In this document: positions 1-64,000 of the stretch, piece after piece
How positions within the stretch are numbered: the stretch's first letter is position 1
How the letters are laid out: the number at the start of each line of letters is the position of its first letter
Virus record (IMG/VR): IMGVR_UViG_3300028549_003662
Location: 82,099-146,098 of that record
DNA: 64,000 nucleotides
Source of the DNA: a virus
Direction: 5' to 3' (one strand)
Translations under genes and position numbers: made by a program
The notes under the pieces: model-generated
Told to the model about the DNA's origin: nothing
Seen by the model: only the letters and a program-made list of their open reading frames with translations
Databases searched by the model: none

Positions 1-6
1 TGGCGG

Positions 7-456
7 TCACGTCCGCACCATATCCTTCAAGTTTATGGCGGCCGTCTGCTTCACACAGGGGAGGATGAGCTTGGCGAAGCTGCGGCCGGTCTTCGTGCAC
101 ACCTTCGCCGTCATCGTGGCGTGGTTGCCCTCCATGTCCTCGACACCGATCTCCAACTCCTGCAGCGCAGGGTAGAAGACGCAAGAAAGGAGGAACTCAG
201 GCCGCGTGTGGCGGTCAGTGAGCGCCAGGGCGTCTTCGAGGTCGATTTGCGCGTTGGACAGCGCGTCCATGCGCGCCCTGGGGACGCCCATGCCGTGCCG
301 GTGCCGCGCCGTGACCTGCGTGAGCCGCGGAAGGAAGCGGTCGACCGCGTTCTCCAAGCTCTCTACGCGGCAGAACGGGCAGGGCTCGGCAGAACTCAGC
401 GGCGTCCACGCGCGCGAGCACCGCGTGCAAGTAGTGTTCTTGCGGGTGGCAGTCAT
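7..456 (-). CDS. Hypothetical protein with N-terminal CxxC...CxxC zinc-ribbon-like motif
   Basis: 149-aa ORF in a run of minus-strand genes; CTRC and CPFC motifs; GAGGG upstream. Confidence 0.6.
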   Translation of the reverse strand: MTATRKNTTCTRCSRAWTPLSSAEPCPFCRVESLENAVDRFLPRLTQVTARHRHGMGVPRARMDALSNAQIDLEDALALTDRHTRPEFLLSCVFYPALQELEIGVEDMEGNHATMTAKVCTKTGRSFAKLILPCVKQTAAINLKDMVRT

Positions 457-468
457 TGTAGAGCGCCC

Positions 469-729
469 TCACTGCTTGTCGCCGGTGTTGTAGACCCGGC
501 CTTCAATGAGGGACAGGCGAAACTCAAGTTCCTTGACGGTCTCGGTGTTGGCAGCCGTGGCGTTGACGGCTGTGGTGAGCATCTGCACGGACTGCATGTT
601 GTTCGCAGACATGTGCTCCACCATAATTATGGAGCGGTAGCTGACCCAGATGGACAAGATAAAGGCGACCATAAACAACATGCCCAGGATGGTGCTCCAT
701 GAAGCATTCAGCTCACGCTTTGCGGCCAT
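469..729 (-). CDS. Small membrane-anchored coiled-coil protein
   Basis: One hydrophobic helix (ILGMLFMVAFILSIWV) then a heptad-like tail; ATG at 729 follows GAGGGAG. Confidence 0.65.
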   Translation of the reverse strand: MAAKRELNASWSTILGMLFMVAFILSIWVSYRSIIMVEHMSANNMQSVQMLTTAVNATAANTETVKELEFRLSLIEGRVYNTGDKQ

Positions 730-786
730 AACTCCCTCTCTGAATTTGATTGCTCTTACAAGGTACTTGCGCACATCGCGCACACA

Positions 787-1140
787 TCAGGTTCGCTTTA
801 CAATCACGTACGAACCGTCTTCAATCTCTAAAATTCGCCGTATACATACGTCGGCTTTTGAGATGTCAACATGCACGTTACAGCAGAAGATGTCAACCGT
901 CAGTCGCTCAAATTCTGGAAAAGAATGGATGGAAATGTGTGATTCGCTGATGATGGCGATGGAGGTGACACCAATGGGCGTGAATTTGTGGGAGAAGACC
1001 TTGATGATCTTGCTTCCGATGGCATCGGAAATACGTTCGACAAGATATTCGAGAGCGGCGACGTTGTCGAGGGCGCGCAAGCTGCGCTGCGAGGCCGTGC
1101 TGATGCGGTAGCTGCCGAGGAGGTTGTTTCCGATGGTCAT
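787..1140 (-). CDS. speD: S-adenosylmethionine decarboxylase proenzyme (short class)
   Basis: HKFTPIGVT, the self-cleavage motif SE/SHISIHSFPE, and DIFCC carrying the catalytic Cys. Confidence 0.92.
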   Translation of the reverse strand: MTIGNNLLGSYRISTASQRSLRALDNVAALEYLVERISDAIGSKIIKVFSHKFTPIGVTSIAIISESHISIHSFPEFERLTVDIFCCNVHVDISKADVCIRRILEIEDGSYVIVKRT

Positions 1141-1152
1141 GTTGTTTCCGTG

Positions 1153-1224
1153 CTGGCGGGCAATAGGGAGTTGGATTGGGAAGGGGCTGACTTCTTTGTT
1201 TCTGCCGCGCCCATTGCCCGCCAG
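1153..1224 (-). promoter_or_regulatory. Long stem-loop in the speD leader
   Basis: Perfect 12-bp inverted repeat CTGGCGGGCAAT (1153-1164) / ATTGCCCGCCAG (1213-1224); no U-tract. Confidence 0.5.
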
Positions 1225-1229
1225 GTCGT

Positions 1230-1382
1230 TTAACCGAAGGCAGCGATGCCCAGGGCGGGGGTGAGGACGCGGTCCTTGTGCTCCTGCTGCTTGCCCTGGT
1301 TCCAGGCCCCTACGGGGCGGTAGTACCCGGTGACGCGAGCATAGGTGCCGGTGGTGCGAATCATCTTTTTACCTCTGACCAT
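1230..1382 (-). CDS. nrdD: Stand-alone glycyl-radical domain of class III RNR (split NrdD C-terminus), 50 aa (44 aa from ATG 1364)
   Basis: Manual translation MVRGKKMIRTTGTYARVTGYYRPVGAWNQGKQQEHKDRVLTPALGIAAFG carries the YxRVTGYYRPV..WN.GK..E..DR glycyl-radical motif; AAGGAGGGG RBS; shorter than the ORF-track cutoff. Confidence 0.9.
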   Translation of the reverse strand: MVRGKKMIRTTGTYARVTGYYRPVGAWNQGKQQEHKDRVLTPALGIAAFG

Positions 1383-1399
1383 GATTGTAATCCCCTCCT

Positions 1400-1843
1400 T
1401 TAGACGGTTTTGCCAGTGCTGCCGAGGCCGCCAGCACCACGAGCAGTTGCGGGAAGCTCATCGACCTCTTCGAAGACACCCTGGGCGACGGGGACGATCA
1501 TCATCTGAGCAACGCGTTCGCCGTGCTCGACGCGGCAGCCGTTGGGGCGGTCGGTCCACAAACCAAGGGTGATTTCGCCACGGAAATCATAGTCAATGAC
1601 GCCGATCTGGTTGCTCAGCTTGAGGCCTTCGTTGATCCCCTTGCCGCTGCGCACGGCGATGATGCCGACGTAGCCTTCAGGTATGGCGACGGCGATGCCG
1701 GTGCTGACCTTGATGGGGGAGCCCGGCATGATGTTCTCGCAGCAGCGGGTGAGGATGGCCTGCAGGTCGAAGGCGGCGCTGCCATCGGTCTTGTAGGTGG
1801 GGATGACGGCATCGGCGTGCATGAGCTTGATTTGGATGTTCAC
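1400..1843 (-). CDS. dut: Trimeric dUTPase
   Basis: All five motifs present: AAFDL, VRSG, GVIDYDFRGE, RVAQM, RGAGGLGSTG. Confidence 0.97.
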   Translation of the reverse strand: MNIQIKLMHADAVIPTYKTDGSAAFDLQAILTRCCENIMPGSPIKVSTGIAVAIPEGYVGIIAVRSGKGINEGLKLSNQIGVIDYDFRGEITLGLWTDRPNGCRVEHGERVAQMMIVPVAQGVFEEVDELPATARGAGGLGSTGKTV

Positions 1844-2418
1844 TATTTGTCTCCTTCAATGGGTTTGATGACGTTGAGCCGCCATCCGTCGATGGCGAAC
1901 TTGTCCTTGAGGAAGTCGAGGGTTCCGAAGCGTTCCGCGCGCGCCCCCATGTAGTCAACGACGCGAAGCTCCTTGTAGGTGGCGCTCTTGCAGCCGAACA
2001 GCATGATGTCGAGCAAGCGCTGCCGGTACTGGCCAAGATTGCGGACGCCGTCATTGGTGGTCTTCACAGACAGCACGACGCTGTCGAAGACATCGCGGAA
2101 TCCATTCAGGCCGTTCGTGTGCAGCGCCATGCTACGCCCCTCGGCCATGAAGTGGTCAGTGGCGGCTTGGAACCCTACAAGGTTCGCTGTGGGCTCGCCC
2201 CCGGAGAAGACGACGGCCACGCGGTTGCCCATCATGGCGGCGTCGGTCTTCTTCAGGGCGGCACTCACATCCTCAAGGTCGTACACGGGGCGCCCACCCA
2301 CGACGCGCTGGTTGTAGCAGTACGGGCAACTCAGGTTGCAGCCGTTGAAGAACAACGTGGCGGCCAAGCGGTTCGGGTAATCGACAAACCCGAAAACGAA
2401 GTCGTGGATGAACTTCAC
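1843..2418 (-). CDS. nrdG: Anaerobic RNR activating protein (radical SAM)
   Basis: VDYP..LAATLF, GCNLSCPYCYN (CxxxCxxC), SGGEPT, LHTNG; adjacent to nrdD. Confidence 0.93.
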   Translation of the reverse strand: MKFIHDFVFGFVDYPNRLAATLFFNGCNLSCPYCYNQRVVGGRPVYDLEDVSAALKKTDAAMMGNRVAVVFSGGEPTANLVGFQAATDHFMAEGRSMALHTNGLNGFRDVFDSVVLSVKTTNDGVRNLGQYRQRLLDIMLFGCKSATYKELRVVDYMGARAERFGTLDFLKDKFAIDGWRLNVIKPIEGDK

Positions 2419-2420
2419 GG

Positions 2421-4802
2421 CTAGCCCTCCACGTGGTCGGGGTAGCGGAGGCGGAACGCTTCCACCTGTTCGTCACTGTGCTCGAAGGGGCAGAACTCGT
2501 GCGTGCCGGGTATGATGCGGCCGCAGCACTCGCACTTCGTGTACACGGGGCTCACAGAGAAGTACGGGATGGGGGTGCTGCACATCGCCACCACCATCGC
2601 CTCCACTCCGACGCCGTCCAGTTCCTCACCGGTGTGGAGGTGCACAACGGTACCTCCGCTCAGGATGGGCTGCAGCACGGACTGCGTGCGCAGCAGAAGG
2701 TCCACCTGTCCCTGCAGCTCCACCGGGATGTGGCAGGAGTTGGTGAGATAGGGGGCATCAGAGGTTCCGCGATGCGGGGCCTGGGGGAACACCTTCAACA
2801 TCTTGATGGCGAGCTTGTGGGCGGCGGACTCCGCAGGTGTGGCTTCGAGGTTGAAGAGCTTGCCCGTCTTCTCCGTCCACTCCTCAGTCGTGGTGCGCAT
2901 GTGCTCCAGGATCTTCGCCGCCACAGCCAGGTTGGCCTCTTCAAGGAAGGAGTTGTCGTCGCCGCAGATGTACTCCACGGCCTCCCAGAGACCCACGAAG
3001 CCGACAGTGGTGAAGAAGGTGCTGAAGCCGCGCTTGAAGTTGGCCTTGGCCATGCTGAAGAAGCCGTCGTCGAAGGCCTTCTCCACGATTCCGCGCTTCC
3101 AAAGCTGCTCGTCGCGCACCAGACCCATGACGCGGTCAAGCTGCTGGTAGAAGTGCGCGAGCCGTTTCTCGGTGGTGTTGTGGTTCTCGAACACGCTGCT
3201 CAGCATGGCCAGCATGGGGAGGTTGAGCGTCACCACCTGCAGGGAGCCGGTCTGGTCGGCGTTGCCGAAGAGGCCGCCCACGTGCTTTCTTATATTCTTT
3301 TCCGATATTTGCAAACGACAGCACATACTCCTTACATCTGCGGGGTTTATCTTCTCCCCGGCGCTGTGGCCGTTGATGTAGTTCTGGAAGTAGGGGTTGC
3401 CGAACTTCGCGCTCAGCGAGAAGACGAGATCCTTGAGGGGGTGGCGGAAGAAGGCCTCGGTGACAGAGATGGTGAGGACGGGGAAGGTGAAGCCGGTCCC
3501 CTTGCTGTCGCCGCGCATGAAGTTCTTGAGGATGGCTTCGGCGACGATGTTCTGCCACATCTCGATATCGCCGTAGGTGAGGTACTCGCCCTTGCAGGAG
3601 CATTCGAAGGTGTTGGCACCCCAGCGTTCTTCGAAGGTCTGGCCGCCGACGAGGGGGCGACGATCACGCATGTCTTCAGGAATTGTCAATGATAACGTGA
3701 TATTACTGAAGGGGCTGTTTCCGGTAACGAACATTTTGCGTGTGCTGCCGGGGACATTGCGACGCGCAATGAATGTTCCGGTGTTCGTCGTGGGACACCA
3801 AACTTTCCCTTTGTAGTGCTTACGCCGAACTTCCGTAACGGCGAACTCCCCGATAACATTGGGCGTGTAACGGGTGTCCGGGCGCTTAATCTTCGGAATG
3901 TAATATGCGCCTCCGGCGCTTTCCAACTCTGCAGCTTCACGCACATACAGTTTAGTCAGGCCAGAATCGGTGTACACGACACGATGCTTTTCGGTCACAA
4001 CAGATTCGTAGCCCTCTCCTGAGAAATGCAAAAGGTCGCCATCGTGGTCGTAGATGTTCACATGCGTGAGCTTGTCTGACGTGACAGTTCTTGTTTCGAG
4101 GTCGACAACATATATGGAGTCGCCAACACTGAGCTCGTCGTAGCGCTTCCACCCCTTGTGCGTCAGGCACTCGGTTTTCTCATCGACGCACTGGCCGCCA
4201 TAGCGGGTATTGTAATTGAGATGAAAAATCATCTCCTGCATGGATTGATCGACTTCTTCGAGAGTCATCTTCATGGCCATCTCAGGAGTCATATCGAAGG
4301 TATTGATGCGGGAGAGGAAGAAATCCAGGGCGTAGGGGCCGAGGAAGAGGTCAACATCGTTGAAGGCCTGGGCACCGGCGAACTCGTTGCTGCAGGCTCC
4401 GATGTGATTGATGATGTGGTTGACGGCGCTGCGCAGGCGCTTGGCGGGGCCGCTGATGATGTTCCCGGCCGATATGCCGTCATGGAGGAGATTCTCTAGG
4501 CTGTGGCCGCTGCAGTATGGGGTCTTCACGCCCAGGCCGAGATCGTGGATGTGCACGGCGCCGAGCTCATGCAGGTCAGCGAGACCATCATGTCCGGCCT
4601 TGCGCATCTCCGAGAGGTAGTTGCGCTTCAGCGCCTCTTCACCGATCACCAGCAGCAGTCCCGCCGGGGAGAGATGGCTCATGTTGGCGTTTTCCTTGGC
4701 CAGCAGACCCTCGCCGAGGTAGTTGGCGATAATGGGGTCGATGTCGAGAGTTGGGCCTTGGGGTGAGGCCGTGCCTGTGGCCGAGCTTTGAAGCTGGTCC
4801 AT
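2421..4802 (-). CDS. nrdD: Class III ribonucleotide reductase catalytic subunit; no ATP cone, contains an intein, lacks the glycyl-radical tail
   Basis: KENAN, HIHDL, PYC, AGAQAF, GGQ/SPFSNITL, FTFPV, RSMCCRL, TGSLQVVTLNLP, NLEATPAES, YLTNS, SGGTVVH; ends shortly after the CECC..CPFEH zinc site. Confidence 0.96.
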   Translation of the reverse strand: MDQLQSSATGTASPQGPTLDIDPIIANYLGEGLLAKENANMSHLSPAGLLLVIGEEALKRNYLSEMRKAGHDGLADLHELGAVHIHDLGLGVKTPYCSGHSLENLLHDGISAGNIISGPAKRLRSAVNHIINHIGACSNEFAGAQAFNDVDLFLGPYALDFFLSRINTFDMTPEMAMKMTLEEVDQSMQEMIFHLNYNTRYGGQCVDEKTECLTHKGWKRYDELSVGDSIYVVDLETRTVTSDKLTHVNIYDHDGDLLHFSGEGYESVVTEKHRVVYTDSGLTKLYVREAAELESAGGAYYIPKIKRPDTRYTPNVIGEFAVTEVRRKHYKGKVWCPTTNTGTFIARRNVPGSTRKMFVTGNSPFSNITLSLTIPEDMRDRRPLVGGQTFEERWGANTFECSCKGEYLTYGDIEMWQNIVAEAILKNFMRGDSKGTGFTFPVLTISVTEAFFRHPLKDLVFSLSAKFGNPYFQNYINGHSAGEKINPADVRSMCCRLQISEKNIRKHVGGLFGNADQTGSLQVVTLNLPMLAMLSSVFENHNTTEKRLAHFYQQLDRVMGLVRDEQLWKRGIVEKAFDDGFFSMAKANFKRGFSTFFTTVGFVGLWEAVEYICGDDNSFLEEANLAVAAKILEHMRTTTEEWTEKTGKLFNLEATPAESAAHKLAIKMLKVFPQAPHRGTSDAPYLTNSCHIPVELQGQVDLLLRTQSVLQPILSGGTVVHLHTGEELDGVGVEAMVVAMCSTPIPYFSVSPVYTKCECCGRIIPGTHEFCPFEHSDEQVEAFRLRYPDHVEG
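3717..4190 (-). mobile_element. Mini-intein (158 aa, no homing endonuclease) in NrdD
   Basis: Interrupts GGQ|SPFSN; begins CVDEKTECLTHKGWK (block A), has VTEKH (block B TxxH), ends VWCPTTNTGTFIARRN...VTGN with Ser at +1; lower GC than the host gene. Confidence 0.93.
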
Positions 4803-4874
4803 GTCGTGATGCTCCTTGTTGGGTTTACTGGGATACTTCCTGCCGTTTCAAGGTGGAATGGCAGGCACCGCTCA

Positions 4875-4903
4875 CTTATGTCTGTCGAAGGGAAAGAAGT
4901 CAA
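4875..4903 (-). promoter_or_regulatory. Candidate sigma70-type promoter for the nrdD-nrdG-dut operon
   Basis: TTGACT-N17-CATAAG in the only sizeable gap upstream of nrdD; the -10 element is imperfect. Confidence 0.4.
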
Positions 4904-4923
4904 GTACGAAAAACGCCGAATGT

Positions 4924-5301
4924 TTACGCCTTGTCGGAGGTATTCGGTCTTTTACCATCACGGCGCTGCTGCGCCACTTCGGCCTCCTTGATCTCGCCAT
5001 CCGTGGCACCAAGGTTCTCGCGCGCCATCTTCTTATACAGAATGTGCAGCGTCACCGGGCCGCCGAAGCCAGCCATGCCGACAACAAACTCCTTGAAGTG
5101 CGGAGCCAGGGGGCTGACGTCCATGAGCTTTCCCGCCATCAGGCCAGCGAACCCGCTGACGAAGAAACAGGAGAGGAGGGCGTAAAAGCTAGGGCGCCGG
5201 CCGCTGACGAAGAGATTCGCCAACCCACCAGTAACGCCCCAGAGCAATACGTCCAGGGCGTTCGTCAGTTCCTTTAACGGATTTGTGGTAAAGTCGATCA
5301 T
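4924..5301 (-). CDS. Holin, LydA-like (3 TM)
   Basis: GGLA...VSGFAG...GMAGFGG pattern, three hydrophobic helices, charged C-terminal tail; TGATG coupling to the upstream gene. Confidence 0.7.
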   Translation of the reverse strand: MIDFTTNPLKELTNALDVLLWGVTGGLANLFVSGRRPSFYALLSCFFVSGFAGLMAGKLMDVSPLAPHFKEFVVGMAGFGGPVTLHILYKKMARENLGATDGEIKEAEVAQQRRDGKRPNTSDKA

Positions 5302-5927
5302 CAGCGTGCCTTCGCTAGCAGGTACAACCATGTACCGATGTACGCGAACCATGTGAAATTGAACAACCTTACTTTGTTGTACCGCGTTCTGATGTAGATG
5401 ATCTCAAGCAGCGAAATCGCAACCGCTGTACCGAACAGTATCCGCAAAACCAGCATTCCATCAAGGTCAAAAAAGGGTATGACGTGGTCGTAAACTACGT
5501 AATTGAACCCGATTCCCAAAGCCGCGGCGTACCCCGCCAGCACCAGCTTGGGCTGCGCGTCGATATTCTCCTTCGGGACGTCCATGTCACAGGTGATGCA
5601 GGAGCTCACCATGTGGGACATGTACAGCCAGAGCAGCACGACTGTGGCCATTGGGCTCCACATGAAATTGATGTACGCATCCACTGGGTTGGCGAGCTTG
5701 AAGCCGATCTGACTCGCCACGTGCAGGCGCACGACAGTGATGGGGATCTGCGAGGCTACGTAGCACACGCCGAGGAGCATCACGGTGTGTGAGGAGTGTC
5801 CCTTGTTGAGGCTGGGGCGAATCCCCAGGGCGAGGGTGGCGGCAACGAGGACAGCGACACCCAGGAGGTGCACCGTCAGGAGGTACTGGTAGGTGTACGC
5901 ACAGATCATAATGCCAGGAGGGCACAT
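5301..5927 (-). CDS. Polytopic membrane protein (about 6 TM) in the lysis region
   Basis: About six hydrophobic segments; start at 5927 (GGAG RBS) or 5909 (ATGA overlap). Confidence 0.65.
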   Translation of the reverse strand: MCPPGIMICAYTYQYLLTVHLLGVAVLVAATLALGIRPSLNKGHSSHTVMLLGVCYVASQIPITVVRLHVASQIGFKLANPVDAYINFMWSPMATVVLLWLYMSHMVSSCITCDMDVPKENIDAQPKLVLAGYAAALGIGFNYVVYDHVIPFFDLDGMLVLRILFGTAVAISLLEIIYIRTRYNKVRLFNFTWFAYIGTWLYLLAKAR

Positions 5928-6238
5928 CGTCCGGTCTCCGCTGCTTTGCACTTTCGAATGCAGTTCAGGATGGCGATGTAGACGAGGAGAGATATGTGCT
6001 TGCAGACGAAGGGTACCCACCACTGCGCGTTGACTGGCATGATGAGGAGTTCCAGGCATTGCTTGACCTGGACGAGTGAGAGCAGGAACACAAGGCAGTA
6101 GGAGTAGTAGATGTGCGCGCCGGTGAAACGCAGCCTGTTGATGACCGGCCCGACGTACATCGCGAAAGCAAGCGTTACAACAGACAAAAATAGCAGATAT
6201 GTCTGAACGGCTCTCGCCACTGCTTCTACGGTGTTCAT
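5906..6238 (-). CDS. 3-TM membrane protein
   Basis: MNTVEAV... follows a GAGGA RBS; three hydrophobic helices. Confidence 0.65.
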   Translation of the reverse strand: MNTVEAVARAVQTYLLFLSVVTLAFAMYVGPVINRLRFTGAHIYYSYCLVFLLSLVQVKQCLELLIMPVNAQWWVPFVCKHISLLVYIAILNCIRKCKAAETGRCALLAL

Positions 6239-6275
6239 AAGGTAGTCCTCTGATATGGCGTTTGGATGCTCACGA

Positions 6276-6315
6276 ACGTACAGGCCCTCACCATAAAAAG
6301 CAAGGGCCTGCACGT
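6276..6315 (-). terminator. Stem-loop downstream of the endolysin (terminator or processing site)
   Basis: ACGTGCAGGCCCTT / GAGGGCCTGTACGT form a 14-bp stem with G-U pairs; weak U-tract. Confidence 0.45.
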
Positions 6316-6320
6316 GTCGT

Positions 6321-6947
6321 TTAGGCTTCGACGGTGGAGGCGCGGACGATCCACCCATAGCAGAAGTCTTCCTGCGTGGGGTCGTCGCGCATGATCTTCT
6401 TGTAGTGCTGCACGGCCTCGGAGCGCATCAGCGCCATGATGACGGTCTGTCCGTCGCCGCGCCTCAACACCACATCGAGGGCGCGCGCGGTTGCGGGACC
6501 GGGGTGGCCGTCAACAACCAGATCCGGGAACATCTGGCCATTCTTGTTCATGAAGTTCAACTGCTCCTGCAGGAAGCGCCCGGCGGTCTGCGCGGTCCCG
6601 GTGTTCACCGCGTACTGGAAGAGGTAGTAGGCGATCTCGTAGGGGATGTTGTCGCCCCCGAAGCCGTCCCAATACGAGGTCTTGTAGAAGCCGCGCACAG
6701 CGGCCATGAACGCAGGATCTGCAGCCAGCGCTGCCGACATCGCCTTGCACTGCGCGGGGGTGGGGTTCTCGTTGGGTACGCCGAGACGTGCCTTGAGGGT
6801 GTCAACGACGGCCCAGCCCGGCCAGTCCGGGTAGAAGCGGCGGGAGATGCCGAAGGCGGTCTCCTTGCCGCGGTCAGTGGGCCTGTTGCCGTACGCGCCC
6901 TCGGCGCCCATCAGCTTCGCATACGCGCGCTCGTAGTTTGCAGCCAT
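6321..6947 (-). CDS. Endolysin, GH108 lysozyme with a C-terminal peptidoglycan-binding domain
   Basis: AEGAYGNRPTDRGKETAFGIS, FYKTSYW, AVNTG, LVVDG.PGPAT, QEDFCYGWIVR. Confidence 0.93.
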   Translation of the reverse strand: MAANYERAYAKLMGAEGAYGNRPTDRGKETAFGISRRFYPDWPGWAVVDTLKARLGVPNENPTPAQCKAMSAALAADPAFMAAVRGFYKTSYWDGFGGDNIPYEIAYYLFQYAVNTGTAQTAGRFLQEQLNFMNKNGQMFPDLVVDGHPGPATARALDVVLRRGDGQTVIMALMRSEAVQHYKKIMRDDPTQEDFCYGWIVRASTVEA

Positions 6948-6951
6948 TGGT

Positions 6952-7245
6952 CTACTTCTCCTTGGGTTGCGCCTGCGCGGTGTAGCAGTTCAGCGCGCTG
7001 TCCTGGCGGGTTAGGAAGAGCTCAATTTCCGCCAGGTCGGCGGTGAGGGCAGCCACGTTCTCCTTGCTCCCGATGTGCCTGTTCTCGGAGAGATCAGTGA
7101 GGTTGAGCGTTGCCGGCCGCGGGCACAGCGTGTACGCCTGTTGCACCTCTATATGCGTCACCGGCGGGACTGTCGGTGTGGAAACGCACGCGGAGAGCAT
7201 GAAGAATACGATTGATGTAAGCGACAGCGCGAATACTGCTTTCAT
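6952..7245 (-). CDS. Outer-membrane spanin lipoprotein (Rz1-like)
   Basis: Signal peptide with an LSAC lipobox, Pro-rich linker; overlaps the i-spanin in another frame. Confidence 0.85.
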   Translation of the reverse strand: MKAVFALSLTSIVFFMLSACVSTPTVPPVTHIEVQQAYTLCPRPATLNLTDLSENRHIGSKENVAALTADLAEIELFLTRQDSALNCYTAQAQPKEK

Positions 7246-7612
7246 TGTCCAGAACCTCCCCTTTTTGCTGCAGCGGCGCTGCTGGTGTCGATGTCATGCC
7301 CGCGATGAGCGCCTGCTGTTCGCCAATGCGCTCGCGGTAGGTGTTGATGTCGTGCTCCTGGTCCTTGACCTGCTTCTCCAAGGCCGCCAGCGCAATCTTC
7401 TTCTTGCCCTGGTCGTCCTGCAGGAGCCCGATCTGCGTCTCCTGCATAGTGCAGTTCTCCTGCATGTTGGCAATGGTGGCGTTCTGGCTGGAGATGATGG
7501 TGTCGCGGTTGGCGATCTGGATGTACTGCACGCCAATGTACGCCAGCATACCGAGCACGAGGAGCGCGGCAGCAATGTAGGGGATGTTCTTGACAGTCAA
7601 GAAGCCGAACAT
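7094..7612 (-). CDS. Inner-membrane spanin (Rz-like)
   Basis: N-terminal TM helix plus a long coiled coil; GAGGTG RBS; overlaps the o-spanin. Confidence 0.85.
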   Translation of the reverse strand: MFGFLTVKNIPYIAAALLVLGMLAYIGVQYIQIANRDTIISSQNATIANMQENCTMQETQIGLLQDDQGKKKIALAALEKQVKDQEHDINTYRERIGEQQALIAGMTSTPAAPLQQKGEVLDNESSIRAVAYINRILHALRVRFHTDSPAGDAYRGATGVHAVPAAGNAQPH

Positions 7613-7616
7613 GGCG

Positions 7617-7712
7617 TCACCTCGCACCCGTGGCTTTGTCGCACAGCCAGTTCCACACCGTCACAGGGAACAGGACGATCTTCAGCCACAGTGGAAATTC
7701 CATACCGGACAT
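7617..7712 (-). CDS. 31-aa hydrophobic peptide in the lysis cassette
   Basis: Manual translation MSGMEFPLWLKIVLFPVTVWNWLCDKATGAR; strong TAAGGAGG RBS; fills the gap between the holin-like gene and Rz. Confidence 0.7.
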   Translation of the reverse strand: MSGMEFPLWLKIVLFPVTVWNWLCDKATGAR

Positions 7713-7721
7713 GATTCCTCC

Positions 7722-8051
7722 TTAGAATGCTTTCGGGCAAGGCTCTTCGATTTGCGCAGTGGCCACTTCCTCAGAGATGCTTTCGGCAGAGGAGTGCCAC
7801 TTCCGCTCGACGTATTTCTGGGCCACCTTGCCCACGATTACGGAGCCCACAATGTACCCGGCGTTGTCAGGGAAGTCGACCATCACACCCGCAGCGGCCT
7901 GGATGTTCTTCCACACAAAGACGCCGAGGACCGTCGTAACGGCCATGAACCCGCAGATCCGCATCTGCGACAGTCGCTTCGTGTCGTCACCATTGATCTC
8001 GCGCATGATCGCGCAGAAGCTGCGAAACGCTTTTTTCAGCCATGCCATCAT
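7722..8051 (-). CDS. Putative 2-TM holin
   Basis: RLSQMR followed by two TM helices and KVAQK; ATGA overlap with the upstream gene; lies upstream of the spanins and endolysin. Confidence 0.6.
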   Translation of the reverse strand: MMAWLKKAFRSFCAIMREINGDDTKRLSQMRICGFMAVTTVLGVFVWKNIQAAAGVMVDFPDNAGYIVGSVIVGKVAQKYVERKWHSSAESISEEVATAQIEEPCPKAF

Positions 8052-8827
8052 CGCCGCACCGCTACCTTGATGTACCCGCTGTTGACCCAGGCCGCTGTGT
8101 TGTTGTCCCAAAACAGCGCGTCTTTCTGAATGTCAAGTCCGATGGTCTTGTTCGAGATGGCTCGCGGACGCACCCCGTAGAACTTGTTGCTGGGGTCGGC
8201 GTACGACACCGTCGTCAGCACATTATTGCTGTTTGTGGCCGTTGTCGAGTACATGAAGCGCACGTCCTGGGGGACAGCTCCCCAGCCGTGTTCGAGCGTC
8301 ATGTCGACATTGCGTGTCGCTGCCGTCCACGCGCCCTCCCAGTACAGCGGGGTGCACACCGTGAATGGAAGGATGCTGCCGGCGCTGCGGTACAAGACCT
8401 GGCCGATGTAGCGCCATGTTGTGTGTGCGGGGTGATAGAGCGGCACAGCGCGATGATCGGGTTTGAGCGTCGTGTCTACGACACCAGGAGCGGTAGGAGA
8501 GGACGAAGAGAAATAGAGATTCAGTACGTCCCCTTCAATGGTGGCGTAGAGGTAGTAGATGGTGTTGGTGACAGGCGTTCCGGCGTCACCGAGGTCGTTG
8601 TGGATGTCCACCACGAACGGCGTCTCCACGGCAGCGAAAACCCCACTGATGATAATGTGGCCGGGTTGCACGGTAACGGTGCGCGTGGAGGTGTAGGTGA
8701 GCCACATCCCCGACAGGGTGTCGGCGGGAGAGAGCGAGGCCAAAACATCGTCCAAGGACGCGCCGGTGTCACCGTACGGAAGCAGCGCGGCGTTGATCTC
8801 CAAGAAGCGTTGCGGTGCACGCGCCAT
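8048..8827 (-). CDS. Fibre-related protein, paralogue of the C-terminal domain of 10981-13299
   Basis: Shared blocks TVTVQPGHIIISG / TVQVQPGEIEING, NTIYYLYA / NTIYYMYA, RYIGQV / RWIGQV, WVNSGYIKV / WVKSGYYKL. Confidence 0.75.
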   Translation of the reverse strand: MARAPQRFLEINAALLPYGDTGASLDDVLASLSPADTLSGMWLTYTSTRTVTVQPGHIIISGVFAAVETPFVVDIHNDLGDAGTPVTNTIYYLYATIEGDVLNLYFSSSSPTAPGVVDTTLKPDHRAVPLYHPAHTTWRYIGQVLYRSAGSILPFTVCTPLYWEGAWTAATRNVDMTLEHGWGAVPQDVRFMYSTTATNSNNVLTTVSYADPSNKFYGVRPRAISNKTIGLDIQKDALFWDNNTAAWVNSGYIKVAVRR

Positions 8828-8830
8828 CGT

Positions 8831-9178
8831 CTAACCCTTTATTTGGCAGTCGTGCCAGTGGCTCTTGATGAGCTTAGCGCCGACATGGCAGCACCATGCG
8901 ACGTACCCAAGGAACCCCGCTTCAAGGCAGTTCCACATAATATCGTCGATGCTTGGGATTTTCGTATCGAGTCCCGTGATGAGCCAGCGAACTTCAGCTA
9001 TGGCATACGCCGCAGAAAGAAACATGGCGCCGTGCGCGGCCCGGTAGAGGTCGGTCTTGTGCGCGAGGCAAGTTGCGTTGGCCTCTGTGATGCGGCGCGC
9101 GATGCTGAAGTGGAGGCGCACACCGCACACAAACACAGCTATCGACAGCAGGAGCAGGATGAAACTCAGAATGTTCAT
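8831..9178 (-). CDS. 3-TM membrane protein
   Basis: ATGA-coupled to the upstream holin; three hydrophobic helices. Confidence 0.65.
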   Translation of the reverse strand: MNILSFILLLLSIAVFVCGVRLHFSIARRITEANATCLAHKTDLYRAAHGAMFLSAAYAIAEVRWLITGLDTKIPSIDDIMWNCLEAGFLGYVAWCCHVGAKLIKSHWHDCQIKG

Positions 9179-9471
9179 TTGTTCTCCGGTGGGTACTTGC
9201 GGGATTCTCCGACGACCCAATTTTCAATTATCGGGAGGAGGGCGCCTGAACTGTACCCGGATGCACCGACGAAAGCCACCTTCATGCCTTCAGGGATGTT
9301 CCAATCCTGAATGAACAGGTAGGCGAGTACGCCGACAAACACTGCTGCCACTAGCGCGCCAAGAACCTGACTCATGCTGCGCTCTTGTCCCTTACGGAGT
9401 ATGCGCGCGAGCCCACCGAGGAGGGCCAGGGAGATCGGGAGGAGCAGCTTCGAGGTGATGATGTCATCCAC
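9175..9471 (-). CDS. Holin, LydA-like (second copy)
   Basis: LLGGLAR...AAVFVG...VGASGYSS; AAGGAGG RBS with GTG start. Confidence 0.75.
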   Translation of the reverse strand: MDDIITSKLLLPISLALLGGLARILRKGQERSMSQVLGALVAAVFVGVLAYLFIQDWNIPEGMKVAFVGASGYSSGALLPIIENWVVGESRKYPPENK

Positions 9472-9495
9472 GCCGCACCTCCTTGTTTTAATATT

Positions 9496-9521
9496 GCGAG
9501 AGACGGTTTCCCGCCTCCCGC
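9496..9521 (-). terminator. GAAA-tetraloop hairpin between the fibre-chaperone and lysis genes
   Basis: GCGGGAGGCGG-GAAA-CCGTCTCTCGC, an 11-bp stem; no classical U-tract. Confidence 0.45.
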
Positions 9522-9531
9522 TACGTAGTCC

Positions 9532-10119
9532 CTAATGTATGTAGGAGGCCAAGTCCACCACATCGTACGGCGCGGCTGCCATCAACTCCGCGTACTGCGC
9601 GACGCAAACACCTTCGGTACCGCCAACCAACGCCGCGAGGGCCTCAGCATCAACAGCGGCGGCAATGGCGGTCTTGAGCACGTAGTGCTTGGCCAGCATG
9701 CTCTTGTGCCAGTCGAAGTAGGTCTTGGCGCGCGCTTTGTCAGTGGTGCTCATGTTGTTGTAGATGAGGCTGAGCGAGTTCTGGCGGTCGGTGTCGGCGA
9801 CGCTTTTGATGAGCGCCTGTGTGGTGGCTTCAAGCCCTGGGATCGCGGATGCTTTAGCGTCCACGAGGAGCTCCGCAGCGCCCTTCGGCCGCACCACAGC
9901 GACAGGTGTGTCGGGGTCGCCCTCAATGCGCCCATCGGTGTCGATCACCAGGGCTGTCGGGCAACCCCAGATGTTGTCGACAGGCATGTCGGCGCTGACA
10001 ACATGCGCGTAGTTGGCTTGCAGCCCCGGCAGCAACACCTCGGCGTCGGGGTAGATGGCTTCCACGACGAACACGGACTCCCCATACGTCTTCGACTCGT
10101 CATTGCTCACATATATCAT
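9532..10119 (-). CDS. Tail fibre assembly/chaperone-like protein (paralogue of 10384-10971)
   Basis: Shared N-terminal domain SND.SK.YG..VF.VEA...YAH.V...GCP.ALVID...KGAAELL. Confidence 0.65.
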   Translation of the reverse strand: MIYVSNDESKTYGESVFVVEAIYPDAEVLLPGLQANYAHVVSADMPVDNIWGCPTALVIDTDGRIEGDPDTPVAVVRPKGAAELLVDAKASAIPGLEATTQALIKSVADTDRQNSLSLIYNNMSTTDKARAKTYFDWHKSMLAKHYVLKTAIAAAVDAEALAALVGGTEGVCVAQYAELMAAAPYDVVDLASYIH

Positions 10120-10394
10120 TGCAGGTCTCCCTTACGATTGTTCTTGAGAAGGATAGACAGCCACCCGAAGTAGCGCACAGCAACCATGAAGACGAATCCC
10201 AAGGTAGGGTACCCGTTTGCCGCCATGCAGCGCTGCAGGTGCTGGTCCGCCCACTTCCTGTCCTCTTCCGTCACGACCTGCTCATACGCGAGGTCGTGTT
10301 CATCACAGCATCGCTCGAAGGGCGGAAGCTGCCGCGTGCACAGCTTCCACACCTTCGAACACAATCCAGTCATTCCACAGCCATTACTGGCCAT
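10116..10394 (-). CDS. Small phospholipase A2-like protein
   Basis: NGCG, CCDEHDLAY (HD dyad), RKWAD...C, AVRYFG. Confidence 0.7.
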   Translation of the reverse strand: MASNGCGMTGLCSKVWKLCTRQLPPFERCCDEHDLAYEQVVTEEDRKWADQHLQRCMAANGYPTLGFVFMVAVRYFGWLSILLKNNRKGDLQ

Positions 10395-10971
10395 AGGTGG
10401 TGCTCACCGCGTCAAGTTCTTCTTGCGTGGTCGCGGCCAGGACAAGCTGCTCCTGACCCTGCTGCCACGTGAAGGCTGCGGACTCATTGGCCAGCCCAGC
10501 CGGGATGAGCTTCTGCAGGAGCGCATACGTCATCTCCACCCATACGCCCTCGGAGGCCTTCCATTGCGGGATGACGGCTGCAGGGTTGGCCTGGAAGACG
10601 AACACGGCCGTGCGCGTGTAGGCGTCCATCGCGCTCTTGTCGGTGTCGAAAAGGATGCCGTCGACGAGGATGCCCCCGTCGCGCACGCGCGCCTTCTCAA
10701 GCTGCAGGGCGTCGAGTTTGGCAGGCTTCTTGTCCGCGAGGAGCTCCGCGGCCCCTTTCTCGCGGACGATGGTGGGCTCGACGGAGGCGTCGATCACCAG
10801 GGCCGAAGGGCAGCCGAAGACGGTTGTCTCGTCGACTTCCATCTCGACGATGTGCGCGTAGCGGGCTTCCAGGCCGGTCTTGTCCTCGTAAGAGAGGAGT
10901 CCCGCCTCTACGGCGAACACCTTGTCACCGTAGAGCTTGCTGATGTCGTTGCTGCAGTATGTGATGAGCAT
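10384..10971 (-). CDS. Tail fibre assembly protein, DUF4376-like C-terminus
   Basis: GGILVDGILFDTD..., WKASEGVWVEMT, AATTQEELDAV; directly follows the fibre gene. Confidence 0.7.
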   Translation of the reverse strand: MLITYCSNDISKLYGDKVFAVEAGLLSYEDKTGLEARYAHIVEMEVDETTVFGCPSALVIDASVEPTIVREKGAAELLADKKPAKLDALQLEKARVRDGGILVDGILFDTDKSAMDAYTRTAVFVFQANPAAVIPQWKASEGVWVEMTYALLQKLIPAGLANESAAFTWQQGQEQLVLAATTQEELDAVSTTYGQ

Positions 10972-10980
10972 GCTGTTCTC

Positions 10981-13299
10981 CTATCCCTCGGTGAGGATGA
11001 GTTTGTAGTAACCGGATTTCACCCACGTGCCCGCCACATTGCGGTACATGTACGGCGAGACGCGCATGCTGAGCGAATTAGCGAGCTTGGGAGCGTAGCC
11101 GGAGACGGCTATGGTGCTCAACAACACACCGTAAGATTCCGTTTCGTAGTAGTAGAGCCCCGTGCACTCGTAGAGTGCGCCGCTGATTGCTTCGCTTGCG
11201 ACAATGCGCGGGTTGAACTTGGTACGCCCGAAGCCATGTGCGACATTGAAGTCGCCCGCTGCCGGAATAACGGCCGGAGCGCTTTCCCACAACCCAGGCA
11301 TGCACTTGTCGTACGGCAGGATGTTGCTGCTCGCGTCGTTGCGGACCTGGCCAATCCAGCGCACGCCCGTTCCCAGCGTCGGGTGGAACCACGCGCGCGC
11401 TGCAGTGCAGTCATCGAAGCTCGCTACGAGGTTGCCGTAGCGGTCCATGAGCGGGGCCTGGGTGTCGAACATGAACGTCGGGGCGTTACCGGACTCCGGC
11501 CGCACCGCGTACATGTAGTAGATGGTGTTCGCGGCCTCGGTGAGCCCCGCACGCAGATTGCCAGAGAGCGTCACATTCTTAGCCTTCGTGACTTTCATGA
11601 TGGCGCCATTGATCTCAATCTCGCCCGGCTGCACCTGCACGGTGTTGGCGTCGATGTACTTCGACCATACCGTGCAGATATTGGGGTTCGTGGTGGCGAG
11701 TTGCGACTTCACCTTCTTGTATATGCGGATGCGGCAGCTTACGGCGACACCGGCAGAGTGCACGTTAAGCGCCGTCACGGGACTCGTCGTGTTCGACCAA
11801 GATGTTGTGAGAAGCGCGTTGTTTGCAGAGTTGCCGCCAACACAGATGCAGTTGCGTGGGGTGTTTGCTACTTTGAGGAATATGTCGGATACCGCAGACC
11901 TGCGCCCACCGACATAACCGATGTACAGACCAGGACGCGCGGAGCCAGACGAAGCCGCTACGGCTGAGCCCGTTCCTGTAAGCGACTGGTTCGGGTAATT
12001 CGCGGTCGCCTTATCTCCGTTGAGCGCGATATACACAGGCGTCGCGGCGTCAGAAAGCCCTTCGAACAGCACATGCGCGGTATCATCGAGTTCACCATCC
12101 CAGGGCAGCGTAACGTCGAGGACTTCGTTGTTGAGGTTCCACTCCTTGACGAGCTCTTCGCTCACGACCTCAACAGGCCGCACACCATCCACCCACTTGT
12201 AGACCCTGATGGTTCCTGTGAAGGTATACGCTGTGGGGTTGACAACAACGGTATCCATGTTCGCGGTTCCGAGGTAGACGAAACCATCACTGCTGACGAT
12301 CTGCCCGGCTGCTCCGGTGTGTCTGGCAGCGCCGCGCCACGTCCCTACCTTGGTGCGTTTGTTGAATTCCAAAACGTAGCTGCCTTGCGCGTATGCGGGC
12401 ACGAGGCGGAATCCGTTCAAATTAGTCAATCCCGCGCCAGCGGTGCTGGCCTGTCCGTAGAAGACCTGGTTGGCGTAGTTGGCAGCGGTGTCACTACTGA
12501 ATGTGGCGTTGAGGTGGCCGGTAATGCCCGCTCCGGGGTAGTCGACCTCGATGCGAAACTTCTCACAGTTGCTGACGTCAATGTTCTTGCCCGACAGCGA
12601 CGCTGCATTGCTGCTGAATTCCGTGGTGAGCACCCAGCCAGATTGTGCAGTGGGGTCGATGAGGGCATTGAAGGCACTCACCCACGCGCCATCGTGGTAC
12701 TGCATGGTCATGCCGGTGTCGACCACTACAGCCATGTCGCCCTCTTCCATTCCCGTGACCGCGTAGAGCTCAGCCATCGTGGCGTACTTGGTGATACCGC
12801 CACCACCGCTGCCGCTGGTGAACTCCACCCAGGCCGTGTTGGTGTAGCGGTAGAGCTTGTCGGTATCGAGGACAGTGGCGAAGTCGCCGTCCGTCATCCC
12901 TGTGGCGGCCTGCAGGTCCGCCAAGGTGGCGAACTTCGGAATGCCCCCACCGGTAGAGGTGATCGCCACCCACTCCGCTGCAGTGGCGTCCCAGGAGTAG
13001 AGCTTGCGCGTCTCCAGGACGTGCACGACGAGACCGTCGTAGCGCTCGTCTGCCGCAATGGCATCGCGCTCCGTGATATCAGTGGCGATGCGAATGCCCG
13101 ACACCTCCACCCAGGAGTCACCGTCCCAGGAGTACGTCTTGCGGGGCTGCGCCAGCACCTGCACGAGAAGGCCGTTGTAGCGCTCTCCTGCAGGAATGGC
13201 GTTGCGTGCGGCGATGTCAGCTACCACACGAACTGTTTTGCCGGTTCGCTCTTGGTAGAGGCCCTCGGCGAGTGCTTTAGTCCTTGGATCGTATGTCAT
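10981..13299 (-). CDS. Tail fibre / receptor-binding protein with tandem repeats
   Basis: Two (DI..R.AI...ERY.GL.V.V...YSWD) repeats, two (K.AT.A.L.A.TGM..GD.A.V.DT) repeats, two D.A.NY.NQ units; GGGGAG RBS. Confidence 0.8.
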   Translation of the reverse strand: MTYDPRTKALAEGLYQERTGKTVRVVADIAARNAIPAGERYNGLLVQVLAQPRKTYSWDGDSWVEVSGIRIATDITERDAIAADERYDGLVVHVLETRKLYSWDATAAEWVAITSTGGGIPKFATLADLQAATGMTDGDFATVLDTDKLYRYTNTAWVEFTSGSGGGGITKYATMAELYAVTGMEEGDMAVVVDTGMTMQYHDGAWVSAFNALIDPTAQSGWVLTTEFSSNAASLSGKNIDVSNCEKFRIEVDYPGAGITGHLNATFSSDTAANYANQVFYGQASTAGAGLTNLNGFRLVPAYAQGSYVLEFNKRTKVGTWRGAARHTGAAGQIVSSDGFVYLGTANMDTVVVNPTAYTFTGTIRVYKWVDGVRPVEVVSEELVKEWNLNNEVLDVTLPWDGELDDTAHVLFEGLSDAATPVYIALNGDKATANYPNQSLTGTGSAVAASSGSARPGLYIGYVGGRRSAVSDIFLKVANTPRNCICVGGNSANNALLTTSWSNTTSPVTALNVHSAGVAVSCRIRIYKKVKSQLATTNPNICTVWSKYIDANTVQVQPGEIEINGAIMKVTKAKNVTLSGNLRAGLTEAANTIYYMYAVRPESGNAPTFMFDTQAPLMDRYGNLVASFDDCTAARAWFHPTLGTGVRWIGQVRNDASSNILPYDKCMPGLWESAPAVIPAAGDFNVAHGFGRTKFNPRIVASEAISGALYECTGLYYYETESYGVLLSTIAVSGYAPKLANSLSMRVSPYMYRNVAGTWVKSGYYKLILTEG

Positions 13300-13313
13300 G
13301 TGTGCTCCCCTTT

Positions 13314-13646
13314 TTACATCACGTGCCAAGTAGCGCCGTCGCTGTACAACGTGTACGCAGCCATGAGTTCTGTTATCTCAAGAAGGCTTCCGCCGTCCAC
13401 AACATCTGTGCCCTTTGGCACAATACGAACTTTGTATACGCCAAAAACCTTTTTCACGCGTACAACGTCTTTTTCACACTCGGAGGCCGCAGGAAGTGTC
13501 ACCGTAACATCCGCAGCAGTGGCGGATACGAAGACCATTGCACTCGCCAACAACGTCGTATTGACACTGATGAAGAGGTTGTCGGCGTTGCTGCCGCCAA
13601 GCTCTTGGCTAGCGAGGCCGGACCCTGAAGCGAAGCGGTGCGCCAC
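13314..13646 (-). CDS. Appendage protein consisting of one T4 gp9/gp34-like beta domain (module B)
   Basis: VTVTLP...VKK...VDG...YTLYSDGATW. Confidence 0.65.
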   Translation of the reverse strand: MAHRFASGSGLASQELGGSNADNLFISVNTTLLASAMVFVSATAADVTVTLPAASECEKDVVRVKKVFGVYKVRIVPKGTDVVDGGSLLEITELMAAYTLYSDGATWHVM

Positions 13647-13649
13647 CGC

Positions 13650-14357
13650 CTACACCACGAACCACCCCAGCCCATCACAGACCAGGGAGTAGGAGGCGCC
13701 GACCTCGTTGATTACAAGCTCTTCGTTGTGCTGGTCGACGAGCTCAGATCCGGTTGGGGCGATGGTGGCGTCGTTGCCGCCCTGCAGGAGCTTCACCAGC
13801 ACCGTCATGTCCTTGCTTGTCGCCACCGGAGGGAGCTGCACGAACACCGCGCGCGCCGTGGTGTCCACGAGCAGCGTGACGGACTTCGTGACGGTGTAGT
13901 TGTCGCTGACGCGCACCGTGGCCGGCATCCCTGCAGGAGCAGGGTCGGGGCTGCTGCCGCCCTCGGTGAACGTCCCCAGGACTACGTTCTCGACCTCGTA
14001 GATGACGAAGATCTGGTCGCCCTCTGCGAGGTGGTCCTGCATCGCCAGCCCATCCCAATACACGAAGTTCGGGCTGTCCTCGCTGACGATGAAGTCTACG
14101 CCGTAACGCTGGTTGGGTCCGTGGCAGATACCGACGACAGCGCTTTCACGCCGTGCGCACGTCAGCGTGAGGCGGACGCGCTTGGCTGCGATGTCAGATG
14201 CGCTCAGCGTGAAGTACTCCGTGCTCAGCCCTGGGGTGTTCAACCCGTCGATGGCTTGGCTGACAGAGAGGCTGCTGCTGTACGCGATATCCGCCGATCC
14301 CAGGTGCGTCGAGCTGTTGGGATCGAGATTAAGCCATTGTTTTCCTACTTTTGCCAT
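13650..14357 (-). CDS. Appendage protein, modules N-A-B
   Basis: KQWLN N-terminus; QRYGVDFIV...EGDQIFVIYE; C-terminal VQLP...SLVCDGLGW. Confidence 0.7.
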   Translation of the reverse strand: MAKVGKQWLNLDPNSSTHLGSADIAYSSSLSVSQAIDGLNTPGLSTEYFTLSASDIAAKRVRLTLTCARRESAVVGICHGPNQRYGVDFIVSEDSPNFVYWDGLAMQDHLAEGDQIFVIYEVENVVLGTFTEGGSSPDPAPAGMPATVRVSDNYTVTKSVTLLVDTTARAVFVQLPPVATSKDMTVLVKLLQGGNDATIAPTGSELVDQHNEELVINEVGASYSLVCDGLGWFVV

Positions 14358-14375
14358 GTCCGGGCTCCTTGCCGC

Positions 14376-14903
14376 TTATATCACCCACCAGTCCACGCCA
14401 TCGCACACAAACGTGGCGGACGTGTACTGGCTGGTGAGGCTGTAGTTGGCCATGCCGTCTATCGTGCCCGATTCCGGCAGCACGACCACTTGCTCGCTCT
14501 CGCTCCCATTTTTCACGACAATGGTGGCGTTGATTTCGTTTTTGAGTGTGATGTACACAGCGGCGATACCGATGACGACCTCGTGGTCGGCAGCCGTGTA
14601 GTTGGCGCTCTTCTTCATGACAACGAAGCTAGGAGCCTCGCTGCTCATGACGCGCACAGCGCCGGTAGCATCTTTGTGCTTGCGTCGTACGAGGTGGCTT
14701 GCGGTGTCGTACCAAAGCACGGTTTCCTGCAGCGCAAGAGAAGCGTCTGCGGGTTCGGCTTCAGGCAGCTTGTTGACACCGCCGTAAATTTGGGTGGTTT
14801 TCTCTTTGATGGTGGACGCCGCGTCGAACGGTAGCGTCTCTGCCCCGACGTGATCGGGGTCTGCGACATCGCGATTAAGCCATTTGGCCTTGGTCTTGCC
14901 CAC
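14376..14903 (-). CDS. Appendage protein, modules N-B
   Basis: AKWLN N-terminus; C-terminal NYTA...TIDG...FVCDGVDW. Confidence 0.7.
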   Translation of the reverse strand: MGKTKAKWLNRDVADPDHVGAETLPFDAASTIKEKTTQIYGGVNKLPEAEPADASLALQETVLWYDTASHLVRRKHKDATGAVRVMSSEAPSFVVMKKSANYTAADHEVVIGIAAVYITLKNEINATIVVKNGSESEQVVVLPESGTIDGMANYSLTSQYTSATFVCDGVDWWVI

Positions 14904-14957
14904 TATTTCTTCTCCCAGGTTTTTGCCGGGTCAAGCCCGGATATATCCCGCCAGGAG

Positions 14958-15006
14958 GAAAGAAGGCGGCGAGAGGCGGGCAGAACACCTCATCCCCTCG
15001 CCGCCT
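14958..15006 (-). terminator. Intrinsic terminator after 15015-16268
   Basis: AGGCGGCGAGGGG...CCTCTCGCCGCCT followed by TCTTTC. Confidence 0.65.
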
Positions 15007-15014
15007 AGAATCCT

Positions 15015-16268
15015 TTACTCGTCGTAGGTCACGGTGAACTTGTCACCGGCGACCAGCAGGCCGTCGAGACCCATGCCGGCCCAGGTGAGGCGGCGCACGG
15101 AGGTGCCGTCGGTGATGACCTGGAAGTCGTCGCCGTAGAACTGGCCGGGGGCGCCCTTCACGTTCAGCACCACGCAGGTGGGCTCGGCAGGGGTGACGGC
15201 CAGGTCCACGTAGCCGGCAGTGATGTCGCCAGCGGCCAGGGTGAAGCGGTCAACCTTGCGGTTGTTGGCGGCGGCGATGGCGTCGTCAACGTACTGCTTG
15301 TTGGCCACGTCGCTGGACAGCACGGGAGCCTTGACACCGGTGATGGTGAAGCCGGAACCGATGCTCCAGTCGGCGGTCAGGGCCGCCAGGGCGATGACAG
15401 CGCCGCTGCCGCCAGCGAGGCCGTTGCCGAAGGAGTCAGCCTTGATTTCGGCCTCGGTCACGCCGTCAGCGGCGATCTTGAGGCCAGCAGCGCCGAGAGC
15501 CAGGGAGGCGCCGTCGAGCACCAGGGTGATGCTGCCGCCGGCCTTGCTGACGCCGTTGCCGACGATGAGCTGCAGTTCGGTACCGACCTTGGTGAGGCCC
15601 AGGCCGTCGGTGGTGATCTCACCCACGGTGGAGGTCTGCACGAATTCGAGCTCGGTGGTGCCGAGGACGATGGCGCCCTCAGTGGCCAGGGACCAACCGG
15701 TGCTCTTGTTCTTGGTGCCGGACTCCACGAAGGTGAACATGCCGGTGGTGACTTCACCTTCCGGGGTGCCGTCGCAGTCTTCGGCGCGCGCCCACGCACC
15801 GGAAGCGGCCACGTAGACGCCGTTCTCCTTGGCGTCGGTGTTGTTCTTCACCAGCACACGGTCGCCAGCGCTGAGAGCAACGCCGTCGATGGTCTGCAGG
15901 CCGGTCAGGGAGGTGTTGCCGCCAGCGGCCGTGGAAGCGGCGCGCACGGAAGCCTTGCGGTCGATGCCATTGACGCGGTCGTCGACGTAGCGCTTGGTGG
16001 CGGCGTCGGCGTCAGCGGTGGGGACGGCCATGTTGGTGATCTTGAAGGCGCCCATGTTCAGGGCAGCGCCCATCGAACGAGTGCCGTCGGCCTTGATGTA
16101 GGCGTCGAACAACATCTCGTCGGTGACGCCGTCGGCCTTGATCTGGACGCCGCCAGCGACGGCCTCCAGCGCACCGGCTGCAGCCATCTTCAGCATCAGG
16201 TCGCCGCCAGCGCCGACCTCGAACATGCTCCCGCTCTTATTGAGCCATTTCGCGTTCATCAGAGACAT
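15015..16268 (-). CDS. Abundant fibre/whisker-like virion protein (N module, stalk repeats, module A)
   Basis: Common fibre motif KASVRAAST...GLQTIDGVALSAGDRVLVKN...ENGVY...GAWARA; two DAATKRYVD-type stalk motifs; strongly biased codons; GAAGGAGG RBS. Confidence 0.8.
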   Translation of the reverse strand: MSLMNAKWLNKSGSMFEVGAGGDLMLKMAAAGALEAVAGGVQIKADGVTDEMLFDAYIKADGTRSMGAALNMGAFKITNMAVPTADADAATKRYVDDRVNGIDRKASVRAASTAAGGNTSLTGLQTIDGVALSAGDRVLVKNNTDAKENGVYVAASGAWARAEDCDGTPEGEVTTGMFTFVESGTKNKSTGWSLATEGAIVLGTTELEFVQTSTVGEITTDGLGLTKVGTELQLIVGNGVSKAGGSITLVLDGASLALGAAGLKIAADGVTEAEIKADSFGNGLAGGSGAVIALAALTADWSIGSGFTITGVKAPVLSSDVANKQYVDDAIAAANNRKVDRFTLAAGDITAGYVDLAVTPAEPTCVVLNVKGAPGQFYGDDFQVITDGTSVRRLTWAGMGLDGLLVAGDKFTVTYDE

Positions 16269-16296
16269 AGTTGCTTCCTCCTTCAGGAATGCGTGG

Positions 16297-17019
16297 TTAG
16301 GAATCGGCCTCCTCGTACAGCACGAGGAGCCTATCACCGACAGAAAGCAAGCCGTCCAACGACAGACCGGCCCACCCGATGACAGTAGGGTTGGTTGCAC
16401 TCACGACATAGTCCATGCCGTTCTCCTGCGCGCCCGCGTTCACGACGAACACGACAACACCGGAAACCGACTTGACCGCCGTGGGTAAGGTGATCGACTT
16501 CGCGTCAATATGCGCTTGGGTCACTTCCACGACACCCTGTGCGAGGTCGCCTTCATTGACGCGCTCAGCCAGGGTGCGCAAGCGGAACTCAATGGAGTTC
16601 GCGTCTGTGCTTCCTGTGATGCCGATGCGGGCCTGAGTGGCTTCCACCGCAGCCTGGATGGCGCCGAGGTGTTCGTTGGTAAGCATCCACAGCACCTGAG
16701 TGCCGATGTTGTAGGCTGCGGGTTCCGTGTTGGCGTACCCACGCAGCGCCACATTGTCGATGTAGAGTTCGTTCAGCGCCGGATCTGCGCTGGTGTAACG
16801 GATGAGTTCGTCCTTGATCGTCACCAGCCCCTGGGCGGGGACGCGGAAAAGGTCGATGCCGATGACCTTGATTGTCAGCGACGTTGGGCTCATCCCTACA
16901 GCGAGCCGTCCTGCAGGGATGAAGGACGGGCTGGCGTTGGGGGCTTCGAGAAAGGTGCCGCCTGCGCCGCGCCCGTCCAGCGCCTGCGGGAATACGGATT
17001 TGGGAATTTCGTTGCCCAT
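16297..17019 (-). CDS. Virion structural protein with C-terminal module A
   Basis: GLVTIKDELIRYT...RGYANT.PAA; C-terminal QENGMDYVV...LDGLLSVGDRLLVLYE. Confidence 0.7.
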   Translation of the reverse strand: MGNEIPKSVFPQALDGRGAGGTFLEAPNASPSFIPAGRLAVGMSPTSLTIKVIGIDLFRVPAQGLVTIKDELIRYTSADPALNELYIDNVALRGYANTEPAAYNIGTQVLWMLTNEHLGAIQAAVEATQARIGITGSTDANSIEFRLRTLAERVNEGDLAQGVVEVTQAHIDAKSITLPTAVKSVSGVVVFVVNAGAQENGMDYVVSATNPTVIGWAGLSLDGLLSVGDRLLVLYEEADS

Positions 17020-17028
17020 GTCGCGCTC

Positions 17029-17274
17029 CTACGCCTTCAGTTCAGACGCGTCTTTGCGGCCCTTCAGTACGGCCAGTACATCTTCCAAAGGCAGCGTCGC
17101 CGTGTTGGCGTTCTGCGCGATCTCAGCCAGCAACAGTTCTTGTACCGTCGGGACATGCCCGGATGCGCAATCCAACCCCTGGTTGGCGAAGAACGCCCCG
17201 GCAAAAGCACCGCTGGCGTTCTCCTGGCGATCAACCGTTTCGGTGTCGCGGGGCAAGTTCGGTATCGCGCTCAT
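17029..17274 (-). CDS. Hypothetical protein (81 aa)
   Basis: Fills the gap between flanking genes in the operon. Confidence 0.5.
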   Translation of the reverse strand: MSAIPNLPRDTETVDRQENASGAFAGAFFANQGLDCASGHVPTVQELLLAEIAQNANTATLPLEDVLAVLKGRKDASELKA

Positions 17275-17278
17275 GGCG

Positions 17279-17857
17279 TTACAGCAACAGCTTGGAGTTG
17301 TCGATGAGAACTTCTTCCGTACCGGAAACGACGTCCAGCACCTGCGTGGTGACGTCGATGGCAGGGTAGGCGTCTTCGACCACAACATTGTACTGCACCG
17401 TCCCTGTGGTGCTCTCGGTGATTGTCAGCCTGTAATTTCCAGTGGCTCCGCTTTCCGTGATAACGGTACCCGCTGGAACATCCGCGCGCAGCGGCAGCGC
17501 CAGGTCGAGATGGCCGTCACCGTTGACATCGAGATCCAGAGCAAGGACGGCGTAAGCGGACCCTGCGAGGTTGATGATATCGCCGGTGCTGATCTCCTTG
17601 CCGGGGTCATGGATGCCGATGCGTTCCGCCTTTGCAAAGCCCTGCACGGAAACGCTGGGGGACTGCGTGTACCCGCCGATGACAGCAACCGTGAACTCGT
17701 CGATCTCGACGTTGGCGGTGATGTCCGTCGGGGGCTGCAGTTCACCGGCCGCGTTGAGGACGCAGCGCGTCACGCGAAAGTCGGTGAGGCCGTATTGGCG
17801 CGGCCGGGTGTTCAGGGATATCGGAAAGGGGATGCCCTTGCGCTTGCTCTCAGCCAT
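17279..17857 (-). CDS. Beta-rich putative virion protein
   Basis: AGGAG RBS; acidic, beta-rich composition; within the structural operon. Confidence 0.6.
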   Translation of the reverse strand: MAESKRKGIPFPISLNTRPRQYGLTDFRVTRCVLNAAGELQPPTDITANVEIDEFTVAVIGGYTQSPSVSVQGFAKAERIGIHDPGKEISTGDIINLAGSAYAVLALDLDVNGDGHLDLALPLRADVPAGTVITESGATGNYRLTITESTTGTVQYNVVVEDAYPAIDVTTQVLDVVSGTEEVLIDNSKLLL

Positions 17858-17867
17858 GTCAGGTCTC

Positions 17868-18215
17868 CTACAGATTGTGCAAGCCTTCGAGCACTATGGC
17901 AGTGCCCGCAACAGGCGTGCTGACTTCAGTCCCGAAGTAGAGGTGCAACGCGAATGGCCAGCGCCCCAAGGGAAGGACTTTGGTTTCAGCAGAGGACATT
18001 CTGAAGGCGACAATACCTTTAGCGAGATCGCTGTCAGGATCGTTGTTCGCTGCCACGACATCGAAGTCACTTTCATCAGTACGTAGCGTGAGTTCTATTT
18101 TGTCGAATGTACTGAGGTCGTACGGAACGCTGTCGAGATCGGCTCCGATCTCGAAGCACTGAAGGGTGTAGTCGCCTTTCACGATTGTGATTCGCGATTT
18201 CAAAGGGCGTGCCAC
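17868..18215 (-). CDS. BppU N-terminal-like Ig-fold baseplate protein
   Basis: ITIVKGD...PYDLS...KGIVAF....ET..L..G; GGAGG RBS before GTG 18215. Confidence 0.55.
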   Translation of the reverse strand: MARPLKSRITIVKGDYTLQCFEIGADLDSVPYDLSTFDKIELTLRTDESDFDVVAANNDPDSDLAKGIVAFRMSSAETKVLPLGRWPFALHLYFGTEVSTPVAGTAIVLEGLHNL

Positions 18216-18264
18216 GTTCCAACCTCCATGATTTAGGCTGTTATGGCGCACAACAAAAGCGAAG

Positions 18265-18789
18265 TCAACGGTGGTCTTTCACCCTTTTCGATACCTTATT
18301 GAATTCTCCGATGATCTTGATGGACTCTATGACGGGGAGGTTGCCCTGGCGCAGAGGTAGCATCACCGAAGCACCTTCGCGTTTTCCGGCAATGACTTGG
18401 ATGGTGCCATCAAGTGTTGTCGTGATTACGTACAAATTGTGGCCGAGCGCGAACATGTCACCCTGCTGCAGTACAGCGAGAGTTTTAGGATCGCGGAGCT
18501 CGTAACGGATGCTTTCAGGGTCGCTGTCGTAGTAGAAGAGCTTCGTCACCTTCGGGTACCCGACCACTACAGTCCCGCCCTCAGCGCCGACTAGCGCGAC
18601 GAGATAGCAGTCTTTGTTCGGTGCCGTGACATCGAAGGTGTAGAGACCATCCCTGATGTGCGGCATCACGCCGCTCGCGTACACGCCGCCATCCTGGTTG
18701 AAGATCGTAATGAGCGGCGTCAGGGTCTGATCTTGCTCATGCGCCTTGTAGGTGATGACGAAGGCTTCCTTTTTGTTGACGAACCGCAT
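18265..18789 (-). CDS. Hypothetical protein with two Ig-like repeats
   Basis: Repeated SGVMPHIRDGLY / QGDMFALGHNLY units. Confidence 0.6.
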   Translation of the reverse strand: MRFVNKKEAFVITYKAHEQDQTLTPLITIFNQDGGVYASGVMPHIRDGLYTFDVTAPNKDCYLVALVGAEGGTVVVGYPKVTKLFYYDSDPESIRYELRDPKTLAVLQQGDMFALGHNLYVITTTLDGTIQVIAGKREGASVMLPLRQGNLPVIESIKIIGEFNKVSKRVKDHR

Positions 18790-19100
18790 TACTTCGCGAC
18801 CTCCTGGCCGGTGAGCGTGAACACGACGGCGCCGTTCTGAGATTCCACGTGCACGCTTTCACCGGCGTCGAGATGTAGCGGCGTGAAGGTGAACGTATCG
18901 TTGCACGGGATCTTCAACTTGCTGTAAATCTCGGTGTCGGTGATATCGGTCTCACCCGCTTTGAGGATGTAGACGTAGATGTAGTCGACAGCGGTCTCTG
19001 ATTTGTTGCACGCCCAGCCCGTGAGGTAGCACTCCTTTCCTTGCTGGACCTGCGCGAGTACTCCGACGGTTGCGGCAACGGGTTTCAGTCTGTAGATCAT
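18789..19100 (-). CDS. Small beta-sandwich virion protein
   Basis: CNKSET...IPCNDTF...L.AGESV....VVFTLTG pattern; coupled to its neighbours. Confidence 0.6.
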   Translation of the reverse strand: MIYRLKPVAATVGVLAQVQQGKECYLTGWACNKSETAVDYIYVYILKAGETDITDTEIYSKLKIPCNDTFTFTPLHLDAGESVHVESQNGAVVFTLTGQEVAK

Positions 19101-21883
19101 GGCGTCCCCATCATGAGCGGGTTGATGTACGGTCGTGTGGTGACAACACCGTCACCGGCAACGAGGAGCCGCGGCCCCTCCCAGGTGAGGTCATCAGGGG
19201 TGTCAGCGAGGTCAGTGAACAACGCCGCCCCCAGGGCCTGTTGCGCAGCTTGGCCGGAAACAATGATGCGAAGAGTGCGCGTGCCGGCGGCGTTGTTGAC
19301 GAGCTTCCACGCCTTCGACTCCTCCACCCAGGTGAGGGAGAAGTCATCGGGGCTGAGCATCTTCCACGCCTGCAGGCGATCCCCGGCGTATACCGTGGCT
19401 GGGGTGTAGATGCGCGCCACCTCACCCTTGTAGGCGTCCGTGGGGGTGAGGCCAGAAGCTGCGCTCATCTGCGAGATAGCCCAGATGTTCATCGCCGTGC
19501 TGGCGATGCCGTCGAGCTTCCAGTCAGGAATGGCGGCGATCTGGTCTTCAGGGATGCCGAGATCCCAGAGGCTCTCTATGGGCTGCGCGGCGCTAACTGC
19601 TGTGAACGCTCCGGCGGTGAAGTCGTAGACGTACAGCACACCGGCGCTCTCGATGAGGAAGCGCGAGACGTTCGCGCACACCGCCTGCTTCTGCGTGACA
19701 GTGATGCTCTTCACTTGCGGCCACGTAAGGTTGCTGAACATCGCGGCGAGCTTGTAGGTGTAGAAGTGGCGTGCATCATAGGCGCTCTGCCGCGCTGTCG
19801 TCTCCAGGTTGCGCATGTTGTCGAAGGCGGTTGCACCGGGGTTGGCCACCCGCGCGGAGAACGCTGTGTCGACCATGAACGCTCCCGTCGTGGGGATCTG
19901 CGAGGAGCCGTTTCCGATGGCGCCAGGGATAGCGGCGTTGCGGTCGATGAAGCTCGTGTTGGAGGACTCCGCGTGGTAGACGTTCACGGCGCTGCCATTG
20001 CAGTATCCCGTGAGCTGCTTATTGTCGTGCACGCCTGCCACCCAGCGCCCCCAGATGGCGTAGATGGCCGCGAACACCCAGGAGCCTTCCGGGTAGTAGA
20101 TGTACTTCCACGTGCGGCCGCAGTTGAACCCGACGTAGTTCTTGGCCAGATACGCCGCGCAGTTCTGGTACCAGCCACCGGCCGCAGCGATGTACCCCTG
20201 CGAGCAGTACGGCGTGATGATTGCCGGGTACCCGCTCACCCACTTGAAGAGCCCCCCAACGGCACGGTTGGCGTACCTCAGATCGGAGTAGACGCCGCCC
20301 TGCGAGGCCTCGAAGACCCAGGAGTCGCTGATGCGCAGATGCGACGTGCCGCTCATATACAGCGCGGGGCCGACGAACCCAGGGACGATTGTCTTAGCAC
20401 CTCTGTTCACGAATGTGTAATGGCCCAGCTTGTCAGTGAGGCTGCCGTTCTCCAGCGTAAGCAGGGAGTGTAAGCTCGTGTACGCCGTATTGATGTTCTT
20501 GGCCGCAGCGATGAACTGCATCAGCGCGTTCGTCGGTGCGCCCAGGCTGGCTTCGAGCGCGCCATCCACAGACACCCAATCCGCAGGCGCGGTAACGGTG
20601 TACAACGCTTCCGCTGATGTCTCCAGGCGCTCGTATACCTGCAGCGTGGTCTGCTTTGGCGCGCGCACGGTGAGTTCACCACCGGCGGGGACGTCCTCAA
20701 ACACCAGCGCATCGCTGCTGCAGCAGATGTCGTCGCGCCCGCTCCCCACAACAACCAGGATGTTCTTCGTGGCTGCGGCGGTGCTGGTGAAGGTCCACTT
20801 CCCGTCCTGCGTGTTCAGCGTGATGTCGACGTAGTTGACCTGCGTGTACCCGCCGCCGCTCTGCCCCTGCAGGTGCAGGTAGCCGTCGAAGGAAGGTGTC
20901 GCCACACCGTTCACAGAAGTCAATGCGACGATGAGCCCGATGGTGTGCCCGACGAGCGCATCAAGCTGCGCGCTGGACAACGCGCTCAGTTCCGCAGGCG
21001 TGCTTCCGTTGGCGACGACATCGGCTGCTGTGTTGGCGGCCGCAGGCACGAACGTATTGGCGGTGACGTGATGCGGGACGCCGTCCACGATCAGCATGGC
21101 GCGCACAGCGGTGTTCGCGGGAATGTTGCATATGAGGTCGATGCCGGTGACGATGTTCCACCCCGCAAGGTCGAGCATGGCGTCCGCGCGCATCGTGCAC
21201 GTCACGCCCGCAGCAGGGGCCGCGAGTGCATACACATCGCTGCCGGCTTCCTCGACAACAATGATCCCGCCAGCGGGTTCCATCACCCACTGACCTGGCG
21301 CGATAGGGCTAGTATCGTTCCTGGGGATGATCTCGTACACGGTGACGACGTCGTTGTTCGCGGCGTCGTAGCTGACCGGCGTGTTCGGAGCCAACTCCAT
21401 GACCAGCATCCTGCAGGCCGACCTGCCGATTGATGGCGCCACGAACTCAAGCCCAGTCTCGGTCTTGTTCACCTGCAGGAAGCTGTAGGCGTTGTTCTCG
21501 TAGGAGTCCGGGGTGTCGAAGAGCCCGCCGAAGGTCTGGTAGGTGGTGAGGCGCTCCCACAGCCAGTTGATCTCGTCAACAGCAGTGAGCGACCCCAGGC
21601 CCTTGTAGGTGGCCTTAACCAGCGCGCCTTCCTGTGAGGTGTGGAAGAACACGCGGCCAGTGGTGTAGTTGACACGGAACTGGTAGCCTGTCGGGGCCGC
21701 GTAGACCTCTGTGTAGCCGGGGATGATGACGCTCTGCGTCGACGTCGAGGACTGCGGAACCTCGCGGAGCTTGATGTAGCCGTCGGCGACATGATGGGCT
21801 TCGCCGGATATTTGTGTGGGTGTGACCGCACCCAGGATATCCCTGCGCGCACCGACAACCGGGAAGGATGGTTTGTACAGCAT
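19097..21883 (-). CDS. Large fibre/adhesin-like virion protein with a LamG/concanavalin-like central region
   Basis: FRVNYTTGRVFF, two F..L.DTP repeats, GPALYMSG..., an aromatic-rich segment; GGGGG RBS. Confidence 0.7.
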   Translation of the reverse strand: MLYKPSFPVVGARRDILGAVTPTQISGEAHHVADGYIKLREVPQSSTSTQSVIIPGYTEVYAAPTGYQFRVNYTTGRVFFHTSQEGALVKATYKGLGSLTAVDEINWLWERLTTYQTFGGLFDTPDSYENNAYSFLQVNKTETGLEFVAPSIGRSACRMLVMELAPNTPVSYDAANNDVVTVYEIIPRNDTSPIAPGQWVMEPAGGIIVVEEAGSDVYALAAPAAGVTCTMRADAMLDLAGWNIVTGIDLICNIPANTAVRAMLIVDGVPHHVTANTFVPAAANTAADVVANGSTPAELSALSSAQLDALVGHTIGLIVALTSVNGVATPSFDGYLHLQGQSGGGYTQVNYVDITLNTQDGKWTFTSTAAATKNILVVVGSGRDDICCSSDALVFEDVPAGGELTVRAPKQTTLQVYERLETSAEALYTVTAPADWVSVDGALEASLGAPTNALMQFIAAAKNINTAYTSLHSLLTLENGSLTDKLGHYTFVNRGAKTIVPGFVGPALYMSGTSHLRISDSWVFEASQGGVYSDLRYANRAVGGLFKWVSGYPAIITPYCSQGYIAAAGGWYQNCAAYLAKNYVGFNCGRTWKYIYYPEGSWVFAAIYAIWGRWVAGVHDNKQLTGYCNGSAVNVYHAESSNTSFIDRNAAIPGAIGNGSSQIPTTGAFMVDTAFSARVANPGATAFDNMRNLETTARQSAYDARHFYTYKLAAMFSNLTWPQVKSITVTQKQAVCANVSRFLIESAGVLYVYDFTAGAFTAVSAAQPIESLWDLGIPEDQIAAIPDWKLDGIASTAMNIWAISQMSAASGLTPTDAYKGEVARIYTPATVYAGDRLQAWKMLSPDDFSLTWVEESKAWKLVNNAAGTRTLRIIVSGQAAQQALGAALFTDLADTPDDLTWEGPRLLVAGDGVVTTRPYINPLMMGTP

Positions 21884-21891
21884 GTATCCCC

Positions 21892-23442
21892 CTAGCCGTT
21901 GAGGTAGCGCAGTCTGAAGGTGCGGTAAGCGCTGAAGAAGCAACCAGAAAAGGAGTCCAGGATGTCGTCGAATGGCGAGCGCGGCCAGTCTTCGAGTTCG
22001 TCGTAGAACCCCTTGAAGCGTCTTCTATCCTCTGGCAGGCGGATAGTCCAGTTGTCAAGATAAGGTTCGAGCATCGCAATGCGCTCTTCCTTCGGGACGC
22101 TGTTCTGCACGCTGCGCGGAACCAGCGTTGTGATGCCGTGCGACTTCAGGTAGGCGCGCAGCGGGGTAATGTAGAATTCGTCGCCACGGTCTTCAATGGT
22201 GAGGCGGTGCACCTTGGCCAGCTTGTCCCACTTCTCCACGACCTTCCTGACCTGCTCGAACTGCTGGCTCTGCCGGTACTGCCCGTACACGCAGTCCACG
22301 AGGAAGAACTGCTTGTTGTCGAGCTTGGCGATGACAGTGATGGCGAAGCGGTCGCTGTCGCCGGTGCGGCGCGTAGCGGCCTTGGTGAGAGACTTTCCGC
22401 CGGTTGGGTCGACGTAGATGTAGATGAGGGGGTTGTAGCGCAGCAGTGTATCGTACTCGGCCTCGGTGTAGTAGCTGTACTGCGCGGGCTTGAAGTAGGC
22501 GTCCTCTTCCTCAACAATCTGGTTCTGCTTCTCCAGCAGGAACGAGCGGCGGCCTTCGAGGTAGTACTCCTTCATCAGGTCTTTGACCGAGTACACCTCT
22601 GGCCAGTTCGACACGCCCCCAATGGCCATCTCGGCTTCGTTGGCATCGTAGAACTCTTCTGCGGCCTCAACGTGCCCTGGCGACATGCGGTCCTTGAGGA
22701 TCTCGCCGTAGGTGTCCCAGAGATCCATGCGCTCCGGGAACACCTCAAGGGCCTTGAAGATCTTGCCATCCCAGGCCGCGAAGTCGTCGCTGTTCAAGAG
22801 CTTGTAGCAGAGCGCGGTCTTGCCCAACACGGTCCCGACGACGAAGATGTCAGTGAACTTGTGGCCGCACTTCAAGATGTCGCGTGTGAAGCGCTCTTCG
22901 ACGTCTGCGGAGATCGTCGGGCTGTTCACGCTCTCGATGGAGTCCGGGTCGTCAATGATGATGAGGTCAGGGCGCCTGTTCTTGTAGCGGATACCGCGGA
23001 TGCTCGACGTCATGCCCGCCACTGCGATGCAGACATCGTTCTTCGTCACGATCATGTCGCGCCGCCACAAGGAGCCCACACCGGCTGCTTCAGGGAAGAA
23101 GCGGTGCACGTCGTCGTTCTCCTCCAAGATGGTCTTGATGGTGAACAACCTGGCTTCGGCCTGGGCGGACGTATCGGAGATGATGAGGATGAACTTGTAG
23201 CGCTTCTGGATGGGAAGGTACTTGTTTCTGCAGACAATCCAGAGCGTGCCGCCCTCGGTGATCGTCGTGGACTTGCCCCAGCCGCGCGGGCCGCCAGCGA
23301 CTTTACGGCGGCCCGTCAACTGATTGCGCTCCACAACGCTCGTGAGGTAGTTGTGGAATTCGGAGAGCGGGTTGAAAAAGGACTCAGGCAGGATGGTGCG
23401 CGCGAACGCTTCGAATCTACTCGCGCAGGCCTCAGCCACCAT
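21892..23442 (-). CDS. terL: Terminase large subunit
   Basis: Walker A PRGWGKST, RGIRYKNRRPDLIIIDDP, nuclease motifs YVDP, DRFAI, DDILDS; start at 23442 or 23535. Confidence 0.95.
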   Translation of the reverse strand: MVAEACASRFEAFARTILPESFFNPLSEFHNYLTSVVERNQLTGRRKVAGGPRGWGKSTTITEGGTLWIVCRNKYLPIQKRYKFILIISDTSAQAEARLFTIKTILEENDDVHRFFPEAAGVGSLWRRDMIVTKNDVCIAVAGMTSSIRGIRYKNRRPDLIIIDDPDSIESVNSPTISADVEERFTRDILKCGHKFTDIFVVGTVLGKTALCYKLLNSDDFAAWDGKIFKALEVFPERMDLWDTYGEILKDRMSPGHVEAAEEFYDANEAEMAIGGVSNWPEVYSVKDLMKEYYLEGRRSFLLEKQNQIVEEEDAYFKPAQYSYYTEAEYDTLLRYNPLIYIYVDPTGGKSLTKAATRRTGDSDRFAITVIAKLDNKQFFLVDCVYGQYRQSQQFEQVRKVVEKWDKLAKVHRLTIEDRGDEFYITPLRAYLKSHGITTLVPRSVQNSVPKEERIAMLEPYLDNWTIRLPEDRRRFKGFYDELEDWPRSPFDDILDSFSGCFFSAYRTFRLRYLNG

Positions 23443-23884
23443 CTCTGGCGAGAGGTTGGACAGCAGAAGTTCCCTCTGGCGCTCCCAAGAATCCCTGTCC
23501 AGATAGCAAGTCGGCGAGAGTACGTCTTGATTCATTTGTGAGCACCAGTGTCTGATTGGTTGTGGTTGTGTTCGACACAGGCTGGCTCAGCTTGCCGCCC
23601 TGCAACTCGAAGTTCATACGAATGGCGTCAAGCTGCAACCGCATGAGGAGGATCTGGTTCTTCTGGAAGGACAGCGCGATCTGCGGCTTTTCCTTCAGAT
23701 TGAGATCGTGGCCGTTCTGCGCGTCCCGAATGCCTTTGTTGATGCAGACGATGAGCTTCTTGATTTCGTGGTCCAGCGGTACCGCTTTAGGGGCGCACAC
23801 CGCAGGAAGCGTTCCCGGCGCACCATCAGGTAGCGTGTCTGCATCAGTGAACGGAGAGAGTGTCGGATCGAAGTCGTCGTTCAT
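23432..23884 (-). CDS. Putative terminase small subunit
   Basis: Helical 150-aa protein directly upstream of and overlapping terL. Confidence 0.55.
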   Translation of the reverse strand: MNDDFDPTLSPFTDADTLPDGAPGTLPAVCAPKAVPLDHEIKKLIVCINKGIRDAQNGHDLNLKEKPQIALSFQKNQILLMRLQLDAIRMNFELQGGKLSQPVSNTTTTNQTLVLTNESRRTLADLLSGQGFLGAPEGTSAVQPLARDGG

Positions 23885-23889
23885 GCCTA

Positions 23890-24615
23890 CTACAGCCCCT
23901 CGTGCACGATCATAAGTTGCTCAGCCAGCGTGAAGTCGTAAATGGCGTCATCGCGAAATGCAACGCCGTACCGGATGACATACTTACTCATCTTCGTGGG
24001 AAGTTCAATAGGCACGTGCCCGGCCCAGAAGAAGTGCTCTCCAAGTTCGTTCACGAGGATCTGGAAGTCCACAAAGCCAGCGCGCTCGAATGCACGCTGC
24101 AGCACAAGTCCTGTTGCGGTGCCGTAGCTCATGGCGTCAATGAAGCCGGAGACGTACTTCGTGGACTTCTCCGCGAGCAGCTTGATGAACTCCTCGATGG
24201 TGATACCGCTCTCCAGGGCGTCGAAGCGGCTCATCGCCAAAAGGTCAACGACGATGTGCTCCACCGGAGCGCACTCGCGCAGGTAGGCGAAGGCGTCCCC
24301 AATGATGACGTTCTTCCCCCACACGTTGCGTCGACGCGGGCAGAAGCGCTCGCAAGCGTTCACGACCATCTCGTCGATCTCCACCATCTTCCAGTCCGTG
24401 ATGCCGTGGCGGACGAGAACCTCAACCGCTGTGAGGTCGCCACCGCCGAGGATGAGGGTGCTCCACCCGTGGTTGGGTCCGAGCATCATCTCGTAGTACT
24501 CGTTGTTCGGCAGCGCGGACTGCGGGTACCCGTCAAGGATGAGCTCCACGAGCGCGCCCTTGCGGTAGATCATGATGTGCTGAAACGGGGTGATGTCTGA
24601 GTAGATGACTTCCAC
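23890..24615 (-). CDS. speE: Spermidine synthase-like aminopropyltransferase
   Basis: TPFQHI, LILDG.PQS, YYEMM, LILGGGD, VEIDEMVV..C, IGDAFAYL, IVVD. Confidence 0.85.
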   Translation of the reverse strand: MEVIYSDITPFQHIMIYRKGALVELILDGYPQSALPNNEYYEMMLGPNHGWSTLILGGGDLTAVEVLVRHGITDWKMVEIDEMVVNACERFCPRRRNVWGKNVIIGDAFAYLRECAPVEHIVVDLLAMSRFDALESGITIEEFIKLLAEKSTKYVSGFIDAMSYGTATGLVLQRAFERAGFVDFQILVNELGEHFFWAGHVPIELPTKMSKYVIRYGVAFRDDAIYDFTLAEQLMIVHEGL

Positions 24616-24617
24616 AG

Positions 24618-25454
24618 CTAAAGCTCCTGATAGGTGGTGCCATACGCGCGGATGCTGTAGGGCGAGGTGTTCTGAATGCGGGTATCTGACCCCGCGTCGT
24701 AGAAGGCGTAGCGGATGTGGTCGGCGGCGATGTCAACCAGGGACACGTACTTCCCGGTGCCGGACATACCGGCCATGCTGATAGTCGCGACGGGCTTCTT
24801 GGTCAGCGGCACCGTGATGGGGATGCGGTAGGTGACGTCGCCGGGCTCGAACACCGGGGCGCCGAAGCCGTAGTGGTTCACGCCATCGTAGAGCAGCATG
24901 ACGGCAGCGTTGCCGAGCTCGTCGCGGTCTCCCTGGTGGACACCGGTGGGGTTCGTCAGCGCTGCAGCAGGGATGCCGCGCACGCAGTCGATGTTGTGGA
25001 AGACGTCGAGCAGCACGATGCCGTCCTGCGCCATCACGCCAATTATGTCGCGCGGATCTCCTGTTGCCGCATACCCGGCAAGTGTCGCGTACACGAACTG
25101 CCCCGGCGTGAGGGTGGCGTACAGCGTGCGCGACCACCCATAAACGGTCTGGGTGAGGAAGTCCGACGTGTTGGTGGCGACGTCGTGGCGCTGCGCGGCG
25201 AGCACAGCGGTGGGGTGCGCCATAACGATTGCAGGGACGAACCCGTCGTCGGAGGGCTGCAGGTGCATGCCTACGAGGCCAATCGTCGGTACGAAGTCCA
25301 ACGGCTGGTCGAACACTCCGCACACCACGTTCAGCGCCGCCATAGACAGGCTGTAGGCGGTGAAGTCGAAGAATGCGGACGCACCATCGTCGAAAGAGAA
25401 CTCATCACCGTCAGGTACGCTGATGAGCACACCGGCTGTGTAAGATGCGCTCAT
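24618..25454 (-). CDS. Putative tail-tip/fibre-associated protein
   Basis: ORF in the tail operon; GGAGGGG RBS. Confidence 0.6.
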   Translation of the reverse strand: MSASYTAGVLISVPDGDEFSFDDGASAFFDFTAYSLSMAALNVVCGVFDQPLDFVPTIGLVGMHLQPSDDGFVPAIVMAHPTAVLAAQRHDVATNTSDFLTQTVYGWSRTLYATLTPGQFVYATLAGYAATGDPRDIIGVMAQDGIVLLDVFHNIDCVRGIPAAALTNPTGVHQGDRDELGNAAVMLLYDGVNHYGFGAPVFEPGDVTYRIPITVPLTKKPVATISMAGMSGTGKYVSLVDIAADHIRYAFYDAGSDTRIQNTSPYSIRAYGTTYQEL

Positions 25455-25455
25455 G

Positions 25456-26409
25456 CTACCCCTCCGTAAGCACGCCAGCTATGGCGACGTGCACTTGCTT
25501 CACACCCTGGCCCTGCCACGACCCGGCGCCCAATGTGAGCGTCACGATCTGGCCTTGCACATCGCAGGCGATACGAATTCCGGTGCCCCCGTCTTCGGCG
25601 GCGTCCACAATGGAAGCGCTACCGCCCGCTGTAGCGTACCCGCGCTCCAGGTGCAGTGTCATCACCGCACCGGAAGTTCCCTGCACGACATAGCCGCCGG
25701 AGACTTCGAAGTTGACCGCGCTCTCACAGGAGCCCTGGCCGGTGTTCACACCCGGTGCCGCCACATTGTAGAGCTCAGGGTGGTCTTCGTCGTAGGTTCC
25801 GAGGTAGGTGAAGAAGAGGTGGCTCTCGCTGTACGCGGCCGGACCTGGCTGCACGTCGGCAACCATCGCTGTTGCGGCTATGGGGCCGTGCGCGCGCACA
25901 TCGTTCCGCGTGTATGCCGATGACGCCGCGAGGAGATGCTCCCCGAAGTAGCGCAGCAACACCCGCAGCATGCGGGTGCGGGCGACACCAACGACGACGC
26001 CAACCCAGCGGTCGTACGCGGCCGCGGTGCCGCTGGTGAGTTCCACCATGCCGTCCGTGGTGAGCACGGCGAGCTTCCCTACGTCGGCTGCCGTAACGGC
26101 GTGGTTGCACTCGATGACAGCGCCGCCATAGAGCTTCGTGAGCGTGTAGGCGTTCGCGCTGGTGTGCCCGACAGCGACACCAGCGATTCCGATGCCCTGG
26201 ACGTCCTGGCGCACGCGGTACTGCGTGCCGTCGCGCCCCCATGTGAGCACGCGATTTGGGCGCGCGCCCCCTATGGTGAGCAGCGCCGCCACAGCGGGAG
26301 ACAGCGCGTCGTTGACGAGGCGCATGTTGTCGTTCACCGTGGGGAGCCAGAATACGGAGTCGTCACCTATTGTGGTGAGCCGAGATGGCCATAGTATGCC
26401 GAAGCTCAT
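25456..26409 (-). CDS. Tail fibre-like protein (paralogue of 26406-27239)
   Basis: N-terminal L.TIG....W...VN.N.R.V...L motif; ATGA overlap. Confidence 0.65.
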   Translation of the reverse strand: MSFGILWPSRLTTIGDDSVFWLPTVNDNMRLVNDALSPAVAALLTIGGARPNRVLTWGRDGTQYRVRQDVQGIGIAGVAVGHTSANAYTLTKLYGGAVIECNHAVTAADVGKLAVLTTDGMVELTSGTAAAYDRWVGVVVGVARTRMLRVLLRYFGEHLLAASSAYTRNDVRAHGPIAATAMVADVQPGPAAYSESHLFFTYLGTYDEDHPELYNVAAPGVNTGQGSCESAVNFEVSGGYVVQGTSGAVMTLHLERGYATAGGSASIVDAAEDGGTGIRIACDVQGQIVTLTLGAGSWQGQGVKQVHVAIAGVLTEG

Positions 26410-27239
26410 GCCGCAGCTCCTTTGGCAACCATGTGGAGATCGCCGGAGACGCTGCTGAAGTTCATCGCCGCGCCGGTGGCGGCGTAGAGTTTCGCCGTGA
26501 CGAACGCCGGGGTGACGTACTTGTTCAGGATGCAGCGCTTGTTGTAGCCGTGCGCGAATTCCACATTGGGGAGCCCGTCGTAGGGATGGAAGAACGTGAA
26601 GCGCATTTTGTTGCCGGACACACTGATCGAGGAGACGTTGTTGGCGCTTTCGCGGGAGTACCCGATAACGCTCAGGCCCCCTACGGTGGCGACAGCCATG
26701 CTGAGCAGGTAGGGCTTCCGCGACACCGCTGTCGGCGCGCAGCAGATGACACCCTCGGCCGCAACTGCCGGGGCATCGGCCAGGGCGCCGTGCCAGCCCT
26801 TGGCGCGCACAGCCACCACACAACTTGTGCTTCCGACTTCCACGCACGTTCCGACGATGCGGCTGTGTGAGAAGTCACCAGTGATGGCACCGGCTGGAGT
26901 CAGCCCCTGCGCGTAGCCGTCATCGCGCGCGTACACGAAGTCCCCCACCATAGCGGGGTTGGTGAGCGTCACCGACACGTTGCCTGCGAGGACCACGAGC
27001 GCGTGCGCATCCACGACAGAAGCTACGACTCCGAGGAACTCCCCGGCGACACAGCCCGGAACCGCCTGCCCGCCGACATAGCTCACAACCATGCCTGCAG
27101 CTACGTCACTGCGCGCGGGCAACCGCACACCCTGGCCGACGAGGTTCTCGTCGATGTGCCGCAGGTTGCGGTTGACGAGCTGATGCCACAGCAGGTCAAG
27201 ATGGCCAATCGTGGCTAGCTTTGTGCGGTCCAGTATCAT
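26406..27239 (-). CDS. Tail fibre-like protein
   Basis: LATIGHLDLLWHQLVNRNLRHIDENL; GDFVY....G...RIVG beta domain. Confidence 0.65.
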   Translation of the reverse strand: MILDRTKLATIGHLDLLWHQLVNRNLRHIDENLVGQGVRLPARSDVAAGMVVSYVGGQAVPGCVAGEFLGVVASVVDAHALVVLAGNVSVTLTNPAMVGDFVYARDDGYAQGLTPAGAITGDFSHSRIVGTCVEVGSTSCVVAVRAKGWHGALADAPAVAAEGVICCAPTAVSRKPYLLSMAVATVGGLSVIGYSRESANNVSSISVSGNKMRFTFFHPYDGLPNVEFAHGYNKRCILNKYVTPAFVTAKLYAATGAAMNFSSVSGDLHMVAKGAAA

Positions 27240-27559
27240 CGTCCGAGCTCCTCGTCAGTGTACATCGGCGTGAGGTCGATGTCGATTGGGATGGCTTTGT
27301 AGAGTGTGTGCGCGGCGTTCAGCGCCGTGACGCGCAGCAAGTCTTCCGGCAGCGCGCTCTTGCGGAGCAGCTTGGCCCGCGCCGTGCCCTGCAGGGACAG
27401 CGAAAAGCCATTGGTCTCGGCTTGGTTCTTGAACACGACAACCGTGCTGTGCACGAGCCCCTTCTTGATGCGGCCGATGAGGCGCATCTGCCGCAGCGTG
27501 AGGAGATCCTGCACGCTAATCATGTGGAAGGCTTTGATGGAATGCTGGCCATTAGCCAT
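27236..27559 (-). CDS. Hypothetical basic protein
   Basis: GGAG RBS; overlaps both neighbours. Confidence 0.55.
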   Translation of the reverse strand: MANGQHSIKAFHMISVQDLLTLRQMRLIGRIKKGLVHSTVVVFKNQAETNGFSLSLQGTARAKLLRKSALPEDLLRVTALNAAHTLYKAIPIDIDLTPMYTDEELGR

Positions 27560-30500
27560 AGGTGATCTCCGGGCCGTTGAAGGTGACACTCTGAATTTGC
27601 GTCTCTTGGTCCAAAGCGGGGTTCGCGGCGATCTTGTACCCCAGGGAGACACGGGTGGCGATGGCGTAGGAGCCATCATACGTGGCGACGATATCTTCCA
27701 GCTTGAAGCGCACGCGGCAGCGCTCACCGAGGAGCGTCATCGTGCGCAGCACGGCGTTTGTGGTGGCGTTTATGAAGCTCAGGACGACGACGGCGTTCTC
27801 AGCCCCAGTTCCTGCAGCCACTGTGGTGTTCGTGGCCGGTGTCTCGGAGGCCCCGGTGTCGAGATCCGGGCCATGACCGGGGAAGGCGCGGGTGATGTCG
27901 AGCAGGTCATGATCGACTGCCAAGACACGGTAGTCGAGCAGGTTCACCCAGAACTCGATGTCCTCACCAAGCGCCGCGTACACGCGCGTGAAGGGGTCGG
28001 CGTACGAGGGCCGCACAAGGTTCTGCGCGTACACCAGCGCCTTCTGCGCTGTCAGCCATGCGTCGTCCGGGGAATAGATGGCGCACATGCAGGATGGCCA
28101 CGCAAGCTCATTCAGGCCCTGCGCGGGAACGGTGCGGGCCTTGAAGGTCTGGGAGCCGATCTGGTTGGTGTGCCCGATGGAGGCCGGAACAGGTGCGGCT
28201 GTAAAACCGTAGCCGTAATTGCTGTTCGTCTCCGGCAGCAGCGCCACGTAGTCCCCGGCCACGAAATTAGCGCCGGAGTAGCTGACGTCGCAGGCGTAGA
28301 GGCCGCTGAGCACCACCACTAGATCCGTTCCGGTGTCGTTGACGGAGATGTTGGCGGCGCGCACGTAGAACCCCAGGCCGGCATCATTCGTGGCCGCGTA
28401 CGCGGAAGCCTTGGTGAGGATGACGTAGTTGTCCGGCGCGAAGTCAGGCATGAAGAAGCGGTCAATGACACCGCCGTAGATGTCCGCGCGCTGCTGCAGA
28501 AAAGCCAAGATGGGGAGCTTCTCTACTGCGCCATCGAAGGGGACGGTCATCGTCAGCGTTGCGGCGCCGAGGTAGCCGGGCTTGGCGTCTGCGATGTCGA
28601 AGTCGTGCTGCAATATGCCGACGACGGTGAAGTCCCCGGCTTCCTGCGCGAGGAAGTTGTCGTCCTCTTTCGCAGCGTTGATGCAGTCCGTGACGAGGTA
28701 GTAGGATATCGCATCCAAGGCGTGCGAGTTGGCTTGGCAGCAAAACGCCGCCGTCGGGAAGCCGCGCAGCAGCGGGGATATCTGCGTGTTTATCGCCCAC
28801 ACCGGCAGCAGCACAGCGCCGCTGTACTCTCCTGGGGTGGCGACAACAACTCCGGGGTTGGTGGAGGTGTTGGGCTCCCCGGTGAGGACGCCATACCACT
28901 TCCCGCTCTCCTTGAACGTGACCTTCATCTTCTCCTCGCCGTACCCCATGATGGTCTTCTCGGCGACTTCAGCGATGAAGCGGTAGTCGAGCGTGGACGC
29001 GGAGTCGACGATCTGCAGCTTAAACAGCGAGCCCACTTCGAGTTCGTTAAACGCGAACGTGGTGGTGATGCTGCCGCTGTTCAGCGGGTTCTCGTACAGG
29101 ATGAGGGCCTCTTCGATGTACGCCTTCGCGTCATCGGGCCAGTTCAGGTAGTCAAGGCTGTACGACTTCTGTCGCCGCACACCAGTGAGGACGATGGACG
29201 CCGCGTTCACAGCGAACACACCGGCCTGGAGGAAATGGCCTTCCTGGCTGCTCTGCGCGAGCGCGTAGGCCTCTGCGGCTGCGCTGTATGCGGACTCCTG
29301 GTCGGCATGCGCGAGTTCCGCTGCCTGCAGCGCGTCATACGCCGCCACAACATCGGGGTGTGTGGGATCGCCGGGGTGCGCCGCCACTGCATCGTCGTAG
29401 ACGGTCTGCGCCACCACGTGGTTGTGCTTCGCCGCATTCAGTGCTTCAGCGGCAGTCACGCCACCTTGAGTGGAGGAGAACACGGTGTAGCCGTCGGCGT
29501 CATAGCGCGCCGCAAGATACGTGGCGCGGGCCTCGTTTATGACGTCGGCGTTCTCAATGGAGGGCTTCTCCAGCGAGACCTCGATGACGTCCCGGATAAC
29601 GTCGATGGTGGGGACGGTTTCGATGCCGCCTGGGGGCGTCTCCCCGTAGAGCTTGAAGCCAATCTTGCCGTCGGCGGTGCGCCGCATGTTGATCTTCGAC
29701 TTCGCGGAGAGATCCTTCAGCAGCTCCTTGTACTTCTGCGGCGGCTGCGCGAGGGAGAACCACATGTAGGGGTACTCCGTGATGAGGCGCTTGCCGACGT
29801 CGGCCGCAGACAAGAAGTCGATCTCGTCGTATTTGTAGCGATCCAGAAGGATGTCGAGGATGATGGCGATGGGGTTGATGGCGATGGTGAGCCCGCAGTC
29901 AGCGGTATCACGGTGGCGCACCCACAGCCCCTCGTCGGCGTACTCCACGCCCTGTGCCATCAGCATGTACACGGTTCCGGGGTAGACGCTGAGGATGGCG
30001 CGGTAGTTCCCCACCGTCGCGGCGTTCAGGCCCATGAAGCCCTGGTTGATGTACAGCGCGGCCACGCCGGGCTGGTGTGCGGGGTACTTGGGGTTCGCCG
30101 CGCTGCCGCGAGTGAACGTGGGGAGCTTGCACAGCCGCTGCAACTCGTCGATGTTCTCGAAGTAGTCCATCGGCATCCCGCTGCCGGGGTAGGCCAGCGT
30201 GAAACCATTCACGGCGCCGCTGTTCGTGGCGCGCGCGCCGAAGTCGTAGGTGTCACCGTAGGACTCGGCCATCGGCAAGTAGTCCACCGGGAAGAACTCT
30301 TCCTGGTTGAGGAACATCTGGTTGTACCAGAGCTTCGCCGTGCGTGGAGAGTAGTAGGCGAAGGCCTCTATGTTGTCGCTCCAGTAGCGGTTGCCGATGA
30401 TGGGGTCTTGATTGGAGTTCTTGCCTTTGGCCTTCTTGCCCATGAGCAGGCTGAGCACCATCATCGCGATGGATGTGGCGATCATTGCGGCCATCATGGG

Positions 30501-30590
30501 GTCGCAGAGCACAACGTCGGTGGCGTTGGCGCCGCACATCCAGCGCATCGCGCGGCGGCGTGCCTCCTCGTAAAAATCCCGCCACTTCAT
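27552..30590 (-). CDS. Central tail-tip / host-specificity protein (gpJ/GTA-like)
   Basis: GKK...IGNRYW, PAHQPGVAAL, INPIAIILDIL, DGKIGFKL, INEARATY, LEVGSLFKL; follows the hub genes; TGATG coupling. Confidence 0.8.
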   Translation of the reverse strand: MKWRDFYEEARRRAMRWMCGANATDVVLCDPMMAAMIATSIAMMVLSLLMGKKAKGKNSNQDPIIGNRYWSDNIEAFAYYSPRTAKLWYNQMFLNQEEFFPVDYLPMAESYGDTYDFGARATNSGAVNGFTLAYPGSGMPMDYFENIDELQRLCKLPTFTRGSAANPKYPAHQPGVAALYINQGFMGLNAATVGNYRAILSVYPGTVYMLMAQGVEYADEGLWVRHRDTADCGLTIAINPIAIILDILLDRYKYDEIDFLSAADVGKRLITEYPYMWFSLAQPPQKYKELLKDLSAKSKINMRRTADGKIGFKLYGETPPGGIETVPTIDVIRDVIEVSLEKPSIENADVINEARATYLAARYDADGYTVFSSTQGGVTAAEALNAAKHNHVVAQTVYDDAVAAHPGDPTHPDVVAAYDALQAAELAHADQESAYSAAAEAYALAQSSQEGHFLQAGVFAVNAASIVLTGVRRQKSYSLDYLNWPDDAKAYIEEALILYENPLNSGSITTTFAFNELEVGSLFKLQIVDSASTLDYRFIAEVAEKTIMGYGEEKMKVTFKESGKWYGVLTGEPNTSTNPGVVVATPGEYSGAVLLPVWAINTQISPLLRGFPTAAFCCQANSHALDAISYYLVTDCINAAKEDDNFLAQEAGDFTVVGILQHDFDIADAKPGYLGAATLTMTVPFDGAVEKLPILAFLQQRADIYGGVIDRFFMPDFAPDNYVILTKASAYAATNDAGLGFYVRAANISVNDTGTDLVVVLSGLYACDVSYSGANFVAGDYVALLPETNSNYGYGFTAAPVPASIGHTNQIGSQTFKARTVPAQGLNELAWPSCMCAIYSPDDAWLTAQKALVYAQNLVRPSYADPFTRVYAALGEDIEFWVNLLDYRVLAVDHDLLDITRAFPGHGPDLDTGASETPATNTTVAAGTGAENAVVVLSFINATTNAVLRTMTLLGERCRVRFKLEDIVATYDGSYAIATRVSLGYKIAANPALDQETQIQSVTFNGPEITYG

Positions 30591-30913
30591 CAGTACACCC
30601 TGCTCTCGGATTGCGAAGACCTCGTCTGCAAGGAATAGTAGTTGCCGTACCACACCAAGTTTGCGGGAGCCCCTACCGTGCCGTACACGCGCGGTAGGGC
30701 CACGTTGTCTGATCGCGCTGTGTACTCCTTGAGGGAGTAGTCGGAGGACGAGGACTCGCGCTGTTTCGCTTCCGGGGCCATCAGCATCTGTGCGATGGTC
30801 ATGGCGATCATTCCGGCAGTCATCGCCCACATCAGAGCGTTGGCGCCACCGACAGCAACGAATGTCGCGCCGCCTACCGCCAAGCCTACCGCCAAAGGGA
30901 TTGCTGCTGCCAT
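30590..30913 (-). CDS. Tail assembly protein (gpI/GTA-like)
   Basis: Hydrophobic N-terminus then LPRVYGTV..PANLVWYGN. Confidence 0.75.
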   Translation of the reverse strand: MAAAIPLAVGLAVGGATFVAVGGANALMWAMTAGMIAMTIAQMLMAPEAKQRESSSSDYSLKEYTARSDNVALPRVYGTVGAPANLVWYGNYYSLQTRSSQSESRVY

Positions 30914-30915
30914 CT

Positions 30916-31377
30916 TTACGCCTCCGCGTGTATAAGTACGGTATCTGCGAGGGTTTTGGCAAGGCCGAAGGTGGGGACGCACGTGGCGCTGCACCACTTC
31001 ATGATTCGCATGTCATCGAGCAGGATCGCGGACGTGTGCGTGGGCATCGTCGGGCAATACGCGAACCCCAGGCCGGTGCGTGGAAGCACGCTGCCGTTCT
31101 CAATGAAGCTCACGTTGGCATCGTACCCGCGCAGCAGGCGCGCGACGGCATGCGGGATCTCGTGGAAGGACTGCGTGAGGACAGCAGTATTCCACACCGA
31201 GTCCAGGCGCTTCGCGGCTTCGGGGTGCCCGACGATGCTCGCGAACACGTGGATGACGGAGAACGCACGGAGGTTGTCCGTGCGCGCGTACAGGCGGCGC
31301 ACGCCTGGGTACTTCGCCGCCACACGCTTCAGATCACCTATCGTGCCTTTGACGAAGAAAAGCTGTGGGTTAATCAT
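30916..31377 (-). CDS. NlpC/P60-like tail protein, apparently inactive
   Basis: Occupies the gpK position; A.KY.G and THTSAILLDD are kept but the DC motif is absent. Confidence 0.5.
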   Translation of the reverse strand: MINPQLFFVKGTIGDLKRVAAKYPGVRRLYARTDNLRAFSVIHVFASIVGHPEAAKRLDSVWNTAVLTQSFHEIPHAVARLLRGYDANVSFIENGSVLPRTGLGFAYCPTMPTHTSAILLDDMRIMKWCSATCVPTFGLAKTLADTVLIHAEA

Positions 31378-32258
31378 CTCGGCCTCCCGATGTTGCCGGA
31401 ATTGCCCTTGCCGATGGCGGTGACGTCCATCGCGGTGTAGTTGCTCCGCGGCATGTCCGGCCACGCGCATGCACGCGGGAGGTTGCCCATCATGGCCTTG
31501 CAACGACTGAGGTCGAGCAGGCAGTTCGGCGCGATGGTAATATCCGACGTGGTGTCGAGGAACGTCGACAGCGGGTACTTCGTGGTGATGACCGAGCCCT
31601 GCACGGACTTGAAGGTGTTACCCTGTTCGAGGTCAAAGGAGTACGTGCCGTCATCGACCTTGATCGTCGTCATCAGCAAGCCGTTCGTCCAGTAGTTGAA
31701 ATCGAGCGCGGAGCCGACGTCGATGCTGCGCGGACCCACCTGCGTCCACGAGCCGGCGGGGATGACCTGCTTCAATGCGTCGAAGTCCAGGCCGCAGTAG
31801 CGTCCGTACAGGTCGTGGTTGCAGTAGCGCTGCGTGTAGTAGGTGATGAGTTCGGTGTTCGAGGCTCCAATGGGGGAACCGAAGCTGATGTTGATGATGT
31901 TTTCCGAGAGTGCAGCGCTGAGCATGTTGCCGTAAAAGATGCTCACAGAGGCATTGAGCTCCTCGCGCCAGCGGAAGATCTCCATCTTCAGGCGTGGGGA
32001 GTTCTTGATGACCATCTCAATCCACAGCCGCGATGCCGGCAGGCGAATCTTGGTCTCGGCGTCGACCTCGTCAGACTTGATTTCCTCGTGCGCGCACGGG
32101 TAGGGCTTGAAGATGACACCATCATCCGGCATCTCTTCACGACCAGTACAGTACGGAACGATGCTAGTGATGGAACGCCCCATGAAGGTGAACTTGTAGA
32201 AATAGCGGATGTGGCCACTGGCTACCGCGCGGTCCCATGCTTTGTTGCTGGCTGCCAT
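31374..32258 (-). CDS. Baseplate hub / tail-tip protein (DUF2163, BR0599, gpL-like)
   Basis: YTQRYCNHDLYGRYCGLD and IAPNCLLDLSRC Cys motifs of the Fe-S type. Confidence 0.85.
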   Translation of the reverse strand: MAASNKAWDRAVASGHIRYFYKFTFMGRSITSIVPYCTGREEMPDDGVIFKPYPCAHEEIKSDEVDAETKIRLPASRLWIEMVIKNSPRLKMEIFRWREELNASVSIFYGNMLSAALSENIINISFGSPIGASNTELITYYTQRYCNHDLYGRYCGLDFDALKQVIPAGSWTQVGPRSIDVGSALDFNYWTNGLLMTTIKVDDGTYSFDLEQGNTFKSVQGSVITTKYPLSTFLDTTSDITIAPNCLLDLSRCKAMMGNLPRACAWPDMPRSNYTAMDVTAIGKGNSGNIGRPR

Positions 32259-33034
32259 TAGATGTCATCCTCCGGGTAAATCCGCGGCTGCTCCGTCCAG
32301 GGGTCGTAGTAGTTGGTGACGTCTTCAACGAGCTCCATCTGGGCTTCCACGATGGCGGAAGTCGTGAAATCGAAACTGACTTCATCTTTGTTCATGCGCA
32401 TATACGCGCATTCCGTGATGAGGTCCACATCACCGTACTCAATCTCAGGGATGTTGTGCGCGCAGTTCACGCGCAGCACGCGGAAGTCCTCAGTCGGGAC
32501 GATGCTGGTGGGGCGCGTCCAGAAGCACTTCTTGAAGCCGTCGTAGAAAATGAGGATGAGCCGCTTGGAGGCGCTCCAATATTTGGTCTGCCCCCAGTTC
32601 AGCGCGTGGAAGTAGTTGCGCGGGTTCCCCTGCTGATCGTTACCGCCGATGACCTCCAGGCCCTCCATGCTGGGGAAGACCTCCGGGCCGTGCCCGACAG
32701 GAAAGAACTGGTGGGAAAGCGTTGTCGTCCAGAACGACATGTAGCGGCCCTCGACGGCGAACGTGAAGTCGAGCAGCTTGTTGTACTGCGACCGCGTATG
32801 CGCGCGCATGTTGAGCTGGCACACCGTCATCGGCTCCGGCGCCAGGAGGAACTCCGCGTAGGTTCCGGTGCCGAAATCAGCTACTGCGCCCTTGTAGGAG
32901 AGCATGAAGCCGGTGTCCTCATAAAGCATCGCATCTGGCCGGGGGAGGCACACGATGTCGTAGTTGGGCGGCAGGTTGATGTGCGCGGGCGTGGTGTCCC
33001 CGATGACGTACATGGCGTTGTGCAGATAGCTCAC
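32258..33034 (-). CDS. Distal tail protein-like
   Basis: R.QY..L.DF..AVEGR..SFWT and RMNKDEV; directly upstream of the hub gene. Confidence 0.55.
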   Translation of the reverse strand: MSYLHNAMYVIGDTTPAHINLPPNYDIVCLPRPDAMLYEDTGFMLSYKGAVADFGTGTYAEFLLAPEPMTVCQLNMRAHTRSQYNKLLDFTFAVEGRYMSFWTTTLSHQFFPVGHGPEVFPSMEGLEVIGGNDQQGNPRNYFHALNWGQTKYWSASKRLILIFYDGFKKCFWTRPTSIVPTEDFRVLRVNCAHNIPEIEYGDVDLITECAYMRMNKDEVSFDFTTSAIVEAQMELVEDVTNYYDPWTEQPRIYPEDDI

Positions 33035-33690
33035 AGGATGGCCCTCTTGTTCTCACCGCCGGATACGCGCGCAGTGAGGCTTACTTCGTGCACGCCGTCA
33101 CCGGCGTAGAACATGCTGATGTTCATGTCGGCAACGACAATCTCTATGGGGTAATGCAGCACCAGCGAGAACATGTAGTCCACCGTCCACGGGATCTCGT
33201 AGTCGGCCAGCATGTGAATGGTTACAAAGGGGGCGACGTCCGCCACAGCTTCGGCGCGGCAGTACACGGTGTGCACGGTCCTATCGGTGTCCAGCACCAG
33301 AGCGATGGCGAAGTCTGTAGCACTTTGCAAGGTGTCTTCGAGATACTCCGTGAGGAGGTAGTCGAGCACGCGGATGTTCTTGCTGTCGACGATGGTGATG
33401 CCGGGGATCTGCTTCAGGCTGTGCGTGACGTAGACTTTACTGTCCGGTCCAAACAGGCCGCCTGCCATCCCCATGAGGAGGTTGGCGGTGTACATGGCGT
33501 AGTAGTGGTTCATCTGCGTCTTGAGGCTGAAATTCGCGCTGGGATCGAAGTTGATGCTCTTGTTGAACTGCAGCACGACCCGCGATTCGTTCTCTGTGAG
33601 TTGCGCAAGCTCTACACGTTTGTCCAGGTTGGCGGTCTTCTCATCACCGCGCTCCTGGATGTGGACGAACGGCAGCACCAGCTTATCCAT
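33031..33690 (-). CDS. Distal tail-associated protein
   Basis: Coupled ORF in the tail-tip operon; weak Dit-like ENESRVVL. Confidence 0.5.
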   Translation of the reverse strand: MDKLVLPFVHIQERGDEKTANLDKRVELAQLTENESRVVLQFNKSINFDPSANFSLKTQMNHYYAMYTANLLMGMAGGLFGPDSKVYVTHSLKQIPGITIVDSKNIRVLDYLLTEYLEDTLQSATDFAIALVLDTDRTVHTVYCRAEAVADVAPFVTIHMLADYEIPWTVDYMFSLVLHYPIEIVVADMNISMFYAGDGVHEVSLTARVSGGENKRAIL

Positions 33691-34243
33691 ATACCTGCCC
33701 CTTGGTGGTTTCAATTTCCGCTTTCACCACGGAACCGTCCACATTGCAAGACTTGTAGTAGCCCATCACCACCGGGACAAGGTACACGGCTTCGCTCTGC
33801 ACGTTGTTGGAGTAGAAGCGGGATGTGATGATGTTGTGACTGTTCGGGATGCTGATTACTTCAGCACGGCCGCCGTAGGTGTTGCCGGAGACAACGATGA
33901 TGGCTTCCTTGACGCGGAACCACGACAAGTACTCGCTGATGGCTTCCTCGGTCTCCCACAGTGTGGTGCCTCCAGAGGTGTCCACTATGCGCGCGCACAC
34001 CATGTCGGGGCGGAACGGTACAGGAACAGGGTTGCCGTCGTTGGCCAAGATTGACTTGGATTCTGCGCTCACGTAGAGCCAATTTCTAGAATACTGCCCG
34101 GTAAATTCAGATTCTACTGAGAGCGTTATCTGCGGTCCTAGTGTACTGGTGCGTAGGGTGCCAGAGCCTACAGTCTCCGCGACGCTGTTGTAATGCAGCA
34201 CCGACATCGTCAACTTGGTTTCTTTTTTATCACCGGAGCTCAT
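33683..34243 (-). CDS. Distal tail-associated protein; first gene of the leftward operon
   Basis: ORF with PVPVPFRPD; start at 34243 (GGGG RBS) or 34207. Confidence 0.5.
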   Translation of the reverse strand: MSSGDKKETKLTMSVLHYNSVAETVGSGTLRTSTLGPQITLSVESEFTGQYSRNWLYVSAESKSILANDGNPVPVPFRPDMVCARIVDTSGGTTLWETEEAISEYLSWFRVKEAIIVVSGNTYGGRAEVISIPNSHNIITSRFYSNNVQSEAVYLVPVVMGYYKSCNVDGSVVKAEIETTKGQVYG

Positions 34244-35182
34244 GTGTACCCCATCACTTCTATTTTCAGGACAGAAAGCGGCTTCATCCCCGGTTACGGC
34301 CTCGCACCCGCGCGGCCAGGTCGCTACGAGTTCCCGACGGCGCTGTTGCTGTTGTCGCGCAACACCCTGCACAGCGTCTCCTGTGTCGAGGTATCCGAGA
34401 ACATTCCTGGCGTCGTGATCTCAACGCGCCGTGGGTTCTACGGCGTGCAGGAGGACATGTACCAGGGTGCGCCGGTATTCTCAATAGACAACATCCCCCT
34501 GCGCCTGATCGAACCCGCGCGCTCCAGTCTGACTGATGCGCAGGTCGTCGACATGTCCATGCGCGCTACTGTAGCACTATGTGCGCTCCCGCTGCAGGCG
34601 GTAAACCACCGCATACGCGATCTGGTGTTCATGGAGTTCCGTGTGAAGCCCATTTCGGGCCAGGAAGCCAACGCCGCCTACCAGTACATCCTCGACTTCT
34701 CGAAGCTCTCTACCGCACACATCTACATGTGGTTCTACCACTTCCTGGTCTGTATGTTCCGTCTGAACGGCTTGCGCATCAACCGCTCGGAGAACTTCAT
34801 CCGGCTGCAGATGGTGAATGTGTGGTGGCGTGACATCGTCCTCATGCTGCTCAAGCACTTCGCGGTCGACTACACGATGCGCTTTTTTAATGCGACATCC
34901 GAAGTGCGCTTTTCCCGTCGGGAGTTCCGCCGCATGCTCAGCCGCATGCTCACCGTGGGGTTCCCTCGTCTTGTAGAGGACTTCGCGCTGGTTGACGCTG
35001 TGACCACGAAAGATACGGTTATTTTGGGAGATGACGGGGTCGTTGTACTGGACGAGAGCACGGACGCTCCCGGTAAAATTACGAGCACAAAGCTGCGTGG
35101 CAAGTACGTCGAGTACGTCGGGCTCCATATCAGCTTCCCCGAAATCACAGAATTTGTAGAGACCAATGGCTTGATTTTGTAG
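34244..35182 (+). CDS. Free-standing degenerate intein-like protein (Hint plus LAGLIDADG remnant)
   Basis: MYPITSIFRTESGFIP is in register with Hint block A; FLVCMFRLNG resembles FLxGLFDxDG; C-terminal KITST...YVGLHI...FVETNGLIL resembles blocks F/G; GGAG RBS before GTG. Confidence 0.6.
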   Translation: MYPITSIFRTESGFIPGYGLAPARPGRYEFPTALLLLSRNTLHSVSCVEVSENIPGVVISTRRGFYGVQEDMYQGAPVFSIDNIPLRLIEPARSSLTDAQVVDMSMRATVALCALPLQAVNHRIRDLVFMEFRVKPISGQEANAAYQYILDFSKLSTAHIYMWFYHFLVCMFRLNGLRINRSENFIRLQMVNVWWRDIVLMLLKHFAVDYTMRFFNATSEVRFSRREFRRMLSRMLTVGFPRLVEDFALVDAVTTKDTVILGDDGVVVLDESTDAPGKITSTKLRGKYVEYVGLHISFPEITEFVETNGLIL

Positions 35183-35206
35183 AAAGGCGGATGTAATGGT
35201 GGCCTC

Positions 35207-35446
35207 ATGAAATTGAACGTGCGCTGTGAACGCATCGCTGACGGCTCGTTTACATTCGAGTTTTCAGCAGCCGGAGCCCCCTATAGCGGGGTTGTTGTTC
35301 CGACGCTTGCCGATGGCGCTCCGCGTGTTCTCAACATCAGCTACAAAGTCCCGCGCAACGAGGTCATCACCAAGCTCATGCGCGAGTCCTTCGACCCGTT
35401 CGTTATAGAGACTGTCCTCAGAGAACTTTCCACTCCCCAAGGATAA
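35207..35446 (+). CDS. Hypothetical protein
   Basis: 79-aa ORF filling the gap. Confidence 0.55.
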   Translation: MKLNVRCERIADGSFTFEFSAAGAPYSGVVVPTLADGAPRVLNISYKVPRNEVITKLMRESFDPFVIETVLRELSTPQG

Positions 35447-35451
35447 CGCAC

Positions 35452-36186
35452 ATGGGCAACATCATCCTTCCCGCCGAAGCGCCCTTCGACCTCTACAAGG
35501 CCGCATACGTTTTCTACCATCGGCGGAACCTGCGCCTGTGCCATTTCACCTTCGTTTACCCGAACAAGCAGTTCAGCACCCGCAACGGTGATGTGTTGCT
35601 CGGCATCAACGTCGACACCGGAAACCAAGCGGTGTCGAAATTCGCACGCCTGTCAGAGGTGATGGAGTTCTTCGGGGACAACCTGGAGTTCCGCTTCCTC
35701 TACCAGATCAGTGACGACGTCATCTGCGGGTTCGCCAATAAGGACCGCACCCGTGTCCTCGACGCCGTCTTCACTTTCTTCGACAACTACCGCCGCAGCA
35801 TGGCTGAGCTCATGGGGTACGAGACCATCATCCACAACCACGAGCTCATTGAAGTCAACGGCGTGCGGATCGTTGTGCAGCACGGTGACAAGTTTATCTC
35901 GCCGGATGAACGCATCGTCTTGTTCCGCTCTGGTATCGACTACGTGGTCTGGGCGACGAACAAGGAACCCGGCATTCAGAAAAATCTCTGCTCAAACGCG
36001 CCCACACTATCCGGTTTTGCCAAGAGCTCGCACATGCTGCTCACTGGCGACTGGTTTGTTCCGGCGAAAGGTCACATGCTGGTTTCGAAAGCCGGTGGCC
36101 AATCCAAGGAACAGCTCGTCAAAGGCTTCACCGCCTATCTTTCAGACACACTGGCACGCGCGACGCCTGGACAGGCGTGCAAGTAA
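35452..36186 (+). CDS. Hypothetical protein, possibly a degenerate MYG1/DHH-family fold
   Basis: IILP...FD...AY, VDTG, WFVPAKGHML; AAGGA RBS. Confidence 0.55.
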   Translation: MGNIILPAEAPFDLYKAAYVFYHRRNLRLCHFTFVYPNKQFSTRNGDVLLGINVDTGNQAVSKFARLSEVMEFFGDNLEFRFLYQISDDVICGFANKDRTRVLDAVFTFFDNYRRSMAELMGYETIIHNHELIEVNGVRIVVQHGDKFISPDERIVLFRSGIDYVVWATNKEPGIQKNLCSNAPTLSGFAKSSHMLLTGDWFVPAKGHMLVSKAGGQSKEQLVKGFTAYLSDTLARATPGQACK

Positions 36187-36207
36187 TTCACTTCTAGGAG
36201 GACTATC

Positions 36208-36726
36208 ATGCCCAACAAGTCTGTTCATCCGCATCGCAAAATGACGTCCATGCTCATCACCGGTGGCGACGCCGGCCGCTGGGTGGACCTCGACCTCCAA
36301 CTGACTCTGCCGCCCGAAGGTGGTAAGTTCGTTGGTCGTCTCACCGCCGCTGGCGCCGACCTGAATAAGCTCGGCCTCATCAACGGTGCCAACACTGACG
36401 GCAAGGTCTACGGCTTGCTGCCGGTGTCGCGCAACCCCAACTTCATCCAGCACGACATCCACGAGCGTGCGGCCCACCCGTCGTACGTGTACCCGGCCGG
36501 CCAGTCCGTGTACGTCATCAACGACCTCACCGGCCAGTTCCTCATCAAGGTGAAGGGCGACATCGCCACCGCGAAGTCCGGCCTCTCCTACGCCCTGGTC
36601 GTCGAAAACGGCGTGCAGCTTCTGGATCTCGCCACCCCCGGCGGCCCCGTCATCGTGACGGACGAGATCACGGAATCCGAGCGCGGCTACGTCCGTGTGA
36701 AACTCAACAGCGCGGCCGTCGCGTAA
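36208..36726 (+). CDS. Head decoration / capsid-associated protein
   Basis: Directly upstream of the major capsid gene; AGGAGG RBS; highly biased codons. Confidence 0.65.
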   Translation: MPNKSVHPHRKMTSMLITGGDAGRWVDLDLQLTLPPEGGKFVGRLTAAGADLNKLGLINGANTDGKVYGLLPVSRNPNFIQHDIHERAAHPSYVYPAGQSVYVINDLTGQFLIKVKGDIATAKSGLSYALVVENGVQLLDLATPGGPVIVTDEITESERGYVRVKLNSAAVA

Positions 36727-36747
36727 CAGGGCTAGGAGGGTACTACA

Positions 36748-37725
36748 ATGGCTTTGCAGAGAACTGATTTCACCCAGGCTCTGACCAAGAAAGGTTACGA
36801 GATTTTCTGGGATAACTACGTCGAAGTCGACAACGTCTGGGAGGGCCTGTTCCGTCAGGAGCCGTTGACCTCCGGCGCCTACATTGAGCGCGCGTCCATG
36901 ATCGGTCTGGGCGACCTGACCGAGAAGGGTGAGAACGAGCCCTTCACCTACGACATCCCCGCCGATGGCTGGCCTGTCCTGGGCAAGGTGCGCACCTTTG
37001 CGAAGGGCTTCGCCTTCAGCATGGAGCTCTACGAGGACACCCAGATCGAGAACCTGTTCTCGCAGTACGTCGCGCAATGGGGCGAAGCCTACATGCGCAC
37101 GCGTGACCGCTTCTACAGCAACTTCCTCAACAACGGCGCCCTGCTCACCGGCCACGAAGTGTTCGACAACACCGTGCCCGGCGTGAAGATCGACCCCACC
37201 GGGAAGTTCATCTACGACGGTAAGCCCTTCTTCGCCGATGCCGGCAACGCGCATCCGCTGAAGATGTGCGACAAGACCATCGTGAACTACTTCCCGCTGC
37301 CGCTCACCCACGAGAACTTTGCCACCGTGTGGCAGAGCATGACCATCAACAACGCCTTCGACGAGAAGGGCGACGAGATCAACCTGGCCCCGGACACCCT
37401 GGTCATTCACCCCTCCCTGAAGTTCAAGGTGAAGGAGATCCTCGAAAGCGAGTTCCTCCCCAGCGTTTCCGGCACCCCGTCCATCCGCAACCCGCTCCGC
37501 GGGCTCGTGAGCGCCGTCATCGAATGGCGTCGCCTCGACGATCCCAACGGCTGGTTCCTCATGCAGCGTCAGCGCGGCCTTGTCGCCCTGAACCGCAAGG
37601 AGCTCTCCCTGGACGTTTGGGTGGACCCCGAAACCAAGCAGGTCAAGGCCACCGTCAACTGCCGCTTCGGCGGGTACGTTGACAACTGCCGCTACACCAC
37701 GGCCTGCAACATCCGGCAGAGCTAG
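36748..37725 (+). CDS. Major capsid protein (HK97 fold, Mu gpT-like)
   Basis: EKGENEPFTYD, FAKGFAFSME, DGKPFF...HP, PDTLVIHPSL, LDDPNGWFL, RFGGY; followed by a terminator. Confidence 0.9.
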   Translation: MALQRTDFTQALTKKGYEIFWDNYVEVDNVWEGLFRQEPLTSGAYIERASMIGLGDLTEKGENEPFTYDIPADGWPVLGKVRTFAKGFAFSMELYEDTQIENLFSQYVAQWGEAYMRTRDRFYSNFLNNGALLTGHEVFDNTVPGVKIDPTGKFIYDGKPFFADAGNAHPLKMCDKTIVNYFPLPLTHENFATVWQSMTINNAFDEKGDEINLAPDTLVIHPSLKFKVKEILESEFLPSVSGTPSIRNPLRGLVSAVIEWRRLDDPNGWFLMQRQRGLVALNRKELSLDVWVDPETKQVKATVNCRFGGYVDNCRYTTACNIRQS

Positions 37726-37736
37726 ACCACACCATG

Positions 37737-37765
37737 AGGGAGCCGGGCACGTCCCGGCTCCCTTT
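37737..37765 (+). terminator. Intrinsic terminator after the major capsid gene
   Basis: GGGAGCCGGG-CACGT-CCCGGCTCCC-TTT. Confidence 0.8.
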
Positions 37766-37785
37766 AACATCAGAGGAGACAACTC

Positions 37786-38238
37786 ATGGCTAAGCCCGTT
37801 GCAACCAAAGCTCCCGATACCGCACCTCCCGCCGCCACATCCGTGGCGTCGCCGCCCGTTGACGCCGCCGCTATCGCAGCCGCTGCTGACGCCGCTGTTG
37901 CTGCTGACGCTGCAGCCACGCCTCCTGCGGAGACCCCGGCTGCTGTCGCTCCTGCTGCGGAGATCCCGGCCGCCGTCACCCCTACCGCCACTCCGACTGC
38001 AGCCGCCCTTGCTGTGGAGACCCCGGCTGCTGTGGCCGCCCCCGCGAAGACCGAATCCACGAAGAAGGTCATCTTCACCACCGACGAAGCCGAGGCGCAG
38101 GCCGCATTCAAGAATGGCTACCTCGTTCGCCGCATGTCCCACGACGGTGTGCTCGGCTACAAGATCCACACCAATCAGGTTGTGAACGCTGTGACCGCGC
38201 AGATCAGCAGCGCGACCGACGAAATGTTCCACCGGTAG
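37786..38238 (+). CDS. Ala/Pro/Thr-rich protein with a small C-terminal domain
   Basis: Three E(T/I)PAAV repeats; GAGGAG RBS. Confidence 0.75.
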   Translation: MAKPVATKAPDTAPPAATSVASPPVDAAAIAAAADAAVAADAAATPPAETPAAVAPAAEIPAAVTPTATPTAAALAVETPAAVAAPAKTESTKKVIFTTDEAEAQAAFKNGYLVRRMSHDGVLGYKIHTNQVVNAVTAQISSATDEMFHR

Positions 38239-38247
38239 GGAGTTAAC

Positions 38248-39270
38248 ATGGCCACCGTCAATGCTGTCGTCGCGCATCCCAAAGCGAACTCGTACGTCTC
38301 CCTCGAAGAGATCAGCGATTTCATGCTCGCTGTGGACCCCAACTGGGTGCACACCACACCGAGCGAGGCTGCGCGCTACGCCATCATGACGGCGGCCAAA
38401 ATCAACGCCATACGGTACCTCGGCCAACCGTACTTTGCACGGCAAGGGATGGCTTTTCCGCGGAAGAACGACGCACGTGTGCGCTCCGCGCCGCTGACAG
38501 GATTGTCTGCGGTTACGCTTGGCGCTGCTGTCGAAGAGCATGTTCCGGCGAACTCCTCGTCGGGGTGCTCATTCACCACGGACAACTTTCCCATTGCCGC
38601 TGCGACGAACACCGTGGAGGTTACGCTGTCTGGACAGACAGTAGTGCTCACGGATAGCGGAGCCGGCGTGCTCACAGGAACTGGCGTTGCTGGAACAATC
38701 AACTACGAGACCGGTGACGTCACCCTCGACACGCAGGTCGACGAGGGCACGGTGGCACGGGTAGCTGCGAGTTGGTACTCCTCCTCGAAGCTGGTGTCTG
38801 CAGACCTCGTATTTGATGCCGCGGAGTACTTGCCCGGCCACTTCAACGGCGGCGCAGTGCACGTGCCGCATTCGGATGGCCAGCGCGATTACTGCACGAT
38901 CTCCGACCACAACATCGTCTCTGGTGTTGTGACCCTGGACGCTCGGATGAACGCCCAGGTCGCAGGTTCCTGCCTGCTCTTTCAGCCCTTCGCGCGCCCG
39001 CTCAAGGACGCGCAGCTCATTCAGCTTCAAGCCGAACGCGGTCTTCTGGATTGGGACCGCAACGCCGGCAGAGGCATCTCCGCTGTGAAGATCGGCGACA
39101 CCTCCCGGTCCTACTCTACGACCAACATCCCTGAAAAAGCTCGGATGCTGGCCGGGAAGTACCGGGTGCACGAGATCGTCATGGCACTCCTCGGCCCCTA
39201 CACCATCTACGGGAAGATGGGCATCATCTACGGAGAGTGGGATGCCGCAAGCACTACAAGCACTGAATAA
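38248..39270 (+). CDS. Head-tail adaptor (DnaT-like phage family) with a large internal insertion
   Basis: ANSYVSLEE, YLGQP...QGMAFPR, then LKDAQ...ISAVKIGDTSRSY...LLGPY. Confidence 0.75.
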   Translation: MATVNAVVAHPKANSYVSLEEISDFMLAVDPNWVHTTPSEAARYAIMTAAKINAIRYLGQPYFARQGMAFPRKNDARVRSAPLTGLSAVTLGAAVEEHVPANSSSGCSFTTDNFPIAAATNTVEVTLSGQTVVLTDSGAGVLTGTGVAGTINYETGDVTLDTQVDEGTVARVAASWYSSSKLVSADLVFDAAEYLPGHFNGGAVHVPHSDGQRDYCTISDHNIVSGVVTLDARMNAQVAGSCLLFQPFARPLKDAQLIQLQAERGLLDWDRNAGRGISAVKIGDTSRSYSTTNIPEKARMLAGKYRVHEIVMALLGPYTIYGKMGIIYGEWDAASTTSTE

Positions 39271-39904
39271 CGCGCAGTACCGCGACGCGCTTTCTGCAGG
39301 GAGCGCGACGTACCCGGATTGGTGGGGCAAGAACGGCGGACGCCTCGTTGCCCTCGAATCCGGCATTGGCACGCGCGTTAAGCTGAATGCCTTCTACCCG
39401 CTGCTGCTCGACACCACGACACGGTGCGACTACTGGCCACAGGAGCGCGACTTCGGCTTCGACCCCACTACGCTCTCGTGGCGGTTGTGGATCTACGGGG
39501 CCTACCACGAAGTCACGCCGAAGCACTGCAGCCTCGCACAGAGCTTCGGGGACTTCCTCTTCTACGCTGTGCGCGGAAGCACGCAGCCTGTCCCTGTGGT
39601 GGACTTCGGGGAGCTTGTGGGCTCCTCTCCGGCATCTGAGGTGGCGAAGGACTCCGTCACCGTTTACGTGACTCGCGAGATGACCCAGAAAATGAACATC
39701 GGGTTCTTCTACCTCGGTGTGGTTGTCGTCGATGGCGTCAACAACCTGGATGGGTTGTTCCTGCCCCCGAACACGACACCTGCTGACGTGGTGCGCTCCC
39801 GGCCGCGGCTGCCGCCGCTGTGGTTCTACGTGCAGGATGCTTCGCGGAACTACCACGGCCGCTTCGAAGACATCGCGAAAGGACGAGGTGCATTATGTCC
39901 GTAG
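39242..39904 (+). CDS. Hypothetical neck-region protein
   Basis: Overlapping ORF between the adaptor and closure genes. Confidence 0.55.
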   Translation: MPQALQALNNAQYRDALSAGSATYPDWWGKNGGRLVALESGIGTRVKLNAFYPLLLDTTTRCDYWPQERDFGFDPTTLSWRLWIYGAYHEVTPKHCSLAQSFGDFLFYAVRGSTQPVPVVDFGELVGSSPASEVAKDSVTVYVTREMTQKMNIGFFYLGVVVVDGVNNLDGLFLPPNTTPADVVRSRPRLPPLWFYVQDASRNYHGRFEDIAKGRGALCP

Positions 39905-40221
39905 TGCTTGACGGTTTCCTGAACCAGCGCGCGACCATTGTTCGCAAGAACAGCGGCGCGTACGGGAATACCCCACCGGAGACCATCCTGGAGTGGACGC
40001 CGTGCCGCTTTGTGGAGAGCGGCGAAGTGAAGTGGGACAAAACCATCGGCGGCGAGATCACCATCGGTGCCGGGCAGGCGTGGTTCAATGGCGACGTGCG
40101 CAGGATAGCGCGCGGCGACAAGCTGTTGCTCGAAGAGGCGCGGGAGTTCACCATTGTGAAAGTGACACGCCAGCGTGATCTTGACGGACACATCGACCAC
40201 ACCAAGGTCGTTGTGTCGTGA
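39895..40221 (+). CDS. Head closure (stopper) protein
   Basis: LNQRATI...YGN...PCRF...GDKL...RDLDG.IDHTKV; GAGGTG RBS. Confidence 0.7.
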   Translation: MSVVLDGFLNQRATIVRKNSGAYGNTPPETILEWTPCRFVESGEVKWDKTIGGEITIGAGQAWFNGDVRRIARGDKLLLEEAREFTIVKVTRQRDLDGHIDHTKVVVS

Positions 40222-40850
40222 GGTTCATCCGCAGCGTACGGCGCGCGGCGTTCGCCATCAAGGCCCAGGTCTTTCACTACCAGGACCAAGTCGGGACAAT
40301 CGTCGCTGAGGAGTACGCGCGCGCAGCGTTCCGCTATTTTGTCGCCACTATCCCCATCGCCACCGGCTTGCTGCAGCACAGCGCCTCGGTGACACTCGTT
40401 GGCGGCGGGAAGATCAGCGCGGAGGTGCTGCGGGACTCGCGCGGAAACAGCGCACCTGTTACGGCGTGGTCGGGCAACCACTGGAGGACACGTGTCGCAT
40501 ACAGCATGCCTGCGCATCCGCATCTGGTCACTGTGCGCCTCATGGTGAAGAAGAGCGCATTCGATCTGAAGCGCACCGGGCTGTCTGCCACCGGCGGCAA
40601 ATTCGGATTGAAGTTTCACTGCAGCCGTAAGGCCTTCGACGAGCCGGAGTTCGTCCAGTTCCTGCAGCGTAAGAACGACGAGCGCGTGTCCAGGGGTGAG
40701 CCCCCGAAGACATACGAGAACATTGACATCTCGCGCGTCCATGCCATAGACATCATCAGGCGCAGTTCTGAAATGCGCGGTGATCTCGACAAGTTCATGG
40801 AAGAGGCGCGCTACAACATCAATGCACGCATAGCCAGGTTGAAAAAGTAA
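40218..40850 (+). CDS. Neck protein (HK97 gp10-like)
   Basis: Basic protein with PIATGLLQHS (PVDTG.L..S type); expected position. Confidence 0.6.
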   Translation: MRFIRSVRRAAFAIKAQVFHYQDQVGTIVAEEYARAAFRYFVATIPIATGLLQHSASVTLVGGGKISAEVLRDSRGNSAPVTAWSGNHWRTRVAYSMPAHPHLVTVRLMVKKSAFDLKRTGLSATGGKFGLKFHCSRKAFDEPEFVQFLQRKNDERVSRGEPPKTYENIDISRVHAIDIIRRSSEMRGDLDKFMEEARYNINARIARLKK

Positions 40851-41356
40851 TGCAGCCACACAAGAACATCATCGACTACGTCTGCGAGTACCTGGGGCGT
40901 CTTAAAGTAGGCCACCCCGTGCATGCCGCGTTCGGTGCTGTGCTGCAGTACATACCTGAAGCGGAGCTCGCCGAAGAGAACACAATTTTCGCATTTCGCT
41001 TTCCTGCAAGCGATGACACCGGCAGCACCGCCGATATCATGGGCGACATCGTAGACGTCGTGACCTCGAACCGCACCGGCATCTGTGTTGTTCCTGCCGG
41101 TGGTGGGCCGCCCGACGCGAACATGGGTTGCTACTACCAGTACTTCGTTATACGATGTCGGCACAAGTACCCCGGAGTCGCCTACAACACGCTGCAGGAG
41201 ATCGGGTACGAATTGCAGGACAACGCCAGGGTTTTTCCCCAAAACGGGACTATCAGATGTGTTTCGAGCCAGCCTGGGATGGTGTGGGCCGACCAGCAAC
41301 TCATGTACTGTTTTCAGCTTGAATTCAGAATTTTGGCTGCAGAAAAAGTAATCTAA
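40850..41356 (+). CDS. Tail terminator / completion protein
   Basis: Directly before the tail tube genes; GG.P...QYFVIRCR...F.LEF. Confidence 0.65.
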   Translation: MQPHKNIIDYVCEYLGRLKVGHPVHAAFGAVLQYIPEAELAEENTIFAFRFPASDDTGSTADIMGDIVDVVTSNRTGICVVPAGGGPPDANMGCYYQYFVIRCRHKYPGVAYNTLQEIGYELQDNARVFPQNGTIRCVSSQPGMVWADQQLMYCFQLEFRILAAEKVI

Positions 41357-41378
41357 AGACCCGTAGGAGGGCTAACAC

Positions 41379-42983
41379 ATGGGCGCTATCTCGCGCAATC
41401 CGCAGTTCTACACTGTGGGCGTCCCCACCCTGTTCTTCATGCCCGTGGAGAATTGGGATGACGCTCACGTCGTCGACTGGCCCGCGCTGTTCCGCGCGTA
41501 CTCCGGTCTCACCGACACCAACGGCCAGGTCCTGAACATGCTCGCCAACACCACCTGCATGACGCCGGAGGACATCCTCTCCAAAGCGTACGTGGGCAAC
41601 CTCGCTTCTTGCGAGGCCGGTGGCGAGATCAAGACCGTGGAGCACGTCGCTTCCGTCCTCGGCCGCAAGGAAGTGGACAAGCTCGTCGTGACCCGCCGCA
41701 GCATCGAATACACCTTGGGCTTCGACGAGCTCAACGTCGGCAACATGCGGAACTTCTTCGCCGCTGACGCCGTCGACTATCCCACGAAGAACAAGGTCGT
41801 GGCCAAGACCACCGCGAAGGCCCCGCAGAGCGCTGCCGCCGACTTCGCGGTCGCTGAGATCGAGATCATCGACAACGCCGCCTCGGCGGTTGGCTCGGAT
41901 CTCGACAGCCTGGAAGCCGCGCTGACTGAAAAGCTCATCGCGCAGGGCTGCTCCTTCAACCCCGTCGTCGTGGGTGGCACCGGCTACTACCCCGCTGGCG
42001 TCTACTACTTCGTCGTGGCGGACTCCCAGCGCGCGCAGACCGTGGATGCCGTCCTCGGCAGCTACCGCAACAAGGTCGTCTGTGCCTTCTTCAAGTACGA
42101 TCCCGCTGAAGGCAAGATGGTTGCCCAGGCGTGGCCGTCCGGCATGGATGGCGCCGCGTACTCCTACAAGGACACCGGCATCAGCAACCGCGTCAAGCAG
42201 CTCATCACCGACAGCGCCGCCAACATCGGCATCCCCACCAACGACCTGCTCAACGACCGCACCGGTGTTGACGTCTACAACGAGGCCGTGGACTGGGTGC
42301 TGAACGCCACCAGCGCCGTGACCAAGACCAAGACCATTCAGCTTCCCGCGCACATCGCGCGTCAGGCCACTCGCGTCATCCTGAGCGGCAAGAAGTGGGA
42401 CGGCACCGCCTGGGTGGACGCCACGGAAGTGCTGTTCGACTACGCGCAGGCCAGTGCCACCACCAACACCGAGACCCCGCTCTCCACTGGTGCGGCCGGC
42501 TACTTCGCCGACAACACGCTGTCCAAGATCAACCACGACACCGGCCTGCTGACCCTCGTCGCTCCCGACGCCTTCGCGGGCACCGGCGGCGACATGGACG
42601 ATCAGGGCCTCACCGAGCAGACCCTGCGTGTGCAGATCGAGACCTACTCCACCTCCGAAGCCACGATCATCTGGTCGGGCATCGTGTGGGCGAAGAACTC
42701 CGACGTCTACGGCACGCTGCGCGTCAACCGTGGCAAGCCGGAACTGCAGGGTTGCGGGCTCATCTGCTTCCTGAACAACGTCGGCGTCAGCTTCTTCCAC
42801 ATCCTCCCGAAGGTCGTGTTCCGTCCCGACGGCACCATCGACTTCTCCAAGGAAGACTGGCTGAAGGGCGGCTTCGTGCTGAGCCTCCTGAAGGACGACA
42901 ACGCGTACATCCCGTACCTCCCGAACAAGCTCAAGATGCCGTTCGGGTACTTCAACGCGTTCCGCATGGACGCCCAGGTGTAA
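41379..42983 (+). CDS. Major tail tube protein 1 (Chi/YSD1-like) with inserted domains
   Basis: YTVG..LFF, YVGN, EH..S.LG....D..VV, FDE.N..N, N.VG, FRPDG..F..EDW, PFG. Confidence 0.8.
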   Translation: MGAISRNPQFYTVGVPTLFFMPVENWDDAHVVDWPALFRAYSGLTDTNGQVLNMLANTTCMTPEDILSKAYVGNLASCEAGGEIKTVEHVASVLGRKEVDKLVVTRRSIEYTLGFDELNVGNMRNFFAADAVDYPTKNKVVAKTTAKAPQSAAADFAVAEIEIIDNAASAVGSDLDSLEAALTEKLIAQGCSFNPVVVGGTGYYPAGVYYFVVADSQRAQTVDAVLGSYRNKVVCAFFKYDPAEGKMVAQAWPSGMDGAAYSYKDTGISNRVKQLITDSAANIGIPTNDLLNDRTGVDVYNEAVDWVLNATSAVTKTKTIQLPAHIARQATRVILSGKKWDGTAWVDATEVLFDYAQASATTNTETPLSTGAAGYFADNTLSKINHDTGLLTLVAPDAFAGTGGDMDDQGLTEQTLRVQIETYSTSEATIIWSGIVWAKNSDVYGTLRVNRGKPELQGCGLICFLNNVGVSFFHILPKVVFRPDGTIDFSKEDWLKGGFVLSLLKDDNAYIPYLPNKLKMPFGYFNAFRMDAQV

Positions 42984-42995
42984 GGGGGAAGCACC

Positions 42996-44171
42996 ATGAG
43001 TTCGAATCCTCGCATCGCTGAGCGTCATCCCGATTCCTACACCATCGGGATGCCTCAGATCCTGTTCTCGCCCATGCCGGTCTCTGGCAACTATGCCATG
43101 TGGGTGGACTGGCGCGCGCTTGCCAGCGCCGCGTTCGGCCTCACCAACAGCGACGGCAAAGTCGTGAACTCCTACGGAAACGTGGTGGGCACCCCCGCTG
43201 ACATCATGACGGCTTGCTACCTCGGTAGCCTGGACGGTGTGAACGTCGGCGGCGACGTGGAAACCCTGGAGCACACCGTGGCCAACCTCGGTTACGAGGA
43301 ACTGGACCGCGTCGTCGTGCTGCAGCGCCCCATCGAGTACGCTCTCAACTTCGACGAGCCCGACATCAAGAACCTCTCCCGCTACTTCGTGTCGCAGGAG
43401 ACCGACCTCGGCCTCTCGTTGAAGATGCTGCAAGTCTCCGGTCAGACCTTCAAGGGATCTGAGACCGCTGCCGTGACCATCGTGGAACGCCGTCTCGGCG
43501 ACCCCTCGAAGGCCCTGGAGAGCATCACCTCCCTGTGGCAGGCCAACGGTGGCACCGGCACGCCTCCCAACGGCGTGTACGGCTTCATCGTCGGCGGAAC
43601 CAACGAAGATGCCTGCATCGGCGCCTGGGAGCACAAGCGGCAGTGGATCGCTTACGCCACCTTCGACTTCGTGCTGGGCACCGTAGGCTCCTGGAGTTAC
43701 ATCCGCCCGAAGGGCACCGCCCTCAACGACACCTACGGCGCGGACGCCATCGTCCCCGTCAACGGTGCCGTGCACTCCATCCCCGACTCCAACCCCGTGC
43801 TGAACAAGTGCGGCGGCAGCGTGTCGTGGAACGTGAACGCCAAGATGGCCTGGAACGGGTTCGTCTGGGTGGGTGCTGATGACGGCTTCTTCGGCTACAG
43901 CATCGTCGGAACCCGCCAGAGCTTCAAGCGCACCTTCGGCGCCGCCCTGGTGTTCTCCTTCACCGAGATCGGCACCTCCATGCTGCACGTCATCCCGAAG
44001 TGCACGCTGATGCCCGACGGCTCCATGAACTTCAACCCCGATTCCTGGATGCAGGGCTCGTTCAAGCTGAACGTCATGCGTGACAACAACGCTGTGTTCC
44101 TTGACCGCACCCCTGCGCTCCCGGTGCCTTTCGGGTACATCCAGACGATGGAACTGCCCTCCGGCATGTAG
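42996..44171 (+). CDS. Major tail tube protein 2 (paralogue)
   Basis: Same N- and C-terminal blocks as tube protein 1 (YTIG, YLGS, LEH, FDEP, LMPDG, DSW, PFGY). Confidence 0.8.
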   Translation: MSSNPRIAERHPDSYTIGMPQILFSPMPVSGNYAMWVDWRALASAAFGLTNSDGKVVNSYGNVVGTPADIMTACYLGSLDGVNVGGDVETLEHTVANLGYEELDRVVVLQRPIEYALNFDEPDIKNLSRYFVSQETDLGLSLKMLQVSGQTFKGSETAAVTIVERRLGDPSKALESITSLWQANGGTGTPPNGVYGFIVGGTNEDACIGAWEHKRQWIAYATFDFVLGTVGSWSYIRPKGTALNDTYGADAIVPVNGAVHSIPDSNPVLNKCGGSVSWNVNAKMAWNGFVWVGADDGFFGYSIVGTRQSFKRTFGAALVFSFTEIGTSMLHVIPKCTLMPDGSMNFNPDSWMQGSFKLNVMRDNNAVFLDRTPALPVPFGYIQTMELPSGM

Positions 44172-44196
44172 CCCATCAGGTACTGGACAAAATCAT

Positions 44197-44234
44197 AGGG
44201 CGGCGGGTATACGAAACCCGTCGCCCTTTTATTT
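44197..44234 (+). terminator. Intrinsic terminator after the tail tube genes
   Basis: AGGGCGGCGGGT-ATACGAA-ACCCGTCGCCCT-TTTATTT. Confidence 0.85.
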
Positions 44235-44255
44235 CAAACTCAAGGAGTTCCTCAG

Positions 44256-44633
44256 ATGGCTGATAAAGAATTCGACGACGGCTTGCTTTTCACGACAAAG
44301 AAGTTCGGTGATCTCACCATCAAGCAACTCTCGTTCGGCGAGCTCGGAGTGATCTCCGAGGACATCGTGAACCTCTACGACAAGGTTGTGGCCAGGTCGA
44401 GCACACCCGGCGCCACCATGACGCAGCACGACGTCATGAAAACCATCGTGATGATCCTGCCCGACGTCGCGCCCATCATGGCCAAGGTCTGCAGCGTTCC
44501 TCTGGAGACCATCAACGCCCTCACTGCCGACGAGGGTGTGAAAATCTGCGCCGAGATGTGGCGCCTCAACCAGGACATCATCACAAATTTTTTCGGAATC
44601 GCCAGCAGCCTGAAGCTGGCCGGAAAGGGCTAG
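44256..44633 (+). CDS. Tail assembly chaperone (gpG-like)
   Basis: Between tube and tape measure genes; AAGGAG RBS; ends WRLNQD..NFF. Confidence 0.8.
   Translation: MADKEFDDGLLFTTKKFGDLTIKQLSFGELGVISEDIVNLYDKVVARSSTPGATMTQHDVMKTIVMILPDVAPIMAKVCSVPLETINALTADEGVKICAEMWRLNQDIITNFFGIASSLKLAGKG
44585..44594 (+). other. Programmed -1 ribosomal frameshift site
   Basis: A AAT TTT TTC in the chaperone frame matches X XXY YYZ; the -1 frame is open to 45037. Confidence 0.8.
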
Positions 44634-45037
44634 TCAAGGTCAAGCGTTCTCAGGCTGTCACGCTGACCGAAATTTTCAGCTACCTCGTGAGTCAGGGGCA
44701 CTCCTATCAGGACTTGATGTGGACGTATCCCATTGACCTCGTGTACAACTTCTACCATACTGCTGTTGCTAACGAGCAACGCAATATGGCATTCGTCAGT
44801 GGACTCGCCCGCATCGCCAGCTACTCTGCGCGAGATCTGTCCAAGGAAGGCGCGAAGTCCATTGAGAAGCTCTGGTCGGACTACACAAAACCTCTCGTTT
44901 CCGCAAAGTCACGCGGCGCTGCCGCCACTCAGAATAGCACCATGCAGACCGGAAACAAAGCCGCAGACGGCTTGTTCAGTTCCGGCAAGTTCCAGGCTGT
45001 CCAGCTCGCAGAGACCGCCACCACCACGGGAGTGTAG
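44585..45037 (+). CDS. gpT-like frameshift extension of the tail chaperone
   Basis: -1 frame ORF (YLVSQGHSYQDLMWTY) with no convincing start of its own, ending just before the tape measure gene. Confidence 0.75.
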   Translation, partial: KFFRNRQQPEAGRKGLVKVKRSQAVTLTEIFSYLVSQGHSYQDLMWTYPIDLVYNFYHTAVANEQRNMAFVSGLARIASYSARDLSKEGAKSIEKLWSDYTKPLVSAKSRGAAATQNSTMQTGNKAADGLFSSGKFQAVQLAETATTTGV

Positions 45038-45046
45038 TGAAACACC

Positions 45047-48000
45047 ATGAGCACGGAACTCGAAGGCGTCTCCAGTTCTTTTGAACTCATTCTCAAGAAC
45101 GCCGACAAGGTCAGCAAGCAACTCGACGACTTCGTCACTCAGGTCTCCGGGCTGGAGACCATCGAGATTGGCAAGAAGGGCGTCAAGCTCAATATCTCCG
45201 ACATCAAGAAGCAGGTCACGGCGCTCAAGAAGGACTTGGCGGCCAGCTTCCGCGATATCGGCAGCATGCAGATGGATACCAAAGGTGTCTTCGCCAACGG
45301 CCAGGAGGTCGGGGATGCTCTCGGCGAAGGCATTAAGAAGGCCGCGAAGGAGCGCCTTGCTGACGTTCAGGGCTATCTCGACAACGTCATGCGCTCCCTG
45401 GCTGACGCGCAGAAACTCGCCAGCGGTAAGACCGCAAGCCCGGCCAACATGGAGGCCTTCAAAAGCTCGCTGACCGCGGTTTCTGCCGAGATAGCGAACA
45501 TGCGCACGCTCCTTGTCGGTACCGAGAAGGAGATGCAAGCCCTCGCGGGACCGGGGACAGTCAGCGAGTTCACGCGCCTGAAGAAGATTTTCGGTGACGT
45601 CAACTCTGTTCTGGCAGAATTCAAGGGCGCCAGCGGCAAGGGCGTAATCGACCCCGCCTCTATGACCGCGATTACCTCGCAGGTCGATAAAACGCTTGCG
45701 TCCATGCAGACGCTGGATGTGAAGACCAGCGAGGTCTTCTCGAACATACAAAGCAAGCTGACCAACGTCGACGTGCCGAAGGAGCTCAACTTTGAGGCCG
45801 TCGGTACCGCCATTGTCAGCAACATTCACAGCGCGTTCACCAAGGTCAAGGCCGACACCAAAGAGGCCATGAAGGCGATGACGGATGCTGTGGAACAGAT
45901 CACGCTCGGCGACAAGCTGGCCGCGCAGATCATGTCCCCGAAAGTCGCCAACTCCCTGGTGCAGCTTCGCGAGAACATGGATGCCCTGCAGGCGAAGTCG
46001 GAGAAGATAGGCAGCTTGCGCGAAACCATGTCCGCAACCACAGATCCCAAGGCCTCCACAGCACTCGGCGCCGAGCTCAAGAAGGAGCTCGTCGAGGTCG
46101 AGAACCTGGCGCGTCGTGTCGCCAAGAGCAACATGGCGCTCAGCAACGAGTTCTTTGCGCAGGAGCGCGCCATGCTGACCAGCATGAGCACCGCTGCCAC
46201 GCAACTCAAGACGGACTTCCTCGCCAACTCCGCAGCCATCCAGCGCATCGCTGATGACACCATGCGCTTCAAGCAGGCTATTGGTGACTCCGTGACGAAG
46301 CTCGGCCTGGGCGTCGACGTGCTGAACCAGCAGGAGAACATCAACAAGAGCATCGTCAGCATCATCCGCGCTGGCGGTGAGGCCGAGGCCGGCGCTGTCG
46401 CGGAGATGGTGAAGGGCACCAACGCCTACAAGCAGACGATGGCCTACGCCGAGAAGCTCCACACCGCGGAGGCCGCCATCGTAGCCTCCAGGCTCACCGG
46501 TAATCAGGCACTCAGCATGGCGGCGTCGCTCATCAAGGAGCAGGTCAGCGCCTACAAGCAGGCTGCCATCATGGGGAGCGGGACGGAAGCCGTCACCGCC
46601 TTCGACAAGATGGTGGAGTCCAGCAAGCGCCTCGCCGCCGTAGGGTCTGAGATCAAGCTGCGCGAGAACATCATCGCCATGACGCAGTCCATCACCAGCG
46701 GTGGCGTTCCTGCCGTGGAGAAGCTCACCTCCTCCATCGCCATGTACGAGGCCACTTCCGGCAAGGCCTTCGGCAGCCAGAAGACCGAAGTGCGCATGGT
46801 GCGCACGCTGGTTGATGAACTCGCCAAGCGCTACGAGGCCCTGGGGACGGCTTCCACATCTTCCGCCAAGGCGCAGCAGCGCCAGGTCGCCGAGAGCATC
46901 AGCGCCATCTCCAGCACCATGCTGCAGCAGGGCACGGGCAAAGCCGACGAGAAGGCGTTCGCTGCCGCGCAGAAGCTCGCAGACACCAACCGCGAGGCAC
47001 TGGCGGTAGACCAGCTCCGCGCCAACTTCCAGGACGAGCTCATCGGGAAGTTCACCAAGATCCACGCCCTGCAGGTTGCGGGTGTTGACGTCGCGAAGAA
47101 CTACGGCCGCATGCAGGAACTCTACGTGCAGGCCGTGCAGCAGGGCGTTACCCTCGAAGAGAAGCTCGTCGCCAGGATCAAAGACCGCGCCACTGTGATG
47201 AGCAAGCTGGCCAGCGAAGTCGACGGCATGCGCAGCGCCGCCAGCGACAACTACCTTTTCCCGGCCGCGCAGATCAACCAGTTGAAGGGCATGGTGGAGA
47301 CGCTCACGCTGATGCGCGACATCCGCTCCAGCATGGACAAGAAGAACGCCGCGGCCACTGTGATCGGCGGGAAGACTGTCGACGTCGCCGCCCTGGACAA
47401 GGAGATCAAAGCCACCCAGGAGATCTTGCGTACGCGCGAGGCCGAGGTCAACGCTTCGCTGGAAGGTGAACGCGTGCACGCCGCCATTCTCGCTGTCCTC
47501 GACAAGCGCAAGGCGCTGGAGCAGGACATCGTCGAGACCCTCAAGGTCTCCAAGGAGATGGCCGCGGATACCCTCGGTGCCTACGACCGCTATATCGCTA
47601 TGGCGGACGCCCTGATTGTGACGACGCAGAAGGGCATCCCGATCCAGAAAGAACTGCTCAACATGGACGAGCAGCGCCGCATGGCCGTCAAGGAACTCTT
47701 CACGGAGTACAGCCGGCTCGCGGCGGCGCAGATTGAGAACAAGGGCGGCCCGCAGGAAGGCCTTAACGCCCTGCAGCGCCAGCGCGAGTTGCTGACCAAG
47801 ATCGCCAGTATCGTGGACCGTGACTACACCTTCCAGATGGACACCGGGAACGCCACCATCGGGATCGGCAACATCAACAAGCTGCTTGAGACCACCAACT
47901 CCAAGCTGGCCAAGCTGGATGAGCTCTGGAAGACCCAGGACAAGCTCTTCGGTAAGGCAGACAGCGAGGCCCTGCGGAGTGCGGCGCAGACCGTGCAGAA

Positions 48001-51000
48001 CATCCGTGCGGCCCTGCAGGACGTCGCCCCCACCATCGTTGGCGCCAGCAAGGGCTACGACAGCATGATCGACGCCGTGATGCGCGCCGACCTGGCGGTT
48101 GGGAAGTACGCGTCCAAGCTGCGCGCGCTGCACGGTGAGCAGTTGTCGAACTCCGCGTCGACAGCGAAACAGCGTGAGGAAACGCTTGCGCTCACCGTTG
48201 CCACTGAGCGCGAGATGGCCGTCATCCGTGGCCTGCAGAGCGCGCTCGGTGGCGCTGATGCCAAGCTCCGCACCGTCGGCAGCAGCATGACAGACGCCAC
48301 AACGGACCCGCAGGCGCTGACGGACAGACTCGCCGGAGATCCTAAGAAGCTGGCTGCGGTGCAGGAAGCCATGCAGCGCGTCATGACCTCCATGCGCAGC
48401 ATGAGTGACGTCAAGATCAGCAAGGGCACCGTCCTCGATGCGCTGAACACCGAGGCGCAGCAGTTCCTCGGCGTCGTCGACAACGTCATCACGTCCCTGC
48501 AGACCGTGGCGGCCGTGGCAGGCAAGGTCGACCTCACGAAGGTGGCCGTCACTCCGCAGCAGGGCGCTACTGCGCGTGCCGAGCAGGAGCAGCTCATCCT
48601 CAAGACCATTGAGAAGCAGTACACGGAGCTCCTGCAGGGCGTGAACGTCCTGGGGAACTGGGAGGCGCTGCAGAAGAACATCACCGAGGCCGCGCGCCAG
48701 GGCTACGACATCGGCAAGCAAAACATGGCGGTGCTGACCAGCCAGGAAGACATCTACCGCAAGATGTTCGAGACCGCCAAGTCTCTCTACAACACCGCCG
48801 CAACCGACGCCACCCAGCCCAAGTCGGCGCGCGTTGCTGCGCTCGAACAGAGCTTGAAGCTCCTGCAGGCGCTCAAGGCCGCTGAAGGTGACATGCCCAA
48901 TGGCGTGCCCGGCGGAATGGACTTCACCAAGACCATCGAAGACGCGGAAAAGCTGCGGGCCACGTTCGGAACCGAGCTCCCCTCTGCTTTGGAGAAGCTG
49001 ACCGCTGAAGCCGCGCGCCTGGAGGAAGTGCTTCGCAAGGCCATCGGCGCCGCAGCCAGCCCCGGCGCCTCCACGACGAACTTCACCACGATGCAGAAGG
49101 GCATCGAAGGCGCTGTTGCGGCGCTGAACACGCTGAAGGCCGACACCAGCGACACAGCGGCGTACTCCGCTGCCTCCACCAGCATCCAGGACGTCATCGC
49201 CGGGCTGCAGAAGTGGCGGGCCGAGCAGGAAAAGCTGAACACCAACGACGGTGAGGTGACGGAAGAGTTCAAGCGCACTTCGGCCACCCTGGACAACATC
49301 GTCAACCGCATGGCGAATTGGGTGGAGAAGAACAGCGAGCTGCGCGCCGCTGGAGGAAACACCAACTACGCCACCGCGCAGACTGACATCAAGGGAATCG
49401 TCCAGGCACTTGGCCAGTGGAAGGACACCCAGGGGCAGGTGTTCACCGCGGCGCAGTCCGGCGCAGTGTTCGATAAGACCGCTGTCAGCATGGACCGCAT
49501 CATCGGGCACCTGCAGGACTGGAAGCGCATCCAGGACGAGATCTACAAGGACGGCGCGAACAGCGGCCGCGATGCTGACGAGCTCACCACACAGCGCGCG
49601 AAGGTGCGCGAGGCCGAGCACCTGCTGAGCCTGATGCAGCAGATGAAAGCGGTGTCGGACAAGATCTCCGTGAAGACGGCTTCTGTCGGTGTCGACAGCA
49701 GCGTTCTCGGATCTGCGGCCGGTGCGGCGCAACTCGCCGCAGCCACCAAAGAGACGCCTAAGCTGTACATGGACGTCGTGAAGGCCAGCCAGGAGTTCAG
49801 TGGCCTCCTCGCCCTCATGGAGAAGGCTGTCGGGAAGTCCAGCAGCCTCGGCGACGTCTTCAAGACCTACAGCCCCAGCCTGCAGACCGCGAAGACTGAC
49901 ATCGACAACGTGAACTCCACGTTGTCGAAGTACGCGGCAGGTAAGGCGCGTGCTGCCGCGAACAGCGCCGGAAGCAGCATCTTCGACGTCGCGCGCATGT
50001 CCTGGTTCATCCAGCTCCGCTCGTTCTGGTCGATGTACATGGGCGTCACCCAGACCATCACTGCCGTCACCGAGTACACGCACACCCTGGCGGTCATGAA
50101 GGCCACCACGGAGTCTTCTGCAAAGTCGATGGCCGCGATGGATAACAAGTTCATGTCCTTGGGGCAGAACGTCCCCATTGCGACAACGAAGATCGCTGAA
50201 GCAGCCTTGGAAGTAGCCAAGGCCGGTATGGACGCCGAGGACACGATCAAGATCATCGAGTCCGCAACGAAGCTCGCGCACGCCACCAAGGCCGACATCA
50301 CGATGGTCGCGGATGTCATCACAGTGTCCCTGACCGCGTGGGGGCAGTCTGCAGATAAGGCTGCCGAGATCTCTGACATGATGTTCTCGGCGATGTCTAA
50401 GTCCCGCGCCAGCATGGAAGGCATGCAGCAGGCGATGGGCTACCTCTCCGGTATCGCCCCGCAGGCCAACGTCAGTATCCAAGAGACACTCGGCCTGCTT
50501 GCCGTGCTCACCAACGCCGGTCTCAGCATGTCCAAGGCCGCCACGTACTCCCGCCAGGTCTTGAACGACCTCATGAACCCCAGCGCTAAGCTGGTGAGCA
50601 TCCTTGGATCGCTTGGTGTGAGTGTCCGTGAAGTCGACCCTCGCTTCCACAGCCTCGCGAAGATATTCAAGCGTCTTGCGGATGCCGGCATGAACGTCTC
50701 CCAGGCCTTCGAGGGCATGAGCGTGCGCGGCGCCAACGCATTCAGCGTCGCGCTGTCCAACGCTGACAAGCTCGAAGAGTTCACCGAGAGTCTTGAGGGC
50801 AACGGGGCGCTGCTTCGCGAGTACGGCGCCACCACCCAGGACGTTGCCTCGCAGTTCACACTGCTGATGAACTCCTTCACCGCACTTGGGAACGCCATTA
50901 AGAACGGCGGCGGCGAGTTCCTTATGGGCGTCATGGATGGTGTCCGTGATACCGTTTACGGCGTAATCGCGGTCATCAATATGCTGCGTGATGCTCTTGG

Positions 51001-54000
51001 TGAAGCCGACGTTCCGACACGCGCGTTCGCCAGAAACCTTACGAAGCTGCTAATCGTCGTTGGAACCGGGGTTATGCTGCTGAAGCTCGCGACGTTCTTG
51101 GGCACACTCACTGCCGGGCTTACTGCGGCATCCGGCGCGACAGGTGTTCTTACTGTGGCATGGACGCGATTCATCGCTGTCATATCCGCGCACCCGCTTG
51201 TCGCGCTGGCCACCGCAGCCGCCGCAGTCGTGACCATGATCGCGAGTCAGTCCAACACGATGAGCGAGTCCGTGGAAAAAATGGCGGAAAAGATTGCGCA
51301 GCTTCGCGAAGAGATAAACAAGCTCGCAAAGCTGAAGTTGCAAGAGAGCGCCGATGTCGGCATGTTGCAGCGCGCCGGTGCCGCGCGTGTAGCTGTGTCT
51401 GAGAACAAGTTGAGTACGGAGCCAGAGCGCGAAAACGCAGCAGCGAGTTTCCGCGGGGCCATGAACGTAATCATGCAGACCGGAAACGATGAAGCGAAGA
51501 CACTTGCGCACAAGATCCTGGACGCTATGCCGTCTGCGAAAGATGGCGCAGACGTCTGGAAGAAATTCTTCAAGAGCGCCTTTGCACAGATCGACGAAAT
51601 TAAGGGCGCATCCGCAGAGTTGGTGAAGAGCATTGCGAGCAAGGATAAGGAGCTCGTCGAGAAGGCCAAGGGAAACCTCAATGCTATATCTGCGAACATC
51701 AATACCCCTGAAGCTGATGAGATGCTCGCGGACATCACCAAGCTCTACCAGCGCAAGTCTTCGCAGAATAATCTGCTCAACGGCACAGGGATTGACACCG
51801 ACAGCAATTCTTGGACGCGGATGTTCGACTACGGAAAAGTCAACGAGGAGCGGGGCGAGAAGGCCGCGGACATCTTCGGAAAGAATGTCACCGCCAGCGT
51901 TTTGCAACTCAAGGAGCTCGTAGACGGGCTCGGCGAGTCGCAAGAAGCGCAGAAGTTCGTAGACTCCGTGGCGACCGCCTACCAGGGTCTCGCCGCGAAA
52001 CTGAAGGACGTGTCTGCAGAGCTCAAGGCCACGAACCGGAACATACCCGCTTCCATACTCGACGCGCAGAACGCCATAAACAAGGTTCTGGAAAAGAAAA
52101 AGAAGTGGGAGGGCAAAGATCTCCCAACCGTCGATACGCGCGCGGCGGACACCATCAAGTCCTTCGGTATCGTGCCTGATAAGGCGAGCGCGCAGGATGA
52201 CATGGACGTCCTTACCGACATCAGCGCCGCGCTGAAGGACGTCAGCGTACAAGCCGCCAACCTCAAGAGCGTCGATGAAATCGGCATGCTCACCGGCGGC
52301 GCTATGGACGCGGCCAAGAAAAAGATCAATCAGGTTGGCGATGCACTTGCGAATGTCATGGAGCGCATCGCGGTGTCGAAGCGCACGCTGTCCTCCATGC
52401 CGGCAGAGGAAGCCAAGAACGTCATCGACTCCGTGAAGTCTCTGTGGCAGGCCACGCGCAGCCAGATGACGCTTGGCGACGACGATGGCTTGCTCAAGGT
52501 CGACCAGCTTGTGTCTAAGGTGCAGGCACTCGCCGCCAAGCTGCGCCTTGACCCTGCCAAGCTCGGAAAGATGCTGAAGCTGGGCAAGGACGCGCTGCCG
52601 TCCATACGCGGAGAGGCCAAGGAAGGCGCGCTGGACTCCTACGGCGACCTGCAGGGCAAGATCAGCGACACCGCTGCATCACAAACTCTGATGGACCGCT
52701 CCGGTATGTTCAGCCCAGAGGACATCAACGCCGTCAGCGAGGTGCTCGCTAGCCTTATCAAGACGCAGTTCGCCTACATCAACTCCATGATGAAGACCAA
52801 GTACGCCGTCGAGAACGCCAAGTTGGGTTTCAACGAGCTCAGCGACGCGATGACGTATCTGCGCGAACAGTTCGGGGAGAAGCTCGACACCGCCGATTAC
52901 ACCGAGCCCGCGTACAGCATGGCCACGCTTCTCACGGATTCCTACTTCAGCATGCGCAAGGAGATGAAGCAATCCATTCTCAGCTTGAACGAGGTCAGGG
53001 ACAGCGTGGAGTCCACCAACCTCGAATACGCCAAGCTCGGCGCCATCACTGGGAAGAACGCGAAGCAATCGCGCGCGCTGGCGACCTCGTACTCCACGAT
53101 GGCCGGGACCGTCACTTCACAGATGAGCACCGCGCAGAGCAAGATCGAAGCCTCCTTGAGCGCCATCAAGGAACTCGACACCAAGATGCGCTCGCTGCAC
53201 CAGTCCATGCTGGACAGCGAAAGCCAATTCCTGGCTAAGGTGAAGGCGATACGGGACTCGCTGCGCAACCCCGACGACTCCATGAAGATCAGCGTGGAGA
53301 ACATCAACAAGCAGAGCTTGGACGTCTCCAGCAAGATCAACGCCGGCATGCGCGGGGAGGATCTCGAATCCTCGCTGGCCACGCTGCGTGATGCCTTCGT
53401 GGAGATGGCTTCGCAGTACAAGTTCCAGCCTCAGTCTGTCGGCTACCTCGCTGAAGCTGAGAAGCTGCAGAAGACTATCTCCGACATGCAGCAGGCGCGC
53501 ATGTCTGATCTCAAGCTGCAGAGCGACATGGCGAAGCTCAACCAGACTATCCAGACCACCATCTACATGAAGCTCGACAAGACCCTCAGCGGCTTGATGG
53601 AAGTGCTGACCAAGCTCAACACCTCCATTTCCAACTTTGGCAAGCCGGTGTCGTCCACTTCCCTGGGAAGCAAGGCCACCGCGCTCCCGACCGTGCAGAG
53701 CGGCGACACGCAGTTCTTGAAGATGATTAAGATGGTCGAGAGCAGCGGCGACATGAACGCGCTGAACAAGAAGTCCGGCGCGCGCGGTAGCATGCAAGTC
53801 ATGCCCGCCACGCTGCGTCAGCCCGGATACGATGTGCGGCCGGCAAAGGATGCGTACGACCCGAAGGAGCAGCAGCGCGTCGGTATCGACCTCATGAACG
53901 CCTTCCTCAAGAAGTACAACGGCGACGTCGTGCAGGCCATCTCCGCGTACAACTACGGCCCCGGAGTCACGGACAGCCTGCTGCGCAAGGTCGGTGCCTC

Positions 54001-55468
54001 TCCGGGCGATGCGTCCAAGAACGAGCAACTCATCCAGCTTCTGCCGCAGGAAACGAAGGACTACATCGACAAGGTGGCGGCGATGATGGACAAGGCCGGG
54101 CGCCTTGTGCCGGAGAAGGTCGCGGCCGCCGTCGGTGAGGTTCCCCAGGCTGCAGGCAAAGCCGCTGCGCCTGCTTCTGGTGCTGCTACGGCTCCTGTTG
54201 CAGCGATAACCGGCGGCGCCGTGGAAGGTGATCTCGCGACACTCATTGAGCGCTACAACGCCATGCAGGAAAAGCGTCTCGCTATTGAAGCGGAGTCGGA
54301 GAAACTTGTTGGAGACATTGCGGAAGCGCGCAAGAACAGCGGGCTCGACGAGACAGCGAGCGCTATAGGCACCGCACGGGAAGCCCTCTACAAGTTCAAT
54401 ACGGCCTTGGGTGAAACCAAAGACATCACCGTGAACACCGCGGTGTCTATGTTCACGAGCATCAAGGACAGCATGGCCAATGTGATGACGGAGGCCACGC
54501 GCATACTCGTCACCGGAGAAGGCGACATCGACGCCGTCTTTGACAGCCTCTACTGGACGCTCCTCGACGCCTACTTCAAGATGATGACCGACCTGGCCAC
54601 CAAGATGGTCGTCGAGAACTTCTTGAAGACGTCCGCTGTCACTGCTGGAGCCGGCCTCGGCGTGACTGCGGCCGGAGATGCTGCCGGTGCCGCTGCAAAC
54701 TCCGGCATGCTCACTGCCGCCACAACGCTGCAGACCGCCGCGACGCAGCAAGGGGCGAACGCCGCGCAAGAAGCCGTAAACGTCGGCCAAGAGGCGATAA
54801 ATAATCAGGCGGACAGCACGCAACTGATAAACGAGGGCATCACAAATACCGCGCTGCAGACGGCGGCGGTAAACCACCAACTGGCCGCCGGAGACCTTAA
54901 TTTTGCCGCTATGGCGCTCACCCAGGCCGCCACAGCACTGATGACGTCTGGTGGTGGAGGAAAGCCCGCGCCGGAAGGCGGAAGTGGCGGCGGGATAACC
55001 GGCATGCTCGCAGGCATGGTGGCCAACTTCTTCCCCGGCTCCCACACCGGTGGTCTGCAGCTTCCCGGATACGATACTGGTGGCCTCACCACACAGGGGA
55101 ACCGCCAGAAGGACTCCATGCTTGCCGCGCTCACGAAAGGTGAGTTCGTCGTGCAGGAGCCCACCGTGAACAAGTACGGTGTTGAGTTCTTCAACGCCTT
55201 GAACGCAGGCAAAGCCCAGGAAGCCTTCGACAAGCTCCCTGGCATATCGGACGTTGCTCCCATGAACGAGAGCAGTTTCAAGGCTCCGCAGTCGGCAGCT
55301 ACCGCAAGCCCAAATACTGGACAGCCTAATACGTCTTCGGGTAAGCCTTCTGTGAGCATCACCAACCTGGTGGACCCCAAGGTCGTCGAGCGCTACTTGA
55401 CAACCGACAGGGGTAAGAACGTCGTCAGAAACGTGGTGAGCAGTTCCTCATACTTCAGTCGCAAATAG
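45047..55468 (+). CDS. Tape measure protein (3473 aa) with a TP901-type core and a lytic transglycosylase domain
   Basis: Ala/Lys-rich helical sequence; core IAEAALEVAKAG...LTNAGL..SKAAT; SLT motifs MVESSG...ARGSMQVMPAT...AYNYGPG...ETKDYIDKV (about 53710-54085); C-terminal LTKGEFVV. Confidence 0.95.
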   Translation: MSTELEGVSSSFELILKNADKVSKQLDDFVTQVSGLETIEIGKKGVKLNISDIKKQVTALKKDLAASFRDIGSMQMDTKGVFANGQEVGDALGEGIKKAAKERLADVQGYLDNVMRSLADAQKLASGKTASPANMEAFKSSLTAVSAEIANMRTLLVGTEKEMQALAGPGTVSEFTRLKKIFGDVNSVLAEFKGASGKGVIDPASMTAITSQVDKTLASMQTLDVKTSEVFSNIQSKLTNVDVPKELNFEAVGTAIVSNIHSAFTKVKADTKEAMKAMTDAVEQITLGDKLAAQIMSPKVANSLVQLRENMDALQAKSEKIGSLRETMSATTDPKASTALGAELKKELVEVENLARRVAKSNMALSNEFFAQERAMLTSMSTAATQLKTDFLANSAAIQRIADDTMRFKQAIGDSVTKLGLGVDVLNQQENINKSIVSIIRAGGEAEAGAVAEMVKGTNAYKQTMAYAEKLHTAEAAIVASRLTGNQALSMAASLIKEQVSAYKQAAIMGSGTEAVTAFDKMVESSKRLAAVGSEIKLRENIIAMTQSITSGGVPAVEKLTSSIAMYEATSGKAFGSQKTEVRMVRTLVDELAKRYEALGTASTSSAKAQQRQVAESISAISSTMLQQGTGKADEKAFAAAQKLADTNREALAVDQLRANFQDELIGKFTKIHALQVAGVDVAKNYGRMQELYVQAVQQGVTLEEKLVARIKDRATVMSKLASEVDGMRSAASDNYLFPAAQINQLKGMVETLTLMRDIRSSMDKKNAAATVIGGKTVDVAALDKEIKATQEILRTREAEVNASLEGERVHAAILAVLDKRKALEQDIVETLKVSKEMAADTLGAYDRYIAMADALIVTTQKGIPIQKELLNMDEQRRMAVKELFTEYSRLAAAQIENKGGPQEGLNALQRQRELLTKIASIVDRDYTFQMDTGNATIGIGNINKLLETTNSKLAKLDELWKTQDKLFGKADSEALRSAAQTVQNIRAALQDVAPTIVGASKGYDSMIDAVMRADLAVGKYASKLRALHGEQLSNSASTAKQREETLALTVATEREMAVIRGLQSALGGADAKLRTVGSSMTDATTDPQALTDRLAGDPKKLAAVQEAMQRVMTSMRSMSDVKISKGTVLDALNTEAQQFLGVVDNVITSLQTVAAVAGKVDLTKVAVTPQQGATARAEQEQLILKTIEKQYTELLQGVNVLGNWEALQKNITEAARQGYDIGKQNMAVLTSQEDIYRKMFETAKSLYNTAATDATQPKSARVAALEQSLKLLQALKAAEGDMPNGVPGGMDFTKTIEDAEKLRATFGTELPSALEKLTAEAARLEEVLRKAIGAAASPGASTTNFTTMQKGIEGAVAALNTLKADTSDTAAYSAASTSIQDVIAGLQKWRAEQEKLNTNDGEVTEEFKRTSATLDNIVNRMANWVEKNSELRAAGGNTNYATAQTDIKGIVQALGQWKDTQGQVFTAAQSGAVFDKTAVSMDRIIGHLQDWKRIQDEIYKDGANSGRDADELTTQRAKVREAEHLLSLMQQMKAVSDKISVKTASVGVDSSVLGSAAGAAQLAAATKETPKLYMDVVKASQEFSGLLALMEKAVGKSSSLGDVFKTYSPSLQTAKTDIDNVNSTLSKYAAGKARAAANSAGSSIFDVARMSWFIQLRSFWSMYMGVTQTITAVTEYTHTLAVMKATTESSAKSMAAMDNKFMSLGQNVPIATTKIAEAALEVAKAGMDAEDTIKIIESATKLAHATKADITMVADVITVSLTAWGQSADKAAEISDMMFSAMSKSRASMEGMQQAMGYLSGIAPQANVSIQETLGLLAVLTNAGLSMSKAATYSRQVLNDLMNPSAKLVSILGSLGVSVREVDPRFHSLAKIFKRLADAGMNVSQAFEGMSVRGANAFSVALSNADKLEEFTESLEGNGALLREYGATTQDVASQFTLLMNSFTALGNAIKNGGGEFLMGVMDGVRDTVYGVIAVINMLRDALGEADVPTRAFARNLTKLLIVVGTGVMLLKLATFLGTLTAGLTAASGATGVLTVAWTRFIAVISAHPLVALATAAAAVVTMIASQSNTMSESVEKMAEKIAQLREEINKLAKLKLQESADVGMLQRAGAARVAVSENKLSTEPERENAAASFRGAMNVIMQTGNDEAKTLAHKILDAMPSAKDGADVWKKFFKSAFAQIDEIKGASAELVKSIASKDKELVEKAKGNLNAISANINTPEADEMLADITKLYQRKSSQNNLLNGTGIDTDSNSWTRMFDYGKVNEERGEKAADIFGKNVTASVLQLKELVDGLGESQEAQKFVDSVATAYQGLAAKLKDVSAELKATNRNIPASILDAQNAINKVLEKKKKWEGKDLPTVDTRAADTIKSFGIVPDKASAQDDMDVLTDISAALKDVSVQAANLKSVDEIGMLTGGAMDAAKKKINQVGDALANVMERIAVSKRTLSSMPAEEAKNVIDSVKSLWQATRSQMTLGDDDGLLKVDQLVSKVQALAAKLRLDPAKLGKMLKLGKDALPSIRGEAKEGALDSYGDLQGKISDTAASQTLMDRSGMFSPEDINAVSEVLASLIKTQFAYINSMMKTKYAVENAKLGFNELSDAMTYLREQFGEKLDTADYTEPAYSMATLLTDSYFSMRKEMKQSILSLNEVRDSVESTNLEYAKLGAITGKNAKQSRALATSYSTMAGTVTSQMSTAQSKIEASLSAIKELDTKMRSLHQSMLDSESQFLAKVKAIRDSLRNPDDSMKISVENINKQSLDVSSKINAGMRGEDLESSLATLRDAFVEMASQYKFQPQSVGYLAEAEKLQKTISDMQQARMSDLKLQSDMAKLNQTIQTTIYMKLDKTLSGLMEVLTKLNTSISNFGKPVSSTSLGSKATALPTVQSGDTQFLKMIKMVESSGDMNALNKKSGARGSMQVMPATLRQPGYDVRPAKDAYDPKEQQRVGIDLMNAFLKKYNGDVVQAISAYNYGPGVTDSLLRKVGASPGDASKNEQLIQLLPQETKDYIDKVAAMMDKAGRLVPEKVAAAVGEVPQAAGKAAAPASGAATAPVAAITGGAVEGDLATLIERYNAMQEKRLAIEAESEKLVGDIAEARKNSGLDETASAIGTAREALYKFNTALGETKDITVNTAVSMFTSIKDSMANVMTEATRILVTGEGDIDAVFDSLYWTLLDAYFKMMTDLATKMVVENFLKTSAVTAGAGLGVTAAGDAAGAAANSGMLTAATTLQTAATQQGANAAQEAVNVGQEAINNQADSTQLINEGITNTALQTAAVNHQLAAGDLNFAAMALTQAATALMTSGGGGKPAPEGGSGGGITGMLAGMVANFFPGSHTGGLQLPGYDTGGLTTQGNRQKDSMLAALTKGEFVVQEPTVNKYGVEFFNALNAGKAQEAFDKLPGISDVAPMNESSFKAPQSAATASPNTGQPNTSSGKPSVSITNLVDPKVVERYLTTDRGKNVVRNVVSSSSYFSRK

Positions 55469-55481
55469 GGAGACAAGTGCA

Positions 55482-57113
55482 ATGGCTCAAGCTGATTACA
55501 TCCGAGGCGCAGCCGACGGCTACACGGACATGCTGTCCGTCATCGTCGCATGGCTGACCGGTACAGACGGCGGAACCCCGCACAACACCCGTGCGCTGTG
55601 GACAAAACTGGCCGACTACGTCGATGAGGACACCGGAAGCGGCGCTCCCATGAACGGAGACGGCGAACGCTGCGTCATCCTGCGCGGTGACATCGCTGGT
55701 GAGCTCCCCATCTACATCGGGTTGCGCACCTTCCGCGGCTACGAGGGGCTGAACCAGCAGGGCATCCAAATCAACGCCTACACCCACTTCGACGCCGATC
55801 TCCCCTGGGATTGTCAGGCCGGTTCCTTGGCGAGTTCCGAAAACTACGTCTCGGCCAGCCACTTCTACGAGGGCTGCCCGGCGATCCTCGTCGGAAACGA
55901 GAACGTCTGCTACTGGCTAAACGCGGATGCGAAGCGCCTCGTGTGCACAGTGCGTACGCCCGTCATCCCGCAGGCCAGCGACTACACCAAGATCCGCCAG
56001 AGCGTCTGCTACGAGATGTTCTACCTGGGGTGGGCTAAAAGAATTGTATCCAAAGAAGGATACCCCTACCCGATGGTCGCCGCGGGTACGACCTATACTC
56101 TGGGCAACTCCGCGAAGGGGTATGTGCAGCGCAACTTCGCCTACAACAACATCTATGGCAGCCTGCGCCACATCCCGCCCTTCCACTGGGACTACATGAT
56201 GTACGAGGGCCTGCAGTCCCTGGTGTTCACCAGCAGGACGCTCGACGCTGATAACCGCCCCAGCGATCTCGTCATCAACTCGCGCTGGCCGCTCAGCCGC
56301 GACAATAAAGGAAATTGCGGTCCTGCTGTTGACGGAACGAGCACCGGGGGAAACCGCACTTACGCGGCCCCTATCCCGCTCACCGGAGCTACCAACCCCC
56401 TTTGCGGCCCTACGGACGCTGACGTCAGCGGCCCCTTCAGCATCCCCTGCATTGAGTACGGAACCACTCTGCAGTCTCACCTCAAGACGGCGCAGCAGAA
56501 CGCGCAGACGATATTCGTCTACGACCAGTTGCAATTTGCCAACCGCATCATGTACTTCGACGGCTTCTGGGGCTGGTACACCACCAACCCGGTGCGCAAC
56601 GCCTATGTGAAGAGCTTGTGCTGGTGCACGCACCGCGTCACCGAATGCGGCTCCTACAACTACCTGAACGAGCTCGGCAGCGCTCCACCGCTCTCCACCT
56701 ACGACGGCGGCATCAAGCACGATCAGGTCGCCGCTCACTACGGTTGGAACCCTGAGAAGGTCGTGGAGTCGTTGTCCGGCAAGCGCCTGCTCGTCCCCGT
56801 CTACATGGGCGCAGTGGGCTCCGTCGTGGAGCTGCAGAGCAACACCCGCTCCGAGTTCGGCTCCTTGAGCTACGACGGGGAGCAGCATCGCATCCAGATC
56901 GCTGGCGTGATGGACGGCCTGCACTTCGTGCCCGGCCTGGGGCTCTCCGCGCAGGACATCTTGAAGATCAGCGAAGAGGGCAACGTCATCCAGTACCTCA
57001 TTGTGCCTGACGTCTACCGGCGCGGCGCGTACAACTACTGCGCCATGCTCCTCGGAGCCACCGAGTGGCATGAACAGAACCCCGGCGCCACCACGCCGCG
57101 CGACAACGGTTAA
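55482..57113 (+). CDS. Virion structural protein (Chi/YuA-type family)
   Basis: G.A..Y.DML..I..WLT; YPYPMVAAG; GVMDGLHFVPG....QD.L...YLIVPDVYR. Confidence 0.7.
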   Translation: MAQADYIRGAADGYTDMLSVIVAWLTGTDGGTPHNTRALWTKLADYVDEDTGSGAPMNGDGERCVILRGDIAGELPIYIGLRTFRGYEGLNQQGIQINAYTHFDADLPWDCQAGSLASSENYVSASHFYEGCPAILVGNENVCYWLNADAKRLVCTVRTPVIPQASDYTKIRQSVCYEMFYLGWAKRIVSKEGYPYPMVAAGTTYTLGNSAKGYVQRNFAYNNIYGSLRHIPPFHWDYMMYEGLQSLVFTSRTLDADNRPSDLVINSRWPLSRDNKGNCGPAVDGTSTGGNRTYAAPIPLTGATNPLCGPTDADVSGPFSIPCIEYGTTLQSHLKTAQQNAQTIFVYDQLQFANRIMYFDGFWGWYTTNPVRNAYVKSLCWCTHRVTECGSYNYLNELGSAPPLSTYDGGIKHDQVAAHYGWNPEKVVESLSGKRLLVPVYMGAVGSVVELQSNTRSEFGSLSYDGEQHRIQIAGVMDGLHFVPGLGLSAQDILKISEEGNVIQYLIVPDVYRRGAYNYCAMLLGATEWHEQNPGATTPRDNG

Positions 57114-57128
57114 GGGAGGGCGTGATAA

Positions 57129-58295
57129 ATGGCCACCATCCACCACAGCAAGTACATGAGCAATGTGTCCTTCCAGAACTTTGTTCGTGCCATCAAAGAC
57201 TTCCTGGTCACGTTCGAGCCCAAGACGGGCTTCATGTGGTCCATCGTCTACAGCAGCGACACCGATAGCAGCGAGTTCTCCACGCAGCCCATCGTGTACA
57301 TCCTGAAGAAGGAGTGCACGAGCACCGCCGGGCAGGCCACGATGTACGTCAAGATGGTGTACGCCGCCGGTAAGCTCACCGTGCTCACCAGCCCCAACTA
57401 CGCCGCCGCCGACAACACATCCACGCTGCGCCTCACCGGCAGCCAGAAGAACGTCCTCGAATCCGACAACGCCACCGTAGCGGTGTTCCGCGCCGATGGC
57501 GCCGCTGTCGCACCGGACGCCGCCCCGGTGTGCCGCATGATCGCCGACCCCGCATTCGACCCGCTCACCCAGCGCTTCTCCAAGGTCTGGTTGATCCGCC
57601 AGCTCGGCCCGCTGTTCGATCAGGTCGGTGAGCGCAAGAACACCAACATCAGCCTGTGGGCAACGGTGTGCACCGGTGAGTTCGGCGTCGACCCCATCAC
57701 CACGCGCGGCTACTACCAGCACCTCGGATTCGGTGTGAGTGGCGAGGCCCTGGTGCCGGACGCCACATACGCCAACGGACCCGGCATGTACGCCGTCTGT
57801 GGCTCCTACACCAGCGACACCCCTGTTTCACTCACCAACGACGAACGTGTGTGGGCGGGCGGCGGGAACTTCGCCAACGCCGTCACCGGCACCGTCGTTC
57901 TCGTCGGCGCCTGGGAGGGCAAGCAGACGTGGTTCTGCCCGGCCAGCATGTACGGATACATCCGTGACCCCTTCGACGAGGCACGCATGCACAATGCCGG
58001 GAACGTGGGCTTCGACTTCACCGAGCTCTGCAAGTACAGCCCCTACAGCGGTGTCCGCGTGCTCACCCCTGCCTATGTGTTTGGGCAGTGGGACAACCTC
58101 TACCGCATCCTGAGCCGCATTCCGCTCTTCTACACCGACCTCGCCGGGCTCTACGCCGGTGACACCATCTCGCAGGTTCTAGACGCGGAGGTGAACAACT
58201 ACATGATCTTCCCGTTCATCATCTACGGCTGCGTGGCTGATGTGGAGGCCAAGCGGGGGTACGCGGTATTCGTACCCAACACCGAAGAAGTGTAG
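57129..58295 (+). CDS. Virion structural protein (same family)
   Basis: YYQHLGFG; RVLTPAYV...LYAGDTI...YMIFP. Confidence 0.7.
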   Translation: MATIHHSKYMSNVSFQNFVRAIKDFLVTFEPKTGFMWSIVYSSDTDSSEFSTQPIVYILKKECTSTAGQATMYVKMVYAAGKLTVLTSPNYAAADNTSTLRLTGSQKNVLESDNATVAVFRADGAAVAPDAAPVCRMIADPAFDPLTQRFSKVWLIRQLGPLFDQVGERKNTNISLWATVCTGEFGVDPITTRGYYQHLGFGVSGEALVPDATYANGPGMYAVCGSYTSDTPVSLTNDERVWAGGGNFANAVTGTVVLVGAWEGKQTWFCPASMYGYIRDPFDEARMHNAGNVGFDFTELCKYSPYSGVRVLTPAYVFGQWDNLYRILSRIPLFYTDLAGLYAGDTISQVLDAEVNNYMIFPFIIYGCVADVEAKRGYAVFVPNTEEV

Positions 58296-58301
58296 TCGTG
58301 C

Positions 58302-60872
58302 ATGTACGGCTCTTCGCGCTACGGCAGCGAGCACTTCTGCCCGTTCGACTACGATAGCGGGTACTACGGAGAGCCTGAAGCACATGTTGTAAACGGCGGC
58401 GTCGCATCCCTTGCAGTTCCTGGGGGTGAGGCGCCGTCGACCTCTTCCGGCCAGATCCTGGTCGGTTCTCAATCAGAGACCCCATTGGTCACACAAGCCA
58501 GCTTGTGGTCAGGCAACGTCCGCGACGAAATAAGTGTGCTCGACCTGGCGGCGGCAGAAGTCGCTGTTCCTGGAGTGGAGGCGCCGTCGACCATTGACGG
58601 TGTGTCGCTGTCCGCATTCGGCCTTGTGGCCATCCTTGCTCCGATGCCGCCACGGTACATGTTCTCCGAGACTTTCATATCCGGCACCGCGAACCCCTAT
58701 CTCTACGACACCAACCTCTACGACGAGAAGGTGCTCGAAGACCCCTACACGTCGTTCACCGTCAGCCAGTACAACACCGGAATGGCGCTCACGGAATGCA
58801 TGTTCGGGACAGGACAGCAGAGCATCCAGGGCGGGTTCGAGTTCGCCGCCGACTCCTTGATGGGCGTGCAGGCCACGCACAACCTCCACAGCGCCGTCGT
58901 TGTGGCTGATGAGAACGAGTTCATCGGGCTGCCCATTACGCTGCCCTGGGATGGCGCGAGCCCTCCCTACGTGTGGGATGCCCTCATCGCGGAGAGCCTG
59001 CACAACGCGCAGTCGCGGCCGCAGATTCCGCAGCTCATCCGGGAAGCCACCGTGGCCGCCGGGCTACTCACGCCGGAGCTCGACACCAAGCAACTCATCC
59101 CGATGTCCTTTGGCGGCATCGTCATGGACGTCTTCACATCACCGGATGGCTTCATCATCGCGCCGTCGCACATGGCCACTGCGTTCAACGGCCTCTTCTA
59201 CATCCAGGAGAAGATCACAGACCGCTTCATCTACGGAAGCAAGTACCACTACCTGTACCGGAATGCGCAGTACCTCGGCATCACGAACTGGCGGGTGCAG
59301 TACATCGACGGGAACAAGGTGGCCGGTGTGCTGACAGGGGTCATGGAGGCCGACCTGGCGTGCGGGAAATCGGCCGTGGATGACATTCCCGCCGACTACC
59401 TGTTCGCGCTGCACAACCCGGTTGCGACGATGTCCTACAACGTCGCCGCGATGGACCCCTCAGCGGGGGAGATGCTGCCGCGCATGCAGTACACCAGCGA
59501 TGTCTACCTGGGGCGCTCGGCGCGCTACAACGGCATCATGCACGCGTCCATTGAGACCCCTGGGGCGACCATCGTTCTGCGCACGCCGGACTTCCTGAGC
59601 GACCACGACGCCATAGAATTTGCGGCCGACGACATGATCGTGCTCGACAACATGGAAGGTGTGCTTTGCGCGCGGTACGACGACAGCGTCGCCCCCATCG
59701 AGATAGCTCTTGCAGAGTACCTGTGCGGGCGCAGCGACCCCGGCGCGGAGTACGGCGACGTGTTGAACGTGCAAAGCGCCTACGGGGCCTATGCAGCACC
59801 TGCGCTCGACGACAGCACCGATACGCTGCTGCTCCAGGAGGCGGTGCACGATCTCGACGAGCCCTTCATCCTTCCGACGCACATCGCTGCCGCGCTGTTC
59901 GCCGTGGACAACCACCCGCTGTTCATCGCCTACGACACCTGCGAAACGATTGCTATTGGGCTCGCGGAGTCCGTGGCAGATCCGACATCGTCACTGGACG
60001 CCGCCATGCTGGACGCGCGCGAGGCCACCAACGCTGTGCTGGTTACGCTGCCAGAAGACACCGCGCACGGCAGCTACGTGAGCTTCGCTGACCGCTCCTG
60101 CGCGCCTTCGCTGTTCCTCACCGGCTACATCACAGCGGCAGCGTACGTCGTGGCCTACGTGGGCAGCACGCGAGAGGAGAATGCGCTGGCCCTGGCGGGC
60201 ATCTTCGAGAGTGTGTTCGACTGCGGAGACGCATCACCAGAATTTGTAGCCGCGACGCTCTTCTCTGTGACCGTCGATGAGGGACGCGGCGGCGGCGGAC
60301 CTGGCCAGCGCGATGAGGCCGCGGACGTGCGGATCTTCATGTCTGATAAGCGGGACTGCGCGTTCTCGTACAGCTACATCGACGCAGAAGGCGGGATTGA
60401 AATCGTCGTGGTTGCTGCCAATAATGGCGAGGCCCCGGCGCACGAGGTTATCGTCACCGCCGGTCCCGCGTTCCTGGAGTTTACCTGCTCGCATAGCAGC
60501 GTAAGCGGAGTTGGAGAAATAGCGGATGGCTTCGAGTTCACTGAGGAAGGCATTGTGCACGCTTTCTCCGATCAGGCAGCGGTCGTCGACATAGCGCTTT
60601 CCGACCCCGGTGTGGAAGACCACGGCATGACGTTCGACGCAGCGTTCCTCGAACTCGGTGACTTCGTGCTGATGCCCTTCGACACCATTACGGCAACAAC
60701 GATGGCATACGCCACCGCGAGTTGCGCATATTCCGCAGCGGAGTTCTACGGGGACATAACCATCGAAGGGGTGTATATCAACATAGCCCCGCAACCATAC
60801 TGGTATGACTTCGTCATCGAGTACGACTACCAGTCCACCACCGACCCCTCGGACATGGCCTTTATTTTCTAA
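58302..60872 (+). CDS. Large, very acidic putative tail protein
   Basis: 856-aa D/E-rich ORF; N-terminal YG repeats and a duplicated AVPG.EAPST; ends the plus-strand operon. Confidence 0.65.
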   Translation: MYGSSRYGSEHFCPFDYDSGYYGEPEAHVVNGGVASLAVPGGEAPSTSSGQILVGSQSETPLVTQASLWSGNVRDEISVLDLAAAEVAVPGVEAPSTIDGVSLSAFGLVAILAPMPPRYMFSETFISGTANPYLYDTNLYDEKVLEDPYTSFTVSQYNTGMALTECMFGTGQQSIQGGFEFAADSLMGVQATHNLHSAVVVADENEFIGLPITLPWDGASPPYVWDALIAESLHNAQSRPQIPQLIREATVAAGLLTPELDTKQLIPMSFGGIVMDVFTSPDGFIIAPSHMATAFNGLFYIQEKITDRFIYGSKYHYLYRNAQYLGITNWRVQYIDGNKVAGVLTGVMEADLACGKSAVDDIPADYLFALHNPVATMSYNVAAMDPSAGEMLPRMQYTSDVYLGRSARYNGIMHASIETPGATIVLRTPDFLSDHDAIEFAADDMIVLDNMEGVLCARYDDSVAPIEIALAEYLCGRSDPGAEYGDVLNVQSAYGAYAAPALDDSTDTLLLQEAVHDLDEPFILPTHIAAALFAVDNHPLFIAYDTCETIAIGLAESVADPTSSLDAAMLDAREATNAVLVTLPEDTAHGSYVSFADRSCAPSLFLTGYITAAAYVVAYVGSTREENALALAGIFESVFDCGDASPEFVAATLFSVTVDEGRGGGGPGQRDEAADVRIFMSDKRDCAFSYSYIDAEGGIEIVVVAANNGEAPAHEVIVTAGPAFLEFTCSHSSVSGVGEIADGFEFTEEGIVHAFSDQAAVVDIALSDPGVEDHGMTFDAAFLELGDFVLMPFDTITATTMAYATASCAYSAAEFYGDITIEGVYINIAPQPYWYDFVIEYDYQSTTDPSDMAFIF

Positions 60873-61539
60873 AGCTCTTCTGCAACGCTTCGTCATAATC
60901 GGCGTCCAGTTTCTGGAGGAACTCCAGCGAGTAGTTGTTCTCGAAGGCCTTTACGTCCGTGGCCGACGGCGACGAGTTCTCATGCACCAGAAGCAGGTAC
61001 GGCGGCACGCGCCGCGACTGCAACACATGCGCTTGCATGCCTTCCGTGAAGAGCTCGAACTGGTCGCGGACGACGTAGTTGCACAGGGAGGACACGTCGT
61101 CGCTGTGCTCCTGCACCTGCATCTCCTCGGCGCTCAACGGCGCCCCGGCGGGAACGACAACGCCGCCTTCCGTCACTGCGATGCACGCACCGGGGCGGAA
61201 CTTCCCGCGCGCGCAGCCTTCGACGTAGCTGTTCGCGATGGCCTGGGGCATCCGGTACAGCTTCTCGCCCCCGGCTTCCGTGAACCCGAAGAAGAGGTAG
61301 AACTTGTGCCGCGTGAACTTCGAGATCACAGAGTCGTCAGTGCAACGCTGGCAGTGGAAGCGGAACTTCCCCGGATAGAGCACGTCCAGGCACGGGTACG
61401 CCGGGGCCTGCTGCAGGACAAACTTGGCGGACGCGCGCGTCTGGTCTGTGGTACCGGCTCCGCTTCCCCAGCCACCGGCGGCCGGAGGGGCAGCAGGCGG
61501 GGTAGGCGGGGCCGCGGGGAGAACGGGGTTAGTCGACAT
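60862..61539 (-). CDS. Hypothetical protein, possibly a diverged ssDNA-binding protein
   Basis: Pro/Ala-rich N-terminus, GWG, CxxC; coupled to the UvsY-like gene. Confidence 0.55.
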   Translation of the reverse strand: MSTNPVLPAAPPTPPAAPPAAGGWGSGAGTTDQTRASAKFVLQQAPAYPCLDVLYPGKFRFHCQRCTDDSVISKFTRHKFYLFFGFTEAGGEKLYRMPQAIANSYVEGCARGKFRPGACIAVTEGGVVVPAGAPLSAEEMQVQEHSDDVSSLCNYVVRDQFELFTEGMQAHVLQSRRVPPYLLLVHENSSPSATDVKAFENNYSLEFLQKLDADYDEALQKSFRK

Positions 61540-62065
61540 CTTGCACCCACGGCTTGTTCATGCGGTCGGTGAGGGTGTTGTACCTGCGGATGCCTTCACG
61601 GAGTTCCACGTTGAGGTCGAAGGCGTCCTTGCGGTCGCGCACGATGACTTCGTGGTCGAGCTTGAGCAGCACCGTGAGGAGGTCGGCGCGCTTCGAGAAC
61701 AGGCGGCTGACCTGCTTGACAAACGCCAGCATCTCCTCGGCCTCAATGATCTGCCGGTTGAGCTGCTTGATTTCCGGGTGTACCTGCAACTCGTACTTGG
61801 CGTAGTTGGTCACGGCAGACGCACTCTTGGCGGTCTGGATGTATCGGGACACCAACTCCGCACTGAGCTCTTCGAGCTTGCGATCCAACAAGAGCTTCTT
61901 GTGATAGAACTCCCGCTCGTAGGCTATCCACATGCCGTGGTCGACGCTGTGCGTCTTGATGACGTTTGCGATGCTGGCCAACGAAGAGTCGTCGATGGCC
62001 ATCGACTTGATGATCTCAATCGCGGATATCGCTCGCGGTCCTTGTGCACGTACTTGCTCGCTCAT
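61529..62065 (-). CDS. uvsY: UvsY-like recombination mediator
   Basis: All-helical; H..W...E...LE...AEL...Y...HPE...L...I.EAE......F.KR..LL; AGGAGG RBS. Confidence 0.6.
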   Translation of the reverse strand: MSEQVRAQGPRAISAIEIIKSMAIDDSSLASIANVIKTHSVDHGMWIAYEREFYHKKLLLDRKLEELSAELVSRYIQTAKSASAVTNYAKYELQVHPEIKQLNRQIIEAEEMLAFVKQVSRLFSKRADLLTVLLKLDHEVIVRDRKDAFDLNVELREGIRRYNTLTDRMNKPWVQDVD

Positions 62066-62091
62066 CGTATCCTCCTATATCATATCGTATC

Positions 62092-62544
62092 TTATGCGTC
62101 GCGGTGTTGCGCAATGGCCAAGACTGCGTGCGACATGAGGATGGCGAGTTGCTGGTCGCGCTCCTCGAAAAGCATCCCCAACCCCATTTCAGGCTTGGCG
62201 TGTTCGAACACAACATGCGGCCGCCGCCCCGACAGCACCCCGACATCCTGGCTGCTGATGTCGTACCCAAACGATGACAGCCAGTCGTACGGCAGCACGT
62301 GGGCCTTCTTGGCGGCGTCGCTGTACTCCATCTTCCCCTGCCCGGCCAGGAACGCCCGCAACGCATACTCGTTGTCAGTCACGAAGGGGTAGGCGACGCG
62401 CTTGCTCAGCTTGGCGCTGTACACGAACAGCCCATCACCCTGCACGGTCAGGGAGTCGCCGAAGACGAAGACATCCAGGGCCTGGAACCAATACAGGTTC
62501 AACGCCATGTAAAGCAACGACAGATCAACCGTAAGTGGACTCAT
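62092..62544 (-). CDS. Hypothetical protein
   Basis: Coupled ORF; weak resemblance to a sliding-clamp N-terminal domain. Confidence 0.55.
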   Translation of the reverse strand: MSPLTVDLSLLYMALNLYWFQALDVFVFGDSLTVQGDGLFVYSAKLSKRVAYPFVTDNEYALRAFLAGQGKMEYSDAAKKAHVLPYDWLSSFGYDISSQDVGVLSGRRPHVVFEHAKPEMGLGMLFEERDQQLAILMSHAVLAIAQHRDA

Positions 62545-63232
62545 ACAGAGCTTTCTCCTTCGCCAAGACCGCTCGGCCGTGCCCGGACTCCTGCAGAACA
62601 GGAATGACGTACTGGCTGTACGGGGACTCCTCGACGCTGACACCCTCCGGGGCGATGAGCACCCAGCAGGAGTCGATTGCCGTCGCAGGGACATACACAG
62701 CATACACGGACCTTTTCAGGCGGTCGGCATAATACTTTACAACATGCCTGTGTTTTGTCGGACTTCCTGCCGGGAGAATGAACCACTTTTCGGGGTGATT
62801 GTCAAGACTTTCTGCACATGCGATGTCCAAACGGTTCGCATGCAGGAAAGCCAACGGGGATACGAAGGCTACCATGTCGTGGCCTTCGAAGGACACGGCG
62901 TCGGTGGTGTGCGGGCACTGCCACGTGATCCGGTTCAGGCTGATGAGCTTGGAGATATACTCCCGCGTCCAGACGCGATGGGTGTACATCTTGGGCTCAC
63001 GCAGCATCCCCAGGATGTCGTCGACGATCAGCGGCGCCGTGCTGAAGTGCTTGATGAGCGCGTCGAGCACCCGGTACACCCCAGGGCTGTACAGGCTGGA
63101 GAACGCCGCGGAGTTCGACAGCATGTACACGCTCTCCCCCATGCCCTCGTAGATGCAGAAAGGCAGCGGGAGCGGCGTGGAGTAGACGAGCTTCTTAGAG
63201 AACAGGAATGAAATTTCTGGGTTCACCGTCAT
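62525..63232 (-). CDS. Hypothetical protein, possibly a degenerate Dam (D12-class) methyltransferase fold
   Basis: IYEGMGESVY resembles motif I; DMVAFVSPL sits at the DPPY position; KWFIL; GAGGA RBS. Confidence 0.5.
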   Translation of the reverse strand: MTVNPEISFLFSKKLVYSTPLPLPFCIYEGMGESVYMLSNSAAFSSLYSPGVYRVLDALIKHFSTAPLIVDDILGMLREPKMYTHRVWTREYISKLISLNRITWQCPHTTDAVSFEGHDMVAFVSPLAFLHANRLDIACAESLDNHPEKWFILPAGSPTKHRHVVKYYADRLKRSVYAVYVPATAIDSCWVLIAPEGVSVEESPYSQYVIPVLQESGHGRAVLAKEKALYESTYG

Positions 63233-63719
63233 GTCGTTCCTCAAGTCTGAATTCGAAGAGCCACTGCAGGCTCTTCTTGATGGCCACGGGGTAGCAGGGA
63301 TGCGGAGGCGCCTTGTACATGTTGTTGGAAACTCTGATGCAGTCCACGACGGGGTCGTGCGCGTGCTTCTTGTCTTCGATGATCCTCGCCAGGGCCTCGA
63401 AGCCCTGGACGACCACGTTGTCTTCTCCGCAGCTTTCGATGACGGGCGGCCACCAGATGCGGAACTGGCCACTGATCTCCTGCATGCCGCATCCGCGCGC
63501 GTAGTGCTGGTACCCGGTGTTGGCCCAGAACAACTCCGCGAGCTTCGTGTACGCGGAGTACCGCCGCGTCAGCAGCGCGCCCTGCGAGGACAGGCAGAGC
63601 TCGCTCAGGTGCATCTTGGTGCGGAAGATGGAAGCCGACGCGTAGCAGCGCGTCCCGTTTGTCGTGACCCTCTCGCGCAGTGCGGCGCAAACGTGCTGTT
63701 CATCAAGGGTCTGGTACAT
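63195..63719 (-). CDS. Truncated or degenerate thymidylate synthase-like protein
   Basis: LLTRR...AELFW...G, GQFRIWWP and PPHPC in thymidylate-synthase-like spacing; no RSxD or HxY. Confidence 0.5.
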   Translation of the reverse strand: MYQTLDEQHVCAALRERVTTNGTRCYASASIFRTKMHLSELCLSSQGALLTRRYSAYTKLAELFWANTGYQHYARGCGMQEISGQFRIWWPPVIESCGEDNVVVQGFEALARIIEDKKHAHDPVVDCIRVSNNMYKAPPHPCYPVAIKKSLQWLFEFRLEERHDGEPRNFIPVL

Positions 63720-64000
63720 CAGTCTTGCTCCTCGCGGTACGGCGACGTCGGGACAACTTTGAATGTTCCGCTGGTGAGGAGGTGGTCCTTGGCGGCGTGC
63801 TCACCCTGGGGGAGGACGCCATGCTTGGCCACGTGCTGCGCGATGCTGGCCAGCCAATCCTCCGGGGAAATGCCGGTGCGTCCGGGGATCTGTCGGGCGA
63901 GCAGCGAACGCTTCCGCTCCGCATTCCGCACCTCGGCGTCCAGCATGTACTGCATGTTGTGTTCGACACCGGCCGGAAGGGTCTGGAAGCCCTCGATGCG
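63719..64000 (-). CDS. Hypothetical protein, 5-prime end outside the window
   Basis: Frame is open from the window edge to the stop at 63719. Confidence 0.55.
   Translation of the reverse strand, partial: RIEGFQTLPAGVEHNMQYMLDAEVRNAERKRSLLARQIPGRTGISPEDWLASIAQHVAKHGVLPQGEHAAKDHLLTSGTFKVVPTSPYREEQD

Follow-up and report, generated by a model that had tools for sequence, protein, structure and literature searches.

The DNA analyzed here, referred to as the window, is a stretch of 64,000 nucleotides corresponding to positions 82099-146098 of a 146-kb IMG/VR record that is estimated to be 91% complete. As judged by third-position GC, the genes up to approximately 34243 are encoded on the minus strand and those from 34244 to 60872 on the plus strand, and at the point where both arms diverge lies a stand-alone gene for a protein of 312 amino acids which very probably derives from an intein (Table 1). 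The longest open reading frame (ORF) in its frame spans 34193-35182, and the real start was placed at the GTG codon because six of the seven close homologs open with M-Y-P-I-T-S, while no protein-level conservation upstream of this codon was found across the homologs. The GTG start is retained in the relatives L001 and L004, a GGAG ribosome-binding site is positioned 5 nt upstream of it, and the GC3 in this frame (0.74) is a typical coding value in the window.

The plus arm, which opens with the intein-derived gene, also encodes head-tail adaptor and tube-like proteins besides the major capsid protein, and the minus arm comprises tail-assembly-like genes and a 948-aa ORF directly downstream of the terminase gene. 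The capsid gene is separated from the intein-derived gene by two genes which are conserved in all relatives and may, by their position, encode a protease or a scaffold. As a rule of thumb, the tail measures approximately 1.5 Å per tape measure residue, and the 3473-aa tape measure protein, whose counterpart in a relative has 3523 aa, would imply a tail of roughly half a micrometre. The gene resembling spermidine/spermine synthases lies just upstream of terL, within the arm that carries structural and packaging genes, and is also present in L001. The anaerobic ribonucleotide reductase NrdD suggests an anaerobic host.

Table 1. Intein-derived gene, its parts and further genes of the window (positions refer to the window)
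Feature	Position	Strand	Evidence or remark
Probable intein-derived gene, 312 aa plus TAG	34244-35182	+	Translation; shared M-Y-P start of homologs; model and fold searches
GGAG ribosome-binding site, within the first codons of the divergent minus-strand gene	34235-34238	+	Sequence; kept in window, L001 and L004
N-terminal Hint half, residues 1-92	34244-34519	+	Block A-like MYPxTSIFRTxxGxxPxY; block B remnant T61-R-R-G64 (34424-34435)
LAGLIDADG-type domain, residues 93-255	34520-35008	+	Helices 98-112 (34535-34579) and 157-173 (34712-34762)
C-terminal Hint half, residues 256-312	35009-35179	+	Block F/G-like SFPE...ExNG-h-h-h; chain stops two residues short of the intein His-Asn
Divergent neighbor, 186 aa, no known family	33683-34243	-	ORF list, tblastn, junction alignment, gene maps; no PHROG match
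Gene of 244 aa	35452-36186	+	85% identity to L001; no Pfam or PHROG match
Gene of 172 aa	36208-36726	+	65% identity to L001; no Pfam or PHROG match
Major capsid protein	36748-37725	+	PF25209
Tape measure protein, 3473 aa	45047-55468	+	PhageMin_Tail at residues 1701-1886; SLT lytic transglycosylase at 2887-2984
Large terminase (terL)	21892-23535	-	Minus arm
Spermidine/spermine-synthase-like gene	23890-24615	-	PF01564, E 6e-11
NrdD	2421-4802	-	PF13597, E 3e-110

The divergent neighbor starts with an ATG (34243-34241) that directly touches the GTG of the intein-derived gene, both start codons together reading CATGTG at 34241-34246. A homologous neighbor, 184-192 aa long (157 aa as called in L001-L003), is arranged head-to-head with the intein-derived gene at every inspectable locus, i.e., in the window, L001-L004, L008, L010-L013, L016, L019, and L020, the upstream side being cut off on two short contigs; in a metagenome scan with the neighboring 258-aa gene as query, most loci returned were too short to judge presence or absence. 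The CAT does not vary between the window, L001, L004, and L008, and as only 0-2 nt separate both starts each ribosome-binding site lies inside the other gene. The promoter of each arm is presumably also located within the opposite gene, and the two 5' leaders would therefore be antisense to each other. No sigma-70-like promoter was found at the junction, and the repeats and inverted repeats in the vicinity of the gene are short and do not exceed what chance would produce.

The intein-derived gene is usually the first gene of the capsid operon and often overlaps or nearly touches the small gene that follows. In relatives with a GC content of 36-37% (L010:8001-8981, L011:3747-4727, L016:1747-2727), the capsid operon is located elsewhere and the gene still faces the neighbor: it lies inside a tail operon, between tail-fiber genes (Collar, Gp53-like_C, Kelch) and a 190-aa neighbor, as the only gene on its strand, and must therefore form a transcription unit of its own. 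It follows from this arrangement in the 37%-GC lineage that the gene became linked to the 184-192-aa neighbor before it became linked to the capsid operon. The position of the gene is constant from relatives with 60% GC to those with 37% GC.

Homolog family and predicted structure

The protein belongs to an unnamed family of approximately 25 metagenomic sequences with a length of 277-341 aa, the real hits as a whole spanning 228-341 aa, and includes seven close homologs at 55-65% identity in addition to the window's own protein. A phmmer search without length restriction against 1.84 billion representatives matched 20 cluster representatives (50% clusters) down to approximately 20% identity, all of them 228-335 aa long except for one spurious repeat protein, P0022 (980 aa), in which 12 short stretches resemble the hydrophobic LAGLIDADG helix 2 and which was left out as a repeat artifact. 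No NCBI or UniRef sequence is among the homologs, and no fused or embedded form was detected in the all-length phmmer search or in a profile search among longer proteins. The gene had no match by megablast and tblastn in 50,697 phage records. With the 312-aa protein, no Pfam family was retrieved at E up to 10 and no PHROG match was obtained, and sequence and profile searches of the PDB gave only noise; the same holds for Pfam searches with all 24 members, in which no intein family appeared at E up to 1. Neither the intein and Hint models PF14890, PF13403, and PF07591 nor the LAGLIDADG models PF14528, PF00961, PF03161, and PF05204 matched the protein. The family could be aligned by hhalign with 120 methylase inteins only locally and weakly, in the right sub-domain (E 0.03, probability 1.6%), and we do not count this alignment as evidence. 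As sequence homology to inteins is undetectable, the descent from an intein rests on the predicted structure and on the order of the motifs.

An AlphaFold model built from a 24-sequence alignment (A2) reached a pLDDT of 89.3 and a pTM of 0.88; this alignment was required, since the first AF2 run with only the seven close homologs was poor (pLDDT 51). The stored ESM Atlas model of the homolog P0027 is also poor (pLDDT 0.34), and its structural neighbors were uninformative. In the AlphaFold model, the protein is a full-length intein in its architecture, with a Hint horseshoe formed by residues 1-92 and 256-312 and a LAGLIDADG-type domain, residues 94-255, inserted between both halves. The top four Foldseek matches in the PDB are endonuclease-containing inteins, namely TliVMA (E 7e-8), a second TliVMA entry, PhoVMA, and PI-PfuI, and inteins with endonucleases also lead both VIA-align runs. 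An independent comparison with 48,161 representative chains points the same way, as inteins, Hint, BIL or hedgehog domains, and LAGLIDADG proteins make up 48 of the top 50 matches. In a viral structure library, the protein matches intein-carrying helicases, terminases, reductases, and polymerases. Both LAGLIDADG helices are predicted with confidence and align with I-DmoI, I-CreI, and WhiA. The second LAGLIDADG half (residues 157-237) forms in the model a full alpha-beta-beta-alpha-beta-beta-alpha unit with a pLDDT >90, while the first half (98-155) consists of helices only, its beta sheet being lost; I-CreI, I-MsoI, and I-CvuI align to residues 154-258, and I-DmoI to 94-246. The domain carries a WRD motif at residues 195-197.

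Lost catalytic residues and purifying selection

In structural alignments with more than 25 solved inteins, residue 2 of the model pairs with intein residue 2, which places Met1 at the position of the intein Cys1. In the block A-like N-terminus, T10 and G13 are kept in all members that have an N-terminus and P16 in most of them. Position 1 is Met in the window protein and in most of these homologs and Ala, Leu or Phe in the others, which start for example with Met-Val-Ala, Met-Leu-Ala or Met-Ile-Leu in distant homologs; Cys occurs only in P0023 (L009:148-1155), which starts with Met-Ile-Cys-Tyr-Ser, i.e., with the Cys behind a two-residue leader, and this Cys may be a vestige of the original Cys1. 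Block B reads TxxG instead of TxxH, the fourth position being Gly in 20 of 22 members, His in P0019, and Asn in P0014. The first LAGLIDADG helix ends with S-G (P0019 reads FLAGLISSGK there) and the second with F-R-x-G, in which a base replaces the acid; no conserved Asp or Glu was found at the helix ends in the 24 members. The C-terminus, ...ETNGLIL, contains neither the block G His-Asn nor a +1 Cys, Ser or Thr. Its last residue, L312, aligns with intein residue N-2 of Ssp DnaB (152/154), gp41-1 (123/125), and Mtu RecA (438/440) as well as of PI-SceI, PI-PfuI (452 of 454), BIL2 (141, with the Asn at N143), MchDnaB, and others, and in homologs with longer tails both His-Asn positions are occupied by unconserved residues. 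N308 does not vary in the family, and F298 and E306 hardly do. We rejected the possibility that N308 is the terminal splicing Asn with a very short C-extein behind it, as it falls on the Asn-Gly turn of block G in the structural alignments.

Exteins are likewise missing: translation starts at intein position 1, the upstream gene is divergent, and the chain stops at N-2. Due to the lack of exteins, Cys1, block B His, terminal His-Asn, and LAGLIDADG acidic residues, the protein, judged at the level of sequence and predicted structure, can neither splice nor cut DNA by known chemistry.

A canonical intein of 363 aa resides in the same phage outside the window, in a C5 DNA methyltransferase (G000:C1, approximately 32131-34527, minus strand; L006:418-2814, minus strand; residues 76-438). 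It is inserted at the catalytic GGTP/CQ motif (GGTP/C...VVHN/CQ, slashes marking the junctions) and has Cys1, His-Asn, and the +1 Cys, its Pfam domains being Hint_2, Intein_splicing, LAGLIDADG_3, and Hom_end, and metagenomes contain at least 960 related methylase inteins. It is the sole match of PF14890 and PF14528 in the phage's own genome.

The intein-derived gene is not decaying but fixed and under purifying selection in a clade of large uncultivated tailed phages (78-146 kb). Its dN/dS is 0.17-0.21 in all three segments in comparisons of the window, L001, and L004, with dS near saturation, and the N-terminal Hint part is the most strongly constrained of the three. No family member, even at approximately 20% identity, has a disrupted ORF. 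Matches to 20 cluster representatives, the fixed genomic position, and the dN/dS values show that it is not a chance frame. The most conserved residues are found in the Hint part (block A-like N-terminus, SFPE, ExN) and not on the saddle. With 63% identity between the window and L001, the gene ranks among the less conserved of the syntenic genes, which range from 56 to 86%.

The preliminary description of this locus, made from the letters of the sequence, had proposed an intact 312-aa ORF with a ribosome-binding site from the GTG, an alignment with intein block A with Met at the Cys1 position and T10, G13, and P16 kept, a block B without TxxH, a LAGLIDADG-like helix devoid of acidic residues, and a stop at NGLIL just before the His-Asn. 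These readings agree with the homolog starts, the GGAG, the GC3, the structural and family alignments, and the N-2 position of L312; neither of the two LAGLIDADG helices carries the acids. The Hint and LAGLIDADG fold claimed there was recovered by the structure searches it had suggested, here run with Foldseek and VIA-align, in a confident model. The search for stand-alone homologs in related phages and the dN/dS analysis proposed as a check for neutral decay revealed intact genes, always at the same position, under purifying selection.

Candidate functions of the former intein

Most likely, the phage has put a complete former intein to new use. Descent from an intein combined with the loss of both activities is highly probable, and the overall explanation that we favor, with a probability of roughly 0.6, is that of a domesticated intein, which may act as a non-cutting nucleic-acid binder at the operon junction. 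According to this explanation, the ancestor would have been a full-length intein, a Hint splicing domain with an inserted LAGLIDADG endonuclease domain, that now stands alone; the basic LAGLIDADG-type domain with its one intact four-stranded beta saddle would bind a specific nucleic-acid site without cutting it, the conserved Hint horseshoe would act either as a rigid body or as a surface for protein contacts, and the likeliest target would be the junction of the back-to-back structural operons, where late expression might be tuned. The central domain is strongly basic in all 24 members, with a pI of 9.0-10.25 and a net charge of +4 to +12, whereas most of the Hint halves are acidic or neutral. 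For comparison, the intein TliVMA with a pI of 10.2 binds DNA, while the degenerate PhoVMA with a pI of 5.45 does not (PMC8966425). The basic central domain and the divergent head-to-head position fit DNA binding, and the GTG start in three close lineages suggests a low abundance of the protein; the divergent position, the own transcription unit, and the weak GTG start together point to a low-abundance nucleic-acid binder at the operon junction.

The promoter and repeat searches at the locus revealed no DNA or RNA target, which counts against binding, and as the first LAGLIDADG half has no beta sheet, half a saddle is left for it. We put nucleic-acid binding as such at slightly less than an even chance. 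A regulation of the divergent operons, which we infer from the placement of the gene, is more doubtful, and the specific version in which the whole intein was turned into a sequence-specific, non-cutting DNA- or RNA-binding factor controlling the start of two structural operons is to be regarded as similarly tentative. The preliminary description had already considered a regulator of the adjoining structural genes: the basic center and the divergent placement fit the DNA binding implied in it, a binding site did not turn up at the locus, and the regulatory role stays conditional.

The main rival is a morphogenesis or virion protein, in which the dead intein fold would merely provide a protein scaffold for assembling heads or tails and would have no role involving nucleic acids. 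The gene lies among structural genes, and its overlap or near-contact with the next gene of the capsid operon, of which it is mostly the first gene, is as compatible with a co-expressed assembly protein as with a regulator. Conservation is highest in the Hint part and there around the former active-site cleft, and WhiA (8dy7 and 8dy9 were matched) exemplifies that degenerate LAGLIDADG domains can make protein contacts. Against a scaffolding role stand the strongly basic charge of the central domain, which is kept throughout the family, and the 37%-GC lineage, where the gene is separate from the capsid operon and transcribed against its structural neighbors; the GTG start, moreover, speaks against a protein needed in high copy number. 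An assembly protein is possible but on this evidence rather unlikely.

Two further proposals take the intein ancestry in other directions. A shield against homing, as put forward in the preliminary description, would use the dead endonuclease domain to occupy the homing site of an old or related intein and protect the genome during co-infection. The retained LAGLIDADG fold with its basic surface would suit such a blocker, and the Hint-plus-LAGLIDADG intein in the C5 methylase demonstrates that homing elements circulate in this phage. The stand-alone protein has no similarity to this resident intein, however (BLASTP E of 1 or worse; hhalign E 0.03), a candidate site was not found, and a shield should track a mobile adversary rather than remain at a fixed position over very deep divergence; the idea thus found no support and is improbable. 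Even less credible is a decaying or still selfish intein remnant devoid of any function for the phage: every catalytic residue is lost, as in degenerating inteins such as PhoVMA, and the gene's identity to L001 is at the lower end among the syntenic genes, but the intact ORFs, the dN/dS in every segment, and the presence at every inspectable locus instead of a sporadic distribution argue against it, and an element without a nuclease has no means of homing.

Least probable is that the Hint domain has retained a non-canonical self-processing or trans-acting cleavage activity, for which the well conserved Hint core with E306 and N308 and the Cys of P0023 might speak, since N308 belongs to the block G turn and is not the terminal Asn of a chain that ends at N-2, the His-Asn positions are unconserved in longer homologs, 21 of 22 members lack the block B His, and position 1 is Met, Ala, Leu or Phe in members other than P0023. 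A maturase for a group I intron was also considered and rejected: no Rfam family was found in the window, and no group I intron in the 146-kb record.

Relation to known inteins and LAGLIDADG proteins

Inteins are usually regarded as purely selfish elements. Compared to a canonical intein, the phage protein shares the Hint horseshoe but has no exteins, Cys1, block B His, or terminal His-Asn. It is shorter than its closest structural matches, TliVMA/PhoVMA (7qsu, 7qss, 7qst) and PI-PfuI (1dq3), and than PI-SceI (1vde), and unlike these lacks the beta sheet in the first LAGLIDADG half; unlike PhoVMA it keeps a basic endonuclease-type domain. The resident methylase intein has the same architecture in the same genome, but it is canonical and embedded in a host protein and has no significant sequence similarity to the stand-alone protein. 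With LAGLIDADG homing endonucleases the core topology is shared, whereas the acidic catalytic residues and a match to the family models are missing. WhiA (DUF199; 3hyi, 3hyj, 8dy7) has two full LAGLIDADG halves, a C-terminal HTH (PF02650) that confers DNA specificity, and no Hint domain, whereas the phage protein has no HTH and its LAGLIDADG unit is embedded in a Hint fold. By analogy, the mode of action proposed here, binding without cutting, might resemble that of WhiA and of nuclease-dead homing endonucleases.

The closest parallel is the yeast HO/WHO lineage, which likewise consists of free-standing genes that originate from a Hint-plus-LAGLIDADG intein and were kept by the host genome for a new purpose. 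The HO endonuclease is active. The phage protein differs from HO/WHO in that it is viral and prokaryotic, has no active site, no zinc finger, and no extra domain, and ends inside block G. According to Coughlan et al. (2020, eLife 9:e55336; 10.1101/2020.01.20.913210), HO is an endonuclease to which a zinc-finger domain is fused. In our literature search, the HO/WHO lineage, which is still a nuclease, was the only published case of domesticated inteins, and none was found in phages.

The presence of this gene in bacterial viruses shows that the Hint-plus-LAGLIDADG scaffold can be reused beyond splicing and cutting: a complete intein fold, without a host protein and very probably without both activities, is nevertheless selected at one position across a family that diverges to approximately 20% identity and from 60% to 37% GC. 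An unnamed family of metagenomic proteins thereby gains an identity as intein-derived. Relics of this kind escape sequence profiles but are recognized by structure prediction, for which a modest alignment suffices. The family also offers a natural nuclease-dead LAGLIDADG scaffold with a potentially mappable target. If the protein is indeed a binder that controls the operon junction, it would be without precedent among the domesticated inteins described, both in coming from a bacteriophage and in acting as a regulator and not as a nuclease.
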